Shown here piece after piece: positions 1 through 24,000 of a stretch of DNA of 24,000 nt (positions are counted from its first letter, which is position 1; every line of letters starts with the position of its first letter). Made by a program: the position numbers and the translations under genes. The notes beneath the pieces are model-generated. The model saw only the letters and a program-made list of their open reading frames with translations, was not told the origin of the DNA and did no database searches. The stretch is from positions 2,485-26,484 of the forward strand of contig JBAMLI010000078.1 in the NCBI GenBank assembly GCA_039793645.1, given 5' to 3'. Source of the stretch: an archaeon. Lineage in GTDB: Archaea > Micrarchaeota > Micrarchaeia > Micrarchaeales > CABMGC01.

Positions 1-50
1 GCAAAGAAAAAACAATAGATGAAACTGTAAGTGAAACTATTATTTCAAGG

Positions 51-434
51 CTAATTTGCACTTTCATGCAATCTACCCACCACAGTAAATCCGCCACCCT
101 CATTTACCGAAAGATTTGCGTATGTGCCATCAGGGCAAAAAGGATTGTCAAGCTTCAATGCAGGATCTATATAAAAAGAGCCAAATTCAGTGACGAGATT
201 GTCACCCTCCAAACTGGAATTGCAGAGTCCTTTTGGTATATAAGCATGCACGCTGCCATTTGTATAATACCAAGCCATAACATCCAGCCTTTCTATGAGC
301 TGCCACACCTCATAAGCACCAAGCTCCTTCTTTATAATCGGGGCATAATGCATGATTGCGCCAGCAGCAAAAACAATCGAGAAGCTGGAAAGTGACAAAT
401 ATATCAGAAGCTCAAGTGAGATTTGCGCTTTCAT
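51..434 (-). CDS. Type IV pilin-like protein with class III (prepilin-type) signal peptide
   Basis: 127-aa ORF. The N-terminus MKA|QISLELLIYLSLSSFSIVFAAG has a short basic leader, Q-x-S-x-E, then a hydrophobic helix (DUF361/EppA-substrate type archaeal pilin motif). It is the last gene of a tight minus-strand operon, with an 8-nt gap to the upstream pilin. It has three N-x-S/T sequons and two Cys. Confidence 0.7.
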   Translation of the reverse strand: MKAQISLELLIYLSLSSFSIVFAAGAIMHYAPIIKKELGAYEVWQLIERLDVMAWYYTNGSVHAYIPKGLCNSSLEGDNLVTEFGSFYIDPALKLDNPFCPDGTYANLSVNEGGGFTVVGRLHESAN

Positions 435-442
435 ACTATCCT

Positions 443-676
443 CTATACACTATTTGAAGCTATCGCCGCAAGCTCATGCGAGATGGCTGAAGAGATGCTC
501 ATATTTGTCCCATTTACTATTATGCTTGTGACTATTGCGTGCTTCATCTCCACTATCATCGCAAGTGCGATTACAATAACAATGCTTGCTGCAGCAAGCA
601 TCATTATATACTCCAAAGAACCTTGCCCTTTTGCATTTCTTGCAGCACGCAAAAACACTTTTACTTCTTCTTTCAT
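443..676 (-). CDS. Small type IV pilin-like protein with class III signal peptide
   Basis: 77-aa ORF. A basic leader ends ...RNAKG|QGSLEYIMMLAAASIVIVIALAMIV (K-G then Q-x-S-x-E plus a hydrophobic helix). There is an 8-nt gap to the upstream membrane-platform gene. Confidence 0.7.
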   Translation of the reverse strand: MKEEVKVFLRAARNAKGQGSLEYIMMLAAASIVIVIALAMIVEMKHAIVTSIIVNGTNMSISSAISHELAAIASNSV

Positions 677-684
677 TTTACCAC

Positions 685-1380
685 CTACAAAATAGAAGAA
701 ACGAATGATGAAGCTCTGAAGACAAGCAGAGCAACTGAAAAAGGAAGCATTGATTCGAGCAGTGATTCAAGCAAGCTTCTATCTATATTGTAAAATATGC
801 TGTTTGCTAAGATTGCACTAAATGTATAGATTATTACCCCAGAAGCGAAAAGGTGTGTAGCTGGAGTAGTGTTCAAGATGATGCTACCCTTTTCTATTAT
901 GCCTAAGCCTACCCCTGAAAAAAATGGGAAGAACAGCGAGAGCCCTATCCATGAGAGAAGAGTCATGCCTTTTGCTCTGCCAAAAGCCTGCTCCCTGTAT
1001 CTCTTCACCTTCTCCTCCCTCTTTGCCAGCGCGAGTGGCTTTAGCGCACTTTCTCCACGAAGTAAACTAGTGATGATAAGGCATGCCAGCTTGTCCTCGA
1101 ATCCATTCGTTTCGCAGCTTCTGCCAGTCCAATAGCAGATAAAGGCCTTCTTAAAAGAGGCATAGGCATGAGACATTTTATCTATTGCAGCAAGAGTGGA
1201 TTTGCTCTTGGCACATGCACTTTCAGCAAGCTCTATTAGCTTCAAGGCGTTTGCTTCCGTTTTCATTCCAAGCCTAAGCAAGATACCTATAGCCATAAAA
1301 GCAATCGCCAATGGCATTGCTCCTAACAATATTAATACTATGCCCGCTATTCCCACTATTGCTTTAAATACCAAATGCAT
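685..1380 (-). CDS. T2SS-F/TadC-like pilus assembly membrane platform protein (second of a pair)
   Basis: 231 aa. Topology is an N-terminal TM region, a ~120-aa soluble helical segment, then 3 predicted TM helices, as in GspF/TadB/TadC/FlaJ domains. It sits between the secretion ATPase and the pilin genes and overlaps the upstream gene by 17 nt. The family call rests on topology and context, not on a recognised motif. Confidence 0.55.
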   Translation of the reverse strand: MHLVFKAIVGIAGIVLILLGAMPLAIAFMAIGILLRLGMKTEANALKLIELAESACAKSKSTLAAIDKMSHAYASFKKAFICYWTGRSCETNGFEDKLACLIITSLLRGESALKPLALAKREEKVKRYREQAFGRAKGMTLLSWIGLSLFFPFFSGVGLGIIEKGSIILNTTPATHLFASGVIIYTFSAILANSIFYNIDRSLLESLLESMLPFSVALLVFRASSFVSSIL

Positions 1381-1963
1381 TTATCAGGCGCCTCTGTGAG
1401 AGTGCGATGCACGCCGAATAGATGGTAGGTAGAGCCACAATAAGCATAAGAAATACCAAGACCGCATGCCATGAAGCTGAGAGAATTGACAAGCCTATAA
1501 AGCCTAAAATAATGAAGGATGGAGCTATGGTAGATATAAACATTGCAATGGTTGCATCCCTTTGAAGAGCAGGCTCTAGCTTCTCTACCTTGATCCTAAG
1601 TTCATCTTCATACTCATTTATGAGCGAATCGAGCTCCCTGTAGCTGATCTCAAAACCTTTATTTACGCCAAAAACGTTGCCAATCTCATCAGCCAAGCCA
1701 CCTTCTATAAGCTCCTTGGCCAGATACCTTTTCAAACTCTGCCTAAGCGCTTTGTTTTTTGAGGATTCTGCGACTTCCTCTAAGCTTTTAAGCAAAGGCT
1801 TGCTACCAGCATTCCCAAGCGCCAAGTAGAAAGCCTCTATCAAATTCCTTCTGAGGCTGGCATGCTTGTAGATGTTCCTAAGCCTCATGTAGATTGCTGC
1901 AATCAATAGGATAGAAGCGCCACCCTCTAGCATAATTGCAATATTATCCAATCCCAACACCAT
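1364..1963 (-). CDS. T2SS-F/TadB-like pilus assembly membrane platform protein (first of a pair)
   Basis: 199 aa with one N-terminal TM, a soluble helical segment and a C-terminal TM pair (ATIAMFISTIAPSFIILGFIGLSIL...VLVFLMLIVALPTIY). Its start overlaps the ATPase stop by 20 nt. Confidence 0.55.
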   Translation of the reverse strand: MVLGLDNIAIMLEGGASILLIAAIYMRLRNIYKHASLRRNLIEAFYLALGNAGSKPLLKSLEEVAESSKNKALRQSLKRYLAKELIEGGLADEIGNVFGVNKGFEISYRELDSLINEYEDELRIKVEKLEPALQRDATIAMFISTIAPSFIILGFIGLSILSASWHAVLVFLMLIVALPTIYSACIALSQRRLINAFGI

Positions 1964-3476
1964 AAAGGCTTATTTTGTCGCGTGCCTCTTCTGGGCCCAT
2001 CTCTCTCATCTTTTCAAGGAAATTGGCCCTTTTCTTCAGCTCTTCCAATGCCCTTTTTGTGCTTAATCCCCTCTCCGAAGAGAATCTCTCAATGATCTTG
2101 GAGGATTTAAGCTTTTCTTGGCATATCGCCCCGTTTTTAGCGACTTCTTCTATCACTACCCTTTCAGTGCCCCCTAAATCTACCCCCTCTTCGCCATCGA
2201 CCTCTCCTCTGCTAAGCCACCTATACTCATAGAGTGTGTCTACAACTCTTTTGTTCAGCCCAACCTGTTTCATGTAGATTGCAAGGTCAAGCATTGCTAA
2301 GGCCCCAACCTCTACCCCCATAGGCTCTACCAAAAGTTTGTGCAGTATGGCAAGACCATTTTCATTGCTGTGCATTGTAGTCATAAATGGAATTCCTAGA
2401 TTAGACCCTGCAAATATCTCCCTCGCTTCTTTACCCCTAATTTCACCAACTATAATCCTATCAGGCCTCATCCTAAGTGCATTTATCACCTGCTGCTGGG
2501 GCGTGACTCCTTTCTTTGAGCTGTATATCTCTACTGCATTTCCAATTGCAAAGGGTTCAAGCTCATTGGCTTCTTCCTCTATCATTACTATTTTATTGTA
2601 CTTTGGAATGAGTGATGTAAGCGAAGCAAGAAGGGTTGTCTTGCCACTGGCAGGGGCGCCTGAGATTAAGATATTGAGCTTCGAGTCCATCGCAAGCCAT
2701 ATGTAAGCAAGAAGCTCAGCCGTAGCTGTGCCGTTTGAGATGAGCGTGCCTAGATTGAGCTCCTTTTCGCCCCCTATCCTTATAGAAGCGAATCCTCCAG
2801 AATGTGCATAAGGCTTTGTTTGTGCATGTATCCTAATATTTCCAACCTCCGCATCTACTATTGGGTTGCTGCTGCTCAATTCATTCTCAGCAAGGTAGAG
2901 GAGCTTGTTTATGCTCCTCCTAAATTCACCTTCGTTTGTGTAAGAGAGGTTTGTTCTGCACCTTCCATATTTTACAGTATAGACATTGATTGGCGCTGTC
3001 GGGGAGTTTATCTCAATCTCTTCAATATTCTTGCTATCTTTTAGCAGCAGGCCTAAGGCTCCAAAACCAACAGTATCCTCTGCAGCGATATATGAAAGGT
3101 AAAAAGCCCTTTCTTCAGGAAGAAATCGCCTCAAATATTCCAATGCAACTGACCTTGCCTTTTCAAATGAGCCTGCACCGAAGATTGAGCTTATTTCCAT
3201 TTCTCCAGCTTCACTCAGAAAGAGGGCTGAGATTTCAGCCTTCGCCCTGCCCACAAGTGCCATTTCCTGCTTTGAAAGCTCCTTTTGATTGCTGCCAACA
3301 TTATAATTATACAAGCCATTTTGCCTTGTTATGCTTCTTTGTATGGGCGATTCTATTATTTCTCTAGTCTCGCCCGCAGCCATGCAATCTATTCTGAAGC
3401 CCAATGGGATTTCCTTCTGCTGCATATCATCTTTTCTTCGCCGCATAAAGGAAAGCAGAGACATACCTTGCACCAT
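1944..3476 (-). CDS. Type II/IV secretion-family ATPase (archaeal FlaI/PilB/TadA-like pilus assembly ATPase)
   Basis: 510 aa. Walker A is ILISGAPASGKTTLL. The Asp box/Walker B region is KIVMIEEEANEL. RPDRIIVGEIRGKEA and the His box TTMHSN follow. The N-terminal domain carries the typical ...IEEIEINSP...V...CRTN pattern. It is the first gene of the pilus operon. Confidence 0.9.
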   Translation of the reverse strand: MVQGMSLLSFMRRRKDDMQQKEIPLGFRIDCMAAGETREIIESPIQRSITRQNGLYNYNVGSNQKELSKQEMALVGRAKAEISALFLSEAGEMEISSIFGAGSFEKARSVALEYLRRFLPEERAFYLSYIAAEDTVGFGALGLLLKDSKNIEEIEINSPTAPINVYTVKYGRCRTNLSYTNEGEFRRSINKLLYLAENELSSSNPIVDAEVGNIRIHAQTKPYAHSGGFASIRIGGEKELNLGTLISNGTATAELLAYIWLAMDSKLNILISGAPASGKTTLLASLTSLIPKYNKIVMIEEEANELEPFAIGNAVEIYSSKKGVTPQQQVINALRMRPDRIIVGEIRGKEAREIFAGSNLGIPFMTTMHSNENGLAILHKLLVEPMGVEVGALAMLDLAIYMKQVGLNKRVVDTLYEYRWLSRGEVDGEEGVDLGGTERVVIEEVAKNGAICQEKLKSSKIIERFSSERGLSTKRALEELKKRANFLEKMREMGPEEARDKISLYGVGIG

Positions 3477-3635
3477 TTTCTTATATAAAACTATACAAAT
3501 ATTTACTTAAATAAACATAATTATATTATGCTATATCAGATTTAAATACTTTTCGCTGTCGTTTGCAAAAAAGGAGCAATGGTTTTTGGTATACATTTAT
3601 AAAGTTTATTAGCAAAATATTTAATAAAATACCTT

Positions 3636-3653
3636 TTGCTTAAGTTGCTTAAG
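3636..3653. repeat. Perfect 9-bp tandem repeat (TTGCTTAAG x2) at the start of the wHTH gene
   Basis: Read directly: 3636-3644 equals 3645-3653. Each unit contains the palindrome CTTAAG. The 13-mer CTTAAGTTGCTTA recurs at 3725-3737 inside the gene. Confidence 0.9.
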
Positions 3654-3985
3654 TGATACTTATGAAGGAAAAAGACGAGATATGGCTTATAAGGAAATTG
3701 CTCAGCAGACCGAACTATGCTGTTCTTAAGTTGCTTATGGAGAAATCCCCAAGAACAACTAAAGAAATCTATGCGGTTCTAGGGAAGAAGTTTACAAGAA
3801 AGACGCTTATCATCACTTTAAGGGGGTTGTCAATGGATTTGAATGTCATTCAGCCAACCCACATAAGGACTGAGCATGGATATGGGCTCGGCTACAACAT
3901 AAATCCAAAGCTCAAAGAGATAATAAAGAGCATCGACAAGTTTGAAAAGATGGTCGAGTCATTTACAAGCGTTAAAAATGCCTGA
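3653..3985 (+). CDS. Small winged-helix (ArsR/MarR-like) DNA-binding protein, divergent from the pilus operon
   Basis: 110 aa. PNYAVLKLLMEKSPRTTKEIYAVLGKKFTRKTLIITLRGL has a helix-turn-helix plus wing pattern. The GTG at 3653 lies 23 nt after the TATA-like TTTAATAAAA (3620-3629). An alternative ATG is at 3662. Confidence 0.5.
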   Translation: MILMKEKDEIWLIRKLLSRPNYAVLKLLMEKSPRTTKEIYAVLGKKFTRKTLIITLRGLSMDLNVIQPTHIRTEHGYGLGYNINPKLKEIIKSIDKFEKMVESFTSVKNA

Positions 3986-4035
3986 GGTTTATTTGCTTAT
4001 TTATTTATAAACATATCATACCAAATTTTTTGTGT

Positions 4036-4752
4036 ATGCCTATGATAGTTAAGAAGCCATATTATTTGGATGAGGTAATTGCCGAGACGCCAGATGTCAA
4101 GATATTTCGCTTCAAGAGTACAGATGGGAGCAGCCTTGATTTCGAGCCCGGCATGTTTATAATGCTTTACTACAAAGCTAATACCCCAGATGAGATAGGA
4201 AGGGCTTATTCTATAGCTTCAGCTCCAGGCAGCGAAATCATTGAGCTTTTTATAAGCATGGTCCATGGCAGGCTCACCTCTAAGCTTGAAGAAGCAAAGG
4301 TTGGGGACATTTACCATATTTCAGGTCCATATGGCCAATTCAAATTCAATCCAAGTGCAAACAAGAAGGTCTTGTTTATAGCTGGAGGCACAGGCATAGC
4401 CCCTTTCATGTCAATGCTTAGGTTTATAAAAAGCAGAGGGCTTCAGATTGATGTCTCTCTTCTGTATAGCGTAAGATATCCCTATGAGATAATAAGGCGC
4501 TCAGAGCTGGAGGAGCTGGAGAAGAGCATAGGTGCAAAGATTGTGGTTACAGTCACAAGGCCACAGCCTGGTGACAACTGGAATGGAGAAACAGGCCACA
4601 TTAATGAAGATATGGTGAGAAGGAGGGTGCCTGATTTTATGGAAAGAGATCCATATATATGCGGCCCGCCAGCATTCTCAAATGCAATGAAGCAGGTGCT
4701 AAAAAACAGTGGCATAGAAGAGTCAAAAATAAGGGCTGAAATGTGGGGCTAA
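4036..4752 (+). CDS. Ferredoxin-NADP reductase-family FAD/NAD(P)-binding oxidoreductase (PyrK/COG0543-like, no Fe-S domain)
   Basis: RAYSIAS (R-x-Y-S FAD motif), GGTGIAPFMSML (NAD(P)H motif) and YICGPPAF..M (CGP motif). I prefer the ATG at 4036 over the track's TTG at 4030 because TTTATAAA (4004-4011) ends 24 nt upstream of 4036. Confidence 0.75.
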   Translation: MPMIVKKPYYLDEVIAETPDVKIFRFKSTDGSSLDFEPGMFIMLYYKANTPDEIGRAYSIASAPGSEIIELFISMVHGRLTSKLEEAKVGDIYHISGPYGQFKFNPSANKKVLFIAGGTGIAPFMSMLRFIKSRGLQIDVSLLYSVRYPYEIIRRSELEELEKSIGAKIVVTVTRPQPGDNWNGETGHINEDMVRRRVPDFMERDPYICGPPAFSNAMKQVLKNSGIEESKIRAEMWG

Positions 4753-5651
4753 ATGCTCCTCTCTGAGAGGTAAAGCAATATTGCCTCTTCTACAAGAAGC
4801 TTATTCTTTGCCTGCTGCCATACAACGCTCTGCGGGCCGTCAAGCACCTCGCTTGTTATCTCTTCGTCGCGGTGTGCAGGCAGGCAGTGCATCACTATGG
4901 CGTTCTTTTTGGCATAGCCAAGGAGAGTTGAATTTACTTGGTATGGTGCAAAAAGCTTCTTCCTCTGCTCCGCCTCTTCCTCCTGCCCCATGCTTACAAA
5001 TGTGTCAGTATAAATTATATCCGCATCTGCCACCCCTTCCTTAATATCATTGTAAACGCTTACCTTGCTGTACTCCCTTGCCTTTGTAAAATAGAATGTA
5101 TTTGGCATGTAATTCTTAGGCCCTACAAGCGCTATTTCCATACCCATCTTGGCCCCGGCAAGCATAAGAGAATTGGCCGTATTGGCTGCTATATCTCCAA
5201 CAAACGCAAGCTTTAGGCCCCTAAGCTTCTTTTTTATCTCTTGGATAGTATAGAGGTCGCTTAGGGCTTGGCATGGATGTTCTACATCAGTAAGTGCATT
5301 GATTACTGGCACTGTGGCATTGTTTGCAAGCTCTACAATGTCATCATGCTTGTAGAGCCTTGCTATTATAAAATCAACATAGCCGCTCAGCACTTTGGCG
5401 GTATCTGATATGCTCTCTCCGCGCGAGAGCTGGGAAGTCCTTGCATCTATATATATTGAATAGCCGCCAAGCTTAGCCATCGCAACTTCAAAAGAAACTC
5501 TCGTCCTTGTAGAAGGCTTCTCAAATATAAGGGCTGCAACAGCGTTTTCTTTTAAGGCTATCTCGCTCTTGTTCTGCTTTAGATCATCAGCGATCTCAAA
5601 TATCTCCAAAATGTCCTCTTTTGAGAGGTCACCAACACTTATCAGGTTCAT
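4749..5651 (-). CDS. argF: Ornithine carbamoyltransferase
   Basis: STRTRVSFE (carbamoyl-phosphate site), HPCQALSDL, DTFVSMG and HCLPAHR. HCLP is diagnostic for OTCase, whereas ATCase has HPLPR. I moved the start to M18 (MNLISVGDLSKEDILEIF...), which matches canonical OTC N-termini and removes the overlap with the upstream ORF. The track start is 5702. Confidence 0.9.
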   Translation of the reverse strand: MNLISVGDLSKEDILEIFEIADDLKQNKSEIALKENAVAALIFEKPSTRTRVSFEVAMAKLGGYSIYIDARTSQLSRGESISDTAKVLSGYVDFIIARLYKHDDIVELANNATVPVINALTDVEHPCQALSDLYTIQEIKKKLRGLKLAFVGDIAANTANSLMLAGAKMGMEIALVGPKNYMPNTFYFTKAREYSKVSVYNDIKEGVADADIIYTDTFVSMGQEEEAEQRKKLFAPYQVNSTLLGYAKKNAIVMHCLPAHRDEEITSEVLDGPQSVVWQQAKNKLLVEEAILLYLSERSI

Positions 5652-5655
5652 GGGA

Positions 5656-6027
5656 TCAACCGAATATGGAACCAAACCCCTCATCAGCCTTCCTTCTTTC
5701 ATCCTCTACAAGCATTATTACTTTGGACTCTATGTCAGGCTCTGCCCTCTTAAGGCCTTCTATATTCTTGAGCTTTTTTTCAGCTTTGTCTAGAAATGAA
5801 TCCTGCGCATTTAGGAAGAGGTAGCACTTGGAAGGGTCGAGGCTTATGGAAGCCCCCTCCTTTATCACATAATCCTGCCTTGCAAATATTATATTAGCCA
5901 TTTCATCTTCCCTGATTTTTTTGAGATCCTCTTCCTTTATCTTAGGGTCAAGATATGGATCATATTCAAGCATCTTCTTAAGCTCGCCCTCTTTTTCTAC
6001 AGGGCATACATAAACTCTTGCAGACAT
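5656..6027 (-). CDS. Hypothetical 123-aa protein with a ribosomal-stalk (aP1/P1-P2)-like C-terminal tail
   Basis: The ORF is tightly nested, starting 1 nt after the rps8e stop and ending 4 nt before the argF start. The C-terminus ...EDERRKADEGFGSIFG-COOH is an acidic stretch plus G-F-G-x-[IL]-F-G at the extreme end. I do not recognise the family of the body. Confidence 0.6.
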   Translation of the reverse strand: MSARVYVCPVEKEGELKKMLEYDPYLDPKIKEEDLKKIREDEMANIIFARQDYVIKEGASISLDPSKCYLFLNAQDSFLDKAEKKLKNIEGLKRAEPDIESKVIMLVEDERRKADEGFGSIFG

Positions 6028-6028
6028 T

Positions 6029-6424
6029 TTACTTCACCAATTTTGCATTTACGAATCCTTCTTTGCCAGGCCTGTTTGTTACGACAGCTCTCCCAAGTTC
6101 CGTCTCTATTATAGTGCCTTTCGTTATTATATTAAGCCTAGCAAAGTTCCTATTGTCTTTCGACTCCACAACTCCTTTTATCTTCACCTTTTTGTAAGTA
6201 CCATCAACAAGGAGGTTCGCATAGCCTGCATTCTTCAGCTTGTCCTTTTTTCTGCCTCCCCTCATCCTCACTTTTTTAATAACATTCTCTTCGCCAAGCC
6301 TAGTAGCGGCAAAATAGCCTCCTATCTCATGCCTCTTTTTGTCCCTGCTCTTTATCTTGAGTTTGCCATTCCCTGCAAGCTTTCTTTTTGAAGCTCCATG
6401 GTACTGTATTCCAAATTGGCTCAT
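6029..6424 (-). CDS. rps8e: 30S ribosomal protein eS8 (S8e)
   Basis: 131 aa. MSQFGIQYHGASKRKLAGNGK...KKRHEIGG...ARLNIITKG..IETELG.AVVTNRPG..G.VNA.L is the typical S8e pattern. Confidence 0.9.
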   Translation of the reverse strand: MSQFGIQYHGASKRKLAGNGKLKIKSRDKKRHEIGGYFAATRLGEENVIKKVRMRGGRKKDKLKNAGYANLLVDGTYKKVKIKGVVESKDNRNFARLNIITKGTIIETELGRAVVTNRPGKEGFVNAKLVK

Positions 6425-6575
6425 AAAATCACAGAATTTGCAGTATTATATTGCATCTGAATTTTTAAATACTTATTTGTTGTCTTTGCCTTCATTTCTG
6501 CAGGAGCTCAGAGCTTGAGCCCAGGTTACTATCTAAAAAGATAATGATATAAATCTAAAATGAGCAGAATAATCG

Positions 6576-8885
6576 ATGATTGAATTCATAGAGCTCAGAA
6601 ACTGGAAGACGCATGAGAATACAAAGCTTAGCTTTACCAAGGGGACGAATGTGCTTATAGGCCAGATGGGCTCTGGCAAAAGCTCGGTGATGGATGCTAT
6701 CTCTTATGCTCTTTTTGGAACCTTCCCTGCATTGCAGCGCAGGAGAATCAGCACTTCTGACCTTATAAGAAATGTCCCAGTGCAGGAAAGCTATGCAGAA
6801 GTCAGGCTTGGGCTCAGCATAGAAGGCAATGAATATGTTGTAGAAAGAAGGATAGAGCTTTCAGGCTCATCGCACGCGCGCATATTCAAGAATGGCTCTA
6901 TCGTGCAGTCCCAGCCACAAAGGGTTAATGAATATCTAGAAAATCTGCTAAAGCTTGACTATGACCTGTTTTCAAGGGCGATTTATTCGGAGCAAAACAA
7001 TCTTGACTACTTCCTTGAACTCAGGAGCGGGGAGAGGAAAGATATTATAGACAAGCTTCTTGGCCTTGACAAATTTGCAATTGCAGAGGACAATGTAGTA
7101 AGCCTTGTAAATAGGGTCAAAGAGATGGCCAAGCAGGCGGAGGATTCAGCAGGAAGCTTTGACCTTAAAAAGCTCACCGAGCAGCTTGAAAAGGCGAAGG
7201 AGGAGCTTAAGCAGCTTAAGGATGAGAAAGAAAAACTCAGCCTAAAATACGATGAGCTTAAGGAAAGTGTAAGCAAACAGGAGAAAAAGGTGAAGGAGCT
7301 CCTGGCGAAAGATTCGAGGAAGAGGGAGCTTGAAAAAGAATTCAAGAGCTTGGAGGGAAGGATTGCGCTAATAGAGAGGGAGGCGAAGAAGATAGAAGAG
7401 ATGAAAATAAAGCCTGAGGAGCTCGAATCTATGATAAGTTCGCTATCGAGCAAGCTTGAAAAGGCAAGAAGCGAGCTAAAGACATCTGAAGGGTTGGAGC
7501 TGGAGTTGGGAAGGAGTGCAGCAAGGCTCGAGAGCGAAGCCAAGAAAATAGAAGAGCAGATAAGGGAAAGGGACTCAATTCTTAAAGAGATTGGAGAAAG
7601 GAAAATTGAAGAGTACACAAGGAGAAAGGAGGAGAAGGAGAAGGAGCTCGAGCAGCTTGAAAAGGCCCTTGCGTCAAGCAAAGCCAGGAAGGATGAGCTT
7701 GAAAAGCACATAGAGGAGCTCTCTGAGCACATAAGTAAATGCCCAGTCTGCGAGAGGGAGCTGAGCGATGAGATGAGGCTAAAGCTTCTAGAAGGCAAGA
7801 AAAAGGTTTTGAATAAGGTTGAAGAAGAGATAAAAAACGGATTGAAGCTTGTCGAGGCTTCGAGAAAGGAAGTAAAGCAACTAAGCGAAGAGCTCAATTC
7901 GCTCCTTATTGCAAATGAAAAGCTCAAGAACTATGTTGCCCTTGATGAAAAGCTCATTAAGCTTAAGGCTGAGCTCAATGAAAAAGAAAAAGAAAGCGCT
8001 ATTGCAAAGGAGAAGAAGGAGAGTCTATCAAAGCAGGAAAGCGAGCTCTCGGAAGAGCTGGTAAAATTCAAAGAAAGAAGGAAGGACATCGAGAAGCTCA
8101 ACTCATACAAGAAGGAGGCAGCAGAGCTGGCAGAAAAGATGGGCCTCCTCAAAATAGAGATCGAGAAGCTGGAAAGAGAAGCGAGCAGCAAGCTTATTGA
8201 AGAAGAGCAAAAAGAGCTTACAAGGCTCAGCTCTCTACTTAGCTCTACCCAAGCAAATTTGGCAGCTATAGAGAAGGCGGCAGGGGAGAAGGGGAAAGAG
8301 ATAGCCGAGAAAGAAGAAACAATAAAGCATATCCAGGACCTTGCCAAAGATGCTGAAAAGAAGAAGAAAGCAGCAGAAGAGCTTGCGAAGTTCAAGAACG
8401 CTCTTTCAGAAACCCAAGGTATGCTTAGGTCAAAGCTCATAAATTCAATAAACCATATAATGGGCGAGATTTGGCCTGAGCTTTATCCTTATGGCGATTA
8501 CATTGGCATAAGGCTTGATGCAAGCAAAGATGATTATGTTCTTGAAGTCAAGATGGTCAGGAATGGTGCAGAAGAATGGTGCGCAGTTGAGAGCATAGCA
8601 AGTGGTGGGGAAAGGAGCATAGCGTGCTTGGCGATGCGCGTTGCCTTTGCGCTTGTCCTCGTTCCGAACCTCAAGTGGCTGATATTGGATGAGCCTACTC
8701 ACAATATAGATGAGCAAGGGATTGGAAAGTTTGCAAGGGTATTTAACGAAACTCTCCCTAGAATAGTAGAGCAGATTTTTCTAATAACGCATGACGAGGC
8801 GCTCAAGCAGGCATCAAGCTCAAAGACCTACCTGCTGAGCAGGGACAAGGCAGCGCATGGAAGTACAGTTGTAGAAGAGCTTTAA
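6576..8885 (+). CDS. rad50: Rad50-type SMC-family DNA double-strand break repair ATPase
   Basis: 769 aa. The N-terminal Walker A is GQMGSGKSS and the Q-loop is YSEQNN. A long E/K/L-rich coiled coil carries a central zinc hook, CPVC (nt 7740-7751). The C-terminal signature is SGGERSIACLAMRVAFAL, Walker B is LILDEPTHNID and the His switch is ITHDE. Confidence 0.85.
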   Translation: MIEFIELRNWKTHENTKLSFTKGTNVLIGQMGSGKSSVMDAISYALFGTFPALQRRRISTSDLIRNVPVQESYAEVRLGLSIEGNEYVVERRIELSGSSHARIFKNGSIVQSQPQRVNEYLENLLKLDYDLFSRAIYSEQNNLDYFLELRSGERKDIIDKLLGLDKFAIAEDNVVSLVNRVKEMAKQAEDSAGSFDLKKLTEQLEKAKEELKQLKDEKEKLSLKYDELKESVSKQEKKVKELLAKDSRKRELEKEFKSLEGRIALIEREAKKIEEMKIKPEELESMISSLSSKLEKARSELKTSEGLELELGRSAARLESEAKKIEEQIRERDSILKEIGERKIEEYTRRKEEKEKELEQLEKALASSKARKDELEKHIEELSEHISKCPVCERELSDEMRLKLLEGKKKVLNKVEEEIKNGLKLVEASRKEVKQLSEELNSLLIANEKLKNYVALDEKLIKLKAELNEKEKESAIAKEKKESLSKQESELSEELVKFKERRKDIEKLNSYKKEAAELAEKMGLLKIEIEKLEREASSKLIEEEQKELTRLSSLLSSTQANLAAIEKAAGEKGKEIAEKEETIKHIQDLAKDAEKKKKAAEELAKFKNALSETQGMLRSKLINSINHIMGEIWPELYPYGDYIGIRLDASKDDYVLEVKMVRNGAEEWCAVESIASGGERSIACLAMRVAFALVLVPNLKWLILDEPTHNIDEQGIGKFARVFNETLPRIVEQIFLITHDEALKQASSSKTYLLSRDKAAHGSTVVEEL

Positions 8886-8886
8886 A

Positions 8887-9543
8887 CTAATCTTTGCCTT
8901 TTACTGCAGACAATACATATTCAAGGAAATTCTCCTCTGGCAAAGCCCCTTCAAAAGAGATGTCATCGTTTATCACTATTTTCGGAACAGCCATTACGCT
9001 ATATTGGTTTGCAAGGTCGTAGAATTCCATAGCCTCTATCATGACTCCTTTTATCTTGTCATTTTCCATTGCAAACTGGTGTGCTGTCCTTACCGCCCTA
9101 GGGCAGTATGGGCATGTTGGAGTAACAAAGACCTTTATCTCTATAGGGTCCTTTATCTCTTTCAGCTTTTCTTTAGTAGAATTTGAAAGCCTCGTTGTGC
9201 CGTTTGATGCATCAACAATATCCTCAAGCAATGCTGCAAATTCATGCCCTGCAGGTATGCCAAAGTAATAAACATTGTATATCTTCTTGCCTCCTATCAC
9301 AAGGCCAGGTGTTTTGTCTACGCCAAGGAACTTTGCTTCTTTTTGGTTCTTGTTTATATCATACAAAGTAAGCTTAAGCTTAGGGCTAGTATTTGCAAGC
9401 TCTGTCAGAAGCTCTATTGTATCCTTGCAGTATTGGCATTTGTCTGGCGAATCAACAAAGAGAATCAAATTTACCTCTCCGCTTAAATTTTTTGCAAACA
9501 AATCCTTTATATATTTCACGTCTTTTTCGTTTAAGAAACCCAA
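8887..9543 (-). CDS. Protein disulfide oxidoreductase (two thioredoxin folds, PfPDO-like / glutaredoxin-like)
   Basis: 218 aa with two active sites, CQYC (aa 36-39) and CPYC in the second half, the same pair as I recall for Pyrococcus furiosus PDO. TTG start, preceded by GGTGAT. Confidence 0.85.
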   Translation of the reverse strand: MGFLNEKDVKYIKDLFAKNLSGEVNLILFVDSPDKCQYCKDTIELLTELANTSPKLKLTLYDINKNQKEAKFLGVDKTPGLVIGGKKIYNVYYFGIPAGHEFAALLEDIVDASNGTTRLSNSTKEKLKEIKDPIEIKVFVTPTCPYCPRAVRTAHQFAMENDKIKGVMIEAMEFYDLANQYSVMAVPKIVINDDISFEGALPEENFLEYVLSAVKGKD

Positions 9544-9826
9544 TTTATCACCAAAGTAGAAGATAGTTGAGATATAATTTATTTAATAATCTTTATAAGC
9601 CTTTTCATAACCTAGTAATAAGGCTTCTTCTATGCACTTTGGTCTCTTTCTTTATTTCTCTAGTCTCTTCTTTTTCTTAGTTTCTTCTTTTTCTACAGCT
9701 CTATAAACTCCTGTAAAATCATGCTCCTTGTGGAGGCTCTTGAGTTTTTCATGCTCTTTATGCACAAAATATACCGAAATAAACAATGAATATACAACTA
9801 AACCCTAGAATATTATTTCTGCCTTG

Positions 9827-10861
9827 TCAAATATATCCTAGCCCTAAGTCTTCATTTTCATTCTCGCTTTTTCTTCCGAGTATAGAAGGGCTTGAAACTC
9901 CTGTAAAGATTGCAATGACCTCTACCTTGCCTTGGTACTCATTGTCCAGCCTTGCGCCCCATGTTACATTTGCATTTGGCGAGACAAATTCAGTCAGCTT
10001 TGAGCCTATCTCATTTGCTTCGCCAAGCGTCATGTCCGGACCGCCGGTTATGTGGAGAAGCACGCCAGTTGCACCCTCATAATTTACATCAAGCAGCTTG
10101 TTCTTAAGCGTATCTTTCACCACCTCATTCACTCTATCCGGTCCTTGCGCCATTCCAACACTTATCATTGAAATGCCCCCTCCGCTCATTATTGCCCTTA
10201 CATCAGCAAAGTCAAGGTTGATAAGGCTTGGCTGCGTTATAGCTTCAGTTATCCCTCTCACAGCTCTTGCAGTTATCTCATCCGCCAGCATAAATGCTTG
10301 CTCTATTGCAAGGTTTGGATATAGAGACACAAGCTTCTGGTTGTCTATCACTATCAAAGTATCAACATTCTGCCTAAGTTTTTCTATACCTTTTCTTGCT
10401 ACCTCAAACCTCACCTTCTCCAGCGAAAAAGGCAGCGTTACTATACCAACAACAATTGCCCCATTTTCTTTGGCGATTCTGGCAATGACAGGCGCTGCCC
10501 CTGTGCCTGTTCCACCGCCCATTCCCGCGCACAGGAAAAGCATATTAACATCTTTTATGAGTAGCTCTATCTCACTCCTGCTAAGCTCCGCCGCCTTTTC
10601 TCCTATATCAGGAAAGCCTCCTGCTCCAAGACCATGGGTCAAAGAGTAGCCTATTGCAAGCTTTTTTATAGAAGGATTCAGCATGTTGAGGTGCTTTGAA
10701 TCTGTGTTGAATGCATATAAGCTTGCCCCTTTTATGTCAAGGGTGCTAAGCCTGTTTACTGTATTATTTCCTCCACCGCCAACTCCAGCAACAGCAATCC
10801 TTGGCTTAAAGAGGTCTCTTTCATCGATACCCTGCATAGCAGCATTAAGAAGGTCTTCCAT
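9827..10861 (-). CDS. ftsZ: Cell division GTPase FtsZ
   Basis: GVGGGGNN and the tubulin signature GMGGGTGTGAAPVIA. An acidic C-terminal linker ends in the conserved tail EDLGLGYI. Confidence 0.95.
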   Translation of the reverse strand: MEDLLNAAMQGIDERDLFKPRIAVAGVGGGGNNTVNRLSTLDIKGASLYAFNTDSKHLNMLNPSIKKLAIGYSLTHGLGAGGFPDIGEKAAELSRSEIELLIKDVNMLFLCAGMGGGTGTGAAPVIARIAKENGAIVVGIVTLPFSLEKVRFEVARKGIEKLRQNVDTLIVIDNQKLVSLYPNLAIEQAFMLADEITARAVRGITEAITQPSLINLDFADVRAIMSGGGISMISVGMAQGPDRVNEVVKDTLKNKLLDVNYEGATGVLLHITGGPDMTLGEANEIGSKLTEFVSPNANVTWGARLDNEYQGKVEVIAIFTGVSSPSILGRKSENENEDLGLGYI

Positions 10862-10980
10862 ACCAACACCCTAGGGTAATATTATATCGATAAATAAAAT
10901 AAAATATCTTTCTATTCTTATTTTTTTATCGGTAAAGCCACATTGGAGTAAAATGCATGTAAAAATTTGGCCGTAGGCTT

Positions 10981-11006
10981 GGCTGTTAAATTTGGCTGTT
11001 AAATTT
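10981..11006. repeat. Perfect 13-bp tandem duplication (GGCTGTTAAATTT x2) in the polX promoter
   Basis: Read directly: 10981-10993 equals 10994-11006. Each unit carries a TATA-like TTAAATTT. The second ends 26 nt before the polX GTG start. Confidence 0.9.
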
Positions 11007-11032
11007 ATCTAATTTTTGTCAGATAAATAATT

Positions 11033-12766
11033 GTGTACAACAAACAAATTGCTGAAATTTTCAATGAGATTGCAGACATGATGGAGCTTGAGGGCACAGA
11101 GCACTCTTTCGAAGTTAGGGCCTACAGGAAAGCCGCAATCACCATCTCTACCCTCCAAGAAGATGTCGGAGATATATTAAAGAAGGAGGGAGTGGAAGGC
11201 TTGCAGAAGCTGCCTGGCATAGGCAAGGGGCTTGCCGATAGGATAAGAGAGTTTATCGAGACTGGAAAAATAGAAAAGTACCAGCAGCTTAAAAAGAAAT
11301 ATCCAATAGATTTTAAAACCCTCTCGAGCATACAAGGCCTTGGCCCGAAGAAGATCTTTAAGCTATATAAGGAACTTGGCGTAAAAAACCTCGAGGATTT
11401 GAAAAAAGCAGTAAATGAGCATAAGATTAAAAGCCTCGAAGGCTTCGGGGAAAAGAGCGAGAGCGAGATAGCAAAAGGGATTTCTATGCTTGAGGCAACA
11501 AGCAAGCGCATGCTCCTCGGCATAGCCCTTCCAGAAGCCGAAAGGGTGGTAAATAAGCTCCTAGGCTCTGGCCTTGTACTAAAAGCTGTTATAGCTGGCT
11601 CCACACGCAGGATGAAAGAGACTGTTGGAGATCTTGACATACTTGTTACATCTAAAAAGCCCCTCGAAGTCATGGATTTTATCACAAAGCTGCCAGAAGT
11701 AGAAAGCGTAACAGCTAAAGGCTCTACAAAGACAACAGTATGGCTCAAGATAGGGCTAAGCTGCGATGTAAGGGTTGTTGATGAGAAAAGCTTTGGCGCT
11801 GCTCTGCAGTATTTCACAGGAAGCAAGGAGCATGGTATAGAAGTGAGAAAGATAGCTGTCAAAAAAGGATACAAACTCAATGAATATGGGCTCTTTGATG
11901 CAAAGGGCAAGATGCTTGCCGGCGACAGGGAAGAAGAAGTGTATGAAAAGCTTGGCATGCAGTATATCGAGCCTGAGATGCGCGAGGCAAGGGGGGAGGT
12001 AGAGCTTGCACTGGAGCACAAGCTCCCTAAGCTCATCACTTTGAAGGACATAAAAGGGGATTTGCATACACATACAGATTTCAGCGATGGGGCGAATAGC
12101 GTGGAAGAGGTTGTGGAAGAGGCTATCAGGCATGGCTATGATTACATAGGATTCTCAGATCATTCAAAGAGCGAGCATGTTGCAAATGGGATGGACGACA
12201 AAGAATTCGAAGAATATTTCGTCCATCTAGATGATGTGGCTGAGAAGTATCCAAATATAAAAATACTGAAGAGTGGTGAGGTCGATATACTCAAAGATGG
12301 CACCCTTGACCTCAAGGCGAGCACTTTGGAGAAGATGGATTATGTAATTGGCGCAGTACATACAAATCTAAATATGGACAAAGAGAGCATGACAAAACGG
12401 ATAATAAAAGCAATAGAATCTGGGTATATAGACATACTTGCCCATCCCACCGATAGGCTTATTGGAGAAAGGGACCCTATAAATTTTGATTTTGACAAGG
12501 TTTTTGAAGCTGCCAAGGAAAACAATGTTGTTCTTGAGATAAATGCCTTCCCGAACAGGCTTGACCTAAACGATGAAGGCATATTTAAAGCAAGGGAATA
12601 TGGGTTAATGTTTGCGATAGGCACAGATGCCCATAGGCTTTCCCATTTTGACTATATGCGATTTGGGGTTGGCACAGCAAGGCGTGGCTGGGCAAAGAAG
12701 GAAGAGGTAATAAACACAATGGACTATCCGCGCCTTATAAAATTCTTCGAAAAAAGAAAAAATTAA
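11033..12766 (+). CDS. polX: Family X DNA polymerase with C-terminal PHP domain
   Basis: 577 aa. The N-terminal HhH region is NKQIAEIFNEIADMMELEG...FEVRAYRKAA. The nucleotidyltransferase motif is GSTRRMKETVGDLDILV. The PHP motif is GDLHTHTDFSDG ... GTDAH. GTG start 26 nt after a TATA-like TTAAATTT. Confidence 0.9.
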   Translation: MYNKQIAEIFNEIADMMELEGTEHSFEVRAYRKAAITISTLQEDVGDILKKEGVEGLQKLPGIGKGLADRIREFIETGKIEKYQQLKKKYPIDFKTLSSIQGLGPKKIFKLYKELGVKNLEDLKKAVNEHKIKSLEGFGEKSESEIAKGISMLEATSKRMLLGIALPEAERVVNKLLGSGLVLKAVIAGSTRRMKETVGDLDILVTSKKPLEVMDFITKLPEVESVTAKGSTKTTVWLKIGLSCDVRVVDEKSFGAALQYFTGSKEHGIEVRKIAVKKGYKLNEYGLFDAKGKMLAGDREEEVYEKLGMQYIEPEMREARGEVELALEHKLPKLITLKDIKGDLHTHTDFSDGANSVEEVVEEAIRHGYDYIGFSDHSKSEHVANGMDDKEFEEYFVHLDDVAEKYPNIKILKSGEVDILKDGTLDLKASTLEKMDYVIGAVHTNLNMDKESMTKRIIKAIESGYIDILAHPTDRLIGERDPINFDFDKVFEAAKENNVVLEINAFPNRLDLNDEGIFKAREYGLMFAIGTDAHRLSHFDYMRFGVGTARRGWAKKEEVINTMDYPRLIKFFEKRKN

Positions 12767-12789
12767 CAATTAAAAGGCAAAAAAGCAAA

Positions 12790-14055
12790 TCAATACCAGC
12801 CTCTTGCTTTCATCGCCTTTGCTACCCTGTCTACAGCTATTATATATGCAGCTGTCCTAGGGCTTATTTTCTTCCCTTTCTCTGCATAGCTCTTCTGCGT
12901 TGATATTGTGTCATAGAAGGATTTTGTTATTATTTTGTCAAGCCTGCTATATACCTCTTCCACATTCCAGTAATAGCCGTTTATATTTTGTATCCATTCA
13001 AAGTAAGAGCCTATTACTCCACCGCTATTTACAAGAAAGTCTGGCAAATCTAATACGCCTCTTTCAAAGAGGATCTTATCCGCTTGAGGCGTCACAGGAC
13101 CGTTTGCAAGCTCAAGCACTATTTTTGCTTTTATCTTGTCTGCATTTTCTGCCGTTATCTGATTTTCTATGGCTGCTGGTATTAATATATCTACATCAAG
13201 CTCAAGCAACTCTTCATTTGTTATTTTTTGGCCCCCTTCATAGTTCATCACAGTGCCTGTTTCTTGTTTTGCTTTCAGAAGCTTATCTAAATTTAGGCCA
13301 TTTTCATCGTAGACGCCTCCTTTTGAATCGCTTATCGCAACTACATTCGCGCCAAAGAGCTGTTTAGAGAGTGTATAGGCGTACATCCCTGCATTTCCAA
13401 ATCCTTGCACTGCAATCCTTGCCTTCTTTAAGTCTATGCCTAAAAGTTTTGCCGCTTCTCTCATAACATACATTCCACCCATTGCTGTAGAATCCTTTCT
13501 TCCTTCGCTGCCCCATACTTCTAAAGGTTTGCCTGTTATTACACCAAATTCGTTATGCCCCTTTATCTTGCTATATTCATCCATCATCCAAGCCATTATC
13601 TGCGGAGTTGTGTAGACATCAGGTGCGGGTATATCAACGTCCTTTCCTATAAAATTAGCTATGGCTCTAATGTACCCTCTTGACAAGTTTTCTAGCTCTT
13701 GGTCATTCATAGTTTTTGGATCGCATATTATACCTCCTTTTGCTCCTCCATAAGGTATATTTGCAAGCGCTGTCTTCCAAGTCATCCAGGCTGCAAGCGC
13801 TTTTACTGTGCTTAAATTTTCTTCTGGATGGTACCTTATGCCGCCTTTTCCAGGCCCTCTTGCGTTGTTATAAAGTACCCTGAATCCAGTGAAGGTTTTT
13901 GTCGTTCCATCTCTCATCTTGACTGGTATGTTTACTATCAGAGTTTGCATGGGCTCCCGAAGAATTGCATGCGCTTGCGGGTCAAGCTCCATAATTTCAG
14001 CAGCTGTATCAAGTTGTTCTTGGGCTATTATAAACGGATCTAATTCTTCAGCCAT
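12790..14055 (-). CDS. gdhA: Glutamate dehydrogenase
   Basis: 421 aa. [10 protein letters not shown]...[22 protein letters not shown] (catalytic Lys region) and the Rossmann motif VQGFGNAG. The SD GAGGTG lies 5 nt upstream of the ATG and overlaps the stop of the upstream HTH gene. Confidence 0.95.
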
Positions 14056-14064
14056 TTTATCACC

Positions 14065-14412
14065 TCAAACCAATGAATATAATTCCTCATTTTCGCACAG
14101 AGCACTTATCTTTTCATCTATCCTTTCTTTTCCTTCTTTTTTGACTATTGCATCGACAATTTCTCCGGCAAGACCTTTTGATTGTATATGCTCCTTGATT
14201 TTCGCTATCCCCTTTGAGTATTTGCCATTCAGGTACTTGCTTACTGCAACCTGTACAACCCCCAGCGATTTTGCTATCTCGTCTTGAGTATAATTGTATC
14301 TTTTGTAAAGCTCTTCAGCTACTGCTACCCTTATTGCTGGGAGTATGAGTTTTGATATCTTTTTGCACCTGAGCTCTATCAAATCACCTTTTGTCTGTAA
14401 TGCCCAATGCAT
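14065..14412 (-). CDS. Small HTH transcriptional regulator (COG2522-like)
   Basis: 115 aa. ...LPAIRVAVAEELYKRYNYTQDEIAKSLGVVQVAVSKYLNGKYS is an HTH with the AVS.Y motif typical of this small archaeal regulator family. It is translationally linked to gdhA. Confidence 0.6.
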   Translation of the reverse strand: MHWALQTKGDLIELRCKKISKLILPAIRVAVAEELYKRYNYTQDEIAKSLGVVQVAVSKYLNGKYSKGIAKIKEHIQSKGLAGEIVDAIVKKEGKERIDEKISALCENEELYSLV

Positions 14413-15019
14413 CTTTTATGAATCCTAGAAATCCTTTCCTGCGCCCTTGCTCTTCGCCCTCCACGTTTTTAAGCTCAGCCTCTTCCCCGCCTCCATTGCT
14501 TTCTTCCCTTGATTTGTCTTCTTCGATACTAACCTCATCTACCTTCTCTATGATCTCCTCCGCCTTTACCTTCTTCCTGCTTGCCTTTGCTGCTTCAGCA
14601 TGCTCCTCATGACTTGTACTACTTATCTTCTCTTCCACAAGCGAGAAGAGCACCTCCTCTTTGTTGGAGGGCTTGCTCATTATTATTACATTTGCATTGT
14701 TATAAAGCGCAAGCCTTACTTCATCTGCGTTGCTGCACTGCGCAGCATTAACATTTTCAAGCTTGTTGAGGGTTATATTTGCCTTTATTGGGTCTTTTGG
14801 TATAACAACGACAAGGCCTTTATCGATAGAAGCTTCAACCTCTTTCTTAAGGTGTTCAAAACTATTTACCTCCTTCGCCACTACAATTGCACCTTTGTTT
14901 GAAATGAGCTCAACCGCACTATCTACCTCTTCCTCACTTTCTCCTATGACATAGATTCTCAAAGAATCACTATATAAATAACGAAAAGCAATATTAATAA
15001 CTTTTCTTCCACTATGCAA
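14384..15019 (-). CDS. Hypothetical protein: degenerate RpiB/LacAB-like domain, acidic linker and C-terminal amphipathic helix
   Basis: 211 aa. RIYVIGESEEE...GLVVVIPKDPIKANITLNKLENVNAAQCSNADEVRLALYNNANVIIMS parallels RpiB (KIAIGSDHAG...GIxICGTGIGxxIAANKxxGIRAAxCxDxxSAxxAREHNNANVLxxG) but lacks the DH and CGTG catalytic residues. The tail is RRKGFLGFIKDALGI. The TTG start lies 26 nt from a shared TATATAAA box. Confidence 0.5.
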   Translation of the reverse strand: MHSGRKVINIAFRYLYSDSLRIYVIGESEEEVDSAVELISNKGAIVVAKEVNSFEHLKKEVEASIDKGLVVVIPKDPIKANITLNKLENVNAAQCSNADEVRLALYNNANVIIMSKPSNKEEVLFSLVEEKISSTSHEEHAEAAKASRKKVKAEEIIEKVDEVSIEEDKSREESNGGGEEAELKNVEGEEQGRRKGFLGFIKDALGITDKR

Positions 15020-15045
15020 TTGAACTTATCTCCTGTCTTAGCAAA

Positions 15046-15053
15046 GTATATAA
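15046..15053. promoter_or_regulatory. TATATAAA box shared by divergent genes
   Basis: It is the only strong TATA element in the 74-nt gap. It lies 26 nt from the TTG at 15019 (minus strand, leaderless geometry). On the plus strand it is followed by SD AGGTG (15084-15088) 5 nt before the rps26e TTG start. Confidence 0.4.
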
Positions 15054-15093
15054 ACTTAAAGAGAGAAATAGATTTGTCTAAAAAGGTGTTTTA

Positions 15094-15321
15094 TTGAGAG
15101 GAAAAGAACCGCTAGTCACATGCGACAACTGTGGTAGAAAGGTGCCGAGGAGCAAGGCAGTAGTATTTGAAAAAGTGATAAGGTTTGACACAGAGACGCA
15201 TACTGGCAATGACGTCAAATTTTTCGAAAGAAGAAAGGTATACTACTGCATAAGCTGCGCTAAGCATGCAAAAATATTTGAGAAAAAGAAAGAGATAAGC
15301 ATGAGGAAGAAAAGCTTTTGA
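15094..15321 (+). CDS. rps26e: 30S ribosomal protein eS26 (S26e)
   Basis: 75 aa. VTCDNCGRKVPRSKAV and YYCISCAKHAKI match the two Cys pairs of eS26 (eukaryotic ..C.NC.RCVPKDKAI.. / ..YCVSCAIH..). TTG start with an AGGTG SD. Confidence 0.85.
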   Translation: MRGKEPLVTCDNCGRKVPRSKAVVFEKVIRFDTETHTGNDVKFFERRKVYYCISCAKHAKIFEKKKEISMRKKSF

Positions 15322-15377
15322 GGTGTTTTTGGGTGGTCGTCGACCCCAATGAACTGCTTATTTTCAAGCTTAGGGGT

Positions 15378-16352
15378 ATGACATTTGCCCCGAGCCAAAA
15401 ACCCTCTGCACAGGCTCCGTCTCAAAAGCCACAAATTCAGCCTAAAGGCACAACAGCGCAACAATCGCAGCAGGCGCAGCCTGCCAAGACACAGCCCAAG
15501 CCAAGCTCAGGCGCTGAGGTTGCAGCGCCAAAAGGGCAAGTTGCACCAAGTCCAAGCGATATTCGGCAGCAAAGAGGCAAGATGGTATTAGGTCTTGAGA
15601 ATGTGCCAGAGGTACCAGAAGCTAGAGAGATTGAAGAAGAGAACATGCGCATGTTTGCTCCACAGTACGCTTATTCTACAGAGGTGCAGTCGCCAAAAGG
15701 CCACAAAAAATTCACTAAGCTTGAGAAAGAAAGTATAGAAATGGCAAAAGGGATGGTATGCGTCAACCACCCTTGGAGGCCTGCCTATGCGATATGCAAC
15801 TACTGCAAAAGGCCTTTCTGCTTTGCTGACCTCATAGAATATAACGGGGCTTTCTACTGCCTTGAAGATATAGATAAAGTAGCTGGAAGCGCAGCAAAAG
15901 CAATGGAAACAAGCTTCAATTCATTCCTCTCTGTTTCAAGCCTCTTCTTATTCGTAACTTCAGCTTTGATGGGGTATTTTGTCTACCCGCAAGCAAAATT
16001 CCTGCTAAATTATATAGAGAGCGTTGGTTTCGCAGAATTTTTAAACCACCTTACATACAGCTATGGCCTCTCATTTACAAACCTCATTATAGCTATCTTA
16101 GGCATATTTGCTGGAGCCATGCTTCTCACAAAAAAGAGCAGGTGGTTTTATTTGAGTTGGGCGGTAGATTCATTTATCTTAGTTATCGCTAGCTACGAAT
16201 ATCTTGCTGTAGGCTCGCCATACCTGCTTGCAATAAGTATACTCTCATTTATAACTATGGGAACTCTTGCTTACAGCAGGATTTCCAAGGTCGCAGAAGA
16301 AGTTGTAGGCACAAGCGAAGAAATAAACTGGCCAAGAGTAGAGACGTTCTAA
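15378..16352 (+). CDS. Membrane protein with P/Q/A/K-rich N-terminus and B-box-type zinc-finger domain
   Basis: CVNHPWRPAYAICNYCKRPFCFADLIEYNGAFYCLEDI (nt 15759-15860) is followed by about 4 TM helices. I prefer the ATG at 15378 (MTFAPSQKP...) over the track's TTG at 15318, which overlaps the rps26e stop. Confidence 0.6.
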   Translation: MTFAPSQKPSAQAPSQKPQIQPKGTTAQQSQQAQPAKTQPKPSSGAEVAAPKGQVAPSPSDIRQQRGKMVLGLENVPEVPEAREIEEENMRMFAPQYAYSTEVQSPKGHKKFTKLEKESIEMAKGMVCVNHPWRPAYAICNYCKRPFCFADLIEYNGAFYCLEDIDKVAGSAAKAMETSFNSFLSVSSLFLFVTSALMGYFVYPQAKFLLNYIESVGFAEFLNHLTYSYGLSFTNLIIAILGIFAGAMLLTKKSRWFYLSWAVDSFILVIASYEYLAVGSPYLLAISILSFITMGTLAYSRISKVAEEVVGTSEEINWPRVETF

Positions 16353-16949
16353 TCAGATTATGGGATTATACATCTTATCGTTGAATTCATATGCGGTAAG
16401 GTCTTCGCCTCCTCCTTTGCTTATTCCCATATCATCAAATAGTTCGTCTTTGCTTCTATATTCCTTTACGCCTTTTTCAAGATCAACTGCTATAATACCT
16501 CCATTGAATTCAGAATAAACGACAAACTCCCTTTCTGAACCTTCAACCTTTATGACAATCTTTGTGGAGGCATTGCCTAATGCTATAATGAGGCTACACA
16601 GGAGTGTAGCTTTGTCAAATATGTCACCAGCGCCGCACCTAATCACTTCCTCAGGCTTGAGCCAAAATTGTATGGGTAAGCTTGCAAGGAAGATCTCATC
16701 TTTTACATAGCTGTAAGCTAGCCTAACTGCATCTGGAAAGTTGTCTTCATATTTGTATTCAGGAAAAGAGCTTTTTATTTTGTTGGCAACTCCTACTACG
16801 CTTTCATTGTCGGGCGTTATAAGCTTTGGAAGCTCAGCGACATAGAGGTTTTCATTTTCTTCAATGTAGTCTTTATAGCGCATTATTATCTCTAAGTAAA
16901 GCTGGTTGTACCTCTTCAAAGTCTCAATTTCCTTATCCTCCATATCCAT
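16353..16949 (-). CDS. Hypothetical protein (weak transglutaminase-like core resemblance, catalytic Cys apparently absent)
   Basis: 198-aa ORF with a clean frame, convergent with the upstream gene with a 0-nt gap. ...RCGAGDIFDKATLLCSLIIALG... loosely resembles the G-x-C-x-D-F-A....A.G helix of transglutaminase-like proteins, but Ile aligns at the Cys position. Confidence 0.5.
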   Translation of the reverse strand: MDMEDKEIETLKRYNQLYLEIIMRYKDYIEENENLYVAELPKLITPDNESVVGVANKIKSSFPEYKYEDNFPDAVRLAYSYVKDEIFLASLPIQFWLKPEEVIRCGAGDIFDKATLLCSLIIALGNASTKIVIKVEGSEREFVVYSEFNGGIIAVDLEKGVKEYRSKDELFDDMGISKGGGEDLTAYEFNDKMYNPII

Positions 16950-17018
16950 TTTAAAATTTGTACGGAAAACTCTATTATTCTATGTTTTTGTTTACTAGCA
17001 GAGCAGAAAAAGCGAAGG

Positions 17019-17093
17019 TGGGCCCGCGGAGATTTGAACTCCGGACCTCCCGATTATCAGTCGGGCGCTCCAACCAGGCTAAGCTACGAGCCC
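17019..17093 (-). tRNA. tRNA-Ile (anticodon GAU)
   Basis: Hand-folded cloverleaf of 75 nt. The acceptor is GGGCTCG/CGGGCCC (one G-U pair). The D stem is GCTT/GAGC. The anticodon stem CCCGA/TCGGG has loop CTGATAA. The T arm is CCGGA(G)TTCAAAT. The discriminator is A, there is no intron and CCA is not fully encoded. A TATA-like TAATATAAAAATAA lies upstream. Confidence 0.9.
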
Positions 17094-17215
17094 TCCAATA
17101 TATTTTGATGATTATTTTTATATTACTTTTGAGAATGCCTTTTATAACTTTGTTATACAAAAGTAAAAACTTCTGTTCTATTATTTATTAACTTTTTTGT
17201 CTCATTTTTAATATT

Positions 17216-18190
17216 ATGCTTTTCTTTTGCCTAATAGATTTATATAACCCGACAGTGGTAGGAGTATACTCTGCCCTTCTCATTGCATTTTTGCTTGGCA
17301 TAATTCATGGAATAACGCCTGATGAGCATACATGGCCAATAACATTTAGCTACGCCATCGGCTCTTACAGCACAAAGAAAGGTGCCAAGGCTGGGCTCCT
17401 ATTCTCGCTTGGCTTTACTGTCCAGAGGGCGATTTTTGCCGAACTTGCATACATTGCTCTAGCACCTCTTTTCTTCTCCGATTGGTTCGATGCTGTAGTT
17501 TTCGTGCTCGTTGGAATTGTCATGGCAATCTCAGGCTTCTATATATTGAGGAAGGATATCTACCTCCACTGGCATTGGCTTGCCAATGTAGTATGCAGAT
17601 TCTTCCACTCTTGCATAGGGGTGCACGATAAGGATATATATGAGAAGGAGGGATTAGGGAGCCACGACATGTTTGCAAGGCACAAGGTTCTTGAACCTAG
17701 GTCTGTGCCGCTTAGGCTTACTTTCATACATGGTCTTATAGCAGGATTTGGATTTGGTGCTTTTGCACTAATACTGTTTACAGTGATCGTCCCTGCAATG
17801 CCAAACGTTTGGGTTGCATGGGTCCCAGGCTTCCTCTACGGGCTAGGCACCATGGTGATGCAAGTAATACTTGGTGCAGCCATAGGTGCTTGGCTAAAAA
17901 AGAGAAAATTTGCAGAGAACCAGATCGCCTACATAGCCAGAAAGACTTCTGGAAGGATGCTTGCATATGGTGGAATTGCATTTTTCGTAGCTGGCATGTT
18001 GCTCTTTTTCTTCCCGAGCCTAAATGAATACAATATAGTAACCCCTTTGAAAATACACAACCTTGATTCTCTTGGAATTGGATTCTTCCTCGTTATTATC
18101 GTAATTGTAATTATAGCAATACCTTCATATAAGCTTGCCGTGAAGGAGGCAAAAGCACTTAAGCAGGAAAATGTAAATAGCAGAGATTAG
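17216..18190 (+). CDS. Integral membrane protein, possible metal-ion transporter (two TM bundles separated by a His/Cys-rich loop)
   Basis: 324 aa with about 8 TM helices. It has an IIHGITPDEHTWP motif in TM1 (reminiscent of H-x4-P-[GD]-H in NicO/RcnA-type proteins). The central loop is YLHWHWLANVVCRFFHSCIGVHDKD...GSHDMFARH (nt ~17549-17710). The functional call is tentative. Confidence 0.55.
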   Translation: MLFFCLIDLYNPTVVGVYSALLIAFLLGIIHGITPDEHTWPITFSYAIGSYSTKKGAKAGLLFSLGFTVQRAIFAELAYIALAPLFFSDWFDAVVFVLVGIVMAISGFYILRKDIYLHWHWLANVVCRFFHSCIGVHDKDIYEKEGLGSHDMFARHKVLEPRSVPLRLTFIHGLIAGFGFGAFALILFTVIVPAMPNVWVAWVPGFLYGLGTMVMQVILGAAIGAWLKKRKFAENQIAYIARKTSGRMLAYGGIAFFVAGMLLFFFPSLNEYNIVTPLKIHNLDSLGIGFFLVIIVIVIIAIPSYKLAVKEAKALKQENVNSRD

Positions 18191-19152
18191 CGCTCCTTCT
18201 TTTTTATAATCCTGCAAAATTTTTTAAGGTCTGCCTCCATCCTCTTTCTTGTTTTTGGAAACCTTAATGCTGCGGCAGGATGATATGTTATAAAATAAGT
18301 TATCCCTCCTCTATTTGTCTTCTTGCCATGGTTGGCTTCGATATTCTCTATTCCAAGCATAGCTTCTGCCGCTACCCTCCCTAATAGTATAATAAACTTT
18401 GGCTTTACAATCTCTATCTCCTTTTCCAAGAAAGGCTTGCATAGCTCAACCTCCTTTTTTGTCGGTTCCCTGTTCTTAGGAGGAAAAAACTGCACAACAC
18501 TTGTTATATAAAAATCTTCTCTGCTTAGCATTGCCTTCTTGAGCATCTCATCGAGAAGTCTACCGCTTCTTCCTACAAAAGGCCTTAGCATTTGATCTTC
18601 TACCTTACCAGGAGCTTGGCCAAGCAGCATAGCTTTTGCATTTAATGGCCCTTCTCCTGGGACAAATCTTTTGCCAAGGCTCCAGCCCCTCAATTTGCTT
18701 AACTGCTTGTATTTTTTGTTCAGCTCTTCCATTGCTTCATATCTTTTAATGTAGTCATAGGCTATTGTAAGCAACTGCTTCATGTCCTTGTACTTCATTC
18801 TTTCCATAGCCTTTTCATATCCAAGCCATACATATCCTTTATGTTCGGATGAAATCTTTATTGTAGCATTTTCACCGACTTTAGAAATGAAAGTGGCCAC
18901 TCTTTTAAGTACTCTTTCTTTGCCTTCAGAAAAGAAATACCTGTTTACATATTTGAAATATGGCAAAAACTCCACATCTAGCCCAGTTTCTTCTTTTATC
19001 TCCCGTTTTGCAGTCTCCATTGCAGTCTCATTATTCTCAAAATGCCCTTTGGGTATATCTAACTCATTTTTATGTGAGATAAGAAAAAGGAATTTTATCC
19101 TACCATTTTCTTTTTTGTATATAATGGCGCCTGCCGAAAAATCAAACATCAT
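18187..19152 (-). CDS. Nudix hydrolase / family-4-type uracil-DNA glycosylase fusion protein
   Basis: The N-terminus has a perfect Nudix box, GHFENNETAMETAKREIKEETGL (G-x5-E-x7-R-E-U-x-E-E-x-G-U, nt 18979-19047). The C-terminal UDG family 4 motifs are GEGPLNAKAMLLGQAPGKVEDQMLRPFVGRSGRLL and ...HPAAALR. The start is 6 nt after the archaeosortase stop. Confidence 0.85.
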   Translation of the reverse strand: MMFDFSAGAIIYKKENGRIKFLFLISHKNELDIPKGHFENNETAMETAKREIKEETGLDVEFLPYFKYVNRYFFSEGKERVLKRVATFISKVGENATIKISSEHKGYVWLGYEKAMERMKYKDMKQLLTIAYDYIKRYEAMEELNKKYKQLSKLRGWSLGKRFVPGEGPLNAKAMLLGQAPGKVEDQMLRPFVGRSGRLLDEMLKKAMLSREDFYITSVVQFFPPKNREPTKKEVELCKPFLEKEIEIVKPKFIILLGRVAAEAMLGIENIEANHGKKTNRGGITYFITYHPAAALRFPKTRKRMEADLKKFCRIIKKKER

Positions 19153-19158
19153 AAGAAA

Positions 19159-20664
19159 CTACCTGAACAACTTTTCATTTAAGCAATATGCGCTTTCAAG
19201 CCTGCTCATGGTTGTGGAGTTGTAAATTCCAAGGTTGAAGAGACTATAAAATGTGCTGTATAAATGGGAGTAGTTGCAGCTCAATCCAAGGAAGCCTGCG
19301 CTCTCAGGCATGACCGCATATTCAGCCATTATGCCATACCCTCCATTGTAGACATATGGCACTTTTTTGATTGCTACAAAATAGACAGAATTATTGTAAT
19401 ATACCTCATATATCTCGGTGTTTATCCCATCACTCCCCATGAAGGTAGCATGAGCTTCTATGCTAACGTTTGAAAAGAGCGCCTTTTCTGCCTCTTTGTT
19501 TGGAGGCTCAACAAGCATCGATATTGGATTGCTTGCATTGAATGTTGAGTTTGCAAAGAGTATCACCTCAGAAGAGTTTGAGAATGTATATGAAATGTAG
19601 TGGAAGCCTGTAGCGTTTACGCTGCTGGCTATGAATCTATCAAATTCAGCCCCTTCAAGAGGCGTTGAGCTGTGAGGAATTGCAGGAGAGAAGGAAGCGC
19701 TATTGGCATAGTTTGAAAAAATGGCTAGATAAATAAGTGCATATATTATAGGAAGAGCGAGCGAGAAAATTGCGAGCCTGCTGTATCTCTCTTTTACCCT
19801 CGATTTCTTTCCTTTTTCTATCTTGGGAATTTTAAGGCCAAACAGGCTCGGAATGAGAACAATTATTACTACTGTTGCATAGAATATTGCCATGCCTGCA
19901 AAGCTGTGCGCAAATGAGGCGCTTGCATTTGGCCCATAATAGAACCATGAGAGTGCAATGCCGAACATCCTTGCGATGTTCAACAAAAGAAGCACCGCGA
20001 ATCCAGAGAGCACCCAAAGAACCTTCTTGCTTGCTTTGCCCTCGAAAAGGTAAGCAAGCGGTATAAGAAACATCACAATTCCTATAAGTGCACCTATGCC
20101 CGCACAGCTTTCTCCAATACCCAATGTATAGTTCTTCCCTATTATGCTTATGGGCGGCACAAATATGATGCTCTTGTCAAGCGCATGCAATACCCAATAT
20201 ACTATATATGCATTCATCTCGGCAAACACTTGGTTGAATGCAAACAAAGGAGCAAGCAAAATTGGAGAAGCAAACATTGAATATATTAATAGGGCTTTGA
20301 ATTTGTTGATTTCCCTGAGCCCAAACATGGTTATGGCTATGCTTGCTATTGCCAACGGAAAGACAAGCATGTCAAGCCTGAAGCTCATGAAGAGGAATGA
20401 AAAGTAGTAGCGGAGATAAAATATTAAGAGCAAGAGAGCTGCAAACAGAGACAATCCAATTAAAATATCTTGCCACTTTGCACTAGGCTCTATCTTTTGC
20501 TTGAAGACAAATATCCCAAAAAGCGGGAGCATAATCATTGGTACAACGATATATGTAGAAGGATCTGTGTCAAGTATGCTGCTAGGCGTAGCCATCAATG
20601 GGTTGAAAAGCATTATCACCAAAGCAGCTATGAAAGCAGCGATATATACAATTCTTTTTTTCAT
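19159..20664 (-). CDS. Archaeosortase/exosortase-family membrane protein with extra C-terminal TM and extracytoplasmic domain
   Basis: A polytopic N-terminal ~320 aa carries the family triad context: LGIGESCAGIGALIG (Cys), LLLLNIARMFGIAL (Arg) and AHSFAGMAIFY (His). One more TM and a ~180-aa domain with 8 N-x-S/T sequons follow. I prefer the ATG at 20664 (MKKRIVYIAAF...) because a GAGGA SD lies 7 nt upstream. The track start is the GTG at 20697. Confidence 0.65.
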   Translation of the reverse strand: MKKRIVYIAAFIAALVIMLFNPLMATPSSILDTDPSTYIVVPMIMLPLFGIFVFKQKIEPSAKWQDILIGLSLFAALLLLIFYLRYYFSFLFMSFRLDMLVFPLAIASIAITMFGLREINKFKALLIYSMFASPILLAPLFAFNQVFAEMNAYIVYWVLHALDKSIIFVPPISIIGKNYTLGIGESCAGIGALIGIVMFLIPLAYLFEGKASKKVLWVLSGFAVLLLLNIARMFGIALSWFYYGPNASASFAHSFAGMAIFYATVVIIVLIPSLFGLKIPKIEKGKKSRVKERYSRLAIFSLALPIIYALIYLAIFSNYANSASFSPAIPHSSTPLEGAEFDRFIASSVNATGFHYISYTFSNSSEVILFANSTFNASNPISMLVEPPNKEAEKALFSNVSIEAHATFMGSDGINTEIYEVYYNNSVYFVAIKKVPYVYNGGYGIMAEYAVMPESAGFLGLSCNYSHLYSTFYSLFNLGIYNSTTMSRLESAYCLNEKLFR

Positions 20665-20749
20665 CAAATCGTCCTCAGTCGATATAGGCTTCATCACCTT
20701 TCAGCAGTTACTCTATTCTTCACAGGACAGATTTACTTCTGATTCTACA

Positions 20750-20757
20750 TATATAAA
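20750..20757. promoter_or_regulatory. TATATAAA box upstream of archease (leaderless geometry), possibly bidirectional
   Basis: It ends 23 nt before the archease ATG at 20781. The same near-palindromic ATATAT core faces the divergent archaeosortase gene. Confidence 0.4.
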
Positions 20758-20780
20758 TTTAATCATTTTCAATAGAACAT

Positions 20781-21215
20781 ATGCAACGGATAAAATTTAG
20801 ATACCTGCCCCATACAGCAGATGTAAAGTTTGTAGCATATGGGAAAAGCTTTAAGGAAGCATTGGAGAATGCAGCAAAAGCGATGCTTGGCATAATGCTC
20901 GATATTAAAAAAATAGAAAATTCTAGCGCTAAGCCAAAGAGTATACAAATAAATGAATCTGCAAGCACAAAGGAGGACCTTGTGTGGTTTACTTTGCAGG
21001 ACCTGCTCTCAAAGATAGATGAAAAAGCACTTAATGCGTATGATTTTAAGGTAACCAAGCTTGAAGGGGTGAAAAAGCTAAAGCTTAAGGGCAAGCTTTT
21101 CTTCAAAGAAGTAGGGAAGGATTACCATCTTTTGGAGATAAAAGCAGTAACGCCGCATGATCTGCGGGTCGAAAAGGCAGAGAATTGGAAAGTTTTTGTA
21201 TTAGTTGATGTTTAG
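20781..21215 (+). CDS. Archease (RtcB tRNA-ligase / tRNA m5C methyltransferase cofactor family)
   Basis: 144 aa. FRYLPHTADVKFVAYGKSFKEALENAAKAM (the H-T-A-D...G.....a signature), and the C-terminal ...EIKAVTPHDLRV... is typical of archease. Confidence 0.85.
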   Translation: MQRIKFRYLPHTADVKFVAYGKSFKEALENAAKAMLGIMLDIKKIENSSAKPKSIQINESASTKEDLVWFTLQDLLSKIDEKALNAYDFKVTKLEGVKKLKLKGKLFFKEVGKDYHLLEIKAVTPHDLRVEKAENWKVFVLVDV

Positions 21216-21260
21216 CAATCTCTTGAATTTCAGTAAGCAGCTCTTTTTGGCATTATTAAG

Positions 21261-21331
21261 AGCCAGGAGAGGGAGTCGAACCCCCCTTTGCCGCTCTGCA
21301 GGCGGCCGCATAGCCGATCTGCCATCCTGGC
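21261..21331 (-). tRNA. tRNA-Cys (anticodon GCA)
   Basis: Hand-folded, 71 nt. The acceptor is GCCAGGA/TCCTGGC. The anticodon stem GCCGC/GCGGC has loop CTGCAGA. The T arm is GGGGG-TTCGACT-CCCTC. The discriminator is U, the tRNA-Cys identity element. The D stem is short (3 bp). A TATA-like CTATTTAAAAAG lies upstream. Confidence 0.9.
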
Positions 21332-21426
21332 ATTAGGTTTTTGGCTTCTTTTTAAATAGTTTTTTGTTTATATTTATGCAGGGAAGGTATTTAATTTTTA
21401 AATAAAAATGTTTTTATGGGATTTGG

Positions 21427-22560
21427 ATGAGGGCAATTGAAAATGTTCCAAGCGAGTTTGTTTCAGAAACAGTAACTTTTGATTACAAAGATCCAGTAAC
21501 AGAGGCGATTAGCAAGGTAAAGGACTATACAGCAGTTATAGTAAACAAGAATGATGAGTATTATGGGATTGTAGACGATAGGACGCTCATAAGAAAGGGA
21601 GCGATAAAGCTCAATAAAAAACAGTCAATAGGCAAGTTCGCGAAGAAGGTCCCAACTCTAGACAGATCGACTACAATAGAAAGGGCGATAATGTACTTTT
21701 ACTATGAAGGCGTGAAGGCTCTGCCATATTCTGATGAAGATAAAATAAAAGGAATTGTCAAGAGGACGGAGATACTTAAAGCCATTCTCTCCCTTCATCT
21801 GCTCTCAAAATATAAAGTGGAGAACGCTATGACTTCGCCAGTGATAGGAATTGATGCTGATGCAAATATAGCCCAAGCAAAGGCCGTTATGGCTAAAAAC
21901 AAGATAAACAGGCTTGTGGTAATAAAAAACGGGTCATTATACGGGCTCATAACATTCAGGGAGATAGTGGAGACATTTGCAAAAGCAACAGAGAGATCGC
22001 CTCAAAGGAGGAATTATTATTACACCCTTAGCAACACCCCAGTGAGCAGTGTATGCCAAAGGAGCGTGCTTGCTATAGAGCAAGAAAGCCCTCTTGAAGA
22101 TGCAATAAGGCTTATGGTAGAGAGGGGAATTTCTTCATTGGTAGTGACAAAGAACGACAAGCCTGTGGGCATTGTAACTGTGAGGGATGTCTTCGGCCTT
22201 ATAGTTTCTTTAAGCACAGAAGAAGAAAACAAAATAATAATCTCAGGCTTAGACGACTATACAAAAGAGTATGAGGAAGACATAAGGGCTGAGCTCAACG
22301 ACATGGTGAACAAGATAAACAGGTTCAGCAAAGTAAAAGTTGATTATGTCGCATTAAATGTAAAGAGGTCAAAGGTCAGGAACTATGAGATGCATGCCAA
22401 GGTGGTTTTGAAAAAAGGCGGTTCTGTGGCAGCTTCAGCCACGGGATACAGTATGAGCAGCGTGTTAAAAGAAATAATTAATAGGCTATACAATGAGGTG
22501 AAAGAAAAGAAGGAGCTTATCATCGCCCAGTTTAAGGGCAACAGTATTGTGGTATTATGA
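21427..22560 (+). CDS. Four-CBS-domain protein with C-terminal HPF/RaiA (S30AE)-like domain
   Basis: 377 aa. There are four CBS-like repeats (...YYGIVDDRTLIRK; ...IKGIVKRTEILKA; ...LYGLITFREIVE; ...PVGIVTVRDVFGLI). The C-terminal aa 269-362 resemble hibernation promoting factor (see findings). A TATA-like TTTAAATA lies 22 nt upstream of the ATG. The stop overlaps the next gene's ATG (ATGA). Confidence 0.8.
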   Translation: MRAIENVPSEFVSETVTFDYKDPVTEAISKVKDYTAVIVNKNDEYYGIVDDRTLIRKGAIKLNKKQSIGKFAKKVPTLDRSTTIERAIMYFYYEGVKALPYSDEDKIKGIVKRTEILKAILSLHLLSKYKVENAMTSPVIGIDADANIAQAKAVMAKNKINRLVVIKNGSLYGLITFREIVETFAKATERSPQRRNYYYTLSNTPVSSVCQRSVLAIEQESPLEDAIRLMVERGISSLVVTKNDKPVGIVTVRDVFGLIVSLSTEEENKIIISGLDDYTKEYEEDIRAELNDMVNKINRFSKVKVDYVALNVKRSKVRNYEMHAKVVLKKGGSVAASATGYSMSSVLKEIINRLYNEVKEKKELIIAQFKGNSIVVL

Positions 22561-23015
22561 AGGCCCAGTCCAGTTTCGAGCTTCTGATTACCCTTTCTTT
22601 CGGATTGGCTGTGCTCCTTCCCATTGTTGTGATTGCATTTATGCAGATAGCTAGTTCTAGCTCTTCACTCAGTGCAATAGAGTCGCAGCAGGCAGCTTCT
22701 AAAATCGCAAGCATAGCCTCTTTTGTAGGAAGCGAAGGCCCGCCTGCAAAGCAGGTTGTTCAGATACAAGTTCCTCCGGGAGTCCAATACATATATGTGG
22801 GTTCGCAAAGCGGCACTCCAGGGCATCTGATTATCTTTATGGTCAGGTCCCCTTCAGGGCTTAGCTCCGTAACAGCATACACGCCGGTAAATGTAAGTGG
22901 CAACTTAGGGGGCGTAAGTGCAACTGGCACGTATCTGATAAATGTTACAGCTATGGCTTCGTGCCCAACTGCGCCGAGCATGCCATGCGTTTATATTACA
23001 CCTTTAACAAAATAG
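22557..23015 (+). CDS. Type IV pilin-like protein with class III signal peptide
   Basis: 152 aa. MKA|QSSFELLITLSFGLAVLLPIVVIAF has Q-x-S-x-E plus a hydrophobic helix. It is a paralogue of the 51-434 product at the N-terminus. A C-terminal Cys pair is present (C136, C144). Confidence 0.7.
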   Translation: MKAQSSFELLITLSFGLAVLLPIVVIAFMQIASSSSSLSAIESQQAASKIASIASFVGSEGPPAKQVVQIQVPPGVQYIYVGSQSGTPGHLIIFMVRSPSGLSSVTAYTPVNVSGNLGGVSATGTYLINVTAMASCPTAPSMPCVYITPLTK

Positions 23016-23022
23016 TGTTTAA

Positions 23023-24000
23023 ATGAGGATTCAACTTTCGCTTGAGTTCCTTATAGTATTCTCCTTTGTGCTACTTGTTTTCATCTTCATGTTTGCACTT
23101 ATTTCTAATGAGAGGTCACTGGGGCTTGGAGACCAGACATTTTCGCAGCTGCAACTGCAAGCACAAAGCATAGCAAGTGCAATTGACTCTGCAGTACAGG
23201 CAGGCAACGGCTACTCTAGTTCAATTTCTATAGCGAGCCTTATAGGAATAGTACCATACAATGTGAGTATAACAAAGAATGGGGTGGTAATACTTCAAGC
23301 AAAGGTGGGGAAACAAATCGTTAAGGCTGTTGCATACAGCACAGCGAAGAATGTAGTTTCCAATTTAGCTTATTATTATCCCCAATCTAACCAGTATATA
23401 ATACCAATATCAAACGGCACCATGTATATACAAAATTCATTTGGCAATATATGCATAGATTACCAATGTGCAACCCAGAGCAACCAAGCAAAATCAATTT
23501 TCTTGTCAAGCCAAAGCGTTTATGCAGCTGAGTTCAGCGGCCCATGGTCAAGCACTAACTACAACTCTAAAAGCTTAATAAAAGCAAGTGCACCTATTTC
23601 AGGCACAAATTATCCTTTCACCTTAACGATGTGGATCAAAGCAAGCAATGTGCAGGATTTCAGCCATTCATGGACTACAGCTGTGTTCTCTTTTTCAGGA
23701 TACCAGGCTTTTGGGCTTCAGAACAATTGCTTGCCTAATACATGCTTAGTATTGCACAGGTGCTCATCTGCAGACACATCTAGTGGCGTCTTGCTTCCAT
23801 ATTCTATATTTAACAACAAATGGTATTTCATAGCTGTTTCTGTAAATTACCCAAATTATTATTGGCAGATAAACAACATAAGCTCTACAGATTCAAATTC
23901 AAATAGCTATAGCAGTTCAACGCCAGTTACTATAGGAACACAATTTGCACAATGCGATAGCAATGCATTTAATGGGAGTATAGCAAATGTCCAGGTTTAC
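23023..24000 (+). CDS. Large pilin-like protein with class III signal peptide and LamG/concanavalin-A-like lectin domain (3' partial, runs off the window)
   Basis: This ORF is not in the supplied track because it has no stop. I translated it by hand from the ATG at 23023: 326 codons, all open to nt 24000. The N-terminus is MRI|QLSLEFLIVFSFVLLVFIFMF. From about aa 165 it reads ...YPFTLTMWIKA...WTTAVFSF...NKWYFIAVSVN...YWQINN...PVTIGTQ...FNGSIANVQVY, the classic LamG (Laminin_G_3) pattern. Confidence 0.7.
   Translation, partial: MRIQLSLEFLIVFSFVLLVFIFMFALISNERSLGLGDQTFSQLQLQAQSIASAIDSAVQAGNGYSSSISIASLIGIVPYNVSITKNGVVILQAKVGKQIVKAVAYSTAKNVVSNLAYYYPQSNQYIIPISNGTMYIQNSFGNICIDYQCATQSNQAKSIFLSSQSVYAAEFSGPWSSTNYNSKSLIKASAPISGTNYPFTLTMWIKASNVQDFSHSWTTAVFSFSGYQAFGLQNNCLPNTCLVLHRCSSADTSSGVLLPYSIFNNKWYFIAVSVNYPNYYWQINNISSTDSNSNSYSSSTPVTIGTQFAQCDSNAFNGSIANVQVY

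What the first reader, a model, noticed from the sequence alone, without database searches (positions are those of the whole stretch)
5656..6027. Small protein after rps8e ends in a ribosomal P-stalk-like tail (DEGFGSIFG-COOH)
Seen: the 123-aa ORF is wedged between rps8e (1-nt gap) and argF (4-nt gap). It terminates in ...LVEDERRKADEGFGSIFG at the extreme C-terminus (nt ~5659-5706).

Established: the conserved tail of archaeal aP1 (acidic stretch plus G-L-[SG]-x-L-F-G-COOH) and of eukaryotic P1/P2 (...DDDMGFGLFD-COOH) is the element that recruits translational GTPases (aEF1A, aEF2, aIF5B) and ABCE1 to the ribosome.

Inference: a non-stalk protein carrying this tail could act in two ways. It could be a decoy or competitor for translation GTPases, or it could be an adaptor delivering its N-terminal domain to them. 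The body (VYVCPVEKEGELKKMLEYDPYLDP...IIFARQDYVIKEGASISLDPSKCYLF...) is not a family I recognise.
Basis: partly seen in the sequence, partly recalled or inferred. Interest (0 to 1): 0.68.

Follow-up and report, generated by a model that had tools for sequence, protein, structure and literature searches.

The report
Small archaeal protein with stalk-like tail
A small, unannotated protein found in many archaea ends in the same short tail that the ribosome's P-stalk uses to bind translation factors, so it may act on those factors away from the stalk; this has not been tested.

Summary
ORF 5656-6027 (-) encodes 123 aa ending ...RRKADEGFGSIFG. It lies 1 nt after rps8e and 4 nt before argF. It is a real gene from a family of hundreds of proteins, all labelled 'hypothetical', with no Pfam, NCBIfam or PDB relative. 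The family is not limited to Micrarchaeota: it also occurs in other DPANN lineages, Methanothrix, Methanoperedens, Methanocellales, Thermoplasmata and DHVE2. The body is a generic ferredoxin-like alpha/beta domain (AF2 pLDDT 85-89) whose last long helix runs into the tail. The tail is the best-conserved part: 63 of 70 hits of a plain phmmer search end in it, and its two glycines are the only invariant columns of the broad alignment. hhalign aligns it end-to-end with the last 13 residues of P. horikoshii aP1. It keeps the equivalents of G102, L103, L106 and F107, which published mutagenesis shows are needed to bind aEF1A, aEF2 and aIF5B. The rps8e linkage holds only in the insert-bearing Micrarchaeota clade. 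Neighbours elsewhere are often translation-related (Nep1, PheRS, Trp/TyrRS). Best reading: a trans-acting protein that engages translational GTPases through a stalk-type tail. Binding, and the choice between decoy and adaptor, remain untested. Four literature searches found no description.

The parts
5656..6027 (-). Gene for the 123-aa protein, including the TGA stop at 5656-5658. It belongs to an unannotated archaeal family.
   Evidence: ORF list and sequence. 46 close homologues, 70 representatives at 50% identity and 488 hits with a broad profile, all 'hypothetical' with no Pfam domain. AF2 model pLDDT 88.8.
5659..5697 (-). C-terminal 13 residues R111-G123 (RRKADEGFGSIFG): the stalk-type tail. 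G117, F118, I121, F122 and G123 correspond to aP1 G102, L103, L106, F107 and G108; A114 corresponds to aP1 A99.
   Evidence: hhalign of A4 against P. horikoshii aP1. Tail statistics. The aP1 sequence was checked against PDB 3a1y_A and 3wy9_C. Essential residues are from PMC5887453, PMC4267659 and PMC6791870. The tail has pLDDT below 50 in both models, as expected of a motif that folds on binding.
5671..5739 (-). Long C-terminal helix alpha3 (residues 97-119), acidic and amphipathic, leading straight into the tail with no flexible hinge.
   Evidence: DSSP on the AF2 models: H97-119 in the window protein and H73-96 in the Methanothrix homologue. Conserved I at -16, E at -13 and A at -9.
5746..6024 (-). 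Ferredoxin-like alpha/beta core (residues 2-94): beta1, alpha1, beta2, beta3, alpha2 and a short beta4. Conserved Y6, F48, R50 and G58.
   Evidence: AF2 models. The best Foldseek PDB matches are PII/GlnK, KH, ACT and designed ferredoxin folds, none better than E=0.017.
5890..5949 (-). Clade-specific helical insert (about residues 27-46, DPKIKEEDLKKIREDEMANI). It is absent from the 92-107 aa forms in other lineages and about 30 aa longer in the 150-160 aa forms.
   Evidence: Alignments A1, A2 and A4. Helix 32-40 in the model.
6029..6424 (-). rps8e (ribosomal protein S8e), immediately upstream. Its stop is 1 nt from the ATG, so the two genes are probably co-transcribed and translationally coupled (inference).
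   Evidence: Pfam PF01201 and TIGR00307. The same order is seen in L001-L004 and in six GTDB loci.
4749..5651 (-). argF (ornithine carbamoyltransferase), 4 nt downstream. It is the third gene of the apparent rps8e-X-argF unit.
   Evidence: NCBIfam NF001986 1.4e-115 and Pfam OTCace and OTCace_N. Synteny in L001-L004 and five GTDB loci.
6425..6475 (-). Intergenic region upstream of rps8e with A/T-rich TATA-like boxes (ATTTAAAAA at 6462-6470, TATAATA at 6444-6450). This is the likely promoter for the unit (inference only).
   Evidence: Read directly from the sequence. No archaeal promoter tool was available.

Best explanation
The gene encodes a small acidic protein (14 kDa, pI about 5) of a widespread, undescribed archaeal family. 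A compact ferredoxin-like domain carries a long C-terminal helix that ends in a P-stalk-type motif: an acidic run, then A-x-x-G-hydrophobic-G-x-I-F-G-COOH. The proposed mechanism, which is inferred and not shown, has three steps. First, the tail docks into the same hydrophobic grooves of aEF1A, aEF2, aIF5B and possibly ABCE1 that receive the C-terminus of aP1 and aP0. Second, the protein therefore engages these factors in trans, away from the canonical stalk. Third, it either tethers them to whatever the ferredoxin-like domain binds (adaptor or escort), or competes with the stalk for them (buffer or decoy). Shown here: the gene is real, the family is broad and unannotated, the tail is its most conserved element and must sit at the C-terminus, and the tail matches the aP1 binding residues position by position. 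Inferred: binding to the factors, the direction of the effect on translation, and the partner of the body.
For: Tail conservation: 63 of 70 unbiased phmmer hits carry it. G at -6 and G at -4 are 63/63, F at -1 is 61/63, I at -2 is 52/63, A at -9 is 51/63 and E at -13 is 50/63. G117 and G119 are the only invariant columns while body identity falls to 20-30%. hhalign aligns the family's last 13 columns with aP1 96-108, end to end, as its only hit. Mutants G102S, L103S, L106S and F107S, and deletion of the last three residues, abolish aP1 binding to aEF1A or aEF2 (PMC5887453, PMC4267659, PMC6791870); their equivalents are the conserved positions here. Two family members give a weak hit to the extreme C-terminus of the archaeal L10/aP0 model NF003098. 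In the one tandem two-domain form read in full (P0186, 194 aa) only the C-terminal copy carries the motif; L093 (190 aa) likewise ends in it. This fits a requirement for a free C-terminus. A DNA pattern for the tail plus a stop codon hit 63 family genes, all archaeal, among 120 GTDB loci. It hit no other archaeal protein family, and no family member among 46 viral matches. Neighbours are repeatedly translation-related: rps8e with a 1-nt gap, Nep1/EMG1 directly downstream in three Thermoplasmata/DHVE2 loci, and PheRS-alpha and Trp/TyrRS in Methanocellales and one Methanoperedenaceae locus. No PDB chain matches the family profile, which implies that no modelled archaeal ribosome chain belongs to it.
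Against: No binding data exist. The similarity to aP1 is a 13-residue motif with pairwise P=0.01. Family-profile searches of the PDB at E up to 10 did not retrieve stalk proteins, and a 23-residue tail query found nothing. Unlike aP1, the tail has no long flexible hinge; it sits directly on a structured helix, which could restrict access to the factor grooves. Position -4 is an invariant Gly where P. horikoshii and A. pernix aP1 have Ser. Position -2 is mostly Ile rather than Leu or Met. Gene neighbourhoods are not conserved across lineages, so the context evidence is weak. aP1 and aP0 tails from the same genomes could not be retrieved for comparison.
Confidence: 0.5

Rival explanations
1. It is a lineage-specific ribosomal or ribosome-bound protein: an auxiliary mini-stalk. 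The ferredoxin-like domain would bind the ribosome directly, and the tail would add one more factor-recruiting arm in cis.
For: The gene starts 1 nt after rps8e, an arrangement that suggests translational coupling, in the Micrarchaeota clade. Nep1 is a neighbour in Thermoplasmata. The gene is a conserved, housekeeping-like small gene in many lineages. Conserved basic residues (R50; K/R around beta2) could contact rRNA. aP1 itself is acidic, so the low pI does not exclude this.
Against: The family profile matches no chain in the PDB, including all deposited archaeal ribosome structures, although the species solved may simply lack the gene. The median pI is 4.95, and no RNA-binding fold was identified: the KH-like hits are insignificant and there is no GXXG loop. 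The rps8e linkage is restricted to one clade.
Confidence: 0.2
2. The C-terminal hydrophobic-Phe-Gly is an HbYX-like docking motif for the 20S proteasome alpha-ring, or for another ring-shaped partner. The protein would then be a proteasome regulator or adaptor, not a translation factor partner.
For: The last three residues (I-F-G) have the form hydrophobic-aromatic-X at a free C-terminus. This resembles HbYX motifs of archaeal proteasome activators (from my own knowledge, not tested here). The motif must be C-terminal.
Against: The penultimate residue is Phe in 61 of 63 sequences and Tyr in 1 of 63, whereas HbYX is defined by Tyr. Conservation extends at least 13 residues upstream (A at -9, G at -6, G at -4, an acidic run), which matches aP1 and goes beyond a tripeptide. 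No proteasome genes appear in any neighbourhood examined.
Confidence: 0.07
3. The tail has a role unrelated to translation factors, such as self-association of a PII-like trimer, autoinhibitory packing on its own domain, or binding to an unknown partner. Under this reading the resemblance to aP1 is convergence on a Gly-rich hydrophobic peptide.
For: The similarity is short and statistically weak. The best fold matches are trimeric PII/GlnK and CutA proteins. Only 2 of 45 members touch the aP0 model, at E about 0.05.
Against: The register matches aP1 exactly from the C-terminus, and it matches at the four experimentally essential positions plus A99 and the acidic run (PMC5887453). AF2 leaves the tail unpacked with low confidence instead of docking it on the domain. 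Neighbours are biased towards translation.
Confidence: 0.15
4. It is a non-canonical nucleotide-exchange or recycling factor for aEF1A. The aP1-like helix would bind aEF1A-GDP between domains 1 and 3, and the ferredoxin-like body, which has the same topology as aEF1B, would promote GDP release. This is a special case of the best explanation.
For: The body has a beta-alpha-beta-beta-alpha-beta topology like that known for aEF1B (my own knowledge; models). The aP1 C-terminal domain binds aEF1A-GDP as a long helix (PMC6791870, PMC4267659), and here the tail continues a long helix.
Against: There is no Pfam EF1_GNE hit. aEF1B structures were not among the top 50 Foldseek matches for either model. 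Presence or absence of aEF1B in these genomes could not be checked.
Confidence: 0.08

Closest known systems
Archaeal ribosomal stalk protein aP1 (L12P, Ribosomal_60s) and the C-terminus of its anchor aP0
   Same: Both have an acidic run followed by A-x-x-G-hydrophobic-[G/S]-x-hydrophobic-F-G at the extreme C-terminus, in the same register from the carboxyl end. The equivalents of G102, L103, L106 and F107 are conserved (PMC5887453, PMC4267659, PMC6791870). Both proteins are small and acidic.
   Different: There is no Ribosomal_60s domain and no four-helix dimerisation domain for binding aP0. There is no Ala/Glu/Lys-rich flexible hinge. The body is an unrelated alpha/beta domain. Position -4 is always Gly and position -2 is mostly Ile.
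Eukaryotic P1/P2/P0 tails (...DDDMGFGLFD-COOH)
   Same: Both have a GFG core and a penultimate Phe preceded by acidic residues. A few family members even end in ...GMGTIFD with a terminal Asp (P0140, P0148).
   Different: The eukaryotic spacing is one residue shorter (G-F-G-L-F-D). The family follows the archaeal spacing (G-hydrophobic-x-x-hydrophobic-F-G). The eukaryotic sequence is quoted from my own knowledge; the conserved LF motif is from PMC4267659.
Ferredoxin-like small domains (PII/GlnK, ACT, type I KH)
   Same: The predicted beta-alpha-beta-beta-alpha-beta sandwich resembles these folds. The best Foldseek matches are A. fulgidus GlnK3 (E=0.017, TM 0.46) and KH domains (E=0.07).
   Different: The scores are not significant. 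There is no T-loop, no GXXG loop and no sequence similarity, and the family has an extra long C-terminal helix. The resemblance is at fold level only.
Recently described archaeal ribosome hibernation factors (Dri, SriA-D, HibA, AHA, aRDF)
   Same: These are also small trans-acting archaeal proteins that modulate the translation apparatus, and they were recognised only recently (PMC13004131, PMC13324472, PMC12934967, PMC11724365).
   Different: Dri, Sri, HibA and AHA are built from CBS and/or HPF-like domains that occupy ribosome functional sites (abstracts; Sri text). No stalk-type tail is mentioned in the abstracts or in the parts of the Sri paper that were read. No sequence or domain relationship was seen in the Pfam scans of this family.
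HbYX-motif proteasome activators (PAN, Cdc48, PbaA/B)
   Same: Both have a functional motif of the form hydrophobic-aromatic-X that must sit at the free C-terminus.
   Different: The penultimate residue here is Phe, not Tyr (61 of 63). The conserved region extends 13 or more residues and matches aP1. There is no AAA+ or PAC2 domain.

Membership tests
aP1 / Ribosomal_60s (PF00428; archaeal P1) | Significant match to the Ribosomal_60s or archaeal P1 profile | tested here: not met
   No such hit among 18 family members scanned against Pfam, or among these and the 45 members of A4 scanned against NCBIfam, at E up to 1-10. hhalign against P. horikoshii aP1 aligns only the last 13 residues.
aP1 / Ribosomal_60s | N-terminal all-helical dimerisation domain that binds aP0 | tested here: not met
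   The AF2 models show an alpha/beta domain with 3-4 strands.
aP1 / Ribosomal_60s | Long flexible Ala/Glu/Lys-rich hinge between the body and the tail | tested here: not met
   The tail follows a structured helix directly, with pLDDT above 90 up to about 10 residues from the end. The sequence has no low-complexity linker.
aP1 / Ribosomal_60s | Conserved C-terminal factor-binding motif (G102, L103, L106, F107, G108-COOH in P. horikoshii) | tested here: met
   G117, F118, I121, F122 and G123-COOH. Family-wide, G at -6 is 63/63, a hydrophobic residue at -5 is 63/63, [ILMV] at -2 is 63/63 and F at -1 is 61/63. The register was confirmed by hhalign.
aP1 / Ribosomal_60s | Binding to aEF1A, aEF2 and aIF5B, and incorporation into the 50S stalk | not testable with these tools
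aEF1B (EF1_GNE, PF00736) | Match to the EF-1 guanine nucleotide exchange domain profile or structure | tested here: not met
   No Pfam hit. aEF1B structures were not among the top 50 Foldseek PDB matches.
PII/GlnK-like signalling proteins | Significant sequence or structure match, with a T-loop and a trimer nucleotide site | tested here: inconclusive
   These are the best Foldseek hits, but with E=0.017-0.1 and TM about 0.46. There is no Pfam P-II hit. Oligomeric state was not tested.
KH domain | GXXG loop between the two helices of a beta-alpha-alpha-beta-beta-alpha fold | tested here: not met
   The alignments contain no GXXG. The second helix is a clade-specific insert that short forms lack. 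Foldseek E=0.07.
HbYX proteasome-docking proteins | Penultimate Tyr in a C-terminal hydrophobic-Tyr-X motif | tested here: not met
   The penultimate position is Phe in 61/63, Tyr in 1/63 and Leu in 1/63.
CBS-type archaeal hibernation factors (Dri, Sri, HibA, AHA) | Tandem CBS domains and/or an HPF/RaiA domain | tested here: not met
   No CBS or HPF hit in any family member scanned. The definitions are from PMC13004131 and PMC13324472.

The most novel reading that the evidence does not exclude
This family would be the first cellular, non-ribosomal protein that carries a functional P-stalk C-terminal motif. It would be a free-standing stalk mimic that binds aEF1A, aEF2, aIF5B or ABCE1 off the ribosome. 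In that way it would control the size or location of the translational GTPase pool, acting as a buffer or decoy in slow-growing and host-dependent archaea, or as an escort that hands factors to a second partner. This would be a layer of translation control not yet described in any domain of life.
Probability: 0.4. Interest if true: 0.82.

Novelty: new variant of a known kind. Interest (0 to 1): 0.7.

Why it matters
The P-stalk C-terminal peptide is the handle by which archaeal and eukaryotic ribosomes recruit and activate translational GTPases and ABCE1. So far it is known only on the stalk proteins themselves (aP0/aP1, P0/P1/P2). A conserved soluble protein carrying the same handle on an unrelated domain would mean that cells can address these factors away from the stalk. 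Possible uses are sequestering them, escorting them, or delivering them elsewhere. The family occurs in reduced-genome DPANN archaea and in environmentally important methanogens and methanotrophs (Methanothrix, Methanoperedens, Methanocellales), yet it has no Pfam or NCBIfam model and no solved structure. The hypothesis can be tested directly with assays already established for aP1: peptide pull-downs, fluorescence polarisation and in vitro translation.

Tried and rejected
- **Pfam and NCBIfam scans.** The window protein and distant members were scanned: 18 against Pfam, and these plus the 45 members of A4 against NCBIfam. No consistent family emerged. The only recurring hit of interest was a weak match (E about 0.05, 2 of 45 members) to the last 44 positions of archaeal L10/aP0.
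- **PDB sequence-profile searches.** Alignments A1 and A4 found nothing meaningful. A 23-residue tail query found nothing.
- **Foldseek against the PDB.** Two AF2 models gave only generic ferredoxin-like matches, none better than E=0.017. KH, PII and aEF1B membership were rejected or left inconclusive.
- **The search for related loci on genome contigs.** A degenerate DNA pattern for the tail plus a stop codon was used instead.
- **Viral origin.** The same pattern in IMG/VR gave 46 hits and no family member, so a viral origin was rejected.
- **Operon logic.** All-against-all clustering of neighbours in 63 loci found only lineage-specific linkages. The rps8e linkage is not family-wide.
- **Same-genome stalk tails.** aP1 and aP0 tails could not be recovered: none lie in the window or in the fetched loci.
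- **Literature.** Four full-text searches found no description of the family. The recently published Sri, Dri, HibA and AHA factors are CBS or HPF proteins and are unrelated.
Full report
**1. Observation**

The ORF at 5656-6027 on the minus strand encodes 123 aa with an ATG start. It ends ...VIMLVEDERRKADEGFGSIFG followed by TGA.

The gene directly upstream (6029-6424, minus) is ribosomal protein S8e (PF01201 8.4e-27; TIGR00307 3.9e-28). Its TAA stop is separated from the ATG by a single A.

The gene downstream is ornithine carbamoyltransferase (NF001986 1.4e-115). The mechanical ORF list extends it to 5702. However, the Pfam match starts at residue 2 of the version that begins at the ATG at 5651, and orthologues are 296-301 aa.

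There is no room for a promoter between rps8e and the ORF, so co-transcription with rps8e is the simplest reading. A/T-rich TATA-like boxes lie upstream of rps8e. Both points are inference only.

**2. It is a real gene from a large, unannotated family**

- A word-indexed search found 46 homologues down to 40% identity. All were named 'hypothetical', and those with an organism label came from Micrarchaeota MAGs.
- An exhaustive phmmer search of 1.84 billion cluster representatives found 70 hits. These included many 97-107 aa proteins at 29-45% identity.
- A profile built from a broad alignment found 488 proteins. Again all were 'hypothetical' and none had a precomputed Pfam domain.
- hmmscan was run on the window protein and distant members: 18 against Pfam, and these plus the 45 members of A4 against NCBIfam release 20. 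It gave no consistent family.
- Profile searches of all PDB sequences found no relative.

**3. Distribution**

I therefore scanned the GTDB species representatives with a degenerate DNA pattern for A-x-x-G-x-G-x-I-F-G followed by a stop codon.

- 63 of the 120 loci carry an ORF that matches the family HMM at E<1e-3.
- All 63 are archaeal: Micrarchaeota/Micrarchaeia, Aenigmatarchaeota, Woesearchaeota, Pacearchaeota and other 'Nanobdellati', Methanoperedens (many), Methanocellales, Methanothrix/Methanosaeta, Thermoplasmata and DHVE2.
- The other 57 hits do not match the family HMM: bacterial matches, mostly short stretches or sites where the last triplet is TGG rather than a stop, and two chance matches in archaeal contigs (L081, L088).
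- No other archaeal protein family, and no aP1, was hit.
- The same pattern in IMG/VR gave 46 hits and no family member.

One Methanothrix-type member lies on a 3.04-Mb contig.

**4. Architecture**

AF2 models of the window protein (pLDDT 88.8, pTM 0.78) and of a 98-aa Methanothrix member (pLDDT 85.4) agree. Both show the order beta1, alpha1, beta2, beta3, alpha2, a short beta4, then a long helix alpha3. That helix covers residues 97-119 in the window protein and runs straight into the tail. The tail itself has pLDDT below 50.

The window protein and its close relatives carry a helical insert of about 20 aa (residues 27-46). One sub-clade has a further insert of about 30 aa, giving 150-160 aa forms. 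Most other lineages lack both.

Foldseek against the PDB returned only generic ferredoxin-like folds: GlnK/PII, KH, ACT, CutA and designed ferredoxins. The best score was E=0.017 with TM about 0.46. The body is therefore a small alpha/beta sandwich with no assignable superfamily. The proteins are acidic: pI is 4.96 for the window protein and the family median is 4.95.

**5. The tail**

The tail statistics below come from the plain phmmer hit list, which did not select on the tail.

- 63 of 70 proteins end in G-[FLIMV]-G-x-[ILMV]-F followed by G, or rarely GG, D, Q, T, E or K.
- The seven exceptions are four sequences whose C-terminal end does not resemble the family (apparently cut or frameshifted), one 2074-aa protein that looks unrelated, and two variants ending GISLF and GLSLFE. 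These two variants are closer still to the aP1 sequence GLSALFG.

Counting back from the Phe at position -1:

| Position | Residue | Count |
|---|---|---|
| -1 | F | 61/63 |
| -2 | I | 52/63 |
| -4 | G | 63/63 |
| -5 | F (other hydrophobic in the rest) | 39/63 |
| -6 | G | 63/63 |
| -9 | A | 51/63 |
| -13 | E | 50/63 |
| -16 | I | 52/63 |

In the 30-sequence broad alignment the only invariant columns are the two tail glycines. In the 45-sequence alignment the body drops to 20-30% identity. That alignment's own tail invariance is partly a result of how its members were selected. In the one tandem two-domain form read in full (P0186, 194 aa) only the C-terminal copy has the motif; L093 (190 aa) likewise ends in it.

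**6. Comparison with the stalk**

The sequence of P. horikoshii aP1 was confirmed against PDB 3a1y_A (residues 1-58) and 3wy9_C (the last 32 residues, [32 protein letters not shown]).

hhalign of the family alignment against aP1 gives one hit. Family columns 92-104 (consensus ee~A~~G~GsIFG) align with aP1 96-108 ([13 protein letters not shown]), C-terminus to C-terminus, with pairwise P and E of 0.01.

Published work supports the importance of these positions:
- L103S, L106S and F107S abolish complex formation with aEF1A, and L100S weakens it (PMC4267659).
- G102, L103, L106 and F107 are critical for aEF2, and G102S disrupts binding. The same residues serve aIF5B (PMC5887453).
- Removing L106-F107-G108 abolishes aEF1A binding. 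The Kd of the 14-mer [14 protein letters not shown] is about 10-24 uM (PMC6791870).

These four residues map onto G117, F118, I121 and F122 of the window protein, which are exactly the conserved positions. A99 maps onto the conserved A114, and the acidic run is shared.

The differences are an invariant Gly at -4 where the two aP1 peptides quoted in PMC6791870 have Ser, Ile rather than Leu or Met at -2, and no flexible hinge. The statistical signal at profile level is weak: 2 of 45 members touch the end of the aP0 model at E about 0.05. The argument therefore rests on conservation and on positional correspondence, not on homology statistics.

**7. Genomic context**

- **rps8e-X order.** It recurs in relatives at 60% and 43% identity (L001-L004) and in six GTDB loci, all of insert-bearing long forms. 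The full rps8e-X-argF order is kept in L001-L004 and in five of those six loci. None of the other family loci has rps8e within three genes.
- **DPANN.** In one contig the gene sits just upstream of rpoH-rpoB-rpoA. In another it has no informative neighbours.
- **Thermoplasmata and DHVE2.** In three loci the next gene on the same strand is the rRNA methyltransferase Nep1/EMG1 (PF03587 2.8e-63).
- **Methanocellales.** In three loci the gene lies next to, or one ORF from, the divergently oriented PheRS alpha gene (the beta gene follows in L131). A class Ib Trp/TyrRS lies nearby in two of them and in one Methanoperedenaceae locus, and in L131 a tRNA-splicing endonuclease follows it.
- **Methanothrix-type contigs (L129, L130).** It follows a polyprenyl synthase and a 73-aa DUF8180 gene.

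The neighbourhoods are thus lineage-specific but lean towards translation and information processing.

**8. Interpretation**

The best-supported reading is a trans-acting protein whose C-terminal helix and tail engage the stalk-binding grooves of translational GTPases and perhaps ABCE1. The evidence here cannot tell whether it competes with the stalk (buffer or decoy) or tethers the factors to a partner of the ferredoxin-like domain (adaptor or escort).

A ribosome-bound 'extra stalk arm' is a serious rival, given the 1-nt spacing from rps8e. However, no solved archaeal ribosome contains a family member, and the protein shows no RNA-binding signature.

An HbYX-type proteasome-docking reading is unlikely because the penultimate residue is Phe, not Tyr, and the conserved stretch is much longer than a tripeptide. 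A convergent, unrelated role for the tail cannot be excluded without binding data.

**9. Novelty**

Four full-text literature searches found no description of this family. The recently reported archaeal translation modulators Sri, Dri, HibA and AHA are CBS or HPF proteins and are unrelated. Within the limits of the libraries searched, the family appears undescribed.

I classify it as a new variant of a known kind: the stalk-type factor-binding C-terminus on a third, non-stalk carrier. The function is still to be shown.

Noticed in passing
window 21427-22560 (+): A 377-aa protein with four CBS domains (Pfam CBS 1.4e-37, 4 stretches) and an N-terminal region of about 200 aa with no match. Four tandem CBS domains are the hallmark of the recently described archaeal ribosome hibernation factors Sri and Dri (PMC13004131), so this may be a Micrarchaeota homologue.
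   Followed up: no
P0186 (194 aa); L093 minus strand (190 aa, Aenigmatarchaeota): Tandem duplication of the ferredoxin-like domain within one protein. In P0186 only the second, C-terminal copy carries the G-F-G-x-I-F-G tail; L093 also ends in it.
   Followed up: partly
P0140, P0148 (109 aa); P0083, P0093, P0152: Tail variants. Some end ...GMGTIFD, with a terminal Asp as in eukaryotic P proteins. Others end ...GISLF, ...GLSLFE or ...GISLFE, with Ser at -4 as in P. horikoshii aP1.
   Followed up: partly
L027, L035, L057, L063, L092, L093, L108, L120 (Aenigmatarchaeota and unnamed archaeal MAGs): In eight loci a conserved protein of about 170-220 aa with a charged, unmatched sequence (motif ...APLFVKIDRYNSVL...) lies within three ORFs downstream of the family gene. 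In five of the eight it is the next ORF on the same strand. It has no Pfam hit.
   Followed up: partly
L058 (JAVYSI010000008.1, labelled Methanothrix sp.): This contig carries a 154-aa long-form family member with the Micrarchaeota-type rps8e-X-argF synteny. The contig is probably mis-binned into a Methanothrix MAG.
   Followed up: no
window 18187-19152 (-): A single 321-aa ORF combines an N-terminal NUDIX domain (6.6e-14) with a C-terminal uracil-DNA glycosylase domain (2.7e-36).
   Followed up: no
window 6576-8885 (+): A Rad50-like SMC ATPase with a zinc hook (769 aa) is divergently transcribed from rps8e. No Mre11 nuclease (Metallophos) domain was found among the 20 larger window ORFs scanned.
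   Followed up: no
L129 5768-5989 and L130 1726-1947 (Methanothrix-type contigs): A 73-aa DUF8180 gene sits 12 nt upstream of the family gene on the same strand in both contigs. It is a possible partner of unknown function.
   Followed up: no
window 19159-20697 (-) and 20781-21215 (+): A 512-aa exosortase/archaeosortase-family membrane protein (PF09721 5.3e-19) lies next to an archease gene (PF01951 5.8e-27).
   Followed up: no

Follow-up and report, generated by a model that had tools for sequence, protein, structure and literature searches.

A probable Micrarchaeia orthologue of HibA/AHA, a ribosome hibernation factor of archaea

Described CBS-HPF hibernation factors of archaea

Proteins that combine four CBS domains with an HPF domain (CBSx4-HPF) were reported in 2025-2026 by at least three groups as the main ribosome hibernation factor of archaea, and the architecture is thus already known, as Hib/HibA (bioRxiv Oct 2025; Nat Commun 2026) and as AHA (bioRxiv Feb 2026). 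HibA of Pyrococcus abyssi (Pa-HibA; Q9UYR4, PDB 9sr9 series; Madru et al., bioRxiv 2025.10.11.676729, Nat Commun 2026, PMC13324472) was reported in 47% of archaeal genomes and in all major lineages, and the survey of AHA (AMPKgamma-HPF from Archaea; Haloferax volcanii HVO_2384; Souza et al., bioRxiv 2026, PMC12934967) counted 3,160 homologues in 17 phyla. AHA has the HibA architecture, combining a CBS tetrad with an HPF domain, under a different name. The original prediction for the locus analysed here had implied that such a fusion might be new in archaea, which these surveys contradict; its remark that HPF is usually treated as bacterial or plastid was accurate until 2025, but no longer is since the HibA and AHA papers. 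Micrarchaeota are not named in the main text of either paper; the HibA supplement includes 130 Micrarchaeota genomes in its database, without presence/absence calls. Standalone HPF/RaiA-like proteins are reported mostly from DPANN and Nitrososphaerales.

HibA inhibits in vitro translation, for which its C-terminal domain is required. In T. barophilus without hibA the lag phase is twice as long and 70S ribosomes are down by about 60%, and loss of AHA costs stationary-phase cells both viability and ribosomal proteins. The family members for which ribosome binding, inhibition of translation or stationary-phase protection of 70S has been shown are HibA of P. abyssi and T. barophilus and AHA of H. 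volcanii. In the cryo-EM structures (PMC13324472, PMC12934967) a single chain folds its four CBS domains into an intramolecular disk, which sits on the 50S side of the 70S ribosome that the chain occupies (at the peptidyl transferase centre (PTC), uL5 or the L1 stalk) and so bridges both subunits; the complexes described in the available excerpts of these papers are 70S and 30S only, with no ribosome dimers. PMC13324472 places the loop region around residues 190-207 of Pa-HibA in the PTC and gives dissociation constants of 12 uM for AMP, 65 uM for ADP and 113 uM for ATP for the CBS module, and PMC12934967 describes two AMP molecules at the CBS3/CBS4 junction of Haloferax AHA. The 30S site occupied by HibA and AHA is that of bacterial HPF. 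Dri and SriA-D/ARC (Thermoproteota, Methanosarcinales) are likewise ribosome-bound hibernation factors with a CBS tetrad, some of them nucleotide-responsive; however, they have no HPF/RaiA domain, the mRNA channel being blocked by a second CBS tetrad or a partner protein, and their phyletic range is largely exclusive with that of HibA/AHA.

The Micrarchaeia gene and its HPF-like domain

The window analysed here is a stretch of 24,000 nucleotides from a Micrarchaeia genome (contig JBAMLI010000078.1). It contains a complete gene whose open reading frame is as given in the original prediction (Table 1). A wrong choice of start codon was considered and rejected in view of the conserved N-terminus MRAIENVPSEF, where P8 and E10 show little or no variation. 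The identical protein is found in the databases in Candidatus Micrarchaeia MAGs, deposited only as 'CBS domain-containing protein', which is also all that the databases say of Pa-HibA; among the source names there is in addition an automatic JGI label, 'predicted transcriptional regulator'.

Table 1. Features of the Micrarchaeia gene; coordinates are positions in the window
Feature	Coordinates	Strand	Residues	Remarks and basis
HibA/AHA-family gene, complete	21427..22560	+	377 aa + stop	ORF list, translation
CBS1	21454..21606	+	~aa 10-60	nucleotide motif degenerate, G47-I-V-D-D-R-T without canonical Thr/Asp pattern; Pfam, AF2
CBS2	21622..21795	+	~aa 66-123	nucleotide motif degenerate, G109-I-V-K-R-T-E non-canonical; Pfam, AF2
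CBS3	21814..21978	+	~aa 130-184	motif G173-L-I-T176-F-R-E179; Pfam, AF2
CBS3-CBS4 extended loop	21979..22041	+	aa 185-205	counterpart of HibA 'PTC loop' / AHA 'loop 3'
CBS4	22042..22215	+	~aa 206-263	canonical ribose-binding motif; best Pfam CBS stretch, aa 206-259
HPF/RaiA-like domain	22231..22533	+	aa 269-369	AF2, Foldseek, PF02482, hhalign
C-terminal tail	22534..22557	+	aa 370-377	KGNSIVVL; predicted disordered

Searching the PDB sequences with the single protein sequence, we found that P. abyssi HibA (9sr9_H, residues 16-373) aligns with aa 17-363 (E=3e-18). A profile built from 48 orthologues extends this match to E=3.9e-32 in one single stretch (18-365 on 16-374) and finds a second full-length match, the 406-aa chain 9l96_a (E=6.3e-32). 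No other solved structure matches collinearly over the full length; the entry 9sr9 is cited by the Hib/HibA papers only. The protein is thus homologous, collinearly and over its full length, to an experimentally characterised member of the HibA/AHA family. The likeness to HibA comprises the end-to-end alignment, the extended loop in the CBS3 region and the canonical CBS3/CBS4 nucleotide motif in both proteins. Yet the two sequences are only distantly related, and the Micrarchaeia protein has 377 residues versus 392 in HibA, an unlike loop sequence and a short, hydrophobic tail, and its host is a DPANN archaeon of mesophilic or acidophilic type, whereas HibA stems from Thermococcales. Judging from sequence and modelled structure, the gene very probably encodes a Micrarchaeia orthologue of HibA (alias Hib, AHA), a ribosome hibernation factor of archaea. 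As such the protein is an ordinary member of the known HibA/AHA family and adds no new biology.

The original prediction had placed the HPF-like peptide at aa 269-362 (nt 22231-22512), which the translation confirms, and had aligned it by eye with E. coli HPF. In the Pfam search the CBS part of that prediction was borne out, but PF02482 (Ribosomal_S30AE), although the top match after CBS, did not reach its gathering threshold of 23.7 bits: the last 114 aa reach 18.1 bits (E=0.0045), and the complete sequence 14.3 bits. The NCBIfam HPF model gives E=0.012 with the single sequence. A profile of the C-terminal region only, run against PDB sequences, ranks E. coli HPF first, but only at E=0.07, and at E<=10 its matches include the C-terminal domain of neither Pa-HibA nor 9l96_a, so that the sequence link to HibA rests mainly on the CBS module and on collinearity. 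Sequence alone being insufficient for the HPF claim, we relied on fold prediction and transitive searches.

The AF2 models (pLDDT 84.6 and 84.9) give the domain the anticipated order of one strand, one helix, three strands and a final helix, with predicted beta1 at 269-273, alpha1 at 280-298, beta2 at 305-315, beta3 at 319-328, beta4 at 333-340 and alpha2 at 343-369. When Foldseek compares the C-terminal model with the PDB, the first 19 ranks are taken exclusively by HPF/RaiA/pY/PSRP1 chains from bacteria or plastids (E 5.4e-6 to 4.5e-3, probability 1.00, TM 0.6-0.8), and below rank 19 only unrelated low-TM matches appear. The lowest E-value belongs to spinach pY (5x8r_y, E=5.4e-6); E. coli HPF (6h4n_x) superposes with a TM of 0.81 (normalised to target length) and an rmsd of 2.6 A over 101 columns. 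The predicted structure thus has the HPF fold that characterises both HibA/AHA and PF02482 members.

The transitive searches point in the same direction. Among the 48 orthologues 20 match PF02482 at E<=0.01 (best 1.5e-5), and hhalign of the C-terminal profile with E. coli HPF gives E=4.2e-5 (probability 69.6%, 74 columns). HMMER and hhalign agree in aligning VDYVALNVKR and GGSVAASATGYSMSSVLKEIINRLYNEVKEKKE each to a segment of E. coli HPF in the same register, which was also the register chosen by eye. Against 1.84 billion proteins the C-terminal profile matches 101 proteins, mostly of 350-400 aa and at their C-terminal end. Of ten short, standalone proteins matched in this way, nine fall to PF02482, which is the sole family listed for eight, and four exceed the gathering threshold. 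Since 20 of the 48 orthologues match at E<=0.01 and four of the ten standalone relatives lie above the threshold, the homology to HPF is real, and the domain is a divergent archaeal HPF branch rather than a member that Pfam can call. A chance amphipathic similarity to HPF was also considered and is rejected by the standalone PF02482 relatives and by the Foldseek result.

Compared with bacterial and plastid HPF/RaiA (YfiA, pY) and PSRP1, the Micrarchaeia domain shares the fold and the in-register sequence motifs but falls short of the Pfam gathering threshold, carries a CBS tetrad on its N-terminal side and has no known RMF partner. Relative to E. coli HPF, both its beta2-beta3 hairpin and its terminal helix are extended. 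A terminal helix longer than that of E. coli HPF is also described for AHA; the Micrarchaeia alpha2 is predicted to span 27 residues. The long-HPF C-terminal dimerisation domain is absent: AF2 leaves eight disordered residues after alpha2, in which Pfam finds no domain, and such a tail is too short to fit one. Residues 366-377 have a pLDDT <50; the tail is hydrophobic in the Micrarchaeia species group of this gene, but basic and then acidic (for example KKSGGGRYE or REAERYYGE) in most orthologues.

The CBS tetrad and the proposed mode of action

The four CBS-like repeats of the original prediction are recovered by Pfam as four CBS stretches (E=1.4e-37). In the AF2 model they form four beta-alpha-beta-beta-alpha units (pLDDT ~90), and Foldseek matches the module to the CBS tetrads 3ddj, SriA, MJ1225, Dri and AMPKgamma at E-values from 1e-17 to 1e-14 (SriA 9znf_4, 4.4e-17; Dri 9e6q_3, 3.4e-16). 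Four tandem CBS domains arranged as one intramolecular disk, a hallmark of HibA/AHA, are thus supported by Pfam, the AF2 model and Foldseek together. The Foldseek PDB set extended to 2026-04-08 and was without 9sr9; in it the full-length model retrieved CBS tetrads only.

The canonical motif G-h-h-[TS]-x-x-[DN] is degenerate in CBS1 and CBS2, mostly kept in CBS3 (with E179 in this protein) and kept in CBS4. At the T176 position of CBS3, 44 of 48 orthologues carry T or S, and 41 of 48 have D or N at the E179 position; in the CBS4 motif (G248-I-V-T251-V-R-D254) G and D are invariant and the T/S position is kept in all 48. This pattern fits the published adenine-nucleotide site between CBS3 and CBS4, a site that is here predicted from the motifs. 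In AHA the corresponding junction holds AMP, and 'loop 3' of CBS3 enters the PTC. The Micrarchaeia loop aligns with residues ~190-207 of Pa-HibA, so that the extended loop typical of HibA/AHA is present, insertion into the PTC being predicted by homology. It measures 20-31 aa in all 48 orthologues, Arg and Pro recur among the orthologues listed, and its residues 187-195 are unstructured in the AF2 model (pLDDT <50). Both modules of the protein are basic (pI 9.4 and 9.0), the HPF-like core having a pI of 9.4; for the CBS module of the 48 orthologues the median net charge is +11 and the pI 9.6.

Going by its homology to HibA and AHA, the basic C-terminal HPF-like domain would lie in the 30S subunit's mRNA/tRNA channel during starvation or stress, covering the A and P sites and blocking the binding of mRNA and tRNA. 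The CBS tetrad of the same molecule would rest on the 50S subunit, where the extended CBS3 loop could reach the peptidyl transferase centre and alternative poses might touch uL5 or the L1 stalk. With one domain on each subunit, a single monomer would clamp both in an inactive 70S ribosome that is shielded from degradation. AMP, ADP or ATP at the CBS3/CBS4 interface may tie binding and release to the energy charge, to an extent that is unsettled even in the characterised homologues. The adenylate-sensing ribosome silencer originally proposed is thus upheld in its CBSx4-HPF architecture and in what its homologues do, namely silence ribosomes and bind adenine nucleotides, but not in its dimerisation mechanism.

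A variant of this scheme would keep the protein in the same family but make it mainly a 30S-bound HPF-like plug in the present DPANN lineage with its reduced genome, with the CBS module as a nucleotide release switch instead of a 50S clamp. The prevalence of standalone HPF/RaiA-like proteins in DPANN and Nitrososphaerales would suit it, as would the 30S-only HibA complexes with a mobile CBS module described in PMC13324472, the release from ribosomes that ATP triggers in the separate ARC system, and a CBS3 loop whose sequence is not conserved with P. abyssi. However, all 48 orthologues retain a full-length CBS module together with the extended loop, the module is as strongly basic as expected of an rRNA-binding surface, and AMP or ATP altered the ribosome-bound states of HibA just slightly; we regard this variant as unlikely.

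Silencing by a CBS-mediated dimer, in which ribosomes would be held in 100S-like pairs and the CBS module would stand in for the long-HPF dimerisation domain, was the mechanism originally put forward. Many CBS-pair proteins do dimerise. The eight residues after alpha2 leave no room for the long-HPF dimerisation domain, and self-association of the free protein is compatible with the computed data. Against this, the four CBS domains pack within one chain, as two Bateman modules in a disk, in the AF2 model as in HibA, so that a second chain is unneeded. The tetrads of P. abyssi HibA and Haloferax AHA contact the 50S side of the 70S ribosome that the molecule itself occupies, and the complexes reported in the available excerpts of the two papers are 70S or 30S only; as archaeal factors of ribosome dimerisation, the HibA introduction names unrelated proteins (aRDF; PurH with aEF2). 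Ribosome pairing through the CBS module is hence very improbable, and the structures of the homologues lend no support to the idea of a replaced dimerisation domain. Likewise very improbable is a CBS metabolic sensor or transcription regulator with a convergent likeness to HPF and no ribosome binding: the label 'predicted transcriptional regulator', the archaeal CBS-tetrad transcription factor HhpR (family CM-3) and the sub-threshold single-sequence match to PF02482 speak for it, but Pfam and NCBIfam find no DNA-binding domain, the fold is specific to HPF/RaiA over Foldseek ranks 1-19, the standalone relatives provide a transitive PF02482 link above threshold, HibA and 9l96_a are the sole full-length collinear solved structures, and the protein possesses the CBS3 loop typical of ribosome-binding CBS tetrads.

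Gene neighbourhood and significance

A highly conserved pilin-like gene lies downstream of the HibA-like gene and forms a tight pair with it. This pair of a HibA-like and a type IV pilin-like gene is conserved in Micrarchaeota and Marsarchaeota; the two genes either overlap or directly adjoin each other, and their translation may be coupled. Identity between lineages is 57-91% for the pilin-like protein and only 41-81% for HibA; Pfam gives no match for the pilin-like ORF and its orthologues even at E<=1. The pair often adjoins a LamG surface protein, an archaeosortase and a type IV pilus assembly locus. One could imagine that DPANN episymbionts co-express hibernation and the surface or host-attachment apparatus as one programme, coupling dormancy to attachment or detachment, an idea that we consider very improbable; the plainer reading is an inherited gene order with no functional link.

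With its probable assignment to HibA, the gene moves from 'CBS domain-containing protein' or 'predicted transcriptional regulator' to a hibernation factor of the HibA/AHA family. Full-length HibA would be present and well conserved in Micrarchaeia, beyond the standalone HPF-like form reported for DPANN. The family as a whole carries the HPF domain into the archaea, possibly back to LUCA, and ties translational silencing to AMPKgamma-like energy sensing.

A CBS tetrad followed by an HPF-like domain

The open reading frame of the original prediction is present in the window and encodes a protein of 377 aa, an identical copy of which has been deposited from several Candidatus Micrarchaeia MAGs (e.g. 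GCA_049973015.1) as 'CBS domain-containing protein'. The four CBS repeats claimed for it are recovered by Pfam as four CBS stretches (E=1.4e-37), and the peptide that had been read as HPF-like does lie where it was placed. Among 48 aligned orthologues the canonical ribose-binding motif is kept in CBS3 and CBS4 only (CBS4: T/S in 48/48, D254 in 48/48), while CBS1 and CBS2 are degenerate. Judged from the alignment, the retained motifs appear to coincide with the published adenine nucleotide site of the archaeal homologues, described at CBS3/CBS4 for both HibA (AMP/ATP; PMC13324472) and AHA (two AMP; PMC12934967).

For the C-terminal part, Ribosomal_S30AE (PF02482) is the next-best Pfam family after CBS (aa 283-363, profile positions 11-85 of 88); this match stays below the cut-off (18.1 bits vs 23.7, E=0.0045 with the last 114 aa scanned alone), and the NCBIfam model of E. 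coli HPF matches at E=0.012 only. The HPF resemblance is therefore the best hypothesis from sequence alone, yet non-significant for this sequence by itself. A homologue search returned 163 proteins at E<=1e-5; the best 120 of them are nearly all 363-396 aa long, and their named sources are Micrarchaeota/Micrarchaeia and 'Marsarchaeota' MAGs. When 48 of the homologues were aligned and scanned, PF02482 matched 20 of them at E<=0.01 (best 1.5e-5), and no recurrent family other than CBS and PF02482 was found. In hhalign, an alignment of 74 columns (E=4.2e-5, probability 69.6%) joins the profile of their C-terminal domains to E. coli HPF, in the same register as originally proposed by eye; against PDB sequences the profile ranked E. 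coli HPF first, at E=0.07 only. Searched against 1.84 billion representative proteins, the profile found 101 proteins at E<=1e-3, most of them 350-400 aa long and matched at residues ~260-375, with a minority of short standalone proteins. Nine of ten short proteins scanned match PF02482, which is the sole listed family in eight, and four exceed its gathering threshold (24.5-31.3 bits). At the sequence level, these standalone relatives give a transitive, statistically supported tie to the HPF/RaiA family.

The predicted fold agrees. AlphaFold2 modelled the whole protein with pLDDT 84.6 and pTM 0.80 and the C-terminal domain alone with pLDDT 84.9, both models having the same topology (see table). 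In a Foldseek search of the PDB with the domain model, ranks 1-19 are all HPF, RaiA/YfiA/protein Y, plastid pY/PSRP1, RafH or long-HPF N-domains (E 5.4e-6 to 4.5e-3, probability 1.00; best TM 0.81, rmsd 2.6 A, to E. coli HPF 6h4n_x); below rank 19 we found unrelated low-TM matches only. Neither a lack of profile matches nor a different fold, which would have spoken against the proposal, was thus observed. Taken together, four lines of evidence converge on the HPF link, and the combination of four CBS repeats with an HPF/RaiA-like domain is confirmed.

A probable member of the HibA/AHA family

The best sequence match of known structure is PDB chain 9sr9_H, which has 392 aa and bears the deposited name 'Dehydrogenase'; it aligns end to end with the window protein (aa 17-363 vs 16-373, E=3e-18; E=3.9e-32 with the orthologue profile). 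The entry is cited solely by Madru et al., 'A new family of ribosome hibernation factors in Archaea' (bioRxiv 11 Oct 2025; Nat Commun 2026, PMC13324472), and the chain is the Pyrococcus abyssi factor HibA. HibA is reported from 47% of archaeal genomes and from all major lineages, its members being 'typically annotated as CBS domain-containing proteins'. An independent description of this architecture, under the name AHA, comes from Haloferax volcanii and counts 3,160 homologues across 17 phyla of archaea (PMC12934967). The window protein shares their hallmarks, i.e. the CBS3-CBS4 loop, with which the peptidyl transferase centre (PTC) loop region 190-207 of P. abyssi HibA aligns, the CBS3/CBS4 motif and basic HPF-like and CBS modules (pI 9.4 and 9.0). 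A second chain, 9l96_a (a 406-aa 'CBS domain-containing protein' in the four entries 9l96, 9l98, 9l9c and 9l9v), is matched over its full length by the orthologue profile (21-372 vs 16-390, E=6.3e-32) and is probably another solved member of the family; a literature search found no citing paper for it.

The original prediction, which had wondered whether such a fusion was catalogued for archaea, thus holds for the identity of the protein, but not for its novelty or for the proposed dimerisation mechanism: the gene is most probably an unremarkable orthologue, from Micrarchaeia and not characterised before, of a family that was published in 2025-2026. As suggested, a long-HPF C-terminal domain is absent, since just 8 residues follow the HPF core in the AlphaFold2 model. 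The CBS module had been proposed to replace that domain by dimerising the factor; instead, the four CBS repeats form an intramolecular disk that needs no partner. In both solved systems this disk docks on the large subunit, and the available portions of the two reports describe the factors on 70S and 30S particles only, without mention of factor-bridged ribosome dimers (PMC13324472, PMC12934967). The terminal residues KGNSIVVL are hydrophobic within the species group of the window (orthologues of at least 68% identity), and most other orthologues have a basic-then-acidic tail (e.g. ...KKSGGGRYE, ...REAERYYGE).

Genomic neighbourhood

Features of the window, its HibA-like protein and related loci
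Feature	Position	Strand	Remarks
NUDIX + uracil-DNA-glycosylase (UDG) fusion	18187-19152	-	unusual; adjoins archaeosortase-like gene
Archaeosortase/exosortase-family membrane protein	19159-20697	-	PF09721, E=5e-19
Archease	20781-21215	+	PF01951, E=5.8e-27; directly upstream of HibA-like gene
tRNA-Cys(GCA)	21260-21331	-	directly upstream of HibA-like gene
TATA-like TTTAAATA	21397-21404		by eye
HibA-like ORF	21427-22560	+	377 aa
CBS3-CBS4 loop	aa 185-205		20-31 aa in all orthologues; low-confidence in AlphaFold2 model
HPF-like peptide	22231-22512 (aa 269-362)	+
Predicted topology	beta 269-273, alpha 280-298, beta 305-315, beta 319-328, beta 333-340, alpha 343-369 (aa)		AlphaFold2, both models
C-terminal tail	22534-22557 (aa 370-377)	+
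Pilin-like ORF, 152 aa	22557-23015	+	start overlaps HibA-like stop by 4 nt (ATGA)
LamG-type ORF	about 23023-24000	+	frame of 23002; runs off window end
Pilin-like counterparts in related loci	L001 5131-5586; L002 5130-5591; L008 5124-5609; L009 5139-5630
LamG gene, two T2SSF genes, T2SSE ATPase	L004 11597-16902		same species

Archease, the activator of the RtcB tRNA ligase, is also encoded upstream in the related locus L009; in L001 a proteasome subunit takes its place. The archaeosortase-like protein has a C-terminal extension of ~220 aa. Across Micrarchaeota, synteny links its gene and the NUDIX-UDG gene to the HibA-like gene; in L009, NUDIX and UDG are separate genes. The TATA-like TTTAAATA is centred ~27 nt 5' of the ATG in a very AT-rich spacer, a spacing compatible with an archaeal transcript that has no leader or almost none.

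Downstream, the HibA-like gene is paired with the 152-aa gene at every orthologous locus examined (five lineages), down to 41% HibA identity. The 152-aa protein is more conserved than HibA (57-91% vs 41-81% identity across the five lineages), carries two invariant Cys close to its C-terminal end and begins with [KR]-A-Q-S-S-F-E-L-L-I-T-L before a hydrophobic stretch, which by eye looks like a class III signal peptide of archaeal type IV pilins; Pfam gave no match for it or its orthologues. Usually next in line is a LamG-domain surface protein (Laminin_G_3, 380 to >1100 aa in related contigs), to which the LamG-type ORF starting just past the pilin-like gene corresponds; judged by gene content, the same-species locus L004 continues into a type IV pilus-like assembly locus. 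We treat the pairing of HibA-like and pilin-like genes as conserved synteny.

Proposed mode of action

The affinity of the HibA CBS module is highest for AMP (Kd 12 uM), followed by ADP (65 uM) and ATP (113 uM), and nucleotides alter the ribosome-bound states only slightly (PMC13324472); energy sensing by the CBS module is therefore plausible but unproven. Translation in vitro is inhibited by HibA, for which the C-terminal domain is required, and deletion of hibA in T. barophilus doubles the post-stationary lag and reduces 70S ribosomes by ~60%; cells without AHA lose viability and ribosomal proteins. For the CBS tetrad of P. abyssi HibA three poses are described, at the PTC, uL5 and the L1 stalk, with the loop mimicking tRNA CCA ends in the PTC pose (PMC13324472).

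The window protein most likely acts as its HibA/AHA homologues do. Its C-terminal domain would occupy the channel for mRNA and tRNA in the 30S subunit, like bacterial HPF, in contact with h44, h28, h24, h23, uS12, uS9, uS19, uS11, uS7 and the decoding bases. Because that chain's own CBS tetrad would bind the 50S subunit, one monomer would join the subunits and hold them as an inactive, protected 70S ribosome.
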